Translations under genes and position numbers: made by a program
Origin: Kiritimatiellia bacterium
Lineage (GTDB): Bacteria; Verrucomicrobiota; Kiritimatiellia; RFP12; JAAYLN01
Reading direction: 5' to 3'
Length of the DNA stretch: 62,263 bases
Assembly: GCA_017509565.1 (NCBI GenBank)
Contig: JAFWPM010000069.1
Coordinates: forward strand, 1 to 62,263
The notes under the pieces: model-generated
Told to the model about the DNA's origin: nothing
Databases searched by the model: none
Seen by the model: only the letters and a program-made list of their open reading frames with translations
In this document: positions 1-62,263 of the stretch, in pieces
Numbering within the stretch: position 1 is the stretch's first letter
Layout of the letters: every line of letters starts with the position of its first letter

Positions 1-1
1 C

Positions 2-3000
2 GGCGGATGCACGGCTCTGACGAACATCGTGTTCGGCTCGTCGCTTACGGCGATGTACGGCTCGTTCTGCCGTTGCACGGCTCTGGAGCGCGTGGTTCTC
101 CCGGATTCGCTCGTGACGCTCGGCGCGGACTCGTTCTTCGGTTGCACGAGGCTTGGTTCGGTGGTGTTGGGACGAAATGTGGAGACGATAGGCGGTTATG
201 CTTTCGGCAACTGCCCCTGCCTGCGATATCTGCACTTCCGCAGCGATCCGCCTGCGACAGTCGGGGACAATGCGTTCGACAGCATGAAGTCCGCCGCCGT
301 AATATTCCGCGAGGACGATAACACCGAATGGCCGAAGACCTGGCGCGGCTACGCCGTGAAGCCAGCAAGCGAAATCACGGCAGATGTCGACGCCCCATAC
401 GATATGGTGTTCCACAAGTTCAACGACTGGCCGTCCTCGTTCTTCCTCACAACCGATACGAATTCCCTGGAGGCGACGACAAGATTCCTTGCAGGAGATC
501 CGATCTATTGTGCGATTGCGTTCCGTGACGCATGGGGCGACATTGAACTTTTGGAGGATGTCACCAATATACTTTATGTCAGTGGCGTGGCGGAGACTGG
601 CATGATTTGGATACAAAAGGGCTGGACGGCAGGTAAGCCAGGATCGGGCATCTTTGCCAGCCGCCCGCTCCAGAACCTTGCCCCTGGCGAATATACTGCC
701 ACTTGGGTACTCAACGAGCCGCGATCCGTTCGCGAGACCAATTACGCGAACAACACGAACTCCCTCACGTTCACGGTTGTGCCGTCCACGGCCGTGACCT
801 TCATATCAGAAGGCGATGTTGTAGCCACAAAGAACTTCGAGAAAGGCGGAACGTACGGGACGCTTCCGGCAGCGCCCTCGCGCCCATACTATGACTTCAC
901 CGGATGGTTTACTGCGGCAAATGACGGCGAAATCGTCACGGACTCGTCAAAAGTCCCCGACGATCCCATATCCCTCTACGCGCACTGGCAGTTCCACCCG
1001 ACGCAGATAAATCATGTGAGCGGCATCATATCCGCCAACAAAACTTGGCGCATCGGCGATATTTATATCGTGGATGACAACCTTACGATCGCGAGCGGCT
1101 CGACACTCGTACTGGAACCTGGCGTGATCGTGAAGTTTGCCGCCGGGAAATCGCTCACAGTCAACAGCGGAGCAACGCTCTCCGCCATAGGCACCCGTGC
1201 GCTTCCAATCGTCTTTACCTCCATAAAAGATGACGCCAACGGTGGCGACACCAACGGCGACGGCGGCGCGACAACCGCGCAACCCGGCGACTGGGCGAGG
1301 ATTCTTGTCCACGGCAATGCCACGATGGACTATTGCTCTCTGCTGTATGGCTCCCTTGGCAGCGGCACAGATGACATTTTGACCGTGGATGGAGGCTCCG
1401 TGCGCTTCTCCAACGGCAAGATGATGAACATCGGCAAGTATGCCGTTGGCCTTGAAAGCGGGTATTTCCACATGAACAATTCGGTCATAGCAGAGGCGTA
1501 TTGCGCTTTCCGCCATTGGCCGTCTGATCCAATAGTCAATAGCGTAATCTACAACTGCAACCGCCTGTCGAACAACAACGGGCAGAAACTCTACAACTGC
1601 ATAATTGTCGGCGTGAACGAGGCCTGGGACTGGAGTTCAGGAAAAGGCAACACGTATAGGAACTGCGTGTTCTGGAATGAAGCGGGATTCGGACTTCAGA
1701 AACTCCCCGGTTCCGCAACTTCGGCCAATGGCAATATTTGGGCAAATCCGCTCTTCATCGATCCCGCCAGCGGCGACTTCCGCATTGCGGCCAACTCCCC
1801 GTGCATCGACGCAGGTGACGGAACCGTAGCGCCGGAACTCGACTACTATGGCCTTGCGCGGCGCGACGTGGCGAAGGTGACGGACAGCGGCGTGCCGAAT
1901 GCGGCCGGCGTCTGTCCCGACATCGGCATCCACGAGGTCATCTGGGACGGTGACAAATCCCCATACGACATCGCGCCAACGGCGGTTTCCGTCGACAAGA
2001 CGGCGGCCAGGGTCGGCGACCAAATAACCGTTTCCTGGACAATCAGGAATCTCGGGACGGAGGATGTCGTCGGCGGATGGCACGATGCGGTCAGCCTCAT
2101 TTCGTCGTCCGGACAGAGCGTCCAGTTGGGCGAGGTCGTAACCACATACCCGCTCAAGCGTGGCCATGTTGTGAACGTGAAAGGCACGTTCACCATACCC
2201 GCGCTTCCCGAAGGGACGTGGCAAGCGCGCGTGAACACGAACAACCGCCGCTCCGATATGCCGGAAGGGCGCAACACGGCGAACAACGTCCTGACGGCCG
2301 AGCAGGGAATCGCGATTTCTGTCGATGCGACACCGTATGCCGGCGGTGCGTCCGGAACGCTCTCCGCCGGAAGCGGCACGGTCGTGAAGTTCACGTTCCC
2401 CGCCGGAACGGCAGGGCAGATCGCCCGCGTCAGCGTCCCCGCCGGATTGAAGATATCCTATGGTCTTGGTTTCATGCCGCAGGGCGCGTATGCGTCCGGC
2501 ACGATGACGGCGAATGAAAACGGCGAGGCCATGTTCCACGTCCCAGCCGGAACGACCGAAGTCTATCTCGTGATGGACGACGCACAGAGCGATGGGCAGC
2601 CCTACTCCGTGGCGTTCGAGGAAGGAGAATTGGCTATTCTGTCTGTCTCGCCCAGCACCGTGCCGTCGAGTGGAAGTGTCTCGATAACCATCGACGGAGC
2701 CGGATTCAGTCAAAACACAACGGTTTCGTTCGTGTCCGACGCGTATGCGCTGGATGCGCAGAATGTCCGTTGCGTGTCCGCCGAGCAGTTGGTTGTCACA
2801 TTTGACGGAAGCGAATGGGATGGTGGCAGCATGGTGTCGCTCCGCCTTGATGGCGGCGCCGCCGAATTGGCAAATGCATTTACTGTTGAAAACACGCAAG
2901 GGAATGCGGATTTGGTGGCGAAGCTGATTCTTCCTGACAGCATAAGGGAACGCCGCATAGTGACAGGATGGATTGAAGTTGAAAATAAAGGGAATGTTGA

Positions 3001-6000
3001 TGCTGAACTGCCATTTTACTTCATTTCGTCTACAGGTGGTTATGAATTTAATTACGCCGGTTTTGAAGTAGGATGGCGTGATAATTTATTCATTATTGCA
3101 GTAGATTCCAATGAAAGAGTATTTGTTGGTGCCGGAGAAAAATATAGAATCCCATTTTTCGTTAGGGCTATTTCGCAGATAGTTGGCGATTGTTTACTTT
3201 CGGAACTGGATGAATCTAAAAGTTTGAACATGGCGGCAGTATGTACTCAAATGAATTGGGATGTCTCCGACAATGACTTGATGGCGAATGTGACACGGCT
3301 TTGCGGTGGCACTTGGTTTGATTTTGCATCTAATGTTAGACGTTACCTGCATGATCATCCGATAGGAGCATACTATTCGGGATCTGTTGAAAAGATAGTA
3401 GCAGATTATCTGATATATAATTCGGCGGGGGTTCCTATAGTAGGAAGACTCTTTGACAACAATGGTTCTGTTATTGCAGATTGTCAAGATGTTATGCTAT
3501 GTATGGAAAGTGAAGACGCAAATCCGATCATTATAGCCCAGACACATACCGATGCGAATGGTTTTTACTATTTTCCTGGCCTTTCAAATGGCGTTTATTC
3601 TGTCGAAATTCCGACTTATACCTTGCATGAAAATGGTTTGATTTTATCTGGTAAAGGAATGGTTCATGATGTATTTGCCAATAAGGGTAATACCGTTGAA
3701 GTTCGAGGTTCTGTTTCGCGTAGCGACCTTTGCGATGGTGCAAACATGGTGATTTATGCTATAAATGAGCACTTAGGCTACTATCGCGAGATTCAAGTGA
3801 CCAACAACGAGTTCTCAGCCAGATTCCCGGCATTATGCAATGGAGAATGGCGTTTTGGCCTAAGCCTCAACAATTCAACAATGTGTGAAATGTCTACGAA
3901 TCTTTTCGCGCAAGAAACCATTGTGTCATTGCCAGAAGTGGATTTTCTGACGGTGCGTGGACGAGTTCTAGAAAACGGCAATGTAGTCAACGATTATACT
4001 GTAAACAGTGCGTCAATGATTGGCGCGCCAGTTGTCAATGCAGATGGATCATTTTCGTTTGTAATGTTGAAGCAGACAAATGAAGTTGATGAAACACTAT
4101 TCTTTTATCGTGATAATAGTCAGTATGCGCAAAATAAGTTCGCTGTCAATGCAAATGAATCAGAACTAGATTTGGGGGATCTTGTTTTGCCGACACTGGT
4201 GCATGTCAGAGGGCTGGTTTATGAGATGGACGAATCACCCGTTTGCGGAGAATTAATCATGATCTGTGATTCAAATGGTGTTTCTCGTGTTGTTTCATTG
4301 TCTGAGACAGGGGCGTTTGACTTTTTCATAAGAGAGGGATTATATGCTATTGTCTTCACTGAAGAATATGAAAGTGTGGGAATCCAAGTTAGTCAGGGCA
4401 TGGATGATGTCGTAGTTCATAAGAAGCCAATTAACATGCAAGCGTTGGCAACAGCAAAGGCATTTAATAAAGAAATTAGTTTGATGTCATCAGGGAACGA
4501 TTTGTCTCGTGCATCCATAGCCGAGTTCAAAGAAACGGAAGAATACTTGTTTATGTTAGCGTGGGCTTTCCCGGCTGAACCGCGAGATTTATTGCGCTTT
4601 TATTTGGGGGATGATGGTGTTGAAGTGAGGAAAATACAGAAAATATACACAAATGATCATCCATGGGAGTTTAAACCCAATAGCAGGCTTTCTCAAGAGG
4701 CAAAATCAACAGATGATCCATTCTTTGCGAAACCCTATAAAGACATAAAGGGTTCCATTTATGGATATCTTCAAGACCATTGTTCATTTGATTCTTGTTC
4801 GCTGAAGAAAGGCGAAAAACCGAATCTTGACAGTAGTTTTAGATTGGAGTTTCAGCCTGCGGATGGGAAAGTCCCTAAACAGGACTTTCTCAAGGCCGTA
4901 AGAAAACCATTGTTCTTGTCTTTTGGTGGAATGAGTTATGAGCAACCTGGGGATATCGCACTAAAAATCAATGACGTTACGAGAACCCAAGACGATAGTG
5001 GCGAAACCGCAACATATCATTTTGATGTGACATATCATGGTAAAGATAAGTACGATTTTAAAGGCCACACCTTGCCAGGTCCTTCAGTCGAGGGATTTGT
5101 ATTTATAAATGGAGAATGGATTCCTATACTTGGAACACGAACATATAGGTTGGGCATACTGGAAGCGGCAAATCCTCAATGGGCTATTCCGTTCTGGACG
5201 GAACTTCAGATACAAGATAACTTTGAAGTCACGATTACGAAAGAAAAGCCCGATCCGCCTAAGACCCCAAAAGACCGCAGGCATCCCACAGTTCCCCAAT
5301 CCTGCGATCCGAACGAGATGGTCGGGCCAGAAGGGACTGGCGAAGCGCGGTATGTGCAACCCGGCGAGTGGATGACCTACACCATCTACTTCGAGAACAA
5401 GACGAACGCGACGGCCGCCGCGCAGGAGGTCTATGTCTCCGATGCGCTGAGCGACTGCCTCGACTGGTCAACCTTCGAGATGGGCGAAATCGCCTTCGGC
5501 AACCAGATCGACCTCGGCCTCTCCGGCATGAGGAACGGCACCAGCGACGCCACGATGGAGGGGACCAACTTCATCGTGCGGACATCGCTCTCGCTGGACG
5601 AGACGACCGGTCTGGCCACTTGGTATCTCCGCATTGTCGATCCTTCGGACGACTCGACATGGCCCGCCGATCCATACGCCGGGTTCCTCCCGCCCAACAA
5701 CCCCGAAACCCATTGCGGCGAAGGGCACCTCACCTACCGCGTCAAGGTGCGCGAGGACGCCGATCCTGGCGCCCGCATCGACGCGGCGGCGACCATCGTC
5801 TTCGACTACAATGCACCCATCATCACCGACCCGGCGTGGTGGAATACCGTCGCCGCCCCGGCGAGGATTGCTTTCAGCGCCAACGGCGGCACGGGGTCGA
5901 TGGATGGAGTCTTCGCAGACTACGAGGGCAGGGCCGCGCTCCCGGCAAATTCCTTCAAGCGCGCGGACTACGCCTTTGCCGGCTGGGCGACGTCCCCTGG

Positions 6001-6832
6001 CGGCAAGGCCGTCTACAAGGACAAGTGGTCCGGCGCAACTGGCCTCGCCTGGGGCGACACGCTGACCCTCTACGCCGTATGGACGCCGACGACCTACACG
6101 GTCAAGTTCTCCGCGAACGGGGGGAAGGGGACTATGGCGGCCCAGAAGTTCTCCCGTGGCGCGACTTCAGCGCTGCGGGCAAATGCATTTGCCCGTTCCG
6201 GCTACACGTTCATCGGATGGTCGAAGAGCGCCTCCGGGGCCGTGGCCTACGCCAACAAGGCGAAGGTCAGGAACCTCGCCGCCGCCGGCAAGACCGTGAC
6301 GCTCTACGCGCAGTGGGCGAAGAGCAAATACACCGTCAAGTTCAACGCCTACGGCGGGAAGCTGCCGAAGGGCAGGAAGATGGCGGCGCAGACGTTCAAG
6401 TACGGAACGGCGGCGAAGCTGACGAAGAACGCCTTCACGCGGAAGGGCTACGTCTTCGCCGGCTGGGCGACGAGCAAGGCCAATGCCAAGAAGGGCGTCA
6501 TCGCCTACGCAAACGCGCAAAGCGTAAAGAACCTGCGCGTGGACGGCAAGGCGGTGACCCTCTACGCGGTCTGGGCGAAGCCGAAATACAAGGTGGCCTT
6601 CTACGCCAACGGCGGCAAGGGCGCGACTGTAGTCCAGACGCTGAAATACGGCAAGGCCGCGAAACTCGCGAAGTGCAAGTTCAAGGCGCCGAAGGGGAAA
6701 AAGTTCGCCGGCTGGGCGACGAGCGCCGCGAATGCCAAGGCCGGCAAGGTGAAATACAAGAACGCGCAGGCGGTCAAGAACCTCATCATAACAGGCAAGA
6801 CGGTCAAGCTCTACGCCGTGTGGAAGAAGTAA
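2..6832 (+). CDS. Giant multidomain surface protein, 5'-partial: BspA-like LRR, InlB-B (Flg_new) repeat, right-handed beta-helix, CARDB/Ig-like domains, AT-richer variable core, S(C)DPN Ig-like domain, C-terminal Lys-rich InlB-B repeats
   Basis: Frame is open from base 2 (GGCTALTNIVFG...). LRR_5-type 'LPDSLVTLGADSFFGC/VETIGGYAFGNC'; 'NPLFIDPASGDFRIAANSPCIDAG'; CARDB-like 'VSWTIRNLG'; 'SCDPNEMVGP...YTIYFEN'; repeated 'YTVKFxANGG...FAGW...TLYAVW'. Confidence 0.85.
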   Translation, partial: GGCTALTNIVFGSSLTAMYGSFCRCTALERVVLPDSLVTLGADSFFGCTRLGSVVLGRNVETIGGYAFGNCPCLRYLHFRSDPPATVGDNAFDSMKSAAVIFREDDNTEWPKTWRGYAVKPASEITADVDAPYDMVFHKFNDWPSSFFLTTDTNSLEATTRFLAGDPIYCAIAFRDAWGDIELLEDVTNILYVSGVAETGMIWIQKGWTAGKPGSGIFASRPLQNLAPGEYTATWVLNEPRSVRETNYANNTNSLTFTVVPSTAVTFISEGDVVATKNFEKGGTYGTLPAAPSRPYYDFTGWFTAANDGEIVTDSSKVPDDPISLYAHWQFHPTQINHVSGIISANKTWRIGDIYIVDDNLTIASGSTLVLEPGVIVKFAAGKSLTVNSGATLSAIGTRALPIVFTSIKDDANGGDTNGDGGATTAQPGDWARILVHGNATMDYCSLLYGSLGSGTDDILTVDGGSVRFSNGKMMNIGKYAVGLESGYFHMNNSVIAEAYCAFRHWPSDPIVNSVIYNCNRLSNNNGQKLYNCIIVGVNEAWDWSSGKGNTYRNCVFWNEAGFGLQKLPGSATSANGNIWANPLFIDPASGDFRIAANSPCIDAGDGTVAPELDYYGLARRDVAKVTDSGVPNAAGVCPDIGIHEVIWDGDKSPYDIAPTAVSVDKTAARVGDQITVSWTIRNLGTEDVVGGWHDAVSLISSSGQSVQLGEVVTTYPLKRGHVVNVKGTFTIPALPEGTWQARVNTNNRRSDMPEGRNTANNVLTAEQGIAISVDATPYAGGASGTLSAGSGTVVKFTFPAGTAGQIARVSVPAGLKISYGLGFMPQGAYASGTMTANENGEAMFHVPAGTTEVYLVMDDAQSDGQPYSVAFEEGELAILSVSPSTVPSSGSVSITIDGAGFSQNTTVSFVSDAYALDAQNVRCVSAEQLVVTFDGSEWDGGSMVSLRLDGGAAELANAFTVENTQGNADLVAKLILPDSIRERRIVTGWIEVENKGNVDAELPFYFISSTGGYEFNYAGFEVGWRDNLFIIAVDSNERVFVGAGEKYRIPFFVRAISQIVGDCLLSELDESKSLNMAAVCTQMNWDVSDNDLMANVTRLCGGTWFDFASNVRRYLHDHPIGAYYSGSVEKIVADYLIYNSAGVPIVGRLFDNNGSVIADCQDVMLCMESEDANPIIIAQTHTDANGFYYFPGLSNGVYSVEIPTYTLHENGLILSGKGMVHDVFANKGNTVEVRGSVSRSDLCDGANMVIYAINEHLGYYREIQVTNNEFSARFPALCNGEWRFGLSLNNSTMCEMSTNLFAQETIVSLPEVDFLTVRGRVLENGNVVNDYTVNSASMIGAPVVNADGSFSFVMLKQTNEVDETLFFYRDNSQYAQNKFAVNANESELDLGDLVLPTLVHVRGLVYEMDESPVCGELIMICDSNGVSRVVSLSETGAFDFFIREGLYAIVFTEEYESVGIQVSQGMDDVVVHKKPINMQALATAKAFNKEISLMSSGNDLSRASIAEFKETEEYLFMLAWAFPAEPRDLLRFYLGDDGVEVRKIQKIYTNDHPWEFKPNSRLSQEAKSTDDPFFAKPYKDIKGSIYGYLQDHCSFDSCSLKKGEKPNLDSSFRLEFQPADGKVPKQDFLKAVRKPLFLSFGGMSYEQPGDIALKINDVTRTQDDSGETATYHFDVTYHGKDKYDFKGHTLPGPSVEGFVFINGEWIPILGTRTYRLGILEAANPQWAIPFWTELQIQDNFEVTITKEKPDPPKTPKDRRHPTVPQSCDPNEMVGPEGTGEARYVQPGEWMTYTIYFENKTNATAAAQEVYVSDALSDCLDWSTFEMGEIAFGNQIDLGLSGMRNGTSDATMEGTNFIVRTSLSLDETTGLATWYLRIVDPSDDSTWPADPYAGFLPPNNPETHCGEGHLTYRVKVREDADPGARIDAAATIVFDYNAPIITDPAWWNTVAAPARIAFSANGGTGSMDGVFADYEGRAALPANSFKRADYAFAGWATSPGGKAVYKDKWSGATGLAWGDTLTLYAVWTPTTYTVKFSANGGKGTMAAQKFSRGATSALRANAFARSGYTFIGWSKSASGAVAYANKAKVRNLAAAGKTVTLYAQWAKSKYTVKFNAYGGKLPKGRKMAAQTFKYGTAAKLTKNAFTRKGYVFAGWATSKANAKKGVIAYANAQSVKNLRVDGKAVTLYAVWAKPKYKVAFYANGGKGATVVQTLKYGKAAKLAKCKFKAPKGKKFAGWATSAANAKAGKVKYKNAQAVKNLIITGKTVKLYAVWKK

Positions 6833-7039
6833 GTGGCCTTTGAGTGATTTGCTCATGAAGGCGGACGATGAACATTGTCAGGGATAGGAGTCGCAGGAGC
6901 CGGGCTGGATGGATCTCGTTTGCCGGCGTGGCCATTTGGGCCCTCCGGGGCTCGTCTTCAGGATACGGGGATGCTTCAAGCGTGAAGCCGCCGTCAAGGC
7001 CGAGCGCGGTTTACGTCCCCAAGGCGGAGCCAGTCCGCC

Positions 7040-7669
7040 ATGTGGAAAAGCCGGAGCTGGCACCCGAACTCGCCGGACGGCGGCTCCACCCTCTGGGCGC
7101 AGTTCGCGGATAAGATCGCCCGGCTGGCCGAAATCGGAGACAAGGGCGATGACTGCAAGATATGGGATTCCCAGTCGCCTGTCGTGTATTTCCTCACCCA
7201 GGACGAATCCGCGCTCCCTGCGCGCGATTTGGCAAACTATCTGGAATATGCGCTCCGGCGCGACGACCAGGAGGTCGAGCCGAACATCGAGGAGGGCACA
7301 TGGGAGTTCGCAAACGACTACCTCGAAACAATGCGCCCGCTTGCCGATTCCCTATCCCCTGAGGAGGTGGGCGCCCTTGACCGCATAGCCTGCGCCCTCG
7401 ACAAGCTGGTTGACTACGACCCGGCCTTCAACCCGTTCGAGACGGTGGAGGACGACGGCGACGAGCCGGACGAAGAGGACGCCGGCCACCGCGCCGCCCT
7501 TGCCCGGTTTTGCATTCATTCCGGCGTTATGTTAGAATTGAAGCCGCAAACGACAAGAGCGCGACATGGAAAAATACTTCAACATAGCGGGGCCGTGCGT
7601 CCCTGGGGAACACTACATGATACCGGCGCTGGAGCGCCTGCCGGAGGTTGCGCGGCTCATCGACCGTAA
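7040..7669 (+). other. Acidic hypothetical ORF, possibly degraded (start and stop uncertain)
   Basis: About 7070-7480 looks coding and ends in EDDGDEPDEED. The ORF then runs through the next promoter into the next gene, and there is no clear start. Confidence 0.35.
7510..7538 (+). promoter_or_regulatory. sigma70-type promoter
   Basis: TTGCAT-17bp-TAGAAT with a TGn extension, upstream of ATG 7566. Confidence 0.55.
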
Positions 7670-9155
7670 GCAGTCGTTCGTTATCCATGCAGCGAGGCAG
7701 TCCGGGAAGACGACTGCGCTGATGGCGCTGGTGCGCGCCATAAACGAAAAAGGCGAGAAGCGTGCGGTCTATTTCACGCTGGAGGGCGCCCAGCGCTTCC
7801 CGAATCCGCAGGATGGGATTCCGGTAATCGTTTCATCGATGCGTTCCGGGCTTCTGCTACATAGGGTCTTCGGCGATTGGGCGAAGGCGCTTCCGATCAT
7901 TGAGACTCCAAACGGAACTTTTGTCTCAGCGTTCAACGTCAAGGATTTCCTTTCCTCCCTTGCGGTGGCGTCGGACAAGCCGCTTGTCGTTCTCTTCGAC
8001 GAGGTGGACTGCCTTTCGGACGACACGCTGATAACGTTCCTGCGCCAACTTCGCGACGGCATCGTGTCGTCCCGCGCGGTCGACCCTGATTCCTACTTCC
8101 CGTTTCCCGTGTCCGTGGCGCTCGTGGGGATGCGCGACGTCCGCGACTACCTCGCCCATGTGCGCCCCGAGTCTCAGTCGCTCGGCACGGCGGGCCCGTT
8201 CAACGTGAAGACCGAGAGCCTTGGCCTTGCGAACTTCACGCCGGAGGAGGTGGCTTCGCTCTACGTGCAGCACACGGCGGAGACGGGGCAGGTGTTCGAG
8301 GCGGACGCCGTGGCTCGCGCATGGGAGCTCACGCGCGGGCAGCCGTGGCTCGTGAACGCCATCGCGCGGCAGTGCGTCGAGAAACTTCTGAAGTTCGACT
8401 ACTCCAGGCCCGTGACGGCGGCGCTGGTCGAGGAGGCGAAGGAGGCGCTTGTGCGCGAGCGCGGGACGCATGTGGACAGCCTGATGGAGCGGCTGAAGGA
8501 GCCGCGCGTGAGGCGCGTCGTGGAGCCGGTCATCCTCGGCAAGGACTTTTTCTTCTCCGATTTCGACGACGACTACCGCTACGCCATCGACCTTGGACTC
8601 CTGCGCGAGAACGAGAACCACGCGCTTGTCCCCGGCAACCCGATGTATGCCGAAATCATCCTGAGGTACCTTTCGGCGACCGAGCAGAAGCGCTTCTACA
8701 ACGACTACCGCGCTCCATTCTGGCTGAAGGACGATGGTTCTCTTGACATGCAGGCGCTGATGGCGGGGTTCCAGAAGTTCTGGCGCGAGAACAGCGGCGC
8801 GGACCGTGAGGTCTACGGCTACAGGGAGGCGACGCCGCACCTGGTGATGTGCGCCTTCCTCCAGCGTGTCGCGAACGGCGGGGGCCACATCGCGCGGGAG
8901 ATGGCGCTTGGATCGAGGCGCCTCGACCTCTGCCTCGAATACAACGGCGGGCGCTACGCCATCGAGGTCAAGACGGCGGACAACTTCCGGGACCCCGACT
9001 CCTACGCGCAGCTCGCCGGATACCTCGACACACTCGGCCTGACCGAGGGCTGGATGGCCGTCTTTGACACCAAGTCCGACAAGACCTGGGACGAAAAGCT
9101 CTACAACCGCGATGTTGAGTTCAACGGCAAGACGCTGCACGTCGTCGGCCTGTAG
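7566..9155 (+). CDS. AAA-like ATPase with C-terminal PD-(D/E)xK nuclease-like domain
   Basis: Walker A 'AARQSGKTT', Walker B 'VVLFDEVD', C-terminal 'RLDL...YAIEVK...QLAGYL'. Confidence 0.85.
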   Translation: MEKYFNIAGPCVPGEHYMIPALERLPEVARLIDRKQSFVIHAARQSGKTTALMALVRAINEKGEKRAVYFTLEGAQRFPNPQDGIPVIVSSMRSGLLLHRVFGDWAKALPIIETPNGTFVSAFNVKDFLSSLAVASDKPLVVLFDEVDCLSDDTLITFLRQLRDGIVSSRAVDPDSYFPFPVSVALVGMRDVRDYLAHVRPESQSLGTAGPFNVKTESLGLANFTPEEVASLYVQHTAETGQVFEADAVARAWELTRGQPWLVNAIARQCVEKLLKFDYSRPVTAALVEEAKEALVRERGTHVDSLMERLKEPRVRRVVEPVILGKDFFFSDFDDDYRYAIDLGLLRENENHALVPGNPMYAEIILRYLSATEQKRFYNDYRAPFWLKDDGSLDMQALMAGFQKFWRENSGADREVYGYREATPHLVMCAFLQRVANGGGHIAREMALGSRRLDLCLEYNGGRYAIEVKTADNFRDPDSYAQLAGYLDTLGLTEGWMAVFDTKSDKTWDEKLYNRDVEFNGKTLHVVGL

Positions 9156-9185
9156 CGATTAGAACAACAAAAAGGAGACTCAACC

Positions 9186-10238
9186 ATGAAATGCGTTGCA
9201 ATAGGCGACATCTTCATCACGCCCGACATGATGCGCAAGGGCATCGAGGGATTCGACGGCCTGGTTTTCGACCGCGTCGACTACTTCTACTTCGGCCTCA
9301 ACACGAGGCCGGAGATGCGGCACGTCGTCAAGGTCATCGAGACTGGCGGCTTCGAGACGCTCGACCTGCCCGAAGGACTGCTTGAGGCCGTCGCGGACGC
9401 CGATGTGCTGATGTGCCACCTCTGCCCCGTCACGAAGGCGCTGCTCGCCAGGGCGCCGAAGCTCAAGCTCGTCCTCTGCAACCGCGGCGGCCACGAGAAC
9501 ATCGACCTCGCCGCCTGCACGGAGCGCGGCATCGGCGTGATCATGAACCCGAGCCACAACGCCAACGCGGTCGCCGAGTTCACCGTCGGGCTGATGCTCA
9601 ACGAGACGCGCAACATCGCGCGCTCCTGCGCCGCCGTCCAGGCCGGGCAGTGGCGCGAAAAATACCCGAACTCGGCGACGACGATCCATGAGATGAAGGA
9701 CTTCACGATCGGCCTCATCGGCTTCGGCGCCGTCGCCCGCCTGGTCTACGAGAAGCTCCAGGCGTTCGGATGCCGCTTCCTCATCTCCGACCCCTTCGCC
9801 AGCCAGGACTTCATCAACCGCAACATCGCCCGCTTCGTCCCGCTTGAGACCCTGCTGCGCGAGGCCGACATCGTCTCGCTCCACGCGCGCCTGAGCCGCA
9901 AGGCGATTCTCCTGGGCGAAAAGGAGTTCGCCATGATGAAGCCGACGGCCTACTTCATCAACACCGCGCGCTCCTACATGGTGGACTACAAGGCGCTCGC
10001 CGCGGCCCTGAAGTCGGGGACGATAATGGGCGCCTCCGTCGACGTCTTCGACAAGGAACCGGTCGATCCGGCAAACCCGCTCGTCGGCCTCGACAACTGC
10101 ACCCTTACGAACCACCGCGGCGGCGACACCATCAACTCCTATTCCGACAGCCCCGCCGCGATGATGAAGGCCGCCCAGGAGTATCTTGAAGGCGACCGCC
10201 CGCGCTATTGGATCAACCCCGAGGTCAAACGCGCCTAG
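9186..10238 (+). CDS. D-isomer-specific 2-hydroxyacid dehydrogenase (SerA-like)
   Basis: 'NANAVAEF', 'IGLIGFGAVA', 'DIVSLHARL', 'FINTARS', 'DVFDKEP', 'TNHRGG'; RBS AGGAG. Confidence 0.9.
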   Translation: MKCVAIGDIFITPDMMRKGIEGFDGLVFDRVDYFYFGLNTRPEMRHVVKVIETGGFETLDLPEGLLEAVADADVLMCHLCPVTKALLARAPKLKLVLCNRGGHENIDLAACTERGIGVIMNPSHNANAVAEFTVGLMLNETRNIARSCAAVQAGQWREKYPNSATTIHEMKDFTIGLIGFGAVARLVYEKLQAFGCRFLISDPFASQDFINRNIARFVPLETLLREADIVSLHARLSRKAILLGEKEFAMMKPTAYFINTARSYMVDYKALAAALKSGTIMGASVDVFDKEPVDPANPLVGLDNCTLTNHRGGDTINSYSDSPAAMMKAAQEYLEGDRPRYWINPEVKRA

Positions 10239-10256
10239 GGAAGGACACCATTTGCA

Positions 10257-11498
10257 ATGCCTAACACTTCCGACAGGCCGGCCGTCTCCGTTGTCGTCCC
10301 CGTGTACAACGCCGCGCGATGGCTGCCGGAGTCGCTTTCCGATCTCCTTGGGCAGACCCTGCGCGACGCCGAGTTCATTTTCGTGGACGACGGTTCCACC
10401 GATGGCTCCATGGCGCTGCTTGAGGAGGCCGCGGCACGCGACGGGCGCGTCCGGGTCCTGCGGCAGGGAAGGAGGTTCGCCGGCGCCGCGCGCAACCTTG
10501 GCCTCGATGCCGCGCGCGGGAAATGGTTCATCGCCCTCGACGCCGACGACCGTTTCAAGCCAAGGCTCCTGGAGGCGGCCGTGGCGCGAGGCGAGCAGAC
10601 CGGCGCCGACATCGTCGTCTTCGACGCCGACAGGCTCGTGATGCCCAAGGCCGCAATCGTCCCAGACCCCGGGCTGGCGAGGTGCGGGCTGCTCCCCGAC
10701 GCCCCCTTCAGGCCCGGGGAGGACACTTTCGAGGTGTTCCGCGTCGCGGCCACGTGGAACAAGCTTCACCGAACGGACTTTGTCAGGGCGCATGGTCTCA
10801 GGTACCAGGAGACCTACGAGTGCAACGACATCCGCTTTTCGTTTCTGGCGCTTGCCCATGCGGACAGGGTGGCGGCGCTGCCGCGCGTCCTGCTCCACTA
10901 CCGGACGGGGCTGGCGGACAACGTCCAGAGCAACAAGGAGGAGCACCCCTTCGACGTGCTCGCCGCATATTCATCCCTTCGCGAAATGCTCCTTGCCGGC
11001 GGCCTTTGGCCGGAGTTTGGCCGGATTTTCACCACGCGCGCGGCGATGTCGCTCTTCGGCGGGCGCATGGCCGGCTTCAAAACGCTTGAAACGGCCCGCC
11101 TCTTCGCGGACAGGCTGCGCAATTCCGCCCTTGCCGAACTCGGCCTCGCCGGGGCGGGCGAGGCCGACCTTGTCGGGCCGGACGTTCCCGCCCTTGCCGC
11201 GAAGCTGGGCGACTTCAGGTCGCTCCCGTTCGAAGACTACCTCTGGCGTGACTTCCGGGCCGCAGTGGCGTCCCGCGACTCGTTCCGCTACAAGGCATAC
11301 GGCGCCAAGCGCAGGCTCGAAGTCGCGAAGGCCGCCGGCGCTCGCGGGGAAAAGGTCCTCGCCAAGGCGCTCCGCAAGCTGGAGGCCGCCAAGAGCCGCG
11401 CCCGCTCGGTCCGGCAGTCACCCGCCTTTCGCCTGGGCATGGCGCTGACGTGGCCGCTTCGGGCCGTCTTGTCCGTCCTGCGGGGTAAAAAAATTTGA
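10257..11498 (+). CDS. Glycosyltransferase family 2
   Basis: 'VSVVVPVYN', 'VDDGSTDGS', 'GAARNLGL', 'LDADD'. Confidence 0.9.
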   Translation: MPNTSDRPAVSVVVPVYNAARWLPESLSDLLGQTLRDAEFIFVDDGSTDGSMALLEEAAARDGRVRVLRQGRRFAGAARNLGLDAARGKWFIALDADDRFKPRLLEAAVARGEQTGADIVVFDADRLVMPKAAIVPDPGLARCGLLPDAPFRPGEDTFEVFRVAATWNKLHRTDFVRAHGLRYQETYECNDIRFSFLALAHADRVAALPRVLLHYRTGLADNVQSNKEEHPFDVLAAYSSLREMLLAGGLWPEFGRIFTTRAAMSLFGGRMAGFKTLETARLFADRLRNSALAELGLAGAGEADLVGPDVPALAAKLGDFRSLPFEDYLWRDFRAAVASRDSFRYKAYGAKRRLEVAKAAGARGEKVLAKALRKLEAAKSRARSVRQSPAFRLGMALTWPLRAVLSVLRGKKI

Positions 11499-11536
11499 TA
11501 TAATGGTCGCATCCAGACCTCTTGCCTAGTCCGAAA

Positions 11537-12736
11537 ATGACAGATTCCAACGACAATTGCCCATCGATGGCCGCCGCAAGTGCTGCCGGCGGCCATTTCC
11601 GCCGAAGAGGGGCGCCTGCGGGGTGCGCCGGTAAAATAAATCTCCGCCAACGTATCTGGAACGCCTTTGCGAGGGGCCTGCGGGCCACCCTGGGGCGGTG
11701 TCTGGGCTTCCTTCTCTTTGACTGCCTTGCGAAGGAGCGAAGGCGCACCGAAAAACTAGTGGCAGACCGCCTGAAAAATTACCAGCGGCGGAACCCGACC
11801 CTGGTAACCCTCCAGAAGATGGTCAAGGTCCATGCCGTCAACAAGGAGAGGTGCGCATACGAAATGTGGCACGAACGGGGCCTCGCGGGGACTACGGGCA
11901 TGGACGAGCCGGGCGGCGTTGTCGTCTCGCTAACTTCGTATCCGGGACGCATCTACGACGTCCACTATGCGATCCACTCCCTGCTGAGGCAGTCCATCCG
12001 GCCGGAGCGCGTCGTCCTCTGGCTTGGCGAAGACCGCTTCCCCGGCCGCGAGGACGATCTTCCGGGGGCGCTGCTTGACCTCCGGCGCCGCGGGCTTGAG
12101 ATACGCTTCTGCGAGGACCTCGGGGCCTTTACCAAACTCGTCCCCGCTCTGTCCGCCTTCCCCGGAAAGACGATTGTCACCGCCGATGACGACATCTTCT
12201 ACCCGGAAAACTGGCTTGAGGCCCTGGTGAGGGCACACCGGGCCGATCCGGAGACAATATGGTGCCGCCGCGTCCGGACAATGGCGCTGGCGCCCAATGG
12301 CGACATCGCCCCGTGCCGCCTCTGGAAGGTGAACCTCAACGGCGCAGAGCCGTCATTCGCGAATTTCCTCACCGGCGTGGGCGGTGTCCTGTATCCGCCC
12401 GGCAGCCTCGACGCCGCCGCCGGCGACAAGGCCGCCTTCCGTAGGCTCACGCCGAATAACGACGACATCTGGTTTTGGGCGATGGCGGTCAGGAAGGGAA
12501 CGCGGATCGGCGCCGTCTCGGATGGTTTGCCGCCGTATCTTACATACGTGAACCGCTGGCGCGAAATGGGACTTTCCGGCGACGGGACGCTTTTGGCGTC
12601 GAATTTGCTCGGCAACGCCAACGAAGGGCAGTTCCGGTCCGTGCTTGAGGCTTGCCCAGACGTGGCGGAAAAACTCGGCGCGGAGCTGGCCGGGGCGAAT
12701 CGGAAATTCGGCGAGGGGAAGGATGCGCAACGGTAA
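11537..12736 (+). CDS. GT-A fold glycosyltransferase (start uncertain)
   Basis: 'VVSLTSYPGRI', 'KLVPAL', 'IVTADDDIFYP', 'GVGGVLYPPGSL', 'DDIWFW'; extended -10 TGATATAAT at 11496-11504. Confidence 0.75.
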   Translation: MTDSNDNCPSMAAASAAGGHFRRRGAPAGCAGKINLRQRIWNAFARGLRATLGRCLGFLLFDCLAKERRRTEKLVADRLKNYQRRNPTLVTLQKMVKVHAVNKERCAYEMWHERGLAGTTGMDEPGGVVVSLTSYPGRIYDVHYAIHSLLRQSIRPERVVLWLGEDRFPGREDDLPGALLDLRRRGLEIRFCEDLGAFTKLVPALSAFPGKTIVTADDDIFYPENWLEALVRAHRADPETIWCRRVRTMALAPNGDIAPCRLWKVNLNGAEPSFANFLTGVGGVLYPPGSLDAAAGDKAAFRRLTPNNDDIWFWAMAVRKGTRIGAVSDGLPPYLTYVNRWREMGLSGDGTLLASNLLGNANEGQFRSVLEACPDVAEKLGAELAGANRKFGEGKDAQR

Positions 12737-13803
12737 TGCTGAACGCAGTGCGAAATCTTTTTTGTAGGCGGCCTGCATCGGCGGACGAGCTAAGGAAAAT
12801 CTCACAGCAGATAAAGGCGCTGTCACGCCAGATTGTGGACCAGCAGGTGGCGGTTGCCGAAATACGCGACCGCGTGACAAGCCTGCTCGACAACGACCTC
12901 CTCTCCCGGCGCCCGCTCTATGCGGAGGCCGCCGCAACCATGGCGGAATCGCTTTCGGCCATGGCCTCGCTTCCCGATGGCGATGCCATCCGCGTGGCTT
13001 TCATTACAGACTCCGGCTACGCGCTGCCTACAGCGGTGTCAATATCGTCCATGCTCAGGCACCGGGCCCCAGAAACGAAATACTCAGTTACGGTTGTCGC
13101 CCAGGGTCTGCGTCCTGAAGACAAGGCGCTGTTCGCCCCGTTCGGGCAGGCGGTGTCGCTCCTCGAAACGGAAAACGAGCACGCCGGCCTGTTTACCGGA
13201 CACAGGCACGTCTCCGCCGCCGCCCTGCTTAAGTTCAGCCTGCCGTCCCTGTTCCCCGGCGACGACAGGGTCCTGTACCTTGACGGCGACATTCTGGTGT
13301 TCAAGGACCTCGCGCCGCTTTGGAATACGCCGCTTGGCGGTTCCTACGCGGCCGCCGCCAAGGACTTCGCCGCCTGCGTTCACGGGAAACACAATGTCGT
13401 CCTCGGACACGCCAACTACTTCAACACCGGCGTGATGCTGCTGAATCTCGCGCTCATGCGCGACGACTCCATCGCCGAACGCCTTATCAACGCAAAGCGA
13501 CACGAGCCCGCCACGCACGCCTTTGTGGACCAGACGGCTTTCAATGTCGCATTCGGCGACAAGGTTGAATATGTGTCGCCCATGTTCAACATGATGCTCG
13601 CGAACAATCGCCGCTGGTCGCCCAAACCGGCCAGGGTCGCGAAATTCTATGGCCTGACGGAGAGGGAATACGACCGAATCGCCGCCTCCCCCGCCATTCT
13701 CCACCTGACGAACGCCATCAAGCCATGGATTTCGAAAAATGCGCCAGGCTACGAACTTTGGCAGGACGAATTCGGCGTCTACGGCGCATTCCGCGGAAAA
13801 TGA
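12736..13803 (+). CDS. Glycosyltransferase family 8
   Basis: 'RVLYLDGDILV', 'YFNTGVMLLNL', 'DQTAFN', 'ILHLT...KPW'; TAATG overlap with the upstream gene. Confidence 0.9.
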   Translation: MLNAVRNLFCRRPASADELRKISQQIKALSRQIVDQQVAVAEIRDRVTSLLDNDLLSRRPLYAEAAATMAESLSAMASLPDGDAIRVAFITDSGYALPTAVSISSMLRHRAPETKYSVTVVAQGLRPEDKALFAPFGQAVSLLETENEHAGLFTGHRHVSAAALLKFSLPSLFPGDDRVLYLDGDILVFKDLAPLWNTPLGGSYAAAAKDFAACVHGKHNVVLGHANYFNTGVMLLNLALMRDDSIAERLINAKRHEPATHAFVDQTAFNVAFGDKVEYVSPMFNMMLANNRRWSPKPARVAKFYGLTEREYDRIAASPAILHLTNAIKPWISKNAPGYELWQDEFGVYGAFRGK

Positions 13804-16349
13804 CCATGCCCCGCACAAGGTTTCTTCAAGACAGGCGCTGGCTTCTGGCCGTTCTGGCCGCCCTTGGCGCCGCCCTCTATCTCGTAGCCCTGTGGCCGGC
13901 GCCGGCGCACTTCGCCAGCTGCGTCCCCCATTCGCTGGCAGCCGAGAATTCGCGCGTCTTCGAGATGGCTGGCGGAGATCACCTCCAGCTGATCTACCAC
14001 TTTGAGCTTCTGGGCGACTACATCCGCGGCGTTGTCCCGTGGTTCAGCGACCTCTGGGAGTTCAACACGTCCGACGCCGACAGGCCGCCAAGGCCCGATG
14101 GCTGCTACGCCCCCTTCGCCCTGCCCTATGTCGCCCTTCGCGCAGTCGGCGCAACGGACGCCTTCGCCTACAACGCGGTGTCGCTCCTTTCGGCCATCCT
14201 CGGCGTTATTCTGTGCTTCGCGCTGGCGCGGCGATGCGGCGCCGGTCGGCGCGGCGCACTGCTGGCCGCCGCCATCGCCGGATGCGTCCCCTACCGCTGG
14301 GTTACGCTGGCGACCGGTTCGCCGACGGGCTTCGGCATGGGGATTGTCCCGGCCGTCGCGCTCGGGCTCGACATCGCGCTGCGCGATGGCCGCGCGCGTG
14401 GCGGCGCCATCGCCGGCGTGTCGCTTCTTCTCCTCTGGATGTCGGACCTCCACTGCTTCTTCTTTTCCACCCTTGCCATTCCCCTATGGGTCGCCACGTC
14501 TCTCATAATCGGGCCGCGCGGCGGGGCCACGTCCCCGCGCCCCGCCCGGCTTTTGCGCGCGATGCTCCCCTTCGCCCTCTGCTGCGTGGCCGTCGTTCTC
14601 GCCGTCCGGCTCACCGGAAGCGGCTACGCCGGCACCAACGTGGAGGCCGGGCGCACGCTCGACTCCGTCATGCGCCATTCCCCAAAATGGTCGTCGCTGA
14701 TTAGGCCCGACCCGGCAGGCGTCCTCCCCGGCCATCTTCACGTAGGGTTGGCCCTGCCCATCCTGGGCGCGCTCGTGACCATCGTGTTTGGCACCGTTGC
14801 CATGCGGGGAGGGCTCGCCCGGCGCTCGCACGCAGGCAATCCGCCATGCCGCCGGATGGCCTTTGCCGGACTCCTTCTCGCATTGGCGATTGTCCTCTCC
14901 TTCCTTGTGTCCGTAGGCACGAACGGCCCATTCAGGGGGCTGCCCATTCTGCTGTTGCGCGCGGCCGTGCCCCGCTTCAACATGATTCGACAGCCGGTAA
15001 AAGTCCTGTGTCTTCTTCCGACACTCTGCGCCGCATTCTTCGGGCTGTGCCTCGCCATCCTCTGCCGCCTGCGGCGCCCGCCGCGCCTCGCGCCCGCGCT
15101 GTCCCTTGCCATCGCCGCAATTGTCGCCATCGATGCCCGCCTCGGCACCGTCGTCGGCGTCGACCGCCTTGTTGGAGAAAACGCCGCCTACGCCGCCGCC
15201 GTCGGCGCAGCCCGTGCCAGGGGGCAGACGCCCCGCGCGATCGTCCTCCCGATTTTCCGCGGCGATGCCGTTTTGAACGCCCCATATCTTTATTGGGCGC
15301 GCATCTCACGGCTTAGGATGCTTAACGGTTACACTGCGGTCTGGTCGTATGACTATGAGGAAAATATCGCCAGCCGCTTTAGGACAATGGAGGAGGGCGA
15401 CCTCTCAGACGACCAGGTGGCAGGCCTGCGCGCCATGGGGGTTAACTCGGTCATTGTCCATGAGGATTTGCTTGCCTGCCTGCGCAGCCTAGCCTTCCCG
15501 GGCGGGGCGACGCTCAGAAGGATGCTTGCCAACCCAAGACTGCGCTTTCTCGCCGTGGACCGCGGCGTCTGGTCGTTTGAGCTCCTGCCCGACGACGAGA
15601 AGGCCGCTGTCGCCCCCTTCGCGCCATCGGTCGAGACGGCCCTGCGCCATCGCCATTACGATGGCGGCAAGGGCTCCGGCGCCCAGAAAATACGCTCCGC
15701 CGCGGAAATCCATACGGACGGCTATGGTTGGCTGGTTCGCGCGAGTGCCGGCGCCACTCTCAAGATTGTCTCGCGAACCATGGGCGAGGATGGCGGGAAA
15801 AATGAAGTTTTCACCCTGTTCCCGCCAATTCCAGATTCGGGGCGCCATGACTTCCGCCTATGCTTCCTACCGGCGCAGCGCCCCGGCGCGGACCGCGTCA
15901 TCCGCTCCTCCGTGCGCGGCAAGGCCCGCGTGACGGATGCCATGTTCGCCTCGGCCATGGCGACCAACGGCTTCCACCGAGTTTGCTTCGCAGACCTCTA
16001 CCACCGCTGGGGCGAAACCATTCTCGGCGAAGACGGCCAGCCCGCCGGCATCCGTTTTTCGCCAGGCCGCGCCCCGGCGTGCCATGCCGTTGCCGGCCCC
16101 TTCCTGCCGCCGGCCCCGGACATGCGGGAAGTCCGCCTCGAATCATTCTCCGCCAGCCGCATTCTCCCCGACGGCACCGACCTCGGCCCGCCGGCCATCT
16201 CCGTTGTCCGCCCGGACGGGACAAGCGTCCCCCTCAACATTGGCGACGCCCTTCCGGGCGATGGCACGGAGCCAGTCTCCTTCGATGTCGAATACGACCC
16301 CGCCGACGGCGCAACCCTAGAACTCCGCGAGCTGGTCCTTGGCTGGTAG
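13800..16349 (+). CDS. Polytopic membrane protein, probable GT-C/YfhO-like glycan transferase
   Basis: Many hydrophobic helices, then a soluble domain with 'MLNGYT'; ATGA overlap with the GT8 gene. Confidence 0.6.
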   Translation: MTMPRTRFLQDRRWLLAVLAALGAALYLVALWPAPAHFASCVPHSLAAENSRVFEMAGGDHLQLIYHFELLGDYIRGVVPWFSDLWEFNTSDADRPPRPDGCYAPFALPYVALRAVGATDAFAYNAVSLLSAILGVILCFALARRCGAGRRGALLAAAIAGCVPYRWVTLATGSPTGFGMGIVPAVALGLDIALRDGRARGGAIAGVSLLLLWMSDLHCFFFSTLAIPLWVATSLIIGPRGGATSPRPARLLRAMLPFALCCVAVVLAVRLTGSGYAGTNVEAGRTLDSVMRHSPKWSSLIRPDPAGVLPGHLHVGLALPILGALVTIVFGTVAMRGGLARRSHAGNPPCRRMAFAGLLLALAIVLSFLVSVGTNGPFRGLPILLLRAAVPRFNMIRQPVKVLCLLPTLCAAFFGLCLAILCRLRRPPRLAPALSLAIAAIVAIDARLGTVVGVDRLVGENAAYAAAVGAARARGQTPRAIVLPIFRGDAVLNAPYLYWARISRLRMLNGYTAVWSYDYEENIASRFRTMEEGDLSDDQVAGLRAMGVNSVIVHEDLLACLRSLAFPGGATLRRMLANPRLRFLAVDRGVWSFELLPDDEKAAVAPFAPSVETALRHRHYDGGKGSGAQKIRSAAEIHTDGYGWLVRASAGATLKIVSRTMGEDGGKNEVFTLFPPIPDSGRHDFRLCFLPAQRPGADRVIRSSVRGKARVTDAMFASAMATNGFHRVCFADLYHRWGETILGEDGQPAGIRFSPGRAPACHAVAGPFLPPAPDMREVRLESFSASRILPDGTDLGPPAISVVRPDGTSVPLNIGDALPGDGTEPVSFDVEYDPADGATLELRELVLGW

Positions 16350-16399
16350 GCCAGGGAATCCGCGTAGCGCCATGCGGGCATTTGACATCTTGAACCACG

Positions 16400-17791
16400 A
16401 TGAAAGCGCTTCAAACGGCAATTTGCATGGCCCTTGCGATGAACTGCGCCATGGCCGCCACGACAAAGACCGGCGGCGTGGCCAGGTTCGCCCTTTGCCA
16501 GACACCCGCGCTTGAGGCGGGGTGCGCCGACCCGGTTTCGAACATTTTCGACTGGGTGGGGGAGCGCCTCGTCGGCGACGAGGACGCCGTTGTCCTCCCC
16601 GAATACGCCTTTACCACATTTTCAGAATTCGCCGGCGCCTGGGATTTCGCCGCCGAGGTATGGGACGCCTCCGCCGCCTTCGCCGCTGAAAACTCGGTCT
16701 GGCTTTTTGTCAACCACCCCAACCGCGCGGGGGGCGCCGACTCCCCGCTTTTCAACGAGACCCGCGTTTTCTCGCCGCAGGGCGAGACTTTCGCCTTTTA
16801 TCGCAAACGCGAACTTGCGAACATGGATCGCGCGGCGGGGTTCTCCAGGGGCGATGCCGCCATGGTCGCCGGACTCCCCTTCGGCGATGTCGGCATTTTG
16901 GTGTGCAAGGACGCCCAATATCCGGAAAAGGGGGGCGATGGCTATGTCGGGGCATCGCTGTTGCTTGTCCAGTTCGCCCATCCCGGCGTCGACGACCCCG
17001 AGGCGCCAGAGGCCAAAACATTCGATCCTACCGCCGAGGCGATGCAGACTTTCCGCGACACCTGCGGCAAGTGGTCTTTCCTGTCGGTCCCCTATCTTGC
17101 GGTCAACAAGGCCGGCCCGGACGGCAACTACAATCTCTGCGGCGGCACATTCGCGGCGGATGACGCCGGCAACGTCGTGGGCGGCCTGGACGGCGACCCC
17201 GGCGTCCTGGTGGTGGATGTCGCGCTTGCGGAAGACGGCCGCATCCCGGCGCCCCCGGCCCCCGCGCAAAGGGCGCCGGCAACCTACACCGTCAAGTTCA
17301 ACGCCTGCGGCGGTGCGCTTCCGGCTGGCAAGAAGATGGCGGCGCAGACCATAACCTGCGGCAAGGCGGCGAAGTTGCGGAAGAACGCCTTCGCGCGCGA
17401 GGGGTATGTGTTCGCCGGCTGGGCGACGAGCAAGGCGAACGCGAAGAAATGGCTTGTTTCCTACGTCAACGCCCAAAAGGTCTCCGACATCTCCCCAGCC
17501 GGCGGGACGACTTCGCTTTATGCCGTCTGGGCCAGGCCGAAATACAAGGTCGCCTTCTACGCGAACGGCGGCGCCGGCGCCACGGTGGTCCAGACTGTAA
17601 AATACGGCAAGGCGACCACCTTGGCGAAGTGCAAGTTCAAGGCGCCGAAGGGCAGGAAGTTCGCCGGCTGGGCGACGAGCAAGGCGAATGCCAAGGCCGG
17701 AAAGGTAAAATACAGGAACGGGGCGGCAATCAAGGGGCTTGTCGCCAGCGGCAAGACCGTCAAACTCTACGCGGTCTGGAAGAAGAAGTAG
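16400..17791 (+). CDS. Secreted carbon-nitrogen hydrolase (nitrilase superfamily) with C-terminal InlB-B repeats
   Basis: Signal peptide; E-K-C triad motifs 'LPEY', 'YRKREL', 'LVCKD'; two Flg_new repeats. Confidence 0.8.
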   Translation: MKALQTAICMALAMNCAMAATTKTGGVARFALCQTPALEAGCADPVSNIFDWVGERLVGDEDAVVLPEYAFTTFSEFAGAWDFAAEVWDASAAFAAENSVWLFVNHPNRAGGADSPLFNETRVFSPQGETFAFYRKRELANMDRAAGFSRGDAAMVAGLPFGDVGILVCKDAQYPEKGGDGYVGASLLLVQFAHPGVDDPEAPEAKTFDPTAEAMQTFRDTCGKWSFLSVPYLAVNKAGPDGNYNLCGGTFAADDAGNVVGGLDGDPGVLVVDVALAEDGRIPAPPAPAQRAPATYTVKFNACGGALPAGKKMAAQTITCGKAAKLRKNAFAREGYVFAGWATSKANAKKWLVSYVNAQKVSDISPAGGTTSLYAVWARPKYKVAFYANGGAGATVVQTVKYGKATTLAKCKFKAPKGRKFAGWATSKANAKAGKVKYRNGAAIKGLVASGKTVKLYAVWKKK

Positions 17792-17999
17792 GAAGCCCGG
17801 CCGTGGCGGCCGGCCCGTAGGTTGCGCTTCTGCATTTTACGGAAATCAAGCCGCTTGACACCATTGCGCCATTTTGGCAGAATTGATTCAAACAGCCGCT
17901 TAGGTTCCGGCGAATGTCCGCCGCCCATTCCACGCGCCCTTGCGTTCCCGAGTTGGGAATGTGCGCCGGCATGGTGGCCGTTGGCGAATCGCCGGGCCG

Positions 18000-18628
18000 T
18001 GCCGCAGCCTACAATGACATCCATGCAGACCGAAATGCCCGAACGCCAAGAGCCGCCAGAACGCCGCGGCCTTCTTCGCGACCTGCCGCCCCGCGGAGCC
18101 GAAGCCCACTATGCCGAGCGTCATGTGGTTGAGGCTGCGCCCCCGGAAGCGGATGAACGGCGAGTCGTTGTCTAGGCCCCAGACGGTGTCGCGGTATTCG
18201 GCGGGCTTGCTGCGGGCGTCGGTCGTGATGGCGCGTTCGTGGACGAGGTTCGTCGTCTTGGTGACGTTGCGCGCGAGGTCGAGCAGGAACGCCATCACCA
18301 TCTCGGAGACGGCCGCGGCATTGCGCCCCAGGTTGTTGCAGACGATCACGCCCTGCTTCATCGCCCTGTCGAGGTCTATCACGGTCTTGACCCCGCCGCG
18401 GCAGCATACGATTATCTCAAGGTTCTTCGCGGCGTCGAAAATCTCCGCGTCGATGGTGTCGTATTCGCAAACGAGGATGTCGATGTCCGCGACGCGGCGC
18501 CTAAGCTCGGCGCGCGGCATCACAACGTGGTCGATTGCGTATCCGGCGAACTCGAATTCAATGCGGTCGGCCAGGGGTTCAAGCTGCTGGCGGTCAAGTT
18601 CCGCGGTGACGAGGGCTTTCCGTTTCAT
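18000..18628 (-). pseudogene. Truncated 2-hydroxyacid dehydrogenase
   Basis: Intact through 'NAAAVSE' and 'TLGIVGFGSAGRQVAKKAAAF'; similarity is then lost, and the DIVSLH/INTAR half is missing. Confidence 0.75.
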
Positions 18629-18644
18629 TGTTCCGTTTTCCGGG

Positions 18645-19445
18645 TCAGTCGGGGTTATAGGCGGCGAGGACTTCGGACGTCGGCCCGTCCATGCGGATCC
18701 TGCCGCCGTCAAACCAGAGGCAGCGCGAGCAAATCGTCCGGATGTTGCCCATCGAGTGGGAGACGAAAAGTATCGTTCGGCCGGAGGATGTGATTTCCTT
18801 CATGCGGGCGAGGCTTTTCTTGCGGAAGGCCGCGTCGCCGACAGCGAGGACTTCGTCAAGCAGCAGGATGTCGGAATCGAGCGACGAGGCGACCGAGAAG
18901 GCCAGCCGGACATACATCCCGGACGAGTAGCGCTTCACGGGCGTGTCGAGAAAATCCCCGACCTCCGAAAACTCCACAATCTCGTCAAACCGCTTGTCGA
19001 TTTCCGCCGTGGACATTCCAAGGACGCTTCCGTTGAGGTAAATGTTCTCGCGGCCCGTCAGTTCGGGGTTGAACCCCGTCCCGACCTCAAGAAGCGCCCC
19101 GACCTTGCCGCGCATCAGCACCCGCCCCGCCGAAGGCGACGTTATGCGGGCGAGAATCTTCAGCATCGTAGACTTCCCCGCGCCGTTGCGGCCTATCAGG
19201 CCGACGGTTTCGCCCTTGCGGATGTCGAACGACACGTCGGAAAGGGCGTGGAAAATGCCGGATTTTTCAAGGCGCCTGCCGCCGATTTTGCCCATTTCGG
19301 CGCTCGGGTCCTTGCCGGCCAGCTTAAGAATCTGGTAGCGGAGTTCGTCACGGAATGTGTGGCGGTTTATGACACCGAGCCTGTAGTCCTTGCCGATGCC
19401 CTCGACGCGGATCGCCAGTGAATCGTCTGCCAGGAAGTCTTTCAC
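18645..19445 (-). CDS. wzt: Polysaccharide ABC exporter ATPase (Wzt/RfbB-like), no C-terminal carbohydrate-binding domain
   Basis: 'GRNGAGKST', 'YSSGMYVRLAF', 'LLDEVLAVGD', 'VSH'; GTG start assumed. Confidence 0.9.
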   Translation of the reverse strand: MKDFLADDSLAIRVEGIGKDYRLGVINRHTFRDELRYQILKLAGKDPSAEMGKIGGRRLEKSGIFHALSDVSFDIRKGETVGLIGRNGAGKSTMLKILARITSPSAGRVLMRGKVGALLEVGTGFNPELTGRENIYLNGSVLGMSTAEIDKRFDEIVEFSEVGDFLDTPVKRYSSGMYVRLAFSVASSLDSDILLLDEVLAVGDAAFRKKSLARMKEITSSGRTILFVSHSMGNIRTICSRCLWFDGGRIRMDGPTSEVLAAYNPD

Positions 19446-19455
19446 GCGAGGGCCC

Positions 19456-20328
19456 TCAGAAGGTGTCAACGAAATTGCGTTGGACGCGGTTGAAGGCCCC
19501 GACGCCCACAATGAGGCAAAGCGCCGTCACGGCCACGCTCGCCAGCGCCGCCTGGCGTGTCACAATCCCCGTGCCGAAAAGCATAAGGCGCATGGCCTCC
19601 GCGGGGAATGAAACCGGGTTCAGCAACAATACGCATTTTATCCACCCGGTTGTGACGTTGCGCATCGAGAAGATAATGGGCGACGAGTACATCCACACTT
19701 GGAGGATGAATGGCATCGCGAACTTCATATCGCGGTATTTTGTGGTGAATGAGGCGAAGATGAGCCCGACGCCGAAGGCGACCAGCCCAAGATAGGCCAT
19801 GTGGACGGGAAGCAGCAGAATCCACCATGTCGGGCGCGCGGCGAGCCCGCGCGAAAGGTGGTAGGCGTAGACGGCCACGACTACCAGCAGGTTCCAGCCG
19901 AAAAACACAAGGTGGGAGACCGGGAAGGTCATAGGCAGGATGAACCGCGGGAAATATACCTTCGAGAAGAGCGCCTTCCCGTGTGAAAAGGCGTTGGCGA
20001 CGCCGTTGAGCGCGCCGCGGAAGTAGTTCCAGACCAAAAGGCCGCTAAGGTAGAACAGCGCCCTGGGAAGGCCGTCGGTCGGAATCTTCGCTATGCGCCC
20101 GAATACTACGGAGAAGACCGTAGCCATCAGGACTGGCTGGAGGATGAACCAAATCGGGCCGAGGATCGTCTGCTTGTAGACTATGGAGACGTCGCGCTTA
20201 ACCAGGAGCCAAAGCAGCTCGCGGCCCGCCCAAATCTCATGCCAGTCAATGTCAAACCAGCCACGCTGCGGCTCGATGACCGTTATGGCTTCCCCCCGTT
20301 CTTGTTTGGTATTGTCGCTTTTCTTCAT
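19456..20328 (-). CDS. wzm: Polysaccharide ABC exporter permease (Wzm)
   Basis: 'RELLWLLVKRD..YKQTILG', 'KVYFPR', 'YRD', 'LNP'. Confidence 0.9.
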   Translation of the reverse strand: MKKSDNTKQERGEAITVIEPQRGWFDIDWHEIWAGRELLWLLVKRDVSIVYKQTILGPIWFILQPVLMATVFSVVFGRIAKIPTDGLPRALFYLSGLLVWNYFRGALNGVANAFSHGKALFSKVYFPRFILPMTFPVSHLVFFGWNLLVVVAVYAYHLSRGLAARPTWWILLLPVHMAYLGLVAFGVGLIFASFTTKYRDMKFAMPFILQVWMYSSPIIFSMRNVTTGWIKCVLLLNPVSFPAEAMRLMLFGTGIVTRQAALASVAVTALCLIVGVGAFNRVQRNFVDTF

Positions 20329-20447
20329 GTCGCTGGCGGACAGGCGCTGTTTGCCCAATGCCGGGGAATATTATACCAAAATCGCATCGCCCCGTTGGCG
20401 CGGCATTTGACGTTGATGGGCAAGGAGGATTTTGTTCCACAAAAACT

Positions 20448-20476
20448 TTGACGCCAACTACCCCCTTTGCTAGACT
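20448..20476 (+). promoter_or_regulatory. sigma70-type promoter reading into the island
   Basis: TTGACG-17bp-TAGACT with a TG extension. Confidence 0.55.
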
Positions 20477-20480
20477 ATTT

Positions 20481-20517
20481 GCGCAGTTCGCCGTCCGGCG
20501 CGCGTGGCGCGCCGCGA
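20481..20517 (+). repeat. 37-bp direct repeat, copy 1
   Basis: gcgcagttcgccgtccggcgcgcgtggcgcgccgcga; one mismatch to 23939-23975. Confidence 0.9.
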
Positions 20518-20540
20518 TGGCACCAAGGATTTTTACCAAC

Positions 20541-20575
20541 CACTAGTCACTAGCCACTAGCCACTGACCACTAAT
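20541..20575. repeat. Heptamer tandem repeat (CACTAGC-like x5)
   Basis: cactagt cactagc cactagc cactgac cactaat. Confidence 0.85.
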
Positions 20576-20783
20576 TTCAACGCTGCAAAGCGGTCGCCGC
20601 CTGAAACTTAGGAACTTTCAACGAATGACGACACCTTGCAGGGGTAGCGTGTATAGGCGCTTGCCTCTCCTTGTGTTTCATTCAGGTTTCCTAAGACCTC
20701 AGACGGGATACGATGGGAGGCCTTCTTTTTGACTCCTTCCTTCATGTCGGACCCGAGCGGCGGAAACACGAAGGAAGGAACCA

Positions 20784-21032
20784 ATGAAAGCCAGCCATAT
20801 CCAAAAGAGTTCACTTTGGACGCTTGCCGGCGTCGCATGGACTGTGACGATTCTGTGCTCCATCTCGGCCTTCGCACAGGACAAGTTCTTGATCGAACCT
20901 CCGCGACAAGCAGTGCGAGAGGCTGTTCAGATGGAGACTGCTCCGGGGCGGGTGCCGGATGCGTTGCGCGAACTGGAACGCGCCGGAAAGATTCCCACCG
21001 AACAGCTATATGCACCCGAAGGCGGTTTATGA
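20784..21032 (+). pseudogene. N-terminal stub of a secreted protein (signal peptide), out of frame with the downstream toxin-like tip
   Basis: RBS aaggaagga; signal peptide ending 'SAFA|QDK'; stops after 82 aa while overlapping the next frame. Confidence 0.55.
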
Positions 21033-21378
21033 ACTGCGGTCAAAGCCTGTTACAGGCGGGCATGGGCATCAGGCGACATACGACGCCCAAGGCTATATTA
21101 TCACTGAAACCATCAAGGCCGGAACGGCGGACTTCGCTTTCCCTGCAACTTACATAAAACTTAAAAGGCTGGAAAAACATCGTGAAAAGGATGTCAAACC
21201 ATACATTCGCGCCTTGCAACTTGACGGAAATCCAGTGCATCCTATTGACAGTTCTGGGAATATATCCACCTTCTGGACTCGCAACCTCACTCTCCCGCCG
21301 CTTCGCGTAGGGCCTTTTACACAGCAGTATCTTCAACGCCGTCCTACAACCCCGACAGGAGTCTTGAGTATACCATGA
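21010..21378 (+). CDS. Orphan AMOP-like domain, putative polymorphic toxin C-terminal tip
   Basis: 'HPKA..ELRS...GHQATYDAQG..I...AGTADF...H...DVKPY...YLQRRPT' follows the AMOP motif order. Confidence 0.55.
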   Translation: MHPKAVYELRSKPVTGGHGHQATYDAQGYIITETIKAGTADFAFPATYIKLKRLEKHREKDVKPYIRALQLDGNPVHPIDSSGNISTFWTRNLTLPPLRVGPFTQQYLQRRPTTPTGVLSIP

Positions 21379-22100
21379 AATCCTTAATTGCAATTGCAAC
21401 GCTAACGTTAACCGTAGCATCGCTTGTCGCCGACACGCTGCAAATAGGCGCGTTCACCTTGCCGTATCGTTTTGAGGACACAAACATCACGGACATTGTA
21501 AGATATGTCGTGACGAACGATGTCATTGCCTACAAGTCCACCACAACTTCGTTCACGCCGCCATTCGTTGAAGAAAACGGCAATGTCACCGTTGACAGCG
21601 AAAACACGCCGGGCACGACCTTGTATCTGCCACCGGTTTTCGAGAATGGAATAGAGTTCCGCATTGAAAACGGCCAGACCAACTGCGTCATCAAACAGTC
21701 GCTGACCGATGTGGCAAAGACCATTGAGGGCGAGTTGCCGACACGAACGAACCTTGTCGCTGCGGCGCAAGGCTTCATTGATAATTTTTGCTCTGGGGGG
21801 ACAACAAACTTGACAATCTCGGAGCAGCGCGCCTTAATGAGAACCGTGTCCGGCGACAATTTGCTGACCATGGGGCCCGACATACCGGATGAAGATGCCC
21901 TTGAGGCACAGGAGGAAATGCGCCAACATTTCTCTTTTTTGCCGATATGCATCCTGGATACACGCTATGTCAATGTCGGGACAAACATTGTCCTATTGGC
22001 GTATGTCAGAACGGACAGGCCACAAAACCCATCATACGCCAGAAGCATTGGTGCGCTACCCCTTGTATTCTTTGATGGCTACTGGAGCTTCCTGTATTAG
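21375..22100 (+). CDS. Secreted/periplasmic hypothetical protein, putative immunity protein
   Basis: Signal peptide 'MKSLIAIATLTLTVASLVA'; ATGA overlap with the upstream tip. Confidence 0.6.
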   Translation: MKSLIAIATLTLTVASLVADTLQIGAFTLPYRFEDTNITDIVRYVVTNDVIAYKSTTTSFTPPFVEENGNVTVDSENTPGTTLYLPPVFENGIEFRIENGQTNCVIKQSLTDVAKTIEGELPTRTNLVAAAQGFIDNFCSGGTTNLTISEQRALMRTVSGDNLLTMGPDIPDEDALEAQEEMRQHFSFLPICILDTRYVNVGTNIVLLAYVRTDRPQNPSYARSIGALPLVFFDGYWSFLY

Positions 22101-22129
22101 TTGCCATCAGCTCCGTTTTCGTGTATCAT
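22101..22129 (+). promoter_or_regulatory. sigma70-type promoter for the R-M pair
   Basis: TTGCCA-17bp-TATCAT. Confidence 0.5.
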
Positions 22130-22220
22130 GGTTGCATCACTCATAGGAGCATTTTCACCGACCACTAACGAACTTTAACCACAACTGAACCTTTTACGCA
22201 TCTGCGCAACGCGACGTTCT

Positions 22221-22883
22221 ATGGCAACCACCGAATCGATTATCCCACATGACATAAAAAACAAGTTTGAGTTCCACAATTTTGGGCATGCGCTGGAAAT
22301 TCTACCGCAAGCATACCCCGAAGAGTGGGATGATCTCATTTCAGCCCTTCGCGGTCTTGAGATTCCATTAGCGGATATCAAGGCCGCAGGTGGCAATGAA
22401 AGTGCCATACCTAAGCGTTTTGACGACTTGCTTTATCCAAGAGGGTGGAGCGAAATCCGAATTACTGGCGACTTGCTATTGAAAATGTTTCCCCGAAAAG
22501 CCATTCAGCGCAGGGGAACATTCGCTTCGCAGCCATTCAGCGAGAAAATAATTGAAGGTTACATTGATGGTCACAACATAGATTTTATCAAGGGGAAGGT
22601 CGCCTTTGATCTGGAATGGAACAGCAAGGATCAGACCTTCGACAGAGATCTTCTTGCCATGCGCACATATTTTGATTGTGGTCTTATTGATGTCGGAGTC
22701 ATTGTTACGAGATCCGAAGAGTTGAATGACCTGTTTCGCACTCTTGGAATAATGGCCAAATATGGCGCGTCAACGACATGGATGGGCAAACTGCTCTATA
22801 GGCTGAAATCGCGCCGTAATGGTGGGTGCCCAATTTTGGCTGTAGGCATAAAGATTCCGTGCATAACGGGAGTGGTGCAATGA
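22221..22883 (+). CDS. BglII/BstYI-family restriction endonuclease
   Basis: 'GGNES', 'IDFIKGKVAFDLEWNSKDQTFDRDL', 'DVGVIVTR', 'GGCPILAVG'. Confidence 0.8.
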   Translation: MATTESIIPHDIKNKFEFHNFGHALEILPQAYPEEWDDLISALRGLEIPLADIKAAGGNESAIPKRFDDLLYPRGWSEIRITGDLLLKMFPRKAIQRRGTFASQPFSEKIIEGYIDGHNIDFIKGKVAFDLEWNSKDQTFDRDLLAMRTYFDCGLIDVGVIVTRSEELNDLFRTLGIMAKYGASTTWMGKLLYRLKSRRNGGCPILAVGIKIPCITGVVQ

Positions 22884-23671
22884 GCAATCTCGCGGATACA
22901 ATTTCAGATCTTCGTGATTTCGCGGCAGGACGCAAATTTAAGACGATTTACGCCGACCCCCCATGGCAGTTTAAAAACCGCACAGGCAAGGTGGCTCCTG
23001 AACATAGACGGCTTTTACGTTACGAAACGATGCCTTTCGATGACATAAAGGCTCTTCCTGTTTGCGATATTGCCGATGAAAAAAGCCATCTATACCTATG
23101 GATCCCGAATGCGTTGCTCCCTGAAGGGTTAGAAATAATGGCGTCATGGGGCTTTACGTATAAGACAAACATAGTTTGGGAAAAGGTGCGCCAAGATGGA
23201 ATGCCTGATGGACGTGGCGTTGGCTTCTATTTTCGCAACGTGACGGAACTTCTTCTTTTCGGGGTCCGCGGAGAAGGAAACAGAACTTTGCAGCCAGGGC
23301 GCTCGCAAGTTAATCTTATCCGCGCGGTAAAGCGCGAGCATAGCCGGAAGCCAGACGAAATTGTTCCAGTAATAGAGGCATGTTCGCCGGGGCCATATCT
23401 AGAACTTTTCGCACGCGGGGATCGTCCAGGATGGGCCATGTGGGGCAATCAGGCCTCATCGGATTATGAACCGACATGGGCAACATACGCAAATCATACT
23501 GTTGCGACAGCTAAAAAAGAAGATTTCAAGTACACGACTGCCGTTGGTTGCAACAAAATGGCTCGTCAGATGTTGCTTGCACTTGAATCTGACAATAATG
23601 TTGGCGGACGCGATGTTGCCTTGCGGGAGTCTGGCACTTTGAACTTGACGAAATGCACGCCGACCACATAA
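22880..23671 (+). CDS. MT-A70 family adenine methyltransferase
   Basis: 'IYADPPW', 'HLYLW', 'GFYFRNVTELLLFG', 'REHSRKPDE', 'LELFAR...W..WGNQ'. Confidence 0.9.
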   Translation: MSNLADTISDLRDFAAGRKFKTIYADPPWQFKNRTGKVAPEHRRLLRYETMPFDDIKALPVCDIADEKSHLYLWIPNALLPEGLEIMASWGFTYKTNIVWEKVRQDGMPDGRGVGFYFRNVTELLLFGVRGEGNRTLQPGRSQVNLIRAVKREHSRKPDEIVPVIEACSPGPYLELFARGDRPGWAMWGNQASSDYEPTWATYANHTVATAKKEDFKYTTAVGCNKMARQMLLALESDNNVGGRDVALRESGTLNLTKCTPTT

Positions 23672-23757
23672 AGCCGTGGTCAAAAGGCGGGCACACCATT
23701 CCGGACAACTGCCAGATGCTCTGCCGCGACTGCAACCTCTCCAAAGGCGCGAAATAG
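23635..23757 (+). pseudogene. HNH endonuclease C-terminal fragment (DUF262/GmrSD-HNH-like tail)
   Basis: Manual translation: HFELDEMHADHIKPWSKGGHTIPDNCQMLCRDCNLSKGAK*. Confidence 0.75.
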
Positions 23758-23938
23758 GAAGCAATCTTCGCCTTGCTATGACATCTGCCAGACACGGATT
23801 TGCCTTCCAAGTGCAACCAAGAGTCAGACCCTTTATTTAGGAAGACGCAGCGCTTCCGCGACACTCGGGGCCGTTTGCTATAATAGAGGCATGGAAACGC
23901 TTCTTCGCATAGCGGTGCTTGCATTGCTCGCCGGGATG

Positions 23939-23975
23939 GCGCAGTTCGCAGTCCGGCGCGCGTGGCGCGCCGCGA
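23939..23975 (+). repeat. 37-bp direct repeat, copy 2
   Basis: gcgcagttcgcagtccggcgcgcgtggcgcgccgcga. Confidence 0.9.
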
Positions 23976-24052
23976 CACGCGACAAGCGACGCGCATTTCT
24001 TGTCCAGAAGTTGACGAAGCGATTCCAATTCCTTTTCGTGACCCAGAAACAT
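23970..24052 (-). pseudogene. N-terminal stub of an archaeal-type/AAA ATPase
   Basis: 'MFLGHEKELESLRQLLDKKCASLVACRG' resembles the FxGRExEL...GRRRxGKS family start and is cut at the Walker A by the repeat. Confidence 0.6.
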
Positions 24053-24280
24053 ATATGTGTCCTTGCCAATCCCTTATTTGCCACAGCAGTTGTTTTCGCA
24101 TTACGTGCCAAAAGTGTCAAGGCGATTTTTGGCACGAAATTTGTTTTTTGGCTATTTGGTGCCAAGGCAACCGGTGAAAATTCTGGCACGAAGGTGATGT
24201 TTCCAGACCCTTGAGGGGCTGGACCGACGTGACGGACGAAAGCGACCTCGACGCGGCTGGATGGCGCGCCGTGGCGCGCG

Positions 24281-24323
24281 GTTGAAAGGTTGAAAAGGTG
24301 AAAGGTTGAAAGGTTGAAAAGTT
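24281..24323. repeat. Octamer tandem repeat (GTTGAAAG x5)
   Basis: gttgaaag gttgaaaa ggtgaaag gttgaaag gttgaaaa. Confidence 0.9.
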
Positions 24324-24541
24324 CGGCGGAGCTTTGCCAAAATCGCTTTCCCTGTGGCTTTGCGTGAGGCTTTTCCTTTGCGGACTTTGCGCGAGGTTTT
24401 CCAGGGCGGAGGTTCATTGAACCTAAGCGTCTTTCCTGCATTCGTTTTCAGGCTCATCCCACGCGCCATCCCGTATGTTTTCGTGAAGGTTTCGTGTCCG
24501 GCAAGGCGGAGGCCGCGGAGTGGCGCGGCAACGTCGCGGCC

Positions 24542-26161
24542 TCATGGGCCGGGCAGCAGTTCGCGCTCAATCGCCGAAAGCGCCGTATCCGCGGCATGGG
24601 GCCAGTTGACGGCCAGTTCCGCCCTGACGCGTTCGCGTGGCCCCGCCTCTGGATCGTCGCCGGCCATGACGACATTGCGGATGAACGCTTCGATTCCGGC
24701 GGCGTCTGTCGCGACGCGGCAGCCTTCAAGGCACCGCAGTCCAATTGCGTTGAACTTGCGGGGGGCTTCGGCCAGATCGTCGAGTATGTAGCAGCAGGGC
24801 TTGCCGGTGAAGGACCAGTCTGCCAAAAAGGATGAGCAGTCCTGGACTATCGCGTCGGCCGCCGCGAAGTCGCGGAGCGGGTCCCCGCCGTCTGTCCACC
24901 GGGCATTCGGATGGGCCAGAAACCTTTCGCGCCACCTTTCGCACCTGGCGCGGCCCCAGAGGGAGGGGCGCTCCAGCACGGGGAAAAGGAATGGGTGCGG
25001 GCGGAAGAGGAAGTCGGCTCCGGGGAATTTCCCGGGGAGTTCGGCGATGAAGTCGGCCAGGCGCATGAAATTGGAGAGGGCCATGAGGCCGTTTGCGCCG
25101 CCGGCAACGGAGTGGTGTGGCGCGACCAGCACGCATTTCCTGCCATCCGGGCGCGGAGCCTGCGCGGGCAGGGCGTCCATTTTTATGGAGCCTACGACCT
25201 TGCCGTTGGCGCCGCCGATTGGTGAGACGGAGCGGTAGAGATCCTGCGCCGCCGCGCTTTCAAGAAAGACCTTCCACATGCAGGCGTAGTTCGCGAGGCC
25301 CATGACCGGCGCCGCGAAGGAGGTGCATGGGTAGCCGTAGTTGGCGTAGATTGGCAGGAAGGAGTCGCCTATTGCGCGCCTTGGGTTGCAGCGCCAGGAC
25401 GAGAGGTTGTAGGGTGACGGGTAGCAGACGATGTCGGCGCGGAAGTCGGCGACGGGGTCGGACCAGTGGCCGGATGCGCTGCGCGAAACGTGGACAAGGG
25501 CGTCCGCCGGATAGGCCCGCGCAAGATTGGCCTCGGCGCGGCGCATGGCGTCATGCGGGTCGCCTGAGGCGATGCCGCGGAGGTCTGGGATGACGGCGAT
25601 GCGGGCGTCGTGGCGCGGGCTGCGGCGCATGGCGTCGAGCAGGGGCCGTGCCGGGAACATCGAGGCCGAAGATACGAGAAAGAGCGATTTGATTCTGGCG
25701 CCGGCCGCCACGCGGGCGCGGATTGCGGCGACCTTCGCGGGGAACGCCGCCTGGTGCTCCTCCAGGGTCGGGAAGCGCCAGTCCGGGTCGGCGCTCCCGT
25801 TTCCGAGCAGCGGTTGCAGGCGGGAGACGCGCAGGCCGGCGCGTCGGCCGACGCGTTCGTAGTGGACAAGCGGGTTGAGCCCGGAGGCGGCTGCCCCGGG
25901 GTTGAGCTCCAGATATTCGGCGCCGCAAAAGCCGGGGCCGGGATCCTGTCCGGCCGCCGCCCCCGCGAAGAGATAGTGGAGTTCCGGCGATTCGCCGGAC
26001 TTGGCGATGTCCGGATTCTGGCGCAGGTACCAGGCCCTGTCGAAAAGCGGCGAACGGGAGACGGCCCGCGCCTGGAGCAGGGTCCGGAGGGTCTGGCGTA
26101 TCCTGCGCGGCGAACCCGCGTACCGCGCCAGCCTGTCCAAAAGCCTGCCCGGATCCATCAT
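24542..26161 (-). CDS. CDP-glycerol:glycerophosphate transferase-like (GT-B) glycan protein with N-terminal 'FDxxWYL..NPD' repeats
   Basis: 'FDRAWYLRQNPDIA', 'NPLVHY', 'VAPHHS', 'FRPHP', 'DCSSFLAD'. Confidence 0.65.
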   Translation of the reverse strand: MMDPGRLLDRLARYAGSPRRIRQTLRTLLQARAVSRSPLFDRAWYLRQNPDIAKSGESPELHYLFAGAAAGQDPGPGFCGAEYLELNPGAAASGLNPLVHYERVGRRAGLRVSRLQPLLGNGSADPDWRFPTLEEHQAAFPAKVAAIRARVAAGARIKSLFLVSSASMFPARPLLDAMRRSPRHDARIAVIPDLRGIASGDPHDAMRRAEANLARAYPADALVHVSRSASGHWSDPVADFRADIVCYPSPYNLSSWRCNPRRAIGDSFLPIYANYGYPCTSFAAPVMGLANYACMWKVFLESAAAQDLYRSVSPIGGANGKVVGSIKMDALPAQAPRPDGRKCVLVAPHHSVAGGANGLMALSNFMRLADFIAELPGKFPGADFLFRPHPFLFPVLERPSLWGRARCERWRERFLAHPNARWTDGGDPLRDFAAADAIVQDCSSFLADWSFTGKPCCYILDDLAEAPRKFNAIGLRCLEGCRVATDAAGIEAFIRNVVMAGDDPEAGPRERVRAELAVNWPHAADTALSAIERELLPGP

Positions 26162-29013
26162 TGGCGCGAACCCCTGGTGGAGAGGTGCCGCTTCAGGAAC
26201 TGGCCCGTGTATGATTCGCGGCAGGCCATGACTTCCTCGGGAGTCCCGGCGACGACGAGGTTGCCGCCGTCGTCCCCGCCTTCCGGACCGAGGTCGATGA
26301 TGTAGTCGGCCGCGCCGATGACGTCCATGTTGTGCTCGACGACCAGGACGGTGTTGCCGGCGTCGCGGAGGCGGAGCAGCAGCTCCAGCAGCTTGTGGAC
26401 ATCGGCGAAGTGAAGTCCGGTCGTCGGCTCGTCGAGGAGGTAGAGCGTCTTGCCGGTCGAGGCGCGGGAGAGTTCCGTGGCGAGCTTTACGCGCTGCGCC
26501 TCTCCGCCGGAGAGCGTCGTCGAGGATTGGCCGAGCTGAATGTACCCGAGACCGACGTCCTTCAGGGTCTGGAGCTTGTTCGAGATGGCGCGGACGGGCG
26601 CGAAGACCTCGCACGCCTCGTCGATCGTCATGTCGAGGACGTCGGCGATGGACTTGCCTGCGTACTTTACCTGGAGCGTCTCCTGGTTGTAGCGCCTTCC
26701 GCCGCACTGGTCGCAGGTGACGTAGACGTCGGGCAGGAAGTGCATCTCGGTCTTGATTGCGCCGTCGCCCTTGCACGCTTCGCAGCGTCCGCCCTTGACG
26801 TTGAAGCTGAAGCGCCCGGGGCCGTAGCCGCGCATCTGCGCGGCGGGGGTCTTGGCGAAGAGCGAGCGGATTGGCGTGAAGGCGTCGGTGTAGGTGGCGG
26901 GGTTGGAGCGCGGCGTCGTGCCAATCGGGCTCTGGTCGATCTCGATGACCTTGTCGACGAGGTCGGTTCCGGTGATTTTGCGGAACTTCCCCGGCTCCTC
27001 TGAGGCGTGGTAGAAGAGCTTCTTCAGATGCTTGCGCAGGATGCCGTCGACAAGGGATGACTTGCCCGAGCCGGAGACGCCGGTCACGCAGACGAAGCAC
27101 CCGAGTGGGATGGAGACGTCGATGCCCTTGAGGTTGTGCTCCGCGGCGCCGCGGATTTCAATGCGGTCCCTGCCGGGGGCGACGCGGCGCGTCGAGGCGA
27201 TGAGGCGCCGCCCGTTCAGGTAGTCGGCGGTCAGGGTGCCGGACTCCAGCAGGCCGGCGATGTCGCCCTCGTACACGACGTTGCCGCCTTCGCGCCCGGC
27301 GCCCGGCCCGAGGTCGATGATGTGGTCGGCGGCGCGGATGACCTCCTCGTCGTGCTCGACGACCACGACGGTGTTGCCGCGGGACTGAAGCTGGCGCAGC
27401 ATGGCGAGCAGCTTCTCGTTGTCCCGCGAGTGGAGACCGATCGTCGGCTCGTCGAGGACGTAGAGGACGCCCACAGGACCGCTCCCGATCTGCGTGGCGA
27501 GGCGGATGCGCTGCATTTCGCCGCCGGAGAGCGAGGAGGATTCGCGGTCGAGCGTCACGTAGTCCAGGCCGACGTCAATCAGGAAGCGCAGGCGCTTGCG
27601 GATTTCCTTGACGACTTCGCCGACGATCTTCATCTCCTGTCCGGTCAGGCGCGATGGCAGCTCCTCGAAGAAAAGGTCGGCCGCGCGGACGGACATCGAC
27701 ATCACGTCGGTGATTGTCCGGTCGGCGACGGTCGCGACGCGCGACTCCGGTTTGAGGCGGGCGCCGTGGCAGTCCGGGCATTCCTGGAGGACCATGTAGC
27801 GCTCCAGCTTCTCGCGCGTCTCGTCGAACTCCGTTTCCAGATAGAGGCGGTGTAGCGCGGCGAGCGCGCCTTCGAAGGGCTTGTTGACATGGAACACCTT
27901 GCCGCGCGAGCGGAGTTCGACGTCGATGGGTTCGCCGCCGGTGCCGTGCATGAGGATGTCGCGGAAGCTGGCGGGCAGCTTCTTGTAGGCCACGGTGGGG
28001 CTTGCGCCGTAGAGGCGCGCGAGGCCGCGAAGGAAATGCTTGTAGTACCGCCTGACATAGAAGCCGCCATGGGCCCAGGGCTGGATTGCGCCGTCGTCGA
28101 GGGAGAGGGAGTCGTCCGGGACGACCAGCTCCTCCGTGAAAACGAGCTGGCGCCCGATGCCCGAGCAGGTCGGGCAGGCGCCGTGGGGGTTGTTGAACGA
28201 GAAGTTGCGCGGCTTGAGCTCCTCGAAGGAGATCGAGCAGTGCGGGCAGGCGTTCTTCTCCGAGAAGATGCGCTCCTCGTCCTTGTCGGCGCCGGGCTGC
28301 GAGATGATGGCGAACAGTAGCCCGTTCCCGCGCTTAAGGGCCAGCTCCACGGAGTCGGTGAGGCGCGTCCGAGCCGTCGGGGCTACGACTATCCGGTCGA
28401 TTACGGCCTCAAGGTTGTGGTTGCGCTTCTTGTCGATCGGCGGGACCGACTCGATGTCGAATATCTGGCCGTCGAGTCGGACGCGCGCGAATCCGGCCTG
28501 CCTGAGCTCGTCGAGGACGTCGTTCTGGGCGCCCTTGCGCCCGCGCACGATGGGCGCGAGGATCGTCAGCTTCGTCCTCTCCGGTAGGCGCATCATCGCG
28601 TTGACGACCTCCTCGGCGTTCTGGCTCCTAACGGGCCGGCCGCACTTGGGGCAGTGCGGGACGGCGATCGAGCCGTAGAGAAGGCGCAGGTAGTCGTGGA
28701 TCTCCGTGGATGTCGCAACGATTGAGCGCGGGTTGTTGCTGGTCGTGCGCTGCTCAATCGCGATGGCCGGCGACAGGCCGTCGATGTAGTCCAGTTCCGG
28801 CTTCTGGAGCTGGCCGAGGAACTGGCGCGCGTATGCGGAGAGGGACTCGACGTAGCGCCGCTGGCCTTCCGCGTAGAGCGTGTCGAATGCCAGGGACGAC
28901 TTGCCGGAGCCGGAAAGCCCGGTGACGACGGTCAGCGAGTTCCGGGGGATTTTTACGCTGATGTTCCTGAGGTTGTGCTCGCGCGCCCCCTCGATTGTGA
29001 TGAATCCGGACAT
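26158..29013 (-). CDS. uvrA: Excinuclease ABC subunit A
   Basis: 'GAREHNL', '[23 protein letters not shown]', two ABC modules, Zn fingers. Confidence 0.98.
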
Positions 29014-29024
29014 GACATCCCGCG

Positions 29025-30869
29025 CTAGGCGTTTTCGCGTTCGCGGCGGCGGCGCTCCTGGCGCGTCACGGCCTCGCCGTCAATCACGCCGTCGGGGCCG
29101 ACGGCCGCGGCGGCCTCGCGTGCGCGGCGCTGGCGCATGAGCTGGACGATTGCCAGGAACTGGGAGACGGTCCAGTACAGGAGAAGCGCCGACGGCATGG
29201 AGTAGAACATGAAGAACATCATGAGCGGCATCATCCACATCATCATCTTCTGCTGCGCCGGATCGCCCATCGACGGGGTGAGCTTGCTCTGGAGGAACAT
29301 GGTCCCGGCCATCAGGAAGGGCAGGATGTTAAGCGCCGGGGCGCCGGGGATGAGGCCCGCAAGCAGGTTCTCGGGCTCGCTGAGGTCGCGGATCCAGAGG
29401 AACGGCGCGAAGCGCAGCTCCGTCGCCGAGCGCAGCACGACGAACAGCGCGATGAACACCGGTATCTGGATGAGCATCGGGAGGCAGCTCGACATTGGGT
29501 TGACGTGGTTGTCCCGGTAGAGCTTCATCGTCTCCTGCTGGAGCTTCTGGGGGTCGCCCTTGAATTTCTCCTGGATGGCCTTGAGCTGCGGCTGGATGGC
29601 GCCCATCCTCTTCATGCTCTCGTTGCTCTTGCGGGTCAGCGGCCAGAAGATGAGCCGCACCATTATCGTCAGGACGATTATCGCCACGCCGTAGTTGTGG
29701 AACACGGCGTTGAGGCCGTTCAGGATTGGCAGGAGTATCACGCAGAGCCACTTCGACATCCCGAACTCCATTATGTCGCCGGACTTCGGGGCGAATTTGC
29801 GGAGGACGGAGAGTTTCTTGGGGCCGATGTAAAGCCGGTACGACAGAACCGTCGCGCCATCCCTGCGGAATGACGCGGCGGGGAGCCGGAGCGAGGCGGA
29901 GATGGTCTGGACGCGCAGCGGGCCGCGCTCGGTGGCGCGCGCGGCCGAGACGGCGTATCCGGCGGATTCCCCGCACAGCGCCTGCGTGAAGAAGCGCGTC
30001 TTCAGCGCGACCCACCGCTGGGGCTCGTCGAAGGATTTCGCGATTCTGGCGGGGAGCTGCGCGGCGTCGGGCGCCCCGGAGCATCCGCCGCCGCTGCCGC
30101 CGGTGAAGAGCTTTGTAAGTTCGCGCTTGCGCTCCCAGTGGTTGACCTTGGCGGACTCGAAGGCGGGGAGGTTGTCGATGGCGAGGATGCTTGTGTTGCC
30201 GCGCGACTGGCGCTCCAGCGAGCCGACGCCGATGAATGCGTTGTCGGTGAAGGCGGGGGCGCCGCCGGCGCCTGCGAGGAAGGTGTCCTCCAGCGCTATC
30301 TGGTAATTGGGAAGCAGCGAGAACGACCTGGTCAGGGTGGCGCCGTTGGGGAGGGTGCGCGTGAGGACGGCGTTGGTGGGCGATGCCGCCGCAATCTCGA
30401 AGTCGGCATTGGCGGAGAACCCGGGGATGCCTGAGAGGGCGAGCGCCTTTGCGCCGGAGTAGTCGAAGACGATGTCGCCGCTGTCTTTTGCGATTGTCTG
30501 GCGGTAGCCGACAAGCGTGGCGGACGAAATCGCGCCGCCTTTCGTGGAAATGGCAACCTTGAGTTCGCCATTCTCAAGCGTGGCGAACCGTTCGGGAGTG
30601 TCGGTCTCGGGCTCCTCGGCGGGTTGCGCCGCAACGTCTCCGGCGTCAGGAGATGGCGACTCCGGCTGCGCCGCCTGGGCGTCGCCCGCGCCGGACGGCG
30701 CCGAAATGGCCGTGTCGCCGGGCAGGGCGGCCGGTTCGGCTGCGGCAAGTTCGGCCTGCTGGCGCCGCCATTCCTCCATGCGCCTGCTGTTGGCCTTGTT
30801 CTGGTAGTGCATCCAGCCAAAAAGCAGGGCCACAAGAAGTATTACAATTGCTATGTCCTGTCTGTTCAT
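29025..30869 (-). CDS. yidC: Membrane protein insertase
   Basis: '[10 protein letters not shown]', '[15 protein letters not shown]', '[10 protein letters not shown]'; conserved gene order. Confidence 0.95.
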
Positions 30870-30942
30870 GCCGTAAACCTCAAAAGTTCCAAACCCCAAT
30901 CAAAAAACCTCGCCCCTTTGTTTTCTCATTTTGCCATGTCCG

Positions 30943-31203
30943 TCACTTCCGCCCCTTGTCACTTGTGTCATTTCCCCTCCCCGGCACGGGGTCGTATCCG
31001 CTGGGGCCGAAGGGGTGGCATCTGAGGAGGCGCCGCAAGGCGAGCCATCCGCCGCGCAGGGGGCCGTGTGTCTCGACCGCCTCGATGCAGTAGGTGGAGC
31101 AGGAGGGGGAGAAGCGGCAGCAGCCTGTGAAAAGCGGGGAGAGGGTCACCTTGTAGGCGCGGACCAGCGTAACGATGGCCCATGTCACGGGCCGCCATTT
31201 CAT
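30943..31203 (-). CDS. yidD: Membrane protein insertion efficiency factor
   Basis: '[10 protein letters not shown]...[14 protein letters not shown]'. Confidence 0.93.
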
Positions 31204-31610
31204 GGAGTCGGCCCCTCCGGAGCCACGCGCTTGGCCGCATTTGCCCGCAGAATCCCATTCCGGCCGTAGAAGGCGCGCAGCTCCCGCGTGACGTCGCGGG
31301 AGGAGGATTTGGCGAGGCGGCGCCTCCCGATGAGCAGGAGCCATACGCCGCCGGCGATTTCGCCCTTGCTTTGCCTGAACGCCTCGCGCATCAGGCGGCG
31401 CGCGCGGCTGCGCTCCACTGACAGCGGGAAGGTGCGCTTGGAGACGACGACGCCCAGCCGCGCCGGCCCGTCGCCGTCCGCCCGGACAATCCAGCCGACA
31501 AAAGAACGCGAGGGGAAGGATTTCCCCTCTGCGAAGGCGCGCCGGTAGTCGGCGCGTAGGAAGCGCTCGCCCCGGCGCAACCGGGCGTCTGCTCCGCCGG
31601 GTGTGGCCAT
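31200..31610 (-). CDS. rnpA: Ribonuclease P protein component
   Basis: 'RLGVVVSKR...[16 protein letters not shown]'; position between rpmH and yidD. Confidence 0.9.
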
Positions 31611-31638
31611 GGCCGCAGCGGACCCCGCTGGTGCGCGA

Positions 31639-31776
31639 CTACGCCTGCGTCAGGCGGACGCGGCCCTTCTGGCGGCGGCGGACGAGAACCTTGCGGCCGC
31701 CGCGCGTTGCCATGCGGGCGCGGAAGCCGAGCTTGCGGACGCGTTTAATCTTGGAGGGTTGCCAAAGTTGCTTCAT
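31639..31776 (-). CDS. rpmH: 50S ribosomal protein L34
   Basis: Manual translation: [45 protein letters not shown]. Confidence 0.95.
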
Positions 31777-31812
31777 TTTCAGAATCCTTTCCTGTTCGAA
31801 TTTGAGTTTGCT

Positions 31813-31841
31813 ATTCTACTAGAATCCGCGGCCAATGTCAA
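31813..31841 (-). promoter_or_regulatory. sigma70 promoter of the rpmH operon
   Basis: TTGACA-17bp-TAGAAT on the minus strand. Confidence 0.75.
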
Positions 31842-31966
31842 GCGCGGATAAAAAGATATGGCGAAACGCGCCCGATTTTGGTAGAATGGTTCCATCATTC
31901 TTTTAATGCCGGATTGCACGCCCGGTCGGGCGACACCGGAACAACGCTAATAGGAGAACTAGAAAG

Positions 31967-33997
31967 ATGGCATCAGCCAAGAAGCCCGCTACCGGCGCCA
32001 AACTCGCCAAGACTCCCAAATTCGAAAACGCCAAGGTTTTCGCCTGGGTAGACAAGTGGAACAAGGTCTGCACCCCTGACAAAATCGTGGTCGTGACCGG
32101 CACGAAGGCCGAGCACCTCGCCATCTGCGAGTCCATGGTCAAGAACGGCCAGTTCATCAAGCTCAACCCAAAGAAGCGCCCGGACTGCTACCTCGCCCGC
32201 TCCCACGAGAGCGACGTCGCCCGCGTCGAGGGCCGCACATTCATCTGCTCGAAGCGCGAAATCGACGCCGGCCCGACCAACCACTGGATGGATCCGGAGG
32301 AGATGAAGGCCAAGATGCTCAAGTCCTACTCCGGGTGCATGAAGGGCCGCACGATGTTCGTCATCCCCTTCGCCATGGGCCCGATCGGCAACCCCATCAC
32401 CCAGTACGGCATCGAGCTCACCGACTCCCCCTACGTCGTCGTGAACATGAACATCATGACGCGCACCGGCGACGCGGTCCTCAAGCACCTCGGCAAGGAC
32501 GGCGACTTCGTCCCGTGCATCCACTCCGTTGGCGCCCCGCTCGCCAAGGGCCAGAAGGATGTCGCCTGGCCCTGCGCCAAGAACATCGAGGACAAGTTCA
32601 TCACCCAGTTCCCCGAGGATGGCGAAATCTGGTCGTTCGGCTCGGGCTACGGCGGAAACGCCCTTCTCGGCAAGAAGTGCTTCGCCCTCCGCATCGCCTC
32701 CAAGCTCGCGAAGGACCAGGGCTGGATGGCCGAGCACATGCTCATCCTCACCCTCACCTCGCCCGAAAAGAAGCAGTACCACGTCACGGCCGCCTTCCCG
32801 TCGGCCTGCGGCAAGACCAACCTCGCCATGATGCTTCCCAAGCTCCCCGGCTGGAAGCTCCAGACGATTGGCGACGACATCGCCTGGCTCAAGCCCGGCG
32901 ACGACGGCCGCCTCTACGCGATCAACCCCGAGAACGGCTTCTTCGGCGTCGCGCCCGGCACATCCAACGACTCCAACCCCAACGCCCTCAAATCCTGCAA
33001 GAAGGGCACCATCTTCACGAACGTCGTCCTCACCCCCGATGGCGACATCTGGTGGGAGGACATGGGCGTTGACGCCCCGGCCGAGGGCATCGACTGGAAG
33101 GGCAACCCCTGCTACCGCTGCATCGACGACCGCAAGCGCATGGGCCCGAAGCCAGGCATGACCAAGGCCGACGTCAAGGCGCTCGGCTATGTCGCCGCCC
33201 ACAAGAACAGCCGCTTCACCGCCCCGGCCGAGAACTGCCCGGTGCTTGACAAGTCCGGCTTCAAGGGCATCTTCAAGGGCAAGCCCACTGGAGTGCCGAT
33301 AGACGCCATCCTCTTTGGCGGCCGCCGTCCATCCACGATCCCGCTGGTCAACGAGGCCAAGAGCTGGACCCACGGCGTCTTCATGGGTTCCGCCGCCGGC
33401 TCCGAGGTCACCGCCGCCGTCATCTCCGACCAGATCGGCCAGGTCCGCCGCGACCCGATGGCCATGCTCCCCTTCTTCGGCTACAATGTCGCAGACTATT
33501 TCCAGCACTGGCTTGAGATGGAGCGCACCTCCGCCGACGCCACCAAGCTGCCGCGCATCTACTTCGTCAACTGGTTCCGCAAGACCGCCGACGGCAAGTT
33601 CATGTGGCCTGGCTTCGGCGACAACAGCCGCGTCCTGAAGTGGATCTGCCAGCGCATCGAGGGCGAGGTCGGGGCCAACGAGACCGCAATCGGCAACCTG
33701 CCCTTCGCCAAGGACATCGACCTCGCCAACAACGAGGGCGCCGAGGGCTTCACCGTCGATCCGAAGATGCTTGAGGAGATCCTCAAGGTCGACGTCGAGG
33801 GCTGGAAGAAGGAAATCGCCACTGTCGGCGCCTCCTACGACGAATATGACGCCAAGCCCTCCAAGGACTCCAAGGTCGTCTCCAAGACCGCGCACCGCGT
33901 CCCGCGCGCGCTGCGCCAGGTGCTGGCCGACGTTTCGGCCGCGCTTGCCGCCGCCGCGCCAGCCAAGGCCACGACGAAGGCCAAGGCCAAGAAGTAG
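31967..33997 (+). CDS. pckG: Phosphoenolpyruvate carboxykinase (GTP)
   Basis: 'SDVARVE', 'FGSGYGGNALLGKKCFALR', 'AFPSACGKTNLAM', 'GDDIAW', 'INPENGFFGVAPG'. Confidence 0.97.
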   Translation: MASAKKPATGAKLAKTPKFENAKVFAWVDKWNKVCTPDKIVVVTGTKAEHLAICESMVKNGQFIKLNPKKRPDCYLARSHESDVARVEGRTFICSKREIDAGPTNHWMDPEEMKAKMLKSYSGCMKGRTMFVIPFAMGPIGNPITQYGIELTDSPYVVVNMNIMTRTGDAVLKHLGKDGDFVPCIHSVGAPLAKGQKDVAWPCAKNIEDKFITQFPEDGEIWSFGSGYGGNALLGKKCFALRIASKLAKDQGWMAEHMLILTLTSPEKKQYHVTAAFPSACGKTNLAMMLPKLPGWKLQTIGDDIAWLKPGDDGRLYAINPENGFFGVAPGTSNDSNPNALKSCKKGTIFTNVVLTPDGDIWWEDMGVDAPAEGIDWKGNPCYRCIDDRKRMGPKPGMTKADVKALGYVAAHKNSRFTAPAENCPVLDKSGFKGIFKGKPTGVPIDAILFGGRRPSTIPLVNEAKSWTHGVFMGSAAGSEVTAAVISDQIGQVRRDPMAMLPFFGYNVADYFQHWLEMERTSADATKLPRIYFVNWFRKTADGKFMWPGFGDNSRVLKWICQRIEGEVGANETAIGNLPFAKDIDLANNEGAEGFTVDPKMLEEILKVDVEGWKKEIATVGASYDEYDAKPSKDSKVVSKTAHRVPRALRQVLADVSAALAAAAPAKATTKAKAKK

Positions 33998-34018
33998 CCT
34001 TGCTTCAGCCCTGTGGCA

Positions 34019-34063
34019 AAAACGACGGCGGGCCGCGAGAACATCGCGGCCCGCCGTCGTTTT
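34019..34063. terminator. Bidirectional intrinsic terminator
   Basis: Perfect 20-bp stem aaaacgacggcgggccgcga/tcgcggcccgccgtcgtttt between convergent genes. Confidence 0.85.
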
Positions 34064-34140
34064 ATGGCCCCGCCGTGATTGCGGGGCAGCCATCGGCGGC
34101 GTGGCCGGGGTCCCCCCGGCGCCACGCCGCCAGCCATGTC

Positions 34141-35556
34141 CTACATCAGCGCGTATTTCGCGATGAAGATCGCCGTGAGCGCGTACATGACCCAGTGGAC
34201 GCGCGACGCCTTGCCGGCAAGCGTGTTGATCAGCGTGTAGGAGATGATGCCGAACATGATCCCGTCCGAAATCGAGTAGGTGAAGGGCATCCACGCGATC
34301 GCGATGAAGGCCGGGACGCTTTCGCCGGCATCCGACCAGTCGATGTCGGCGACCGAGGAAAGCATCATGTAGCCGACGATGATGAGGGCGGGCGTCGTGG
34401 CGAAGCCGGGAACGGCGAGGAATATCGGGGCGAAGAGAATCGCCAGCGCGAAGAGGATGGCGGCGGTGAGCGCCGTGAGCCCCGTGCGTCCGCCGGCGGC
34501 GACGCCGGAAGCCGACTCAACGTAGGTCGTCGTCGTCGAGGTGCCGAGGACTGCGCCGGCCGAGGTCGCGATCGCGTCGGCGCAGAGCGCGCCGCTGATG
34601 CGCGGAAGGCGGCCGTCCTTGTCGAGCATCCCGCCCTTCATCGACACGCCAATAAGGGTGCCGAGGGTGTCGAAGAGATCGACGAAGAAGAAGGCGAACA
34701 TGATCGTGAAGAAGTGCAGCGACTTTGCGAGCGCCCAGCCGGCCGTCACCGTGCCGTCCTTGGCCGTGTGGGTCCAGGCGGCGGAGTTGAATACCGCGCC
34801 GAAGGTCTGCTTGAATTCTACGATGGAATCGTGGAGCCCCTCGAAGGAAAGGGCGGGGTAGAGCGAGAAGTAGCCGCTGGCCGGATCGGGGACGTAGATG
34901 CCCGTCGCCTGGGCAATCATGCCGAGCGCCCATGTGCCGAGGATGCCCACGAGGATCGCGCCTTTTAGGTGGAGCGCCAGCATCACGCCTGTCAGTATCG
35001 TGCCCAGGAGGGCGAGGAGCGCGCAGATCCCCTGGGTGTGGAAGGGCACCGTGCGGAAGTCGATGATGTCCACCAGCGTCGCGCCATTGTCAACGACAAC
35101 CTTGGCCGTCTGGAGGGCGATGAAGCAGATGAACAGGCCAATGCCTGCCGAAACGGCCTTCTTGAGTGAAATCGGGATGGCGTTGAAGATGCCCTCGCGG
35201 ACGGGCGTGAGCGAGAGCGCGAGGAACACGAGCCCTTCGACGAAGACGGCCAGCAGCGCGAACTGCCAGCTGTAGCCCATGCCGAGGACGACGCCGTAGG
35301 TGAGGAAGGCATTGAGGCCCATGCCGGGGGCGAGGACGAACGGGTAGTTTGCCATGAAGGCCATAAGAAGGGTGCCGACAATGGAGGCTATTGCGGTCGC
35401 CATGAACACGCCGCCGCGTGGAATGCCCGCCGCGGAAAGAATGTTGGGGTTGACGGCCAGGATGTAGGCCATTGTCATGAAGGTCGTCAGACCTGCGACC
35501 AGTTCGGTGCGGACACTTGTCCCGGAGTCGTTGAGCTTGAAAAGTTTTTCGAACAT
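34141..35556 (-). CDS. NCS2/AzgA-family purine permease
   Basis: 'TTFMTMAYILAVNP', 'APGMGLNAF', 'DLFDTLGT', 'YVESASGVAAGGRTG'. Confidence 0.93.
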   Translation of the reverse strand: MFEKLFKLNDSGTSVRTELVAGLTTFMTMAYILAVNPNILSAAGIPRGGVFMATAIASIVGTLLMAFMANYPFVLAPGMGLNAFLTYGVVLGMGYSWQFALLAVFVEGLVFLALSLTPVREGIFNAIPISLKKAVSAGIGLFICFIALQTAKVVVDNGATLVDIIDFRTVPFHTQGICALLALLGTILTGVMLALHLKGAILVGILGTWALGMIAQATGIYVPDPASGYFSLYPALSFEGLHDSIVEFKQTFGAVFNSAAWTHTAKDGTVTAGWALAKSLHFFTIMFAFFFVDLFDTLGTLIGVSMKGGMLDKDGRLPRISGALCADAIATSAGAVLGTSTTTTYVESASGVAAGGRTGLTALTAAILFALAILFAPIFLAVPGFATTPALIIVGYMMLSSVADIDWSDAGESVPAFIAIAWMPFTYSISDGIMFGIISYTLINTLAGKASRVHWVMYALTAIFIAKYALM

Positions 35557-35630
35557 AGTAAGCCTTTCTTAGTGATGTAGAAATTTTACGCTTTATCGGC
35601 GAAAAAGGCAACCCCCGACGCAAATGTGCG

Positions 35631-35778
35631 CAAAGGGACAGACATCTTATTCACAAAGGGGCCACATACTGTGTGCACAAAGGGACAGACATTATGTTAA
35701 CAACGGCGTAAAAGGCGAGGCGGCAACAAAGAAGATGGAAAGGCATGGGGTAGCGCGGATAAAATGTCTGTCCCTTTA
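35631..35778. repeat. AAAGGGACAGACAT motif: three direct copies and one inverted copy
   Basis: 35631, 35654 (degenerate), 35678; inverted atgtctgtccctt at about 35764. Confidence 0.8.
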
Positions 35779-35792
35779 TGCGGAGAAAATTT

Positions 35793-35823
35793 TGAACCGG
35801 GGTGGGGGATTGGGGTATCCTAT
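35793..35823 (+). promoter_or_regulatory. Putative ECF-type promoter
   Basis: TGAACC-16bp-GTATCCTAT directly before the sigma ATG. Confidence 0.4.
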
Positions 35824-35830
35824 ATATAGG

Positions 35831-38800
35831 ATGACTTTAGTTGAAGAATTGAGAACGGATCGCGAAAGGGGCGCAAGGCGTCTCGAAAGCGAATACAAGG
35901 CGGGGTTGATGACGCTCGCCAGAAACTTCTGCGTCGACGAAAGCGACGCTGAGGAGCTGGTCAACCGCACTTTCGCCGCCGTTGTCGAGGGAATCGACGA
36001 CTACCTGGAGCAGTCGGCCTTCTTCGGCTGGATGTGCCAGATTCTAAGAAACATCCACGCAAAGGACATCCGGCGCAAGGAGCATGGAGCGACCGTATAT
36101 CCGGGCGATGTTCCCGATTTCCCGGACGAGGGGGAGTCCGACCGCGTATACCGGGAACTGGACGCGATGCTTTTGCGCGAAGCCGTGGCAAAGCTGCCAC
36201 CAGACCAGCGCGAGCTCGTTGTCCTACACTATTTCATGGACATACCGATCGGCCGTATCGCGAAGATTCTCACGACGCCGGAGGGGACGGTCAAGCGCAG
36301 GCTCCACTACGCGCGCAAGGCTCTTGGCGCAAAACTCGGCGTCGCGATGAAAAAGCCGGGCGGCAAGGCGCTGCTCGTCGCGCTCGCCCTCTGCGGCCTC
36401 ACCACGCTCGGCGCGGCGGTCCACAACCTCGCCAATAATGGCGGGACACGGGACACGGGCGGCGAAACCGCAATAGAGGGGAGCGCGGCCGCGGGCGACG
36501 CCGAAACCGGCGAGACGGTCGGGGCCGGCGACGGGACAGGCTCGACAGGCGAGACCATCTCCAGTCCAGCAAGCTCTTCCGCCCTTTCCTTCTTAAACCT
36601 TCACCCCTTCACCCCTTCAACTATACGAATCCAGGAGCAAAACATGAACGCAACAGCAAAAACCGCAGCGGTCCTCGCGTCCGCGCTCGCCCTGCAAACG
36701 GCAGCCCCCCTTGTCGCCACCGGAAGCACAATCTCGCTCACGACGAAGGACGCCTCCGGCCAGTCCAGCTTCGACAAGTGGGACATCTCGGGCGGCGGAA
36801 CCAACGCGCCCAGCGCCGAAAACGACTATGTCGTGGCTGGCAACCTCCACATTCGCGTCATCTACAACCGCACGTTTGGCGGCAATTCGATCACGTTCGG
36901 AACCGGAACCGCGTCCGGCACCCAGGGCGGACTCGTCGTCTCGCGCGGGGACTCCAGCGTGAGCCACAGCATCGGGTTCGGAAAAAACGGCGCCATCCTG
37001 CAGAACGGCTACTTCACGACATGGGAAAGCGATCGGACGCCGCGCATCATCTCCGCCGGTCCTCTCACCGTGACGGCTCCGGAGAGCAACCCGTTCCGCA
37101 TCGCCGCAGCCGAGGTTGACACAAGAGTTACCGCAACATCTTTCAACACCAACAACGCTTGGTCGATTGAGGCTCCAATCAAGGGGGATGCCGGAACGGC
37201 GCTAATGCTCTGCGCCGGCGGCGTAAGGGGTTCTCTCGTTATTCCGGCAAGTACCAACTCCTTCACGATTAGGGGGAGCATGGCGGAGTTCTACGGAAAG
37301 CTCATCGTGAGCGGCGGCCTTGCCGGAAGCGCCCGCGAAGCTGTCCCGGTAAACGCCCTTTTCTTCAAAGGCGGAGATGTGGTCGGCGGATCGATTGTCG
37401 TTGAGAATGACGCGACCGCGACGTTTGAGAGCCTTGCCGTGAATGGTTCCGTCGTCGTCCAGAGCGGCGCGAAGGTCATGATGCGCTACACGGACCGAAC
37501 ACTCACGACGGCGGGCCTCGAACTTCAGGCCGATTCGATCCTGCTCGTGAACAACAAGGTCGGGGAAAGTAAGTGCGGCAAGATCGCCGTTACGGAATCG
37601 CTGACCGTCGAAAAGGGCGCTATCGTCCGGCTCGAAACCCATCCCTATTCCGGATCCAACTTCGACCCCTACGACTGGGTCGTCCTGACGCTCCCGGCGA
37701 ACAAGGGCACGATCCCGCTGGAGAACTTCGAATGCCCGGACGTTGACGGCATGCCTCCCTGCACGCTTTCGACAAACCTCGTGGACGGCGTGTGGCAGCT
37801 CGTGATCCACAAGGACGCGCACGACGTCCTGAAGGCGAACGACGACAACGACACGACGATCTCCCATGCGCTTCCCTCCGCGTGCACCAACGCCACGTCT
37901 TGGAAGAGCGGCAATGCTCCTGCGCCTGGAAAGATGTATGTTGCGGGAAACGGCGTCGGAGGCCTTTCCTCGACAACCTATCCCGTCATCCGCACCCCGT
38001 ATTACCCCAAAACTGCGACGGAGTTTGTCTTCGCAGGCGACACGCTCGCCCTCGGTGACCGTTCACTAGTTCTGCCGTGTTCAAAGGATGTCACGTTTCC
38101 CCGGCTTGTCCTTTCCGCCAACAGCACCTACGTCCTTTCGCTCGCGTCCGTGCCGTCGTATCTGCGCGGAACACTCTATCTGCGAACGTCGAACGACAAC
38201 TCTTCGCAGAAGATCCAGGCCTACATGCGCGGCCTTAACACCGTCGCCGCCGAGGTCTCGGGACCGGGAACGCTCTTCGTCACGGGCCGCAACGGTTCGG
38301 GCAACCCCTACGGCGACATCGAGTTCACCGCGCTCAACACGAACTACACCGGTCGCATCAAGGTTTACGCGAACGTCAGCAGCACAGCGGCCGGAACAGT
38401 CTCCTACAAGCACGAGCGCGTCTTCGTGACGGACGCCCGCAATCTCGGCGGGGCGCTCGACGAGTTCCGCGCCGACGCCCTCGAACTCGCCGACTACTCG
38501 GTGCTTGAGGCGCGCAACGACGTGGACATGAATGTCGCGAACCGCGGCGTGAAGGTGACCGGCAACGCCGGCTTCGCCGCGCCGGAGGACGTCACGCTCG
38601 CGATCTCGAACGACATCACTTGGAACGGCACGGCCCGCAAGACCGGCGCCGGAACGCTCGCCCTCGGCGGCGCGCCGCTCATCGCCTCCGGCGCCAACGC
38701 AACCCTCGCCGTGGAGGAAGGGTTCCTCTCCGTCCGCTCGACTGGAGCCGTGGACGGCGTCACCGTCACGTTTGATAACGGCGCATACCTGCTGGTCGAT

Positions 38801-39109
38801 CCGGCGACGACGGACGCCAATCTCGCCAGCTTCGGCGCGGTGAATCTCGTCGCCAATCCCTTCGACGGGGAACTGCCCGTAGCCTTCAACCTCCCGGAGG
38901 GGGCCGGTTCCAACTACGTCGTGCGCGACATAGCCGTCTGCACCGTCGCCAACGAAGAGACTGCCAATGCGCTGGCTGTTTCGGCGGCGGCGAACACGCG
39001 CAAGATGCGCGGCCTCAGGGCGACCTATTCGACGCGCACAAACGGTGACGGCACCGTCACGGTCCTGGCCTCAATCGCGCCGCAGGCCTTCGTCATCGTG
39101 TTGCGCTAG
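35831..39109 (+). CDS. ECF sigma factor fused via a TM helix and linker to a secreted autotransporter-passenger-like beta-helix protein
   Basis: sigma2 'DAEELV..TF...F.GWMCQILRN', sigma4 'LPPDQRELVVLHYF...PEGTVKRRLHYARKAL'; hydrophobic segments; 'KTGAGTLALGG'; C-terminus 'AFVIVLR'. Confidence 0.85.
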   Translation: MTLVEELRTDRERGARRLESEYKAGLMTLARNFCVDESDAEELVNRTFAAVVEGIDDYLEQSAFFGWMCQILRNIHAKDIRRKEHGATVYPGDVPDFPDEGESDRVYRELDAMLLREAVAKLPPDQRELVVLHYFMDIPIGRIAKILTTPEGTVKRRLHYARKALGAKLGVAMKKPGGKALLVALALCGLTTLGAAVHNLANNGGTRDTGGETAIEGSAAAGDAETGETVGAGDGTGSTGETISSPASSSALSFLNLHPFTPSTIRIQEQNMNATAKTAAVLASALALQTAAPLVATGSTISLTTKDASGQSSFDKWDISGGGTNAPSAENDYVVAGNLHIRVIYNRTFGGNSITFGTGTASGTQGGLVVSRGDSSVSHSIGFGKNGAILQNGYFTTWESDRTPRIISAGPLTVTAPESNPFRIAAAEVDTRVTATSFNTNNAWSIEAPIKGDAGTALMLCAGGVRGSLVIPASTNSFTIRGSMAEFYGKLIVSGGLAGSAREAVPVNALFFKGGDVVGGSIVVENDATATFESLAVNGSVVVQSGAKVMMRYTDRTLTTAGLELQADSILLVNNKVGESKCGKIAVTESLTVEKGAIVRLETHPYSGSNFDPYDWVVLTLPANKGTIPLENFECPDVDGMPPCTLSTNLVDGVWQLVIHKDAHDVLKANDDNDTTISHALPSACTNATSWKSGNAPAPGKMYVAGNGVGGLSSTTYPVIRTPYYPKTATEFVFAGDTLALGDRSLVLPCSKDVTFPRLVLSANSTYVLSLASVPSYLRGTLYLRTSNDNSSQKIQAYMRGLNTVAAEVSGPGTLFVTGRNGSGNPYGDIEFTALNTNYTGRIKVYANVSSTAAGTVSYKHERVFVTDARNLGGALDEFRADALELADYSVLEARNDVDMNVANRGVKVTGNAGFAAPEDVTLAISNDITWNGTARKTGAGTLALGGAPLIASGANATLAVEEGFLSVRSTGAVDGVTVTFDNGAYLLVDPATTDANLASFGAVNLVANPFDGELPVAFNLPEGAGSNYVVRDIAVCTVANEETANALAVSAAANTRKMRGLRATYSTRTNGDGTVTVLASIAPQAFVIVLR

Positions 39110-39133
39110 TCCCGGCGAGTTCCGGAAAACCCG

Positions 39134-42085
39134 ATGAACGCACCCTTGTTCCTCGCGGTGGCGGCCCTTGCCGCCACCGCCCCCGTCGGCACGGCCGCCG
39201 AAGCCGCGCCTTCCACCTCCCAACTTGATGCTGCGGCCCTTCAGGCCGCAGCCGACGGTGGCCCTGCCACCGCCACCCCCGGATTCGGCGGCTCGCTGGT
39301 CCTCCCCGGCGCGACATTCGCGCTTGGGTTCGCGGAGCCCGGCTGGAAGGCCACGCACGGCGGCGTGGACGATGCGCGGCAAGGCCCCGGCGCCTTCCGC
39401 GTCCGCGTCTGCTCCGATCCCGTCTACGTCCGCGGAAGCGCCGCCTTCTCCGAAGCGCCCGGCGGCGGAGTGCGCGCCGAATGGAACGCCGCGGCCGACT
39501 CCGATGCGCGCGTGGGCGAGTTCTTCGTGTCGGCGAACTTCCCGGTGGCGGACTTCGGCGGCGGCCGGGCCGTCCTCGACGGCGGGGCGCGCGACGTCGC
39601 GCTGCCCGCCGGAATGGCCGACGAGCCTCATCTTTTCCGGGGCAAGGTGTCGGCCCTGTCCCTCTTCGGCCGCGACGGCGCGGAACGCCTCGCCGTCGCC
39701 TTCGACGCGCCGTCCGAAATCCTCCTTCAGGACAACCGCAAATGGGGGAACGAGACCTTCACCCTCCGGCTGTTCGCCGGGTGTGGCTCGACCCTTCGCG
39801 CCGGCGAACGGGCCGCGCTCGCCGCGACGTTCCGCACGCCCTCCGCCGGGCTTCTCGCGCTCGGCCCGAAGCGCACGTGGAAGGCGGAACCCGGTCCCGA
39901 CTGGACCCCCGTCGCGACGGAGCCCTGGATCGAGCCGGGCAGCGCCCTCGACTTCTCCGGCGTCGTTCCGCACCACGCGCCAGCCGGGAAGTTCGGCCGC
40001 GTTATCGCCGTGGGCGACCACTTCGAGTTCGAGGGTCTTCCCGGCGTCCCGCAGCGCTTCTACGGCGTGAACATCAACGGGGAAGCCAACACGCCCTCGA
40101 CCCCCGAGGCCGCCGAGCGCTTCGCCGCCAATCTCGCCCGCATGGGCTACAACGCGCTCCGCATCCACCACCACGGGCGCGCGCTGCTCTCGGAGCCGGG
40201 CCACATAAACGAACCGGACCGCTGCGCGGACGATACCCGGCCGGACCCTGCCGCCATGGACCGCTTCGACGCGCTCGTCGCCGCGTGCGTCCGGCACGGC
40301 ATCTACCTCACCACCGACCTCTGCGTTTCGCGCTCGCACTACGTCAAGTGGCGTTCGCTCGGCATCGACCGCGACGGCTACATCACGCGCATCCACGACT
40401 ACAAGGTCCTTTGCTCGTTCTGGGAACCCGCCTACTCCAACCTATGCGCCTGGTCGCGGAATTTCCTCTGCCACGTGAATCCCTACACCGGGCGCAGCCT
40501 CGCCGAGGAACCCGCCCTCTGCACCCTGGCGCTCATCAACGAGGGGAACCTCGGCAACCAAGGCTCCGGCGCCCTCCGTAAACTGCCCGGCGTCAAGGAG
40601 GCGTGGGAGGAGTGGCTTGCGGCGAAGTCAGGCGACCCGGCGTTCGCCGGAATCCCGCAGTCGTTCCCGGCTGACCTCTACGCCGATGACGGCGCCACGC
40701 CTGAGCGCCGCCACGCCGCCGCGTTCGCGCAGTTCCTCGCGGACCGCGAAATCCGCCTCTTCGACCGGCTCTCCGCCTTCGTCCGCGACGAACTGCGCTG
40801 CGCCGCGCCCCTTTCGAACCTGTCCTCGTGGTACGACCCCGTCCAGTACCAGCTTCCGCGCTCGCGCTTTGATTACGTGGACGGCCATTCCTACATCGAC
40901 CACCCTTCCTTTCTCGACGAGCAGTGGAAACTGCCCTCGCGCTGCCCGAACGCGAACCCCGTGGGCGGCGCCGCCGCCGGCGTGCCGCCAGTCGCCTACC
41001 GGCGTCTCCTGGAAAAGCCCTTCTGCATCACGGAATGGAACTACAGCGGCCCCGGCCGCTACCGGGGACTCGGCGGGATTGCATTCGGAACGCTGGGGGC
41101 GCTCCAGGACTGGTCCGGGATGTGGCGCTTCGCCTGGTGCCACGGCCGGGAAGGCGTGGAGTCTCCGGAAACGAAGCGCATGGGCTACTTCGACATGGCG
41201 GGCGATCCGCTTTCGCTCGCCGCTGAGCGCGCGGCGCTCTGCCTCTTCCTCCGGGCTGACCAGGCGCCGCTTGGCGCCGAAGCGCCGCTGGCCCTCGACG
41301 AAGCCGTCCTGCGCGACCCCGCCGCCGGCGCCCAAAAAATCGGCTCGCAAGTTCGCCTCGCCGATGCGTGGCGCAGCCGCGTGGGAACGGTCCTTGGCGG
41401 ACGGCGGCCGCCAGCCGCGCCCGCCGGGGACGGCTCCGTCCGCGTCGATCCGGCCGCAGGGACGTTCGTCATCGACACGCCCCGCACGGCCGGCGGCTTC
41501 GCCGAATCGGGCGTCCTCGATTGCGGCCCGCTGAGGTTCGAAATCGTCGAAAGTCAAAAAGTCGAAAGTCGGCACCCGGCTGGCGCTCGTCGGCCGCCGA
41601 ATGTCGAAAAATCGACAGCCGACATTCGGCAACCGACATCCGGAGACCTGCGACCTTCCGGGCTTTCAACCTTTCAACCTTTCAATCTTTCAACGGACTG
41701 TAGCGGCGGCGCAGTCGCCGCCACGGTCTGGGCCTCGTCGCTTGACGACGCTCCTATCGCAGAGTCTTCCCGCATCCTGGTGACGCACCTCACCGACGTG
41801 CAGAACTGCGGCATCGAATACGCCGACCCGGAGCTCACGACACTCCTGAAATGGGGAGGACTTCCGCACCTCATGCGCAACGGCGCGGCCGATGTCTCAA
41901 TCACGCTTGCGCCGGCGGGCGGCGGGGCGGAGCCGCCGGTCGTCTGGCGGCTTTCGCCTTCCGGACGCAGGCTTGGCCGCATTCCATCGCAGTTCGACTC
42001 CGGTTCCGGCATTCTCCGCTTCACCGCCCGCACCAACTACGATCCGGATGCGGCGACCTTCCTCTACGAAATCTGCAGGTCCTGA
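39134..42085 (+). CDS. Secreted clan GH-A (GH5-like) glycoside hydrolase
   Basis: Signal peptide; 'RFYGVN', 'GYNALRIHH', 'HVNPYTG', 'INE', 'ITEWN'. Confidence 0.75.
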   Translation: MNAPLFLAVAALAATAPVGTAAEAAPSTSQLDAAALQAAADGGPATATPGFGGSLVLPGATFALGFAEPGWKATHGGVDDARQGPGAFRVRVCSDPVYVRGSAAFSEAPGGGVRAEWNAAADSDARVGEFFVSANFPVADFGGGRAVLDGGARDVALPAGMADEPHLFRGKVSALSLFGRDGAERLAVAFDAPSEILLQDNRKWGNETFTLRLFAGCGSTLRAGERAALAATFRTPSAGLLALGPKRTWKAEPGPDWTPVATEPWIEPGSALDFSGVVPHHAPAGKFGRVIAVGDHFEFEGLPGVPQRFYGVNINGEANTPSTPEAAERFAANLARMGYNALRIHHHGRALLSEPGHINEPDRCADDTRPDPAAMDRFDALVAACVRHGIYLTTDLCVSRSHYVKWRSLGIDRDGYITRIHDYKVLCSFWEPAYSNLCAWSRNFLCHVNPYTGRSLAEEPALCTLALINEGNLGNQGSGALRKLPGVKEAWEEWLAAKSGDPAFAGIPQSFPADLYADDGATPERRHAAAFAQFLADREIRLFDRLSAFVRDELRCAAPLSNLSSWYDPVQYQLPRSRFDYVDGHSYIDHPSFLDEQWKLPSRCPNANPVGGAAAGVPPVAYRRLLEKPFCITEWNYSGPGRYRGLGGIAFGTLGALQDWSGMWRFAWCHGREGVESPETKRMGYFDMAGDPLSLAAERAALCLFLRADQAPLGAEAPLALDEAVLRDPAAGAQKIGSQVRLADAWRSRVGTVLGGRRPPAAPAGDGSVRVDPAAGTFVIDTPRTAGGFAESGVLDCGPLRFEIVESQKVESRHPAGARRPPNVEKSTADIRQPTSGDLRPSGLSTFQPFNLSTDCSGGAVAATVWASSLDDAPIAESSRILVTHLTDVQNCGIEYADPELTTLLKWGGLPHLMRNGAADVSITLAPAGGGAEPPVVWRLSPSGRRLGRIPSQFDSGSGILRFTARTNYDPDAATFLYEICRS
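41546..41694. repeat. Palindromic octamer-repeat element inserted in-frame in the GH gene
   Basis: GTCGAAAG-like left arm, central inverted repeat gccgaatgtcg/cgacattcggc, CTTTCAAC-like x4 right arm. Confidence 0.7.
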
Positions 42086-42104
42086 TTTTTCTCACGAAAC
42101 GACC

Positions 42105-43757
42105 ATGAAAAACTTCTCTCGCGCGCTTCTCGCAGGCACCCTCGCCGCCCTCGCCGCCGCAGCCGACCAGACCGCCGACCAGGCCGTCCCCGACGGCGCG
42201 GCAACGCAACGAATCGACGGCACAACGCTCGCCTGGTCGCTTCCCCCCACCGCCCGCATCGAGGGCGAGCGGCTGATCGTGGAAGTGCCGAAGGGCGACC
42301 CGGAGCGACTGGTGGAGGCGCACGCGCAGTGCACCGCGCAGCTCGACCTCTCGCCCTACCTCGCCGGTGGGCGCGGCCTGCATCTCTCCGTCCGCGTCCG
42401 CGCCAGCGACGTCACCAAGCCGGACTACCGCTGGAACGGCGTCAAGTGCATGTTCCGGTATGTTTCCGACGCGACCGGCCAGCTCGCCCACCCCGGCGCC
42501 GTGCTGCCGATCGGCTCGTTCGACTGGCGCACGGCCGACCTGCACCTGAATTTCCTCAACACCCAAGGTCTGCCAATCGACGGCAAGGCGACGCTCGTCC
42601 TCGGCCTCCAGGGCTGCTCGGGCCGCGCCGAGTTCGACCTTTCGTCGCTCTCCTTCGTCTCCGAGGACGTGGGCGTCCCGTTCGCCGAATACCGCGACTA
42701 CGTGGTGGAATACCCGGAGGGCGAAGGACCGGACGATCTCGGCCGCCGGCGCTGGCGCGGCTGCATGTCGCCCGGCGGGCGCTACACGACGGAGGAGGAC
42801 GTCGAAACCCTCCACCGGTGGGGCGCGACCCTCATCCGCTACCAGATCAACCGCAACTGGTGGAAGCTGGACGACAACCAGGACCTCGACGAATACGCGC
42901 GCTGGGTTGACTGGCGCCTCGACAACGTCGAAGACGTGCTGCGCTGGTGCGAAACGCGCGGCATGAAGGTCTGCATCGACCTACACGCCCTGCCGGGCGG
43001 CAAATGGGGCGAGCGCGAACGCGAGCCGCTGGAAATGAACATGTTCAGCGACGACCGCTACGCCGCCGCCTTCGTCGATACCTGGCGGCGCATCGCGACG
43101 CGCTTCAAGGGCCATCCCGCGCTCTACGGCTACGACCTCGTGAACGAGCCGACGCAGCGCCGTCCCCTCAAGCACAGCTTCTGGCAGCTCCAGCTCGATG
43201 CCGCGCGCGCCATCCGCGAAATCGACCCCGTGACGCCGATCGTCTTCGCGGGCAACAACGCCTCGCACGCCGACGACTTCCGCTACCTCGTGCCGATTCC
43301 GCTGAACAACGTCATCTACGAGGTGCACTGCTACCATCCGCACGCCTTCACGCACCAGGGCGTCTCCGGGAACGCGCGCTCCACGCCGGAAAAGCCGATC
43401 ACGTGGCCGGGCGTCGATCCGCGCACCGGCGAAGTCTGGAACAAGGACTGGCTGCGGAAAAAGCTCCAGCCCGTGCGCGACTTCCAGCTGCGGCACAAGG
43501 CCCGGATATTCGTGGGCGAATTCAGCGCGGCGGCCTGGGCGCTGGGGGCGGAGAACTACCTGCGCGACTGCATCGACCTCTTCGAGGAATACGGCTGGGA
43601 CTGGACATACCACGCCTTCCGCGAAGCGCCGTGCTGGGACGTGGAGCAGGAAGGCGAGACCAACCCCGAAATGCGGCCCGCGACCGAAGACACCCCGCGC
43701 AAGAAGGCCCTGCTTGAGGGGTTCCAGAGGACCCCGGCTTTGCAGCCGGGGCGCTGA
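42105..43757 (+). CDS. GH5 (cellulase family) glycoside hydrolase
   Basis: Signal peptide; 'IDLH', 'YDLVNEP', 'HCYHPHAFTHQG', 'FVGEFS', 'WTYHAFRE'. Confidence 0.88.
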   Translation: MKNFSRALLAGTLAALAAAADQTADQAVPDGAATQRIDGTTLAWSLPPTARIEGERLIVEVPKGDPERLVEAHAQCTAQLDLSPYLAGGRGLHLSVRVRASDVTKPDYRWNGVKCMFRYVSDATGQLAHPGAVLPIGSFDWRTADLHLNFLNTQGLPIDGKATLVLGLQGCSGRAEFDLSSLSFVSEDVGVPFAEYRDYVVEYPEGEGPDDLGRRRWRGCMSPGGRYTTEEDVETLHRWGATLIRYQINRNWWKLDDNQDLDEYARWVDWRLDNVEDVLRWCETRGMKVCIDLHALPGGKWGEREREPLEMNMFSDDRYAAAFVDTWRRIATRFKGHPALYGYDLVNEPTQRRPLKHSFWQLQLDAARAIREIDPVTPIVFAGNNASHADDFRYLVPIPLNNVIYEVHCYHPHAFTHQGVSGNARSTPEKPITWPGVDPRTGEVWNKDWLRKKLQPVRDFQLRHKARIFVGEFSAAAWALGAENYLRDCIDLFEEYGWDWTYHAFREAPCWDVEQEGETNPEMRPATEDTPRKKALLEGFQRTPALQPGR

Positions 43758-43823
43758 ACAGGAGACTCCGGCTTTGCAGCCGGGGCGCATGACATGAGGA
43801 CCCCGGCTTGGCAGCCGGGGCGC
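43727..43823. repeat. Three tandem REP-like palindromes
   Basis: ccccggct-ttgc-agccgggg at about 34-35 bp period between convergent genes. Confidence 0.85.
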
Positions 43824-43846
43824 AGGACAGGGGGCCACGCTTAAGG

Positions 43847-44233
43847 CTAGATGCTCAAATCGCCGACTATTTTCCAGGAGTCGGTGTCGCGGACAATTTG
43901 AAGGTGGCGGTTCGGGAGGTGGATGGCCAATTGGCGGGACAGGGCCGCGACGGCCTCGGCCTCGAATTCGCGGCGGAAATCCGGCGGGACGCTGTCCAGC
44001 GTCACGATCCTGAACGCCAGCGAGTAGCCTGGGCCGAACTTGGAGCCGAAGCCGGCGGAAAAGCCGGCCCCGAACTCGAACAGCCCGTCATACTGGCGGT
44101 TGACGGCGGTGCCGTGCGGCGGCCGCGCGGGATGGAGAGAAAAGCGGTCGCCGAACTTGGCCTCCATTTCGGCGTCGGCGGCCTCAAGCGCCCTGAAGAG
44201 CGCCTCCTCCATTTTCTCGGTGCGGACGTCCAC
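43847..44233 (-). CDS. Hypothetical protein
   Basis: 128 aa ORF with coding-like composition, starting right after the serC stop. Confidence 0.7.
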   Translation of the reverse strand: MDVRTEKMEEALFRALEAADAEMEAKFGDRFSLHPARPPHGTAVNRQYDGLFEFGAGFSAGFGSKFGPGYSLAFRIVTLDSVPPDFRREFEAEAVAALSRQLAIHLPNRHLQIVRDTDSWKIVGDLSI

Positions 44234-44234
44234 C

Positions 44235-45311
44235 TCAGCCGAATTTCTTTTCGAAGTCCTTCATGAAGGCGACGAGGGCGTCAACCCCCTCGGTCGGGAA
44301 GGCGTTGTAGATCGAGGCGCGGATGCCGCCGACGGAGCGGTGGCCCTTGAGGCCGTCGAGGCCGACCTTCTTCGCCTCGGACACGAACTGGGCTTCGAGG
44401 TCCTCGGTCGGGAGGCGCCATGTGACGTTCATGTCGGAGCGGAACTCCTTGAGGGCGGTGCCGCGGTAGAAGGAGCTGGCGTCGATGGCCGCGTAGAGCT
44501 TGGCGGCCTTCTCGACATTCCTGCGGTACATGTTCGCAAGGCCGAACTTCTTGAGCCAGCGGGTCGTGAGGGCGAGCATGTAGATGCTGTAGCAGGGCGG
44601 CGTGTTGTAGAGGGAGTCCTTGTCGATGAAGGTCGAGTACTTCAGCATCGTGGGCAGGGCCTTGTTGCCGGCGGCGGCGAAGTCCTTGCGGATGACGACG
44701 ACGGCCATTCCGGCGGGGCCAAGGTTCTTCTGGGCGCCTGCGTAGACCATTGCGAAGTCCCTGATGTCGAAGGGGCGGGAGAGGATGTCGGATGACATGT
44801 CGGCGACGAGCGGGGCCTCGGTTTTGGGGAGGTTCTTCCACTGTGCGCCGGAGATGGTCTCGTTGGAGGTGATGTGGGCGTAGACGGCGCCGGGGGTCCA
44901 CTTGCATTCGCCGTCGCGCGGCATGCGGGTTGGGATCTCCTTCTCGCAGTCGGCGGCGACGTTGACCTGGCCGACGAGGCGGGCCTGCTTGATGGCCTGG
45001 GCGCCCCAGTTGCCGGAGGCGACGTAGTCGGCGACCTTGCCCTCGCCGAGGAAGTTCATCGGGAGCATCGCGAACTGGAGGCTGGCGCCGCCCTGGACGA
45101 AGATCACATCATAGTCGTCGGTGAGGCCGAGGAGGTCGCGGAGGTTCTGCTTTGCCTCCTCGTGGATGGCCGCGTACACCTTGCCGCGGTGGGACATTTC
45201 CATGACGGACATTCCCGAACCCTTGTAGTCCACCATTTCGTCGCGGGCCTCCTCCAGGACTTCAAGGGGGAGGACTGCCGGGCCGGCGCTGAAGTTGTAG
45301 ATGCGAGACAT
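44235..45311 (-). CDS. serC: Phosphoserine aminotransferase
   Basis: 'YNFSAGPAVLP', 'EMSHR', 'QGGASLQF', 'YAGAQKNLGPAG', 'GHRSVGGIRASIYNA'. Confidence 0.97.
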   Translation of the reverse strand: MSRIYNFSAGPAVLPLEVLEEARDEMVDYKGSGMSVMEMSHRGKVYAAIHEEAKQNLRDLLGLTDDYDVIFVQGGASLQFAMLPMNFLGEGKVADYVASGNWGAQAIKQARLVGQVNVAADCEKEIPTRMPRDGECKWTPGAVYAHITSNETISGAQWKNLPKTEAPLVADMSSDILSRPFDIRDFAMVYAGAQKNLGPAGMAVVVIRKDFAAAGNKALPTMLKYSTFIDKDSLYNTPPCYSIYMLALTTRWLKKFGLANMYRRNVEKAAKLYAAIDASSFYRGTALKEFRSDMNVTWRLPTEDLEAQFVSEAKKVGLDGLKGHRSVGGIRASIYNAFPTEGVDALVAFMKDFEKKFG

Positions 45312-45378
45312 TTCTGTTCCTTGCGAATTATGGGTTGAAAATGAAAAGAAGCGGAAATACGGAATGGATAAAAGTATA

Positions 45379-46329
45379 TCAAATGCCGGCCCCCAGGTCA
45401 AAGACGAGGACGCGGGCCTTGCGGGAGGATGGGTCTATTTCGCTGCTGAGGACCTTTTCGCCGGGCGGTATGGAAGAAGTCACCCAGACGCTGGCGCCGA
45501 TGACGGCGCCGCGGCCGATGACGGTCTCGCCGCCAAGGACGGTGGCCCCCGCGTAGATCACGACGTCGTCCTCGACATCCGGGTGGCGCTTGAGTCCCTT
45601 GACGAGGGTGCCGTCGGCGTTTTTGGGGAAGGAGCGGGCGCCGAGGGTGACGCCCTGGTAGAGCTTGACATGGCGCCCGATGGTGCAGGTCTCGCCGATG
45701 ACGACGCCGGTGCCGTGGACGATGAAGAAGCCCGGTCCGATTGTCGCGCCCGGGTGGATGTCGATGCCGGTCTTCGAGTGGGCGTACTCGCTCATTGCGC
45801 GCGGGATGATCGGGACGCCCTGGGCGTAGAGGACATGGGCGATGCGGTGGACGGCGATGGCGAAGAAGCCCGGGTAGCTGAGTATGACTTCGGCCTTGGA
45901 CGTGGCGGCCGGGTCGCCCTCGTATCCGGCGATGGCGTCTTCGTCCAGCGTGGTGCGTATCGCTGGCAGTGCGTCGAACAGGGCGCCGACGGCGGCCCGG
46001 GCCCTGGCGCGGCATTCGGCGCGGTCGCCCTGGCCGGTCTCGGAGATGCGCCCGGCGTACTCGAACGCCCCGGATATCTGCGAGAAGAGCCGTCCGCCGA
46101 TTTCGCGAAGGACATTGCGCAGCGGCCTGGCGGCGTCGGTGCCGGCGTAGCCGGAGTCGGGGCCGTGGCAGCCGGGGTAGAGGACGCCCATCAGCATGTC
46201 GAGCGTTTCGACGATGGCGCGCTGGCCGGGGAGGCCGGATTCGCGGAGCGCCGTGGATTCAGGGCGCTCCGCGCATCCCGCGAGGGCGGCGCCGAGGGAG
46301 TCGAGCTTGTCTTCGAACCAGTCTTTCAT
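45379..46329 (-). CDS. cysE: Serine O-acetyltransferase (CysE/EpsC type)
   Basis: 'GDPAA', 'SYPG', 'HRIAH', '[11 protein letters not shown]', 'YQGVTLG', 'KRHP'. Confidence 0.9.
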
Positions 46330-48176
46330 TGGCCATCCGTCCCGGCGCGGCGCGCCACTTCGACCACCAGGTGCTCCGCCCCGACGTTCGGCCCGAGCAG
46401 GCGCGTGAGGACGCGCCCGGCGCGGGACTCCGACAGCGGCACTACGGCGCGGATCTCCATGCCGTTCTCGCGGCAGAGGTTCTCGAAGTCCCTCAGCGTG
46501 AACAGGTGGATGTTTGGAGTGTTGTACCATTCCAGCGGCAGATGCTCGTCAACGGGCATGTGCCCGTTGAAGAAAAGCTGTGAGCGCGTAGTGACGTATC
46601 CGAAGTTCGGGAAGGTCACGATCACGTTGCGGGCGATCCGCAGTCCCTCCTGGAGCACCTTCAGCGGGCGCTTCATGACCTGGATGGTCTCGCTGAGGAT
46701 TACGGTGTCGAAGGAGTCGTCCGGCACCAGGTAGAAGTTTTCGGAGTCGGTCGAGCCGCTGCCCGTGCGCATGTCGTCGAGAATGACGTCGTTGCCGCGG
46801 CCGAGCGCCTCAAGGACAGGGGCGAAGTCGATGTCGATGCCGACTCCGCGGACATGGCGCTGCTCCCGAAGGATGCGCAGAAGGCGTCCGCGAGCACACC
46901 CGATGTCGAGGACGCGGGCGTTTTCGGCGACCATTCCGGCGATGGCGGCGTATGCCTTCTCCTTTGCCGGTTCGAGGACGTCCGGGGCGATTTCGCGGGG
47001 CCGCCCGTTGGCCAGGAAGGCCCCGACGAGGGGCCAGAGCTGGTCGATGTGCGTCAGGAACGCGTCATGGCCGGCCGGGGCCTCCAGATTGAAGTAGGAG
47101 ACCGACTTGCCGAGGTCAAGCAGGGTCCTCGCCATTGTCTCGGACTGTTCCGGGTTGAAGAGCCAGTCGCCGGATAGCGAGGCGAGAAGGACCTTGCACC
47201 TGATGCGCGAGAATGCCTGGCGCAGCGACGAGTGGCGCTCTACGAGGTCGAACTCGTCCATTGCGCGGGTGATGTGGAGGTAGGAGTTGGCGTCGAAGCG
47301 CCTGACGAACTTCTGGGCCTGGTGGTCGAGGTAGCTTTCGATCTGGAAGGTCGTCCTGAAGTCGCGGCGGGCGTTTTGCAGGAACTCCTGGCCGCGGGCC
47401 TCAAGTTCGGGGCGCTTTTCGCGGCCGAACTTCACGTTCATCAGCTCGTCCGAAAGGTAGGTGATGTGCGCGATGCGGCGGGCCTGGCCGAGGCCGCCCT
47501 CCGGGGCGCTGTCCTTGCTGTAGTAGTCGCCGTGCTGCCAGGAGGGGTCGCGGGTGATGGCGCGGCGCCCTATGATGTCGAAGGCGAGGGCCTGGGCGCT
47601 GAGTGATGGCGCGGATGCGATTACGACGGCGTTCTCAAGGGTGTCCGGCGCCTCGGTCGCCCAGTCGAGGACCTGCATCCCGCCGAAGCTGCCGCCGACG
47701 GCCGCGAAGACCTTCGAAATCCCAAGCTGCTCCAGGAGCAGCAGGTGGACGCGCACGATGTCGCGGACGGTGATTTCAGGGAAGCGCGAGCCGTATGGTT
47801 CGCCGGTAGCGGGGTCGATCGAGCTGGGCCCGGTCGTCCCGCGGCACCCGCCAAGGATGTTGGCGCAGATGACGCAGTACCTGTCGGTGTCGATGCCGCG
47901 CCCGGAGCCGACCATGCCCTCCCACCAGCCATCGGGCTCAAGCCCCTCGGCGCTGGCGCCGGCGACGTGGGAGTCGCCGGTCAGGGCGTGGCAGATGAAC
48001 ACGACGTTGTCCCGCTCCTCGCGTTCCAGGCCGCACATTTCGTAGGCGACGGTTATGGCCGGGAGGACCCCCCCGTGCTCCAGGACGAAGCCGCCCTCAG
48101 GCAGGCGCAGCGCAAGCTGCCGCCGCTCGACGACGCCGACGGTTTTCCCAACGTATTTTTTGCTGACCTTGGCCAT
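46326..48176 (-). CDS. metX: Homoserine O-acetyltransferase fused to MetW
   Basis: 'HALTGDSH', 'GGSFGG', 'GHDAFL', then MetW 'RVLDIGC...[11 protein letters not shown]'. Confidence 0.92.
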
Positions 48177-48228
48177 TTCCCCCTGGAATTCCAAATTCGG
48201 GCTCCAGCCCGCATTGCCCGCCCGGCGC

Positions 48229-48828
48229 TCAATCCGGTATGAAAAGGACCTGCCCGACCCGTATCGTGTCGTTGGGGAGGTTGTTGGCGTCGCGGATCGC
48301 CTTGACGGTGACGCCGTAGGCCTTTGCTATCGCGGAGAGCGTCTGGCCGGGTTCGACCTTGTGCTCGTAGCCGCTGAGCGACTTCGCGACGGTCGTCTTG
48401 GCCGTGTCGGCGGCGCGCTTCTGCTGCTCCTTGATGAGCGACTGGACATTGGAGACGATTTCGCCGCGCATCCGCTCCTGCGCCGCCTTCAGGTCGGCGA
48501 GTTCGGCGCGGAGGGCGTCGTTTTCGCGGCGGAGGGCGTCGATGTCGGCCAGCGAGGCGTATGACGGAACGGAGCGCGACGCCGCTTCGAGGCGTTCGAG
48601 GCGCATGTCGAGCTGGGCGAGGCGGGACTCGGCGTCGCGCGCGGCGGAGAGGGCGCTTCCGGCGTCCCTCTGGAGCTGGATGCGCTCCATCTGCTCGCGG
48701 ATGCGGGTCTGGTCGCGCTGTTCGCGCTCCTCCTGCCCGTAAGTCCCGAAGCCGCTGTACATCGTCCGGCATCCGGTTGCGGCCACGCAGGCGGCGACCG
48801 CGAAAATTGTCAACATCTCATTTTTCAT
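48229..48828 (-). CDS. LysM-domain coiled-coil lipoprotein
   Basis: Lipobox 'ATGC'; '[39 protein letters not shown]'. Confidence 0.9.
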
Positions 48829-48886
48829 TCAAGAAATTATAGCATATTTGTGGTAAAATCATTACCAAACTCAAGGAGAAACAACC

Positions 48887-49360
48887 ATGGTAAAAACAAC
48901 ATTCACGGCGGCGGCGCTGATTGCCGCGATGGCGGCTTCGGCGTTCGTCGGGTGCCAGTCCTCGAACAGCGGTGTCGTCTTCGGGCATGACGAGGCGCTG
49001 CATGCGCAGTCGATCACCCTCGGCACGGTAACCGATGTCCGCGCGGGCGTCATCGCCGGCGAGGATTCGCCCATCGGCGCGATAGCCGGCGGCGTCGCCG
49101 GCGGCGTAATCGGCAACCTCTTCGGCGGCGGCAAGGGCAACGACGTCGCCAAGGTGGCGGGCGCCCTCGGCGGCGCGGCGGCCGGCGCGGCGATCGAGAA
49201 GAACGTCACGAAGAAGAACGGGCTCCAGATCACGGTCCAGCTCGACAACGGCCAGACGGTCGTCATCGTGCAGGAGGCGGACGTCATGTTCAGCGTCGGC
49301 CAGCGCGTCCGGGTGATTTCCCGCGGCGGGGTCGGCAAGGACCGCGTCCAGGCGCTCTAG
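48887..49360 (+). CDS. SlyB-like glycine-zipper outer membrane lipoprotein
   Basis: Lipobox 'FVGC'; 'GAIAGGVAGGVIG..GGGKG'; 'FSVGQRVRV'. Confidence 0.88.
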   Translation: MVKTTFTAAALIAAMAASAFVGCQSSNSGVVFGHDEALHAQSITLGTVTDVRAGVIAGEDSPIGAIAGGVAGGVIGNLFGGGKGNDVAKVAGALGGAAAGAAIEKNVTKKNGLQITVQLDNGQTVVIVQEADVMFSVGQRVRVISRGGVGKDRVQAL

Positions 49361-49403
49361 AGCCTGTGCGAAAAACCACACCCAAACCCATCCCGCCTTG
49401 CGC

Positions 49404-50354
49404 ATGAGGCTCCTGGAAGTCGAAAACCTGGGCCTAGGCTTCGGCGGGGCGGGGATTCTGCGCGGCGTGAGCTTCGGCGTCGGGCCGGGCGAGCGCGTCG
49501 CGCTTGTCGGCGAGAGCGGCTGCGGCAAGAGCATGACGCTCCATGCCCTGACGCGGCTGCCGCCAACCGACGCGGCGAACGTCACCGGGGAGGTCCGCTT
49601 CATGGGCGCGCCGCTGCGCGGGCCGCACCCACGCATTTCATACGTCTTCCAGGATCCCATGGCGTCGCTCGACCCCGTCATGCGCATCGGGCGCCAGCTG
49701 CGCGAGGCCTGCGTGGAGCCGGGCGAGGGCCGCGCCGCGCGGGACGCCAGGATCGCCGAAACGCTCCGCGCGGTGGACCTGCGCGACCCGGACGCGGTCA
49801 TGCGCTCGTTCCCCTGCGAACTCAGCGGCGGGATGTGCCAGCGCGCGATGATCGCGATGGCGCTCCTGCGCAACCCGGCGCTGCTGGTGGCCGACGAGCC
49901 GACCACGGCGCTTGACGCGACTACGCAGGCCGATGTCATGGCGCTGCTGGGCCGCGTCGTCCGCGAGCGCGGGATGGCGCTTTTGCTGGCGACGCACAAC
50001 ATCACGCTCGTCGCCGGGATGTGCGACACCGTGAACGTCTTCTACGCCGGGCAGATCGTGGAGAGCGGGCCGGCGCGCGAGGTCGCGGGGAACCCGCTGC
50101 ACCCCTACACGCGCGGGCTCATGGCGGCGGTGCCGCGCATATCCGGGCGGCGGGCCGCCGACCTGCGCGACATCCCCGGCGAAGTTCCGTCCCCCGCGGA
50201 AATCGAGGCGGAGTGCCGGCGCGACGGCGGCTGGGCCTGCGCCTTCCGGCCCCGATGCGCCTTCGCGGAACCCGGATGCGGCGCCGCGCTTGCGCCGCGC
50301 CGCCTGGGCGGAAGGACGGTGGTTTGCAAAAACAAGCCGCTTGAAGTATCATAG
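49404..50354 (+). CDS. Oligopeptide/dipeptide ABC transporter ATPase (OppD/DppD-like)
   Basis: 'GESGCGKS', 'LSGGMCQR', 'ADEPTTALD', 'HPYT', 'CAFRPRC'. Confidence 0.9.
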   Translation: MRLLEVENLGLGFGGAGILRGVSFGVGPGERVALVGESGCGKSMTLHALTRLPPTDAANVTGEVRFMGAPLRGPHPRISYVFQDPMASLDPVMRIGRQLREACVEPGEGRAARDARIAETLRAVDLRDPDAVMRSFPCELSGGMCQRAMIAMALLRNPALLVADEPTTALDATTQADVMALLGRVVRERGMALLLATHNITLVAGMCDTVNVFYAGQIVESGPAREVAGNPLHPYTRGLMAAVPRISGRRAADLRDIPGEVPSPAEIEAECRRDGGWACAFRPRCAFAEPGCGAALAPRRLGGRTVVCKNKPLEVS

Positions 50355-50382
50355 TCTTACTAACTTTGAAAGGCCCCACACC

Positions 50383-51663
50383 ATGCTAGACATCAGGAAA
50401 ATCCGCGAAACACCAGACGAAGTCAAGGCAGGCCTCGCCGCCCGCGAGGCCGACCCGGCCGCCGTGGACGAAATCATAGCCCTCGACGCCGTGCGCCGTG
50501 AAAAGACCTCCGCAGTCCAGGCGCTCCAGGGCGATCGCAACGCGATGTCGAAGAAAATCGGCGCCGCCCGCAAGGCCGGCGAGGACACCGCCGCCCTCCA
50601 GGCCGAGGTCCGCGAACTCGGCGAACGCATCGCCGCCCTTGACAGGGAGGCCTCCGAAATCGACGAGAGGCAGCGCACGCTGCTCCTCTCGCTTCCCAAC
50701 CTCCCGGCCCCGGGCGTCGTCCCCGGCGGCAAGGAGGCGAACGAGACCGTCTCCGTCTGGGGCGAAAAGCCCGTCTTCGACTTTGAGCCAAAGGACCATG
50801 TCGAGCTCTGCACGAAGCTCGGGCTCATCGACTACGACCGCGGCGTCCGCATGGGCGGCAATGGCTTCTGGCTCTACCGCGGCCTCGGCGCCCGCCTCGA
50901 ATGGGCCCTTCTCAACTACTTCATCCAGGAGCACATAAAGGACGGCTTCGAATTCATCCTGCCGCCGCACCTGCTGAACTACGAATGCGGCCTCACGGCC
51001 GGGCAGTTCCCGAAGTTCGAGGAGGACGTCTTCCGGCTGAAGGAGGAGGGCTTCCAGTTCCTGCTCCCGACGGCCGAGACGGCGCTCGTCAACCTGCACC
51101 GCGGCGAGATCCTGGAGGAAAAGGACCTGCCGCAGAAGCTCTTCGCCTACACCCCGTGCTACCGCCGCGAGGCGGGCTCCTACCGCAAGGAGGAGCGCGG
51201 AATGGTCCGCGGCCACCAGTTCAACAAGGTGGAGATGTTCGCCTACACGCTGCCCGAGCAGTCGTCCGACATGCTCCAGCTGCTCATCCGCAAGGCGTGC
51301 GCGCTCGTCGAGGGCCTCGGCCTCCACTACCGCCTTTCCAAGCTCGCGGCCGGCGACTGCTCCGCCTCGATGGCGACCACCTACGACGTCGAACTCTGGA
51401 TACCGTCGATGGGCGTCTACAAGGAATGCTCGTCGGTCTCGAACGCCATGGACTACCAGGCGCGCCGCGGCAACATGCGCTTCCGCCGGGCCGCCACCAA
51501 GAAGACCGAGTTCCTGCATACGCTCAACGGTTCCGGGCTCGCGACATCGCGGCTTCTTCCGGCGATTGTCGAGCAGTTCCAGCAGGCCGACGGATCCGTG
51601 GTCGTCCCGGAGGCGCTCAGGGCGTTCATGGGCGGGATTGAGCGCATCGAACCGTGCAAGTAG
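50383..51663 (+). CDS. serS: Serine--tRNA ligase
   Basis: 'PTAE', 'YRREAG', 'RGHQFNKVE', 'HTLNGSGLA'. Confidence 0.97.
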   Translation: MLDIRKIRETPDEVKAGLAAREADPAAVDEIIALDAVRREKTSAVQALQGDRNAMSKKIGAARKAGEDTAALQAEVRELGERIAALDREASEIDERQRTLLLSLPNLPAPGVVPGGKEANETVSVWGEKPVFDFEPKDHVELCTKLGLIDYDRGVRMGGNGFWLYRGLGARLEWALLNYFIQEHIKDGFEFILPPHLLNYECGLTAGQFPKFEEDVFRLKEEGFQFLLPTAETALVNLHRGEILEEKDLPQKLFAYTPCYRREAGSYRKEERGMVRGHQFNKVEMFAYTLPEQSSDMLQLLIRKACALVEGLGLHYRLSKLAAGDCSASMATTYDVELWIPSMGVYKECSSVSNAMDYQARRGNMRFRRAATKKTEFLHTLNGSGLATSRLLPAIVEQFQQADGSVVVPEALRAFMGGIERIEPCK

Positions 51664-51729
51664 GCTGGAGGCAGGGATGTCTGGAAGCCTAGGCGCCCCA
51701 GGTGCCTAGGCGCCCGGAAGCCCGGCGCC

Positions 51730-52674
51730 ATGGATATGGCCAGAAGACTCCGCCACTGCTGCGAATACGCCGGCGCCGCCGTCGCGCTCCTGCTTGCGCG
51801 GATTCTGCCCTTCGGCGCGCTGTGCTTCATCGCGCGCCGGCTGGCCTCGCTCGCCTTCGCGCTGATGCGGGGCCGCCGGGAGACCGCCATCGGCAACATC
51901 CTGATGACCGGCGTCGCGCGCGACCGCCGCGAGGCCGCGCGCATTGCGCGGGAGTCCTTCGCAAGCCTTGCGCTGACCGTCGTGGAGTCCGTGACCGTCC
52001 CGCGGATGCTCGCCAGCCCGGCGCGCGCGGCCCGCGTGAAGATCGACGTGGACGCGCCGCCGGAGACCATGGCCGCATTCGAGAAGCAAGGCTGCGGCTT
52101 CATGCTCGTAAGCGCGCACCTGGGCAACTGGGAGCTCGCCGCTAAGGTCTGCTCCCGCTGGAAGCAGGTCACCGGCATCGCGCGCAGGATGGACAACCCG
52201 CTTGTCCAGCGGCTCATGGAGCGGCGCGGCGTCAGGGACGGGATGCGGACGATCGACAAGCACGACGCCCACCCGATGAAGATCGTGCGGGTCCTGAAGC
52301 GGGGCGGCGTCCTCGCGCTTCTCATGGACCAGCACGCGAGCGGCGACTCCGCCCTGACCGTTGACTTCCTTGGCATTCCGGCCCGCACCTACGGCACCCC
52401 GGCGATACTCCAGCGGCTGACGGGCGCCCCGATAGTCTTTGGCGCGGCCATCCGCAACGGCCCGCTTGACTTCACCCTCCACTTCTCGGAACCGGTCCAC
52501 TATTCCTTTGGCGCGGGCACGGCCGATGACGACATCCTCGCGGCCACTCGCGATGTCGCGGCCCGCCTGGGCGACTACATCCGCCGCTGGCCCGAACAAT
52601 ACCTCTGGGCCCACCGCCGCTGGAAGGCGGAAGGGGCTGGCAGGCTGCAGGTTCGGCCAGCCGCCGGCCGCTGA
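51730..52674 (+). CDS. Lipid A lauroyl/late acyltransferase (LpxL/HtrB family)
   Basis: 'HLGNWE', 'LMDQ', 'VDFLG', 'PEQYLWAHRRWK'. Confidence 0.9.
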   Translation: MDMARRLRHCCEYAGAAVALLLARILPFGALCFIARRLASLAFALMRGRRETAIGNILMTGVARDRREAARIARESFASLALTVVESVTVPRMLASPARAARVKIDVDAPPETMAAFEKQGCGFMLVSAHLGNWELAAKVCSRWKQVTGIARRMDNPLVQRLMERRGVRDGMRTIDKHDAHPMKIVRVLKRGGVLALLMDQHASGDSALTVDFLGIPARTYGTPAILQRLTGAPIVFGAAIRNGPLDFTLHFSEPVHYSFGAGTADDDILAATRDVAARLGDYIRRWPEQYLWAHRRWKAEGAGRLQVRPAAGR

Positions 52675-52743
52675 CAAACAACCACAATCTTTCGCGCGCA
52701 CGCGAATGCTTGCCATTTGGTATAATCATATTGGGTGGATTTT

Positions 52744-53607
52744 ATGTTCAAAATCGTCGAAAAGAAGAGACTTTCCGATCTCGTCTACATGATGAAGATC
52801 GAGGCGCCGCAGATCGCGGCGGCACGCAAGGCCGGGCAGTTCATCATCCTCCAGGTCGAGCCGGAGTGGGGGGAGCGCATACCGCTGACAATTTCCGACG
52901 CCGACCCGGAGGCCGGCACGGTCTCCATTGCCTTCCAGCCGGTCGGCCTGACGACGAAGCTCCTCGCGACCAAGGAGGTCGGCGACGAGCTCGCGGCGGT
53001 CCTCGGCCCGCTTGGCAACCCCTCGGAAATCGCCAAGTTCGGCCATGTGGTGTGCGTTGGCGGCGGCTTCGGCACGGCGCCGCTGTTCCCGATAGTCGAG
53101 GCGCTCAAGGCCGCCGGCAACTACGTCACCTGCATCATCGGCTACCGCACAAAGGACCTCGTGATCCTCGAAAAGGAGATGCGCGCGCTTGCCGACGAGG
53201 TGGTCGTGATGACCGACGACGGCTCCTACGGGCGCCAGGGCGTCGTCACCATCCCGCTGAAGGAGATGTGCGAGAGCGACACCCCGCCGGACCGCGTAAT
53301 AGCCATCGGGCCGCCCATCATGATGAAGTTCTGCGCCGAGACGACCCGCCCCTACGGCGTCAAGACGATCGTGTCGCTCAACACGATCATGATCGACGGC
53401 ACGGGGATGTGCGGCGGATGCCGGGCAATTGTCGGCGGCGCCACGAAGTTCGTCTGCGTCGACGGCCCGGAGTTCGACGCCCACCAGGTCGATTTCGACA
53501 ACATGATGCAGCGCATGAAGGCATTCGTGCCCCAGGAGAAGGCCATCCTCGAAAAGCACCGGTGCAATCTCCTGAAGGCGGCGGACGCGCTTGCCGCGAA
53601 GGCCTGA
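52744..53607 (+). CDS. nfnA: NfnA/SudB-type electron-transfer subunit (FAD/NAD, 2Fe-2S)
   Basis: 'GERIPLTI', 'GPLG', 'MIDGTGMCGGCR', 'CVDGPEFD'. Confidence 0.88.
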   Translation: MFKIVEKKRLSDLVYMMKIEAPQIAAARKAGQFIILQVEPEWGERIPLTISDADPEAGTVSIAFQPVGLTTKLLATKEVGDELAAVLGPLGNPSEIAKFGHVVCVGGGFGTAPLFPIVEALKAAGNYVTCIIGYRTKDLVILEKEMRALADEVVVMTDDGSYGRQGVVTIPLKEMCESDTPPDRVIAIGPPIMMKFCAETTRPYGVKTIVSLNTIMIDGTGMCGGCRAIVGGATKFVCVDGPEFDAHQVDFDNMMQRMKAFVPQEKAILEKHRCNLLKAADALAAKA

Positions 53608-53647
53608 TTTGACAACACCCTGATGTGACGCCCCGCGCGACAATCCC

Positions 53648-55018
53648 ATGCTGGCCGTATCCGTATTCTCAATTCTCTCGCTCCTGCTCGTGTGCGGCAA
53701 GGTGCTACGGGTGAACCTCTCGTTCCTGCAGCGGCTCTATCTGCCGAGTTCCGTGATAGGCGGGCTTGTCGGACTCGCCGCAATCAGCGTTTTCCGCGAC
53801 AAGGTTCCGCCCGAATGGGTCGCCTGTGCGCAGAAGTTCCCCGGATTTCTCATTAACGTCATCTTCGCGACGCTCTTCCTCGGCGTCGCCACGCCACGCT
53901 TTGGAACGGTCGTTCGCATTGCCTTCCCGCAACTTTGCTTCGGCCAGCTCCTCGCCTGGGGGCAATACGTCCTCGGCCTTGGTCTGGCGGGGTTCGTCCT
54001 CGTTCCGCTGTTCGGCGTCCCGCCAGCCTTCGGGAATCTCCTTGAAATCGGATTCCAGGGAGGCCACGGGACAGTTGGCGGAATGTCCGAAAGCTTCCGC
54101 TCGTTCGGCTGGGAAGATGGCATAGACCTTGGGCTGACCGTCGCCACGGTAGGCATGATCGTAGGCGTCGTCGTGGGCATGGCGCTTGTCGGGTGGGCCT
54201 ACGGGCGCGGCTATGTCAAGGAAGTCCTTTCATTTGACGAGCGCCCGGAACTAGAGCGGCGCGGGATACACCCGCCCGATGCCAGGCCTGCGGCCGGGCG
54301 ACAGACGGTATGCAGCGATTCGATCGACTCGCTGGCCTGGCACATTGCAATAGTGGGACTCGCCGTAGGCATCGGCTATCTGCTGTTGCTCGGGCTCCAG
54401 CACGCGGAAGTCGCGCTGTTCCCGAACGCAACGCGCAGGCTGTTCACCGGCTTCCCCCTCTTCCCGCTGTGCATGATAGGCGGAGTTTTGCTTCAGTCGG
54501 CGGTAACGCGCTGCGGCGGATCGCTTCTCGTGGATCACGGGCAGATGCAGCGGCTGTCCGGCGCCGCGCTAGATTTCCTCGTCCTTTCCGCCGTAGCGAC
54601 AATCAAACTCTCTGTCGTCGCGGCCAACTGGGCGCCTTTGCTGGCGCTATGCCTGTGCGGGACGCTCCTCAGCCTGCTTCTTGTGGTGTTCCTGGCGCCG
54701 CGCCTGTTCCGCGAGGCATGGTTCGAGCGCGCAATCGCCGAATTCGGCCAATCCACCGGCGTGACCGCGACCGGGCTTCTCCTGCTGCGCACCGTCGATC
54801 CCGAATCAAAGACGGTCGCGGCCGCGTCGTTCGGCTACAAGCAGCTGCTTCACGAGCCGTTCATGGGCGGCGGTCTCTGGACGGCGCTGGCGCTCACGCT
54901 GGTCTATCAGTTCGGCTGGAAGCCAGTGTGGTATTTCAGCGTCGCGATGGCCGCAGCATGGTCAGTCGCCGCATATCTTGTAATACGCGCCAACCGGCGC
55001 AAGGCCGGACACAAGTAG
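53648..55018 (+). CDS. gltS: Sodium/glutamate symporter family protein
   Basis: 'LPSSVIGG', 'GFQGGHGT', 'GQSTGVTATG...DP'. Confidence 0.85.
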   Translation: MLAVSVFSILSLLLVCGKVLRVNLSFLQRLYLPSSVIGGLVGLAAISVFRDKVPPEWVACAQKFPGFLINVIFATLFLGVATPRFGTVVRIAFPQLCFGQLLAWGQYVLGLGLAGFVLVPLFGVPPAFGNLLEIGFQGGHGTVGGMSESFRSFGWEDGIDLGLTVATVGMIVGVVVGMALVGWAYGRGYVKEVLSFDERPELERRGIHPPDARPAAGRQTVCSDSIDSLAWHIAIVGLAVGIGYLLLLGLQHAEVALFPNATRRLFTGFPLFPLCMIGGVLLQSAVTRCGGSLLVDHGQMQRLSGAALDFLVLSAVATIKLSVVAANWAPLLALCLCGTLLSLLLVVFLAPRLFREAWFERAIAEFGQSTGVTATGLLLLRTVDPESKTVAAASFGYKQLLHEPFMGGGLWTALALTLVYQFGWKPVWYFSVAMAAAWSVAAYLVIRANRRKAGHK

Positions 55019-55075
55019 ATTTCCGAGCGGTTCGAACGTCCTGCACAATTTAAGACACTGCCAACAAAAAGGAAA

Positions 55076-56332
55076 ATGCCGACAACGTCAAAAATTTGCA
55101 AAGAAGCGGGGAAGGCGCAGTTCGACTGGCCGGCATTTCTTGAAAATGCCGCCGGCCGGGTACTTGACTTCGGCGACATGCCAGAAGAGGCGCGGGAGGC
55201 GGCGGCCGGAGGCTACGCGGAGGCCGTCCGGCTGGGCTACGCCGTCGGGACCTCCTCCACCCAGCCCGAATACCTCGACGGAAACCAGCTCGTCTTCTGG
55301 CCGGTAAAAAAGCCGCGCAACAAGGCCGTGCTGAGTTTCCCGGCGAGAAAGACCGCGCCCGCTGTCCACGCTGACTTCGGCGAGATTGCCCTAGGTGACG
55401 CGTTGCTCCACTACGCCAAATGGCCGCAACCGACCGTGATTGTCTCCGATGGCCCTTACGGGCTGGCGAGCTTCCCCGGCGACCCGCCAACGGCAGAGGG
55501 CCTTGCCGAATGGTACCGCCCCCATGTCAAAGCCTGGCACGACCACGCCCTGCCGTCGGCAACGCTCTGGTTCTGGAATTCCGAACAGGGCTGGGCAAAC
55601 TGCCACCGCATGATCGAGGAATGCGGCTGGGAGTTCAGGAACTGCCACATTTGGGACAAGGGAATGTCGCACATTGCCGGGAACTGCAACACCCGCACGA
55701 TACGCAAGTATCCAGTTGTCACCGAGGTTTGCGTCCAGTATGTCCGTAAAAACACCTTGACGTCTGGTGGCAAAAGCCTGCCATTGCGCGAATGGCTGCG
55801 CGCGGAGTGGGCTAGAAGCGGGCTGCCATTCAGCAAAACCAACGTTGCGTGTGGTGTGGCCGATGCCGCCACGCGCAAGTATTTCACAAAGGACCACCTC
55901 TGGTATTTTCCTCCGCCCGATGCGCTCATGAAGTTGGCCGAATATGCGAACGCTCATGGCCGTCATACGGGGAAGCCGTATTTTTCCAAAGACGACGGGA
56001 ATGCGTTTACTGCGGAAGAATGGGAGCTGATGCGGGCGAAGTTCCACTGCGAGATTGGCGTTTCGAATGTCTGGCATGAGAAAGCCGTCCGCGGCGCCGA
56101 GCGGATGAAGGTCGGGAATGCCTCCGTCCACATGAACCAAAAACCGTTGAGTCTGCTCTCGCAGATCATCCGCTCGACATCGGATGCCGGAGATGTTGTC
56201 TGGGAACCCTTTGGCGGACTTTGCTCGGCGTCGGTTGCTGCTATCAGGCTTGGCCGCATCCCGTATGCCGCCGAAATCAACGAAAAGTTCTTCACTCTGG
56301 CAAAGAAAAGGCTGGAAAATGAACGGAAATAA
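55076..56332 (+). CDS. Beta-class N4/N6 DNA methyltransferase with N-terminal extension
   Basis: Motif IV 'SDGPY', 'HMNQKP', motif I 'VVWEPFGGLCS', 'AEIN'. Confidence 0.85.
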   Translation: MPTTSKICKEAGKAQFDWPAFLENAAGRVLDFGDMPEEAREAAAGGYAEAVRLGYAVGTSSTQPEYLDGNQLVFWPVKKPRNKAVLSFPARKTAPAVHADFGEIALGDALLHYAKWPQPTVIVSDGPYGLASFPGDPPTAEGLAEWYRPHVKAWHDHALPSATLWFWNSEQGWANCHRMIEECGWEFRNCHIWDKGMSHIAGNCNTRTIRKYPVVTEVCVQYVRKNTLTSGGKSLPLREWLRAEWARSGLPFSKTNVACGVADAATRKYFTKDHLWYFPPPDALMKLAEYANAHGRHTGKPYFSKDDGNAFTAEEWELMRAKFHCEIGVSNVWHEKAVRGAERMKVGNASVHMNQKPLSLLSQIIRSTSDAGDVVWEPFGGLCSASVAAIRLGRIPYAAEINEKFFTLAKKRLENERK

Positions 56333-57251
56333 TGGCAGATCCCTTAGCCCACAAAAATCGGCCCCTTCAAAAACATGGACGCACTACGCGCTTTGGTGTG
56401 GCGTCCGCGACGCGCTATCGGCTCTTCCTGCCTACTTCCACAGCGACACGTTCATCGAAGGCGTGAGCGCAACGGACATCTTTGCGCTGAACAGCGCCTT
56501 GGCGGCCACAATTGAAAACCAGGTGGTCGATACCCTCAATCGAATAAGGAGCGTATGGGATCCGGCGGATAAATACGGGGCATGCTGTTTTGTGCGCCAG
56601 CCGCAGTCGTTCCCCGATGTTGTGCTGAAGGATCTGGCAAATCCTGATTCTCCGCCATTGCTGGGTATCGAACTCAAAGGATGGTATCTTCTGGCAAAGG
56701 AAGGGGAGCCAAGCATGCGCTTCACCCAAACTGAGGCCGCATGTGCCGAGGCAGACTTGATCATGGTGGTGCCCTGGGTGCTGGCAAGCGTCATTTCCGG
56801 CCGCCCTGTGATATTTGCGCCATACATTGAGGGAGCCCGTTATGCAGCCCGTTATCGCAATTACTACTGGGAAGAACTTAGAGGCGCAAAAGCGGCGACG
56901 GGAATAACCGTTCCCTCAAACGCCCACCCATACCCAAAGGCCAATGAAGCAACAACTGACAAGCCAAGGGTTGACGGCGGCGGAAATTTCGGACGGATAG
57001 CAAGGACTGGAATCATGGACGACTATCTGCGGCGCATGATGGTGCAGCCGGTCTGCGGAATTCAGGCCCGATATTGGCTTGAATTCTTCAAAATATTCCA
57101 CCAGGACGCAACCGATGCAACCATTGCCGCAGCACTTAAGCGACTCAAAGAACAGGTCGGCTTTCTTTCAACGCCCGCCATGCGCGCTGAATTTCAGAAT
57201 GTTATTGCCGCGCTGGAGAAGCTGGCGGTTACAGAATGCGAAAATGGCTGA
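56319..57251 (+). CDS. Putative PD-(D/E)xK restriction endonuclease
   Basis: 'QSFPDVVL...GIELKGW'; overlaps the methylase stop; AT-richer than flanks. Confidence 0.6.
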   Translation: MNGNNGRSLSPQKSAPSKTWTHYALWCGVRDALSALPAYFHSDTFIEGVSATDIFALNSALAATIENQVVDTLNRIRSVWDPADKYGACCFVRQPQSFPDVVLKDLANPDSPPLLGIELKGWYLLAKEGEPSMRFTQTEAACAEADLIMVVPWVLASVISGRPVIFAPYIEGARYAARYRNYYWEELRGAKAATGITVPSNAHPYPKANEATTDKPRVDGGGNFGRIARTGIMDDYLRRMMVQPVCGIQARYWLEFFKIFHQDATDATIAAALKRLKEQVGFLSTPAMRAEFQNVIAALEKLAVTECENG

Positions 57252-57340
57252 ATCCACCCTTTCGCAATGAACGCCGTTGCATGATCTGCAAGTTCTACAC
57301 CGTTAAACAACACACTTGAAAATTTTTGAATGCGGAGAGA

Positions 57341-58762
57341 ATGACTATGACCCCCAAGGAGAAGATGGCGATACCGCCGCAGGAGATGCCGAGCCAGGAT
57401 CCGAAAGTCCGGGCCCACAACATGAAGGAAGTGGCGCTTGGCTACACCGCCGAGATGGCGAAGACCGAGGCCAGCCGCTGCCTTGGCTGCAAGAACGCGC
57501 CGTGCATGGCCGGATGCCCCGTGAAGATCCGCATCCCCGAATTCCTGGCAAAGGCCGCCGAAGGCGATTTCGACGGCGCGATTTCCATAATCCGCGAAAG
57601 CTCGCTGCTGCCCGGCATCTGCGGCCGCGTCTGCCCGCAGGAGAAGCAGTGCCAGGCGAACTGCACGCTCGGCAAGGCCCTGAAGGACGTCGGCAAGGCC
57701 GTCGCCATCGGCCGCGTGGAGCGCTTCTGCGCCGACCTCCAGCGCGAAAGCGGCAAGCAGGCCCCCGCTCCAGTGAAGCCATCAACCGGCAAGAAGGTCG
57801 CCGTGATCGGCTCCGGGCCGGCGGGAATCGCCGCCGCCGCCGACCTGCGGCGCGCCGGCCACGACGTGACGGTCTTCGAGGCTTTCCACAAGCCGGGCGG
57901 CGTCCTCGTCTACGGAATTCCGGAATTCCGCCTTCCAAAGTCCATCGTCCAGGCCGAAATCGACGGCCTCAGGGCGATGGGCGTGAAGATCGTGACAAAC
58001 TACGTCGTCGGGCGCACCCGCCGCATCGCCGACCTTGTGGGGCGGGACGGCTTCGACGCCGTGTTCATCGGCACCGGCGCCGGCCTCCCGAAGTTCATGG
58101 GCATTCCCGGCGAGAGCATGGTGGGCGTATATTCCGCCAACGAATACCTCACGCGCGCCAACCTCATGAAGGCATACGACGGCGAACACGCCCACACCCC
58201 GGCCATAGTCTCGAAGAAGGTCGCCGTCCTCGGCGGCGGCAACGTCGCGATGGATGCGGCGCGCATGGCCCTGCGCCTCGGCGCCGAGGAGGTCCACATT
58301 ATCTACCGGCGCTCCGAGCACGAGCTCCCGGCGCGCGTCGAGGAGGTCCGCCACGCGAAGGAGGAGGGCGTCATATTCCACATGCTCGTCAACGCTACGG
58401 CCGTCATCGGCAACGAGCACGGGCGCGTCCACGCCATCACCTGCGTCCGCTACGAACTCGGGGAGCCGGACGCCACCGGGCGCCGCACCCCGATCATGAT
58501 CCCAGGCAGCGAATTCTCATTCCCGGTCGATACGGTGATCGTCGCCATCGGCAACGGCTCCAACCCGCTGGTCGCCAGAACCACGGAGGGCCTGGAGGTA
58601 GACCGCCGCGGCAACATCGTCGTCGACGAAAACAACAAGACCTCGATCGACGGCATCTACGCCGGAGGGGACATCGTCCTTGGCGCGGCCACGGTCATCC
58701 TCGCGATGGGCGAGGGCCGGTCCGCCGCCGCCGCGATCAACGACTGGCTTTCCAGGAAGTAA
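57341..58762 (+). CDS. nfnB: NfnB/SudA (GltD-like NADPH oxidoreductase)
   Basis: '[16 protein letters not shown]', '[10 protein letters not shown]', 'GSGPAG', 'GGGNVAMD', '[11 protein letters not shown]'. Confidence 0.9.
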
Positions 58763-58796
58763 CCCGCAACACCACCACACCAGACAGGCACACCAA

Positions 58797-61346
<2,550 letters not shown>

Positions 61347-61401
61347 CCGGACGATTTGATAGAATGGATGGCCTGATTCACAAGTTTAGGAGAGAACAAT
61401 A

Positions 61402-62263
61402 ATGGTCAAGAAACCTGTTGCAATAATCATCCGCGACGGCTGGGGCATCAACCCGCTCGCCAAGGGAAACGCCGTATTTGAAGCGAAAACCCCCAACATC
61501 GACCGCTACAAGTCGCGCTACCCCTGGACCCGCCTCCAGTGCTGCGGCGAGGCCGTGGGCCTCCCCGACGGATACCAGGGCTCCAGCGAAGTCGGCCACC
61601 TCAACATGGGCGCCGGCCGCGTCGTCATCCAGGAGCTGAAGCGCATCGACGACGGCCTCTCCTCCGGCGAGCTCTTCGAGTCGCCCAAATGGAAGAAGCT
61701 CATCGCCGACTGGAAGGCGAACAACTCGACATTCCATTTCTTCGGGCTCCTCCAGGACGAGGGCGTCCACGCCCACCAGGAGCACCTCTTCAAGCTGATG
61801 CGCCGCGCCCGCGCCGAATTCCCCGCCGGCCGGATCGTCGTCCACCCCTTCCTCGACGGCCGCGACACCCCGCCGCGTTCGACCCTCGAATACATCGCCC
61901 GCCTCGAATCCGAGATGAAGGACGTTGGCGGCTGCGCGATCGGCACCGTGATGGGCCGCTACTACGCGATGGACCGCTCGAAGAAGTGGAACCTCACCGA
62001 CGAGGCCTTCGCCTGCCTGGTCGACGCGAAGGGCCGCCGCGCCGCCACGGCCGAGGAGGCCGTCCGCCAGTCATACGCCTCCGACAAGACGCCGGACGGC
62101 CAGGAGATGTACGACGAATACATCCCGTGCTTCGCGATCGGCGACTACACCGGCATAGCCGACGGCGACGTGGTGATGCACACCAACTACCGCCAGGACC
62201 GCGCCATCCAGCTCACCCAGGCCTTCGTCTCCGACGGCTACCCCGGAAAGCGCGCCCGCCGCC
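61402..62263 (+). CDS. gpmI: 2,3-bisphosphoglycerate-independent phosphoglycerate mutase, 3'-partial
   Basis: Manual translation: MVKKPVAIIIRDGWG...VGLPDGYQGSSEVGHLNMGAGR...DGRDTPP...GRYYAMDR. Confidence 0.95.
   Translation, partial: MVKKPVAIIIRDGWGINPLAKGNAVFEAKTPNIDRYKSRYPWTRLQCCGEAVGLPDGYQGSSEVGHLNMGAGRVVIQELKRIDDGLSSGELFESPKWKKLIADWKANNSTFHFFGLLQDEGVHAHQEHLFKLMRRARAEFPAGRIVVHPFLDGRDTPPRSTLEYIARLESEMKDVGGCAIGTVMGRYYAMDRSKKWNLTDEAFACLVDAKGRRAATAEEAVRQSYASDKTPDGQEMYDEYIPCFAIGDYTGIADGDVVMHTNYRQDRAIQLTQAFVSDGYPGKRARR

Follow-up and report, generated by a model that had tools for sequence, protein, structure and literature searches.

Introduction

Bacterial polymorphic toxin systems of the Rhs and CdiA-CT/CdiI types carry an effector domain at the C-terminus of a conserved carrier, accept alternative tips on that carrier, keep the cognate gene immediately downstream, gather arrays of truncated tips and extra partners, and are patchily distributed. 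Effectors that act in the periplasm are matched by immunity proteins with signal peptides of their own, as in the type VI amidase-immunity pairs and in colicin M with Cmi (2xgl), and the C-terminal domain of the teneurins is an example of an animal extracellular domain thought to be derived from a bacterial toxin tip. The AMOP domain, present in MUC4, SUSD2 and the isthmins, belongs to another set of animal proteins. Its first structure was published in 2025, and the part of that article consulted here describes eight conserved cysteines that pair up in four disulfides, all strictly conserved, a distinct fold that resembles only streptavidin, and a domain regarded in animals as an adhesion or binding module whose binding partners and mechanism are unknown (PMC12000326).

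In what follows, I describe a locus in a window of 62,263 nucleotides (the whole stretch of DNA that was analysed, from contig JAFWPM010000069.1 of the Kiritimatiellia bacterium assembly GCA_017509565.1), which is probably an orphan cassette that stems from a polymorphic toxin-immunity system such as Kiritimatiellae-type bacteria carry, sitting beside a BglII-like restriction-modification pair. The family to which it belongs has all of the above traits in common with Rhs and CdiA-CT/CdiI, from the C-terminal effector on a conserved carrier to the alternative tips, the cognate gene directly behind, the truncated arrays with extra partners and the patchy distribution, but in the 17 long carriers scanned no module of the Rhs/YD, PAAR, VgrG, two-partner-secretion or LXG kind reached threshold, and its orphan tips are broken off within the effector domain and not at a pre-toxin motif. 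Much as in the teneurin case, secreted animal proteins here contain a distant, cysteine-stabilised counterpart to a bacterial C-terminal domain of toxin type.

A low-GC islet with five genes

Five ORFs, all on the + strand (the stub, ORF2, ORF3, an endonuclease gene and a methyltransferase gene; Table 1), make up an islet of 3.4 kb, in which the GC content is 0.47-0.56 between the two copies of a direct repeat against ~0.65 outside, the drop spanning 20.5 to 24.5 kb. The two repeat copies, 97% identical and 3458 nt apart, are the only ones in the 3.2-Mb source assembly (314 contigs, 89.6% complete) when up to three mismatches are allowed, and GC content and direct repeats together suggest that the islet is an insertion. 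When the left flank was compared with 13 same-family genomes, the best match (in G002) reached 67% identity. An earlier reading of this DNA from its letters alone (the sequence-only reading) had described a stub that overlaps ORF2 out of frame and an ORF3 with a signal peptide that is coupled to ORF2 through ATGA, and the ORFs do lie in just this way.

Table 1. Features of the islet, in the order in which they occur in the window.
Feature	Position	Strand	Basis or remarks
Left copy of 37-nt direct repeat	20481..20517	.	Brackets the low-GC islet
Stub: 63 codons of the start of an LpoB-domain gene, signal-peptide-like N-terminus	20784..20972	+	tblastn with P0198
Junction: end of LpoB-gene homology / start of tip homology	20968..20972	+	5-nt overlap; frames differ by +1
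ORF2: N-terminally truncated orphan AMOP-like candidate toxin tip	ORF 20959-21378, homology from 20968	+	tblastn, profile
ORF3: intact immunity candidate, 241 aa, N-terminal signal peptide	21375..22100	+	Start inside ATGA (21375-21378)
BglII-like restriction endonuclease gene	22221..22883	+	PF09195, E 9.4e-46
MT-A70-family DNA methyltransferase gene	22826..23671	+	PF05063, E 4.2e-30; overlaps endonuclease gene
Right copy of 37-nt direct repeat	23939..23975	.	

The tip and its carriers

ORF2, shifted by +1 against the reading frame of the stub, encodes 139 aa and lacks a signal peptide. Direct reading of the protein bears out both the order of motifs and the freedom from cysteine that had been reported for it: HPKA (aa 19-22), RS (27-28), GHQATYDAQG (36-45), AGT (54-56), HREKDVKP (74-81) and YLQRRPT (124-130) follow one another, and the homologous part (aa 4-139) holds zero cysteines. 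This order of motifs is far beyond chance. In an exhaustive phmmer search, the cluster representatives that match number 330 at E<=1e-3 and 169 at E<=1e-10. Across 78 tip sequences D78, D89 and R128 are invariant, the near-invariant residues include H19, R27, Q38, Y41, D58, H74, N91 and Y124, and relatives have one or two cysteines at most, in non-equivalent positions.

Nearly always, the domain forms the very C-terminal end of a secreted protein with several domains, with a median of 5 residues after it in 197 stored proteins of 75-1978 aa, and signal peptides or N-terminal membrane helices are readable in the carrier sequences. The N-terminal parts of these carriers include TSP3/Binary_toxB calcium-binding repeats, Glucodextran_B together with Ig-like domains, TPR, transglutaminase and fn3, and a Pfam scan of 17 long carriers found none of Rhs/YD, PAAR, VgrG, CdiA or LXG at threshold; for ORF2 itself, a YD-repeat match stayed sub-threshold (14.2 bits against a cut-off of 15.8). 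The nearest relatives of the tip (65-82% identity) are ~765-aa proteins from MAGs labelled Kiritimatiellae, and the nine tip loci in species-representative genomes comprise five that are labelled Kiritimatiellae, Kiritimatiellia or Kiritimatiellaeota and one each from Lentisphaerales, Acidobacteria, Candidatus Anammoxibacter and Pelotomaculum.

The window's own tip is a truncated member of this family. ORF2 is 82% identical to the final 136 aa of a 765-aa protein (P0014) and spans positions 102-230 of the 239 in the family profile, the first ~100 domain positions being missing, and its genome holds one tip and one partner, with profile searches included, and is without a full-length carrier. 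Because of these ~100 missing positions, the want of an export signal and a reading frame that is not that of the borrowed signal peptide, the window's tip is most likely silent or inactive.

Relationship to AMOP

The sequence-only reading had recognised in this motif order that of the animal AMOP domain, and the homology that it proposed has gained support from the Pfam matches of relatives, profile searches of the PDB, AlphaFold with Foldseek, and the ESM Atlas. PF03782 gives nothing for ORF2 at E<=10, and the Pfam gathering cut-off (25 bits) is not reached; among the relatives, it is the sole Pfam family to match more than one (6 of 47, then 11 of 78), with a best E of 0.001 and all matches below the cut-off. 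Run on whole genomes, the PF03782 HMM returned 0 matches at E<=10 in the window's own genome and, among five tip-bearing genomes, found matches in one (E 0.096, two tips). Searching single sequences in this way is too weak. When family profiles were set against 177,635 PDB sequences, human Isthmin-1 (9c6t) came top, as the single significant match, at E 1.2e-4 and 3.7e-4, with the runners-up at E 1.2 and 0.11, and the alignment is colinear over ~110 residues, in which the motifs of the AMOP core (RS, Y, LIT, AGT and HxxxDVxP) are common to both proteins in the same order and the AMOP cysteine pair aligns with A-T in the bacterial proteins.

The structural comparison points to the same place. 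An AlphaFold model of ORF2 (pLDDT 88.9) has the AMOP fold, with its half beta-barrel core and helical 'thumb' in the middle, and Foldseek against the PDB lists 9c6t_B, the Isthmin-1 AMOP, first (E 3.1e-3, probability 1.00) and as the sole structural match, the others lying at E>0.6; VIA-align lays model residues 1-135 over ISM1 residues 333-444, and the best feature match in the ESM Atlas (0.93) is a cluster with AMOP in 20% of its members. The eight cysteines and four disulfides of AMOP have no counterpart in ORF2 aa 4-139. These results support placing the tip as a distant, cysteine-free AMOP homolog at the superfamily level, outside the Pfam family as defined.

Compared with animal AMOP (PF03782: MUC4, SUSD2, Isthmin-1/2; 9c6t), the bacterial domain not only is without the four conserved disulfides but also shows invariant polar residues that are peculiar to it (D78, D89, R128), and it forms the C-terminus of its protein and comes with a partner gene, whereas neither a partner gene nor an enzymatic role is described for animal AMOP in the available part of the structural article (PMC12000326). 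One could go further and suppose that animal AMOP has a common ancestor with an effector domain by which bacteria act outside the cytoplasm, as an enzyme or by binding a small ligand. The H...D pair of HxxxDVxP, which both lineages keep, would then be a relic of the active or ligand site, and this is a tentative idea with the balance leaning somewhat against it. No report of bacterial AMOP relatives was found in the literature searched, which was judged partly by title and the start of the abstract, and, as far as that literature shows, the bacterial AMOP-related family is previously undescribed.

The partner gene

ORF3 begins with MK and a hydrophobic stretch, and its residues 118-241 return generic NTF2-like fold matches only. 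It is one of 21 downstream proteins from nine loci that form a single family (BLASTP links 19 of the 21, jackhmmer all 21), and the start with MK and a hydrophobic stretch recurs in every one of them; a signal peptide on the partner would mean that the candidate effector acts outside the cytoplasm. Searches of Pfam and NCBIfam yielded nothing recurrent or above cut-off for the ORF3 family, for a second partner family that is introduced below, or for the conserved upstream gene.

How closely the partner is tied to the tip can be read from the fetched loci, in which 33 non-redundant complete tips were counted, all but one followed by 400 nt or more of sequence: an HMM scan, using a partner HMM trained on part of the loci later counted, places an ORF3-family gene directly after 29 of these 32 tips, at -3 to +156 nt, the three tips with no partner downstream being those of L004 (partner upstream), L008 and L033 (fragment). 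Across 201 genomes of the order, which are related genomes and not independent samples, the tip was found in 30 (20 of the 45 genera) and the partner in 28, so distributed that 22 genomes hold both, eight the tip only and six the partner only. Partner genes can exceed tips within a genome (11 against 7 in G108, and likewise in G080), and their sequences have drifted further apart, with a median pairwise identity of 26.1% for partners against 48.9% for tips and with 115 of 351 partner pairs not alignable over 100 aa. The prediction of a complex between the window's own ORF2 (aa 4-139) and ORF3 (aa 21-241) scored 0.02 against a mark of 0.32, a value that weighs on neither side as to binding. ORF3 is probably an orphan immunity gene that still guards the cell against the toxins of its relatives.

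Alternative tips and orphan cassettes

A search of the order with P0014 recovered full-length relatives and, in addition, ORFs of 815-854 aa that share just residues ~64-330 with it and terminate in a metzincin-like region (HExxGHxxGL), which the tip HMM does not match (best E 0.086). Downstream of these ORFs stand one to three tandem signal-peptide proteins of ~250 aa that belong to a different family, six sequences of which are mutually related at BLASTP E<=1e-5 and give the ORF3 HMM a best E of 0.044. The same carrier is found with alternative C-terminal domains, each class of tip has a small cognate gene of its own behind it, and this combination, in which a single carrier goes with two classes of tip and two families of partner, is what marks polymorphic effector-immunity systems.

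Orphan tip and partner cassettes lie downstream of the main gene at five loci (L003, L005, L009, L039 and L045), the first of which reads, in order, a 706-aa gene, three partners, a 133-aa tip, a partner, a 112-aa tip and two partners. The orphan tips of G108, G081 and G073 begin at positions 100-112 of the 239-position profile, and that of the window at 102; on account of this shared start, the conserved segment around 'YLHHDAxYEMRS...GHGHQATYD' looks like a recombination boundary, and the orphan tips would probably be recombination cassettes for swapping the last ~130 residues. As far as gene order and homology can speak to function, the toxin-immunity reading is well supported by the genomic context.

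A complete system of this kind encodes an exported protein of ~700-800 aa that opens with a Sec signal or N-terminal membrane helices, continues through a middle of calcium-binding TSP3 repeats and a conserved region, and ends in a ~230-aa effector domain, the cysteine-free distant AMOP homolog, and its next gene specifies a fast-evolving ~250-aa signal-peptide protein with an NTF2-like C-terminal half. What the sequences show is this anatomy, the linkage of the genes and the kinship with AMOP; beyond that, I infer that the exported protein is toxic, that it is delivered by some route, possibly an undescribed one, and that the product of the next gene neutralises it by binding outside the cytoplasm, which would in turn place the effector's target in the cell envelope. 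Extra copies of the partner gene would pile up downstream together with truncated, orphaned tips, and the window preserves an orphan only, its tip joined out of frame to the first 63 codons of an unrelated LpoB-domain gene and its ORF3 intact.

The junction and competing explanations

The stub ORF runs for 82 aa (20784-21032) from a hydrophobic N-terminus, passes beyond 20972 through foreign sequence to its stop at 21032, and overlaps ORF2 by 74 nt. In tblastn, aa 1-63 of P0198 fall on 20784-20972 and aa 630-765 of P0014 on 20968-21375. P0198 is a 407-aa protein with an LpoB domain (PF13036) at aa 310-400 (E 2.4e-6, 28 bits against a cut-off of 22.3 bits); 56 of its first 63 residues (89%) are identical in the stub, and beyond residue 63 the two are unrelated. 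It is the sole relative of the stub in a search of 5.8-billion proteins, it bears no tip, and its remainder is absent from the assembly (89.6% complete), in which just paralogs at 25-33% identity are found. Judged by these alignments, the stub is the true N-terminus of an LpoB-domain protein gene, and since the homology switches from a P0198 piece to a P0014 piece, what had looked like one collapsed gene is the junction of pieces of two genes; the tip is a standard orphan module joined to a fragment of a foreign gene.

The sequence-only reading had taken the stub to be the toxin gene's own signal peptide, left with the tip and its coupled partner after the middle of a polymorphic-toxin gene was deleted. 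The C-terminal tip and the partner survive from that proposal, borne out by context in 29 of 32 cases, and the middle deletion does not. It is true that stub and tip abut on the same strand and that short proteins made of a signal peptide plus a tip exist elsewhere, such as the 196-aa P0003, but the stub is the start of a P0198-like gene with an LpoB domain and no tip, a stub-like start occurs in none of the 197 stored tip-bearing proteins (best E 5.7), there are zero matches to the stub across 200 other genomes of the order, and the homology switches within 5 nt with a change of frame. A single toxin gene that lost its middle was rejected on the unrelated LpoB stub, the 5-nt switch and the changed frame, and is very improbable. 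To suppose instead that a +1 frameshift joins stub and tip into one exported protein, or that the frame offset is a sequencing error, would make sense of the 74-nt overlap and would give the tip the signal peptide that it lacks, but this is extremely improbable: junction and frames are identical, with no letters gained or lost, in public contigs of 3267 nt and 867 nt that were independently assembled (the source sample is possibly among these four runs, three of which resemble one data set), so the offset is no quirk of this assembly; a 122-aa protein that is 99% identical to ORF2 (P0001, on a 1374-nt contig) starts at an internal Met and not upstream; and the fused domain would still be without its first ~100 positions.

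Other explanations accept the joined pieces and dispute what the domain does or where it came from. The AMOP-like domain may not be a toxin at all and may form the variable end of a surface enzyme or adhesin, with the partner serving as chaperone, inhibitor or ligand and the orphan tips as silent cassettes for surface variation. Such a role would suit carriers that resemble anchored or surface proteins (TSP3, Ig-like, fn3, TPR) and have no known toxin-delivery module, the weak NCBIfam similarity that their repeat region shows to CglD and MtsD, which are proteins of gliding and cohesion (far below cut-off), and the view of animal AMOP as an adhesion or binding domain that is given in the available part of PMC12000326. 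It is nevertheless rather unlikely, given that a metzincin-like second tip with an unrelated downstream family fits effector-immunity pairs better than adhesin variation, that partners outnumber tips in G108 and G080 and stand in six genomes where no tip was found, and that partners diverge much faster than tips. As for the likeness to AMOP, convergence or a common small fold in place of descent is improbable, with four different methods pointing to AMOP and nothing else, a sequence match that keeps its motifs in order throughout, and a structural alignment that extends from the first residue of the model to residue 135. What is carried forward, as the more probable reading, is the orphan cassette of a polymorphic toxin-immunity system whose tip is a distant AMOP homolog.

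Implications

If a shared ancestry of this kind is true, AMOP would be one more animal extracellular domain that was taken over from a bacterial toxin tip, and a bacterial enzyme with its inhibitor-like partner could offer a way to approach what Isthmin, MUC4 and SUSD2 do, for which there is as yet no explanation. A large cysteine-free family (330 clusters) that has invariant polar residues and a coupled partner would also provide a tractable system in which to study the function of the AMOP fold. For the Kiritimatiellae, on which no toxin-immunity work was found in the literature searched, and for other little-studied phyla, the toxin-immunity-like system brings a carrier that is new, along with two classes of tip and two families of partner, and neither Pfam nor NCBIfam covers any of these. 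Furthermore, the decayed orphan in the window, with ORF3 as a putative immunity gene, suggests that immunity genes outlive the toxins that they were paired with and can travel together with restriction-modification genes.

Islet borders and repeats

The islet of low GC content in which the tip lies, 3.4 kb long, is bracketed by a direct repeat of 37 nt that occurs only twice in the genome, both times at the islet ends, and this pair resembles the trace that an insertion leaves (coordinates are collected in the table below). Between the two copies lie the signal-peptide stub, the AMOP-like tip of ORF2, its partner gene ORF3 (the immunity candidate) and two restriction-modification genes that overlap each other by 58 nt and form an apparently complete type II pair. 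Public contigs break at the short repeat inside the left border, where the summed contig depth is 340-400 vs ~6.7 alongside; since a related sequence follows closely on ORF3, these two repeats may flank the tip-partner cassette.

Features in and around the islet and in related loci of other genomes (L) and same-order genomes (G)
Feature	Location	Remark
37-nt direct repeat, two copies	window 20481-20517 and 23939-23975	brackets islet
Short repeat rich in CCACTAG/GACCACTAA	window 20528-20591	
Stretch related to CCACTAG/GACCACTAA repeat	window 22165-22217	just 3' of ORF3
BglII-like endonuclease and MT-A70 methyltransferase genes	window 22221-23671	adjoin tip-partner cassette
18-nt unit, four overlapping copies, 8-nt spacing, GGTTGAAA-type	window 24280-24321	low-GC stretch beyond right-hand 37-nt repeat
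Divergent tip subgroup	G030:C33:3820-4227; G189:C53:4086-4643; G019:C3:239501-239881	profile positions ~60-189 matched at E 1e-23 to 1e-30
Conserved gene, ~250-290 aa	L069 4491-5270; L070 781-1239; L009 1566-2450	directly upstream of carrier genes
Sister proteins on same TSP3 scaffold, with the tandem signal-peptide proteins behind them	L068 1027-4250; L069 162-4487; L070 1243-5999	C-terminal HExxGHxxGL metzincin-like domain

Relatives of the tip

Residues 33-55 of ORF2 (window 21055-21123) score 14.2 bits against the YD-repeat model TIGR01643, close to its cut-off of 15.8, and this near-match is probably the reason that one source names the relative P0006 a "YD repeat-containing protein"; the resemblance may go no further than the motif. 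Another relative, P0005 (196 aa, on a contig of 1678 nt), consists of a CAP12/Pycsar-type TIR domain (PF10137, E 2.6e-15) with part of a tip joined on after it, an arrangement that is either a genuine fusion or an assembly chimera. The ORFs that carry the divergent tips reach 1742 aa in length. A search of the three genomes concerned (G030, G189 and G019) found no gene of the ORF3 family, and this subgroup may have some other partner.

Genes associated with the scaffold

The product of the conserved gene upstream of the carriers (long exported TSP3-repeat proteins), for which a Pfam search gave no match, has at its C-terminus a hydrophobic segment with R or K behind it, and may be a component of the export or anchoring route. 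The metzincin-like sister proteins are followed by one to three tandem signal-peptide proteins of ~250 aa, which have a "...RFDWPATNTVPEP"-type tail at their ends and likewise returned no match in Pfam; these make up a second partner family, previously undescribed.

Follow-up and report, generated by a model that had tools for sequence, protein, structure and literature searches.

An ECF sigma factor joined in one reading frame to a membrane helix and a secreted beta-helix protein with a putative internal start in a Kiritimatiellia bacterium

The window analyzed here is a DNA stretch of 62,263 nt from a Kiritimatiellia bacterium (contig JAFWPM010000069.1, assembly GCA_017509565.1). A single open frame at 35831-39109 (ATG at 35831, stop codon at 39107-39109) encodes a protein of 1092 aa. 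The ECF sigma factor (sigma2 and sigma4), a transmembrane (TM) helix, a linker, a putative internal start, a signal-peptide-like segment, predicted beta-helices and a C-terminal tail follow one another along the chain. All parts named in the original prediction of a 1092-aa sigma-to-passenger fusion are therefore present in one frame. An upstream in-frame ATG at 35624 would lengthen the ORF to 1161 aa (program ORF list); the start at 35831 is supported because the paralogs and homologs align from MTLVEELR or MDIVEELR. The upstream neighbor is a permease gene on the opposite strand. The features of the locus are the following:

35793..35822, + strand: putative ECF-type promoter, TGAACC (35793-35798), 15-nt spacer, GGTATC (35814-35819); motif by eye
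35831..36355, + strand: ECF sigma core, residues 1-175 (Pfam, NCBIfam)
35891-36079, + strand: sigma2, residues 21-83 (Pfam Sigma70_r2 PF04542, 25.3 bits against a cut-off of 24)
36167-36325, + strand: sigma4, residues 113-165 (Pfam Sigma70_r4_2 PF08281, 50.5 bits against a cut-off of 25.7, E 1.6e-13)
36365..36421, + strand: TM anchor KALLVALALCGLTTLGAAV, residues 179-197, with KKPGGK before it (sequence, hydrophobicity scale)
36422..36643, + strand: low-complexity linker, residues 198-271 (74 aa), rich in G/T/E/A/S (sequence)
36633..36646, + strand: internal initiation region, AGGAG at 36633-36637, 6-nt spacer, ATG at 36644-36646, then AAC (sequence)
36644..36724, + strand: signal-peptide-like segment MNATAKTAAVLASALALQTAAPLVATG, residues 272-298 of the fusion and 1-27 of the putative internal product (alignment with the N-termini of stand-alone homologs)
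36725..39082, + strand: passenger, predicted as two tandem right-handed beta-helix domains, model residues ~27-393 and 394-813 (AF2, VIA-align)
39083..39109, + strand: C-terminal tail PQAFVIVLR and stop, a hydrophobic run ending in a terminal Arg (sequence)
39134..42085, + strand: 983-aa protein with an N-terminal signal peptide, 25 nt past the fusion stop (no Pfam family, no PDB sequence match)
42102..43757, + strand: GH5 cellulase-family gene (Pfam PF00150, E 6.5e-26)

The N-terminal part of the protein belongs to the ECF (group 4) sigma-70 factors. The NCBIfam model TIGR02937 (sigma70-ECF) scores 73.5 bits against a cut-off of 42.9, and together with the Pfam matches above their cut-offs this bears out the prediction of a complete ECF sigma2/sigma4 module. 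The nearest PVC-clade model at hand, TIGR02989 (Rhodopirellula/Verrucomicrobium ECF family), reached 45.8 bits, below its cut-off of 124.55. The putative promoter lies about 12 nt before the ATG and would therefore give a very short leader. By eye, a similar TGAAC(C)/TGAAG ... GGTAT / ATTATTAAT pattern can be read upstream of many of 31 copies of the gene.

All 11 paralogs in the source genome (G000; 53-65% identical within the genome, n = 11) share this plan and run on in frame, as do 19 of the 20 copies analyzed in G003 and G029, two related genomes, the other one (L029) being ended by a contig edge; these counts are inflated because same-genome copies are not independent (concerted evolution), and the junction DNA is near-identical among the G003 paralogs. 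The predicted conservation of TM helix, linker, Shine-Dalgarno (SD) sequence, ATG and signal peptide ahead of a varying passenger also holds, in that 118 of 120 database homologs among the matches listed (Kiritimatiellae gut MAGs) share the plan with passengers in 31 clusters. At E <= 1e-10, 247 database proteins of 600-1911 aa match in a search that was filtered by length and to which split forms are invisible, and the family as a whole numbers over 450 database proteins. A search of short proteins returned many truncated or out-of-frame-looking forms, some of them seemingly frameshifted after the TM helix. On the sigma tree the passenger changes 71 times, where the minimum would be 20 and shuffling gives a mean of 86.3, and the histories of sigma module and passenger differ. 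Positions 35830-36791 are also covered by an independent DNA contig (X8, record 11). The fusion is neither a strain mutation nor an assembly error.

Between the end of sigma4 (about residue 168) and the start of the TM helix (residue 179) lie only about 10 residues, which leaves no space for an anti-sigma domain. In the whole protein, no anti-sigma, zinc-finger or FecR Pfam family was matched at E <= 1. The claim that no anti-sigma gene is adjacent is likewise upheld, the neighbors being the permease, the 983-aa secreted protein and the GH5 enzyme. The ALALCGLTALGAAV motif is kept across the paralogs. In the AF2 model of a short paralog, pLDDT is below 50 from residue 204, and the model is uninformative beyond the TM helix.

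The linker differs in length among the copies (42-88 codons in 30 copies), and its reading frame is held open by selection, with 0, 14 and 33 stops in frames 0, +1 and +2, respectively (30 copies, 6249 nt). Stop codons in the linkers of homologs, which would have pointed to an accidental fusion, were found neither in the 30 DNA copies nor in 13 further loci reaching past the linker. The linker indels observed are in frame, among them an 18-nt deletion at 36535 in a DNA contig of another sample.

The ATG at 36644 lies in frame with the sigma start (36644-35831 = 813 = 3 x 271) and encodes Met272, and the strong in-frame ribosome-binding site claimed for it is present as AGGAG-N6-ATG. The anti-SD duplex energy is at or below -6 kcal/mol in 70% of 30 junctions versus 11.5% of 381 other in-frame ATGs of the same ORFs, with means of -6.8 kcal/mol for the junction, -5.7 for stand-alone secreted proteins, -2.45 for other in-frame ATGs and a weak -3.05 for the sigma start (28 copies), all calculated with a generic anti-SD sequence that may not be the host's, since the 16S 3' end pattern was not found in the MAG. 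The second residue is N or K in 28/30 junctions and 39/59 stand-alone starts versus 20/381 other Mets, and the base composition at positions -30 to -1 of the junction is like that of stand-alone start sites. GC3 drops to 0.41 right ahead of the internal ATG. In these respects the junction resembles the ordinary start site of the genome's stand-alone secreted proteins.

The internal ATG is found in 30/30 DNA copies, and a Met followed by the hydrophobic segment in 118/120 homologous proteins among the matches listed. In a Val clade, AAGGAG-N8-GTG replaces the ATG start (L033). The expected conservation of the ribosome-binding site and ATG thus stood among the close copies and failed in 5 of 13 more distant loci (L034, L036, L046-48), where the internal start is missing and which make it not essential to the family. 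Because these distant members keep sigma, TM helix, outer part and tail, the fused chain appears to work alone in them. RNA-library contigs match pieces of the passenger only, none of them over the junction.

By eye, the segment after Met272 has Sec-type features: K277, the core TAAVLASALAL and a c-region with a possible cleavage site between PLVA and TG. The AF2 model shows this segment as disordered (residues 1-24). On a biological hydrophobicity scale, applied to 118 proteins, the first helix has a median of -1.64 kcal/mol and is anchor-grade (105/118 at or below 0), and the second segment has a median of +4.77 kcal/mol (0/118 at or below 1.5), matching the +4.18 kcal/mol of the genome's ordinary cleavable signal peptides. 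The topological conflict that the original prediction saw between two hydrophobic segments in one chain is not supported, because the second segment is too weakly hydrophobic for anchoring. The first helix is the sole anchor-grade segment, and therefore one chain can sit with its N-terminus inside and everything after the helix outside.

No Pfam family was matched by the C-terminal 821 aa. The AF2 model of this part (pLDDT 87.9, pTM 0.83) is all-beta and, at the level of fold only, is a predicted right-handed parallel beta-helix (pectate-lyase fold). Model residues 27-393 align by VIA-align with 7jvi_B (Z 16.1, rmsd 3.5, 268 aligned), and Z scores of 12.5-15.7 against Pet, Ssp, Hap, IcsA, UpaB and pertactin agree with the predicted autotransporter-passenger-like beta-helix of about 800 aa. 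Model residues 394-800 match PL6 lyases, AlgE4 and chondroitinase B at Z 10-12, and polygalacturonases were likewise matched at Z 10-12; Foldseek alone gave nothing at E <= 1e-3, its best weak match having E 1.4e-3. The long right-handed beta-helix is thus shared with type Va autotransporter passengers, whereas the second half fits the folds of polysaccharide lyases and epimerases just as well. A type Va autotransporter itself was not found, with no Pfam translocator match in the 821 aa and no terminal barrel in the AF2 model.

The passenger family has 671 representatives, mostly stand-alone, and of its 149 best matches to the passenger 116 have lengths of 700-900 aa. Among the matches listed, full-length relatives open with their own signal peptide and the alignments begin near the internal Met; in P0247, for example, query residues 10-821 correspond to protein residues 9-803. 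These relationships indicate that the passenger is of stand-alone ancestry. The tail is modeled as coil with falling pLDDT (AF2 residues 814-821) and is preceded by a small mixed subdomain. A hydrophobic-Arg ending is shared by about 90 ORFs of the source genome and is common to about 80 of its stand-alone secreted proteins. It is also present in 109/149 passenger relatives and in the distant sigma fusions that have no internal start. No PEP-CTERM, T9SS C-terminal domain or LPXTG-like model of NCBIfam or Pfam matched at E <= 1 in the whole protein or the 821-aa part, although such profile searches may miss the tail because it is only 6-7 residues long. The hydrophobic-Arg tail may be a new C-terminal sorting signal.

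We favor, at a probability of about 0.55, the reading that the locus makes a membrane-tethered sigma factor without an anti-sigma domain, which would be released by proteolysis, and a free passenger from the internal start. One mRNA and one open frame would give two proteins, in an expanded Kiritimatiellae gene family. Initiation at the weak sigma start at 35831 would yield the full-length chain, with the ECF sigma factor in the cytoplasm and the disordered linker (45-90 residues), passenger and tail beyond the inner membrane, and tethering would keep the sigma factor inactive. Once cut outside the membrane, the chain would be cleaved in the conserved helix by a site-2 protease, and the freed sigma factor would transcribe from its own ECF-type promoter and transcribe the downstream carbohydrate-enzyme genes. 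Such a release is feasible in that the genome encodes an M50 site-2 protease and an S41 C-terminal protease. Initiation at the strong internal site at 36644 would yield the passenger alone, with a cleavable Sec signal peptide, to be exported and sorted like the ~80 stand-alone tail-bearing proteins. Since the tethered copy and the secreted protein would have this outer domain in common, the former could report on the latter's ligand or export. We infer the production of both products, the proteolytic release, the signal and the regulon. The context of the locus fits sensing for the downstream glycoside hydrolases. Carbohydrate-enzyme genes stand behind 3/5 other paralogs examined, and downstream of other paralogs lie GH5 and an FGE-sulfatase-domain protein, a SASA esterase and a pectate-lyase-like protein, or a BNR/sortilin-repeat protein.

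The fusion could instead be artefactual or neutral, with two genes that lost a stop through assembly error, recent mutation or recombination, or with translation that ends in the linker by unrecognised means. Such an origin would suit the relaxed codon usage of the linker (GC3 0.60, as opposed to 0.77 in the coding parts on either side, and 0.41 over the 15 codons before the internal ATG), the differing histories of sigma module and passenger, and the short database forms that seem frameshifted after the TM helix. However, the 30 copies have 0 in-frame linker stops versus 47 in the other two frames, the linker indels keep the frame, the same continuity recurs in independent assemblies and three genomes, and no stand-alone sigma found comes closer than 42% identity (G003:C187). 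We consider this reading very improbable and close to refuted. It is unlikely, in our judgment, that only the fused chain matters, the signal-peptide-like segment being a built-in first cleavage site and internal initiation a tolerated by-product. Signal peptidase or another periplasmic protease would then cut once the passenger is exported or ligand-bound, and what remains would be a sigma-TM-linker stub whose non-polar C-terminus would suit a C-terminal protease and then the site-2 protease. The genome has genes for both enzymes (families S41 and M50), distant members function without the internal start, and the second hydrophobic segment would lie outside the membrane. Signal peptidase normally requires a membrane-embedded hydrophobic core with the N-terminus inside, and the orientation after the first helix would be the opposite of this. 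In the available text of PMC6066255, signal peptidase is the ligand-gated site-1 protease of the anti-sigma factor RsiV. The conserved SD, ATG or GTG, A-rich low-GC3 leader and AAC or AAA second codon would all be needless for a cleavage site, and initiation from a strong SD and ATG in an unstructured A-rich leader would be hard to prevent.

Two products might also be made with no ligand sensing, in a secretion-coupled positive-feedback amplifier or by mRNA brought to the membrane via the first helix, which we think quite unlikely. In the amplifier, each exported fusion would be processed to give one sigma factor, and the signal would be successful export or tail sorting and not a polysaccharide. 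The tail is universal in the family, even in members whose outer part is short, disordered and lacking an obvious binding domain, and the almost free swapping of passengers (71 changes versus a shuffled 86.3) fits a generic and not a ligand-specific mechanism. The 11-20 paralogs per genome, each with its own passenger and its own enzyme operon, resemble instead specific sensors like the RsgI paralogs, and a pure amplifier would be without an off state.

In-frame internal translation starts give two isoforms of IF2, ClpB and CheA. The favored reading, a tethered sigma factor plus a free passenger, likewise has two starts in one frame and a short product that is the C-terminal part of the long one; unlike those isoforms, which share a compartment, the long form here would be membrane-tethered and the short form exported. 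IutY of Pseudomonas putida (ECF243) is, in the available text of PMC8999054, a sigma/anti-sigma hybrid of cell-surface signalling released by Prc and RseP. Like the present protein, it combines an N-terminal ECF sigma with a single TM helix and a periplasmic part in one polypeptide, but its anti-sigma domain is of the FecR type and it relies on a TonB-dependent receptor, whereas the fusion here bears a complete secreted protein with its own putative start site, signal peptide and sorting tail. With no FecR Pfam match, and with the permease, secreted protein and GH5 gene as neighbors, the locus does not class as a FecI/FecR-type hybrid. In ECF52 (SCO4117, Streptomyces coelicolor) and ECF48/ECF53, the sigma factor is fused via TM helices and a proline-rich spacer to an extracytoplasmic carbohydrate-binding domain, and proteolytic release has been proposed (PMC5826349, PMC8999054; available text). 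ECF52 differs in being actinobacterial and in having a zinc-finger (ZAS-like) domain ahead of the helix, and the available text of its descriptions makes no mention of an internal start, a retained signal peptide or passenger swapping. The protein here falls outside ECF52, ECF48 and ECF53, with no zinc finger between sigma4 (~168) and the helix (179) and no Pfam match to one. The planctomycete ECF57, which the original prediction had brought in for comparison, carries WD40-like repeats in its C-terminal extension and a pair of conserved cysteines that connects sigma2 with sigma4 (PMC8999054, available text); the extension here gave no WD40 Pfam match, and membership is unsupported by any test in this analysis.

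The RsgI/SigI systems of Clostridium thermocellum are polysaccharide biosensors that undergo outer cleavage and then cleavage by RseP (PMC10328401, PMC12203970; available text). They share with the present family many paralogs per genome, a different outer carbohydrate-related domain in each, and control of polysaccharide-degrading enzymes, but there the RsgI sensor and SigI are separate, the sensor is an anti-sigma factor with an autoproteolytic domain, the sigma factor is non-ECF and the host is Gram-positive. A possible signal-peptidase role for the segment inside the fused chain would be like that in RsiV/SigV of Bacillus subtilis (PMC6066255, available text), although RsiV is a separate anti-sigma factor whose cleavage site comes right after its only TM helix, in the normal orientation.

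A bolder proposal, tentative and to our mind somewhat unlikely, is that sigma, TM helix, linker, start site and signal-peptide head form a portable cassette that makes tail-bearing secreted-protein genes self-reporting pairs. Any such gene would be joined to the cassette by recombination within its start region or signal peptide. The abundant free protein would work outside the cell, and the rare sigma-tied copy, with its periplasm-spanning linker, would report ligand or tail-dependent sorting and, once cut loose, switch on the operon. This would be one-polypeptide trans-envelope signalling without an anti-sigma factor, combinatorially generated (11-20 per genome) and reliant on a C-terminal hydrophobic-Arg sorting signal not yet described.

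Sensor-fused ECF sigma factors are known and few have been studied, and the described ones that we found in the literature all carry an anti-sigma module. What appears to be new here, as read from sequence, is a sigma factor linked directly to the membrane and to an entire secreted protein with a working-looking start and export signal. If both products are made, sensor and effector would come from one gene and have identical ligand specificity by construction, a compact way for a polysaccharide degrader to match its regulators to its enzymes. The large, per-genome expanded and passenger-shuffled family would be a natural library for orthogonal sensor-sigma switches, and the tail, which about 90 proteins per genome share, points to a sorting route not yet studied in a gut phylum of which little is known.

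The fusion occupies a single open frame in which every element of the original prediction was found, at the coordinates it had given.

Elements of the fusion in the window
35831-39109, + strand: fusion ORF, a single open frame of 1092 codons
Residues 1-175: ECF sigma factor, with Sigma70_r2 at 21-83 and Sigma70_r4_2 at 113-165 (Pfam)
Residues 179-197: first helix, KKPGG-KALLVALALCGLTTLGAAV, about 10 residues after sigma4
Directly after the helix: linker of 74 residues, rich in Gly, Thr, Glu, Ala and Ser
36633-36646: internal start region, AGGAG, 6 bases, ATG and AAC
After the internal Met (Met272): MNATAKTAAVLASALALQTAAPLVATG, then about 790 more residues, with the terminal AFVIVLR

The sigma part scores 73.5 bits against NCBIfam TIGR02937 (cut-off 42.9), and a profile search with the 821-residue passenger matched no Pfam or NCBIfam family. 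An AlphaFold2 model of the passenger built from 80 sequences is all-beta (pLDDT 87.9, pTM 0.83) and leaves outside the modelled fold the first 24 residues, which resemble a signal peptide, and the last 8, which form the tail. A Foldseek search of the PDB with this model returned nothing at E <= 1e-3, and the fold was assigned in its place by VIA-align over 48,161 chains, which suggests two beta-helix domains in the predicted structure. Residues 27-393 resemble the capybara-gut beta-helix 7jvi_B (Z 16.1, rmsd 3.5, 268 aligned) as well as autotransporter passengers (Z 12.5-15.7), and residues 394-800 resemble PL6 lyases, the AlgE4 epimerase, chondroitinase B and polygalacturonases (Z 10-12).

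The sigma part is present in 11 copies in the 3.2-Mb source MAG, with 53-65% identity. All 11 run in frame through the same helix motif into a linker of 42-88 residues, reach an in-frame ATG that a purine-rich word precedes by 6-9 bases, and continue through an Ala-rich hydrophobic segment into a large C-terminal part that is mostly unrelated between copies. A search of 31 related genomes detected the sigma part in three (E <= 1e-20): the source itself, one genome of the same genus, which has 19 copies, and one belonging to another family, which has 2. Of 301 sampled genomes of the class, it was detected in two (E <= 1e-30); these counts mean not found in the genomes searched and are no proof of absence. 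Where the DNA of 20 copies in two other genomes was analysed, 19 are in frame to the SD-ATG junction and the 20th ends at a contig end; a further fragment, beginning within a linker, precedes an ortholog of the window's passenger. In the protein database, 247 proteins of 600-1911 residues match the sigma part (E <= 1e-10), the few named ones being labelled sigma-70 family factors from Kiritimatiellae MAGs, and an internal Met followed by a hydrophobic segment is found in 118 of the 120 matches listed.

An assembly error or a strain mutation could also place two genes in one frame. This explanation was rejected on the continuity of the frame in paralogs, in other genomes and in independent contigs, and on the lack of stops: in 30 linkers (6249 nt) we counted 0 stop codons in frame, 14 in the +1 frame and 33 in the +2 frame, and the linker lengths vary by many indels with the frame kept in all. 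In DNA from another sample, one contig has lost 18 nt (six codons) at 36535, and a contig from a further study is unbroken across 35830-36791. Ribosomes starting at the sigma start thus appear meant to read on, because the linker is free of stops in frame, its indels preserve the frame and the independent contigs are continuous. Furthermore, distant MAG members (loci L034, L036 and L046-L048) consist of sigma, helix, outer part and a hydrophobic-Arg/Lys tail, and in them the internal SD, the start codon and the signal peptide are all missing; therefore, the fused chain is a working unit by itself.

A search for proteins of 149-475 residues gave 205 matches, many of them from a subfamily of short proteins (325-375 residues) that follow the same plan, with an outer part of about 80 residues; others are truncated or apparently out of frame past the helix. 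The short subfamily contains P0128 (325 aa), encoded on contig C311 of the source genome, together with about 40 proteins of 325-375 aa from the database, built from sigma, helix, linker, internal Met, signal peptide and about 80 residues (GDEYQFI.SGD ... ALDVRHH ... tail). These last residues are predicted by AlphaFold2 to be disordered and would form a minimal passenger that lacks an obvious binding domain. In an AlphaFold2 model of P0128, computed to test the packing of the two hydrophobic segments, pLDDT is below 50 everywhere past residue 204. Several short database proteins (P0142, P0144, P0185, P0195, P0218 and P0223) have Arg/Pro-rich sequence past the helix or sigma4 that resembles out-of-frame reading, and they may be frameshift errors or decaying copies. 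Near the end of contig C240 of the source genome lies a 53-residue sigma-core fragment (15796-15954; residues 50-102, 47-50% identity), with a full paralog about 2.8 kb away on that contig. The fragment is either a relic or an assembly-cut copy.

The junction has the features of a true-looking start site. Mean duplex energies, computed against an assumed anti-SD sequence, are -6.8 kcal/mol at the junction (n=30), -5.7 at stand-alone starts (n=59), -3.05 at sigma's own start (n=28) and -2.45 at other in-frame ATGs (n=381). Asn or Lys directly follows the start in 28/30 junctions, 39/59 stand-alone starts and 20/381 other in-frame Mets. The composition from -30 to -1 is A 0.40, C 0.29, G 0.15 and T 0.16 at the junction, and A 0.36, C 0.28, G 0.22 and T 0.14 at stand-alone starts. 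Nucleotide-level constraints evidently override codon preference ahead of the internal ATG, because GC3, at 0.77 in the sigma and passenger parts, falls to 0.41 over the last 15 codons ahead of it. In a clade with Val at the position of the internal Met, the sole locus with DNA (L033) reads AAGGAG, 8 bases and GTG. Stand-alone tail proteins begin with MK or MN signal peptides after A/C-rich leaders with AGGAG-like words, and the in-frame read-through of these leaders (TKEQT-M, NKENT-M) resembles the fusion junctions (IQEQN-M, SQGEN-M). The Logan contigs from RNA libraries (X16 and X17) span 37168-37575 plus a few pieces of 151 nt; they do not reach the junction and may derive from DNA carry-over.

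The sigma start is weak and nearly leaderless, and its putative promoter, TGAACC-N15-GGTATC, ends some 12 nt ahead of the ATG. Upstream of many of the 31 sigma copies, TGAAC(C) or TGAAG recurs about 15-17 nt before GGTAT / ATTATTAAT (window 35793-35830). In the window and at locus L022 the ATG lies only about 12 nt past the GGTAT word with a near-absent leader, and many sigma copies have GAGG(G)A 20-30 nt ahead of the ATG, too distant for a normal SD. An internal promoter in the linker, sought as TGAACC...GGTAT near the junction, was dropped as unsupported, with only a TTCAACC-like word and no matching -10.

The sigma and passenger parts evidently have different histories. In seven orthologs of the fusion protein the passenger is 80-100% identical from QEQN-MNATAKT on, and the sigma part 55-60%. 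Clustering by similarity sorts the passengers of 118 fused homologs into 31 groups, and on a sigma-plus-helix tree built by FastTree only, the passenger cluster changes 71 times versus a possible minimum of 20; 300 label shuffles gave a mean of 86.3 changes (sd 2.1, lowest 80). The same passenger cluster is shared by 5-8% of sigma pairs at 50-89% identity. In the related genome G003, paralogs whose sigma parts show only 55-75% identity share almost identical DNA at the junction and through the first half of the signal peptide: at loci L013-L032, about 36 nt ahead of the internal ATG, ttcaacttttcaaccgataactcacaaggagaaaacATGaac, encoding FNFSTDNSQGEN-MN, is nearly identical. Such identity is suggestive of concerted evolution or of a recombination hot spot, and the exchange point seems to lie within the signal peptide because the shared DNA reaches through its first half; counts within a genome are therefore not independent. 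A related FN(F/L)ST motif recurs among many database homologs.

The original prediction argued for two products from a topological conflict between the two hydrophobic segments, an argument that is unsupported and unneeded, as their hydrophobicity lets one chain fit. For the best 19-residue window on a biological hydrophobicity scale, the first helix has a median of -1.64 kcal/mol (<= 0 in 105/118), the second segment +4.77 kcal/mol (<= 1.5 in 0/118) and the ordinary signal peptides of the source genome +4.18 kcal/mol. Because its hydrophobicity is far below anchor grade and like that of ordinary signal peptides, the second segment should pass through the translocon when it stands behind the anchor, and the fused chain can keep sigma in the cytoplasm with everything after the first helix outside.

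The best reading, in our view, is a dual-output gene that would make a tethered sigma chain and a free passenger. The weak sigma start would give few tethered chains, and the strong internal site many free passenger molecules. Held about 10 residues from the membrane and without an anti-sigma domain, sigma would be kept from RNA polymerase or DNA until cut free. The conserved helix, which contains Gly, Cys and Thr, would suit a site-2 protease; among the proteases of the source genome are one of family M50 and an S41 C-terminal protease, both near-universal. Precedents are IutY and ECF52 (PMC8999054) and RsgI/SigI, polysaccharide sensors with many paralogs (PMC10328401 and PMC12203970). A further precedent is RsiV, where signal peptidase makes the first cut (PMC6066255); by analogy, the signal-peptide-like segment may have a second role, in cis.

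Gene context of fused copies
Window, + strand, behind the fusion: 983-aa secreted protein, then GH5
Contig C311: FGE-sulfatase-domain protein and GH5
Contig C169: SASA esterase and pectate-lyase-like protein
Contig C240: BNR/sortilin-repeat protein
Contigs C314 and C238: secreted proteins, mostly without family; a GDPD phosphodiesterase-family gene behind the C314 copy

This context fits carbohydrate sensing. The downstream genes had been called glycoside hydrolases, which holds for the GH5 only. For the 983-aa protein directly behind the fusion (39134-42085), neither a Pfam family nor a PDB sequence was matched, though it contains motifs (NEGN) that may recall clan-A glycoside hydrolases.

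The tail extends well beyond the fusions. By pattern, 94 ORFs of the source genome end in a hydrophobic run and Arg or Lys, and about 90 (90 after a composition filter) remain, of which about 80 are stand-alone secreted proteins. On large ORFs the tail is a 5-6-residue hydrophobic run with terminal Arg/Lys (PFVMVVR, AFVLVVR, ATVISLR), with examples at window 39083-39106 and on contigs C99, C111, C229, C284, C291 and others. The tail is coil in the AlphaFold2 model and matched no sorting-signal model of Pfam or NCBIfam at E <= 1; in these Kiritimatiellae it may serve as a new C-terminal signal for sorting or recognition. As candidates for other N-terminal modules on tail proteins, nine genes with long upstream open frames were considered and rejected, their upstream parts all being Arg-rich, low-GC3, noncoding read-through. 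The passenger family has 671 representatives (E <= 1e-3). Among the best 149 of these, 116 are 700-900 residues long, 109 carry the terminal tail and two or three are sigma-fused. Each full-length relative listed opens with a signal peptide of its own and aligns from close to the internal Met onward; P0244 shows 69% identity, and P0247 aligns query 10-821 with its residues 9-803.

Literature searches for Kiritimatiell* with ECF sigma, sigma factor or C-terminal sorting signal found nothing relevant, and one for ECF sigma with internal translation, signal peptide and fusion gave nothing of the kind among the papers listed. The main text of the ECF re-classification makes no mention of Kiritimatiellae or Lentisphaerae; its Supplementary Text S2 and Table S2 may include a group to which these proteins belong. 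Sigma factors with fused transmembrane sensors are an already known kind. What appears new, judged from these searches, is the direct tether of sigma without an anti-sigma module, the association with a short C-terminal hydrophobic-Arg tail, the expansion per genome with free exchange of passengers, and the fusion of sigma to complete secreted proteins that keep their start site and signal peptide, which makes a second product probable.
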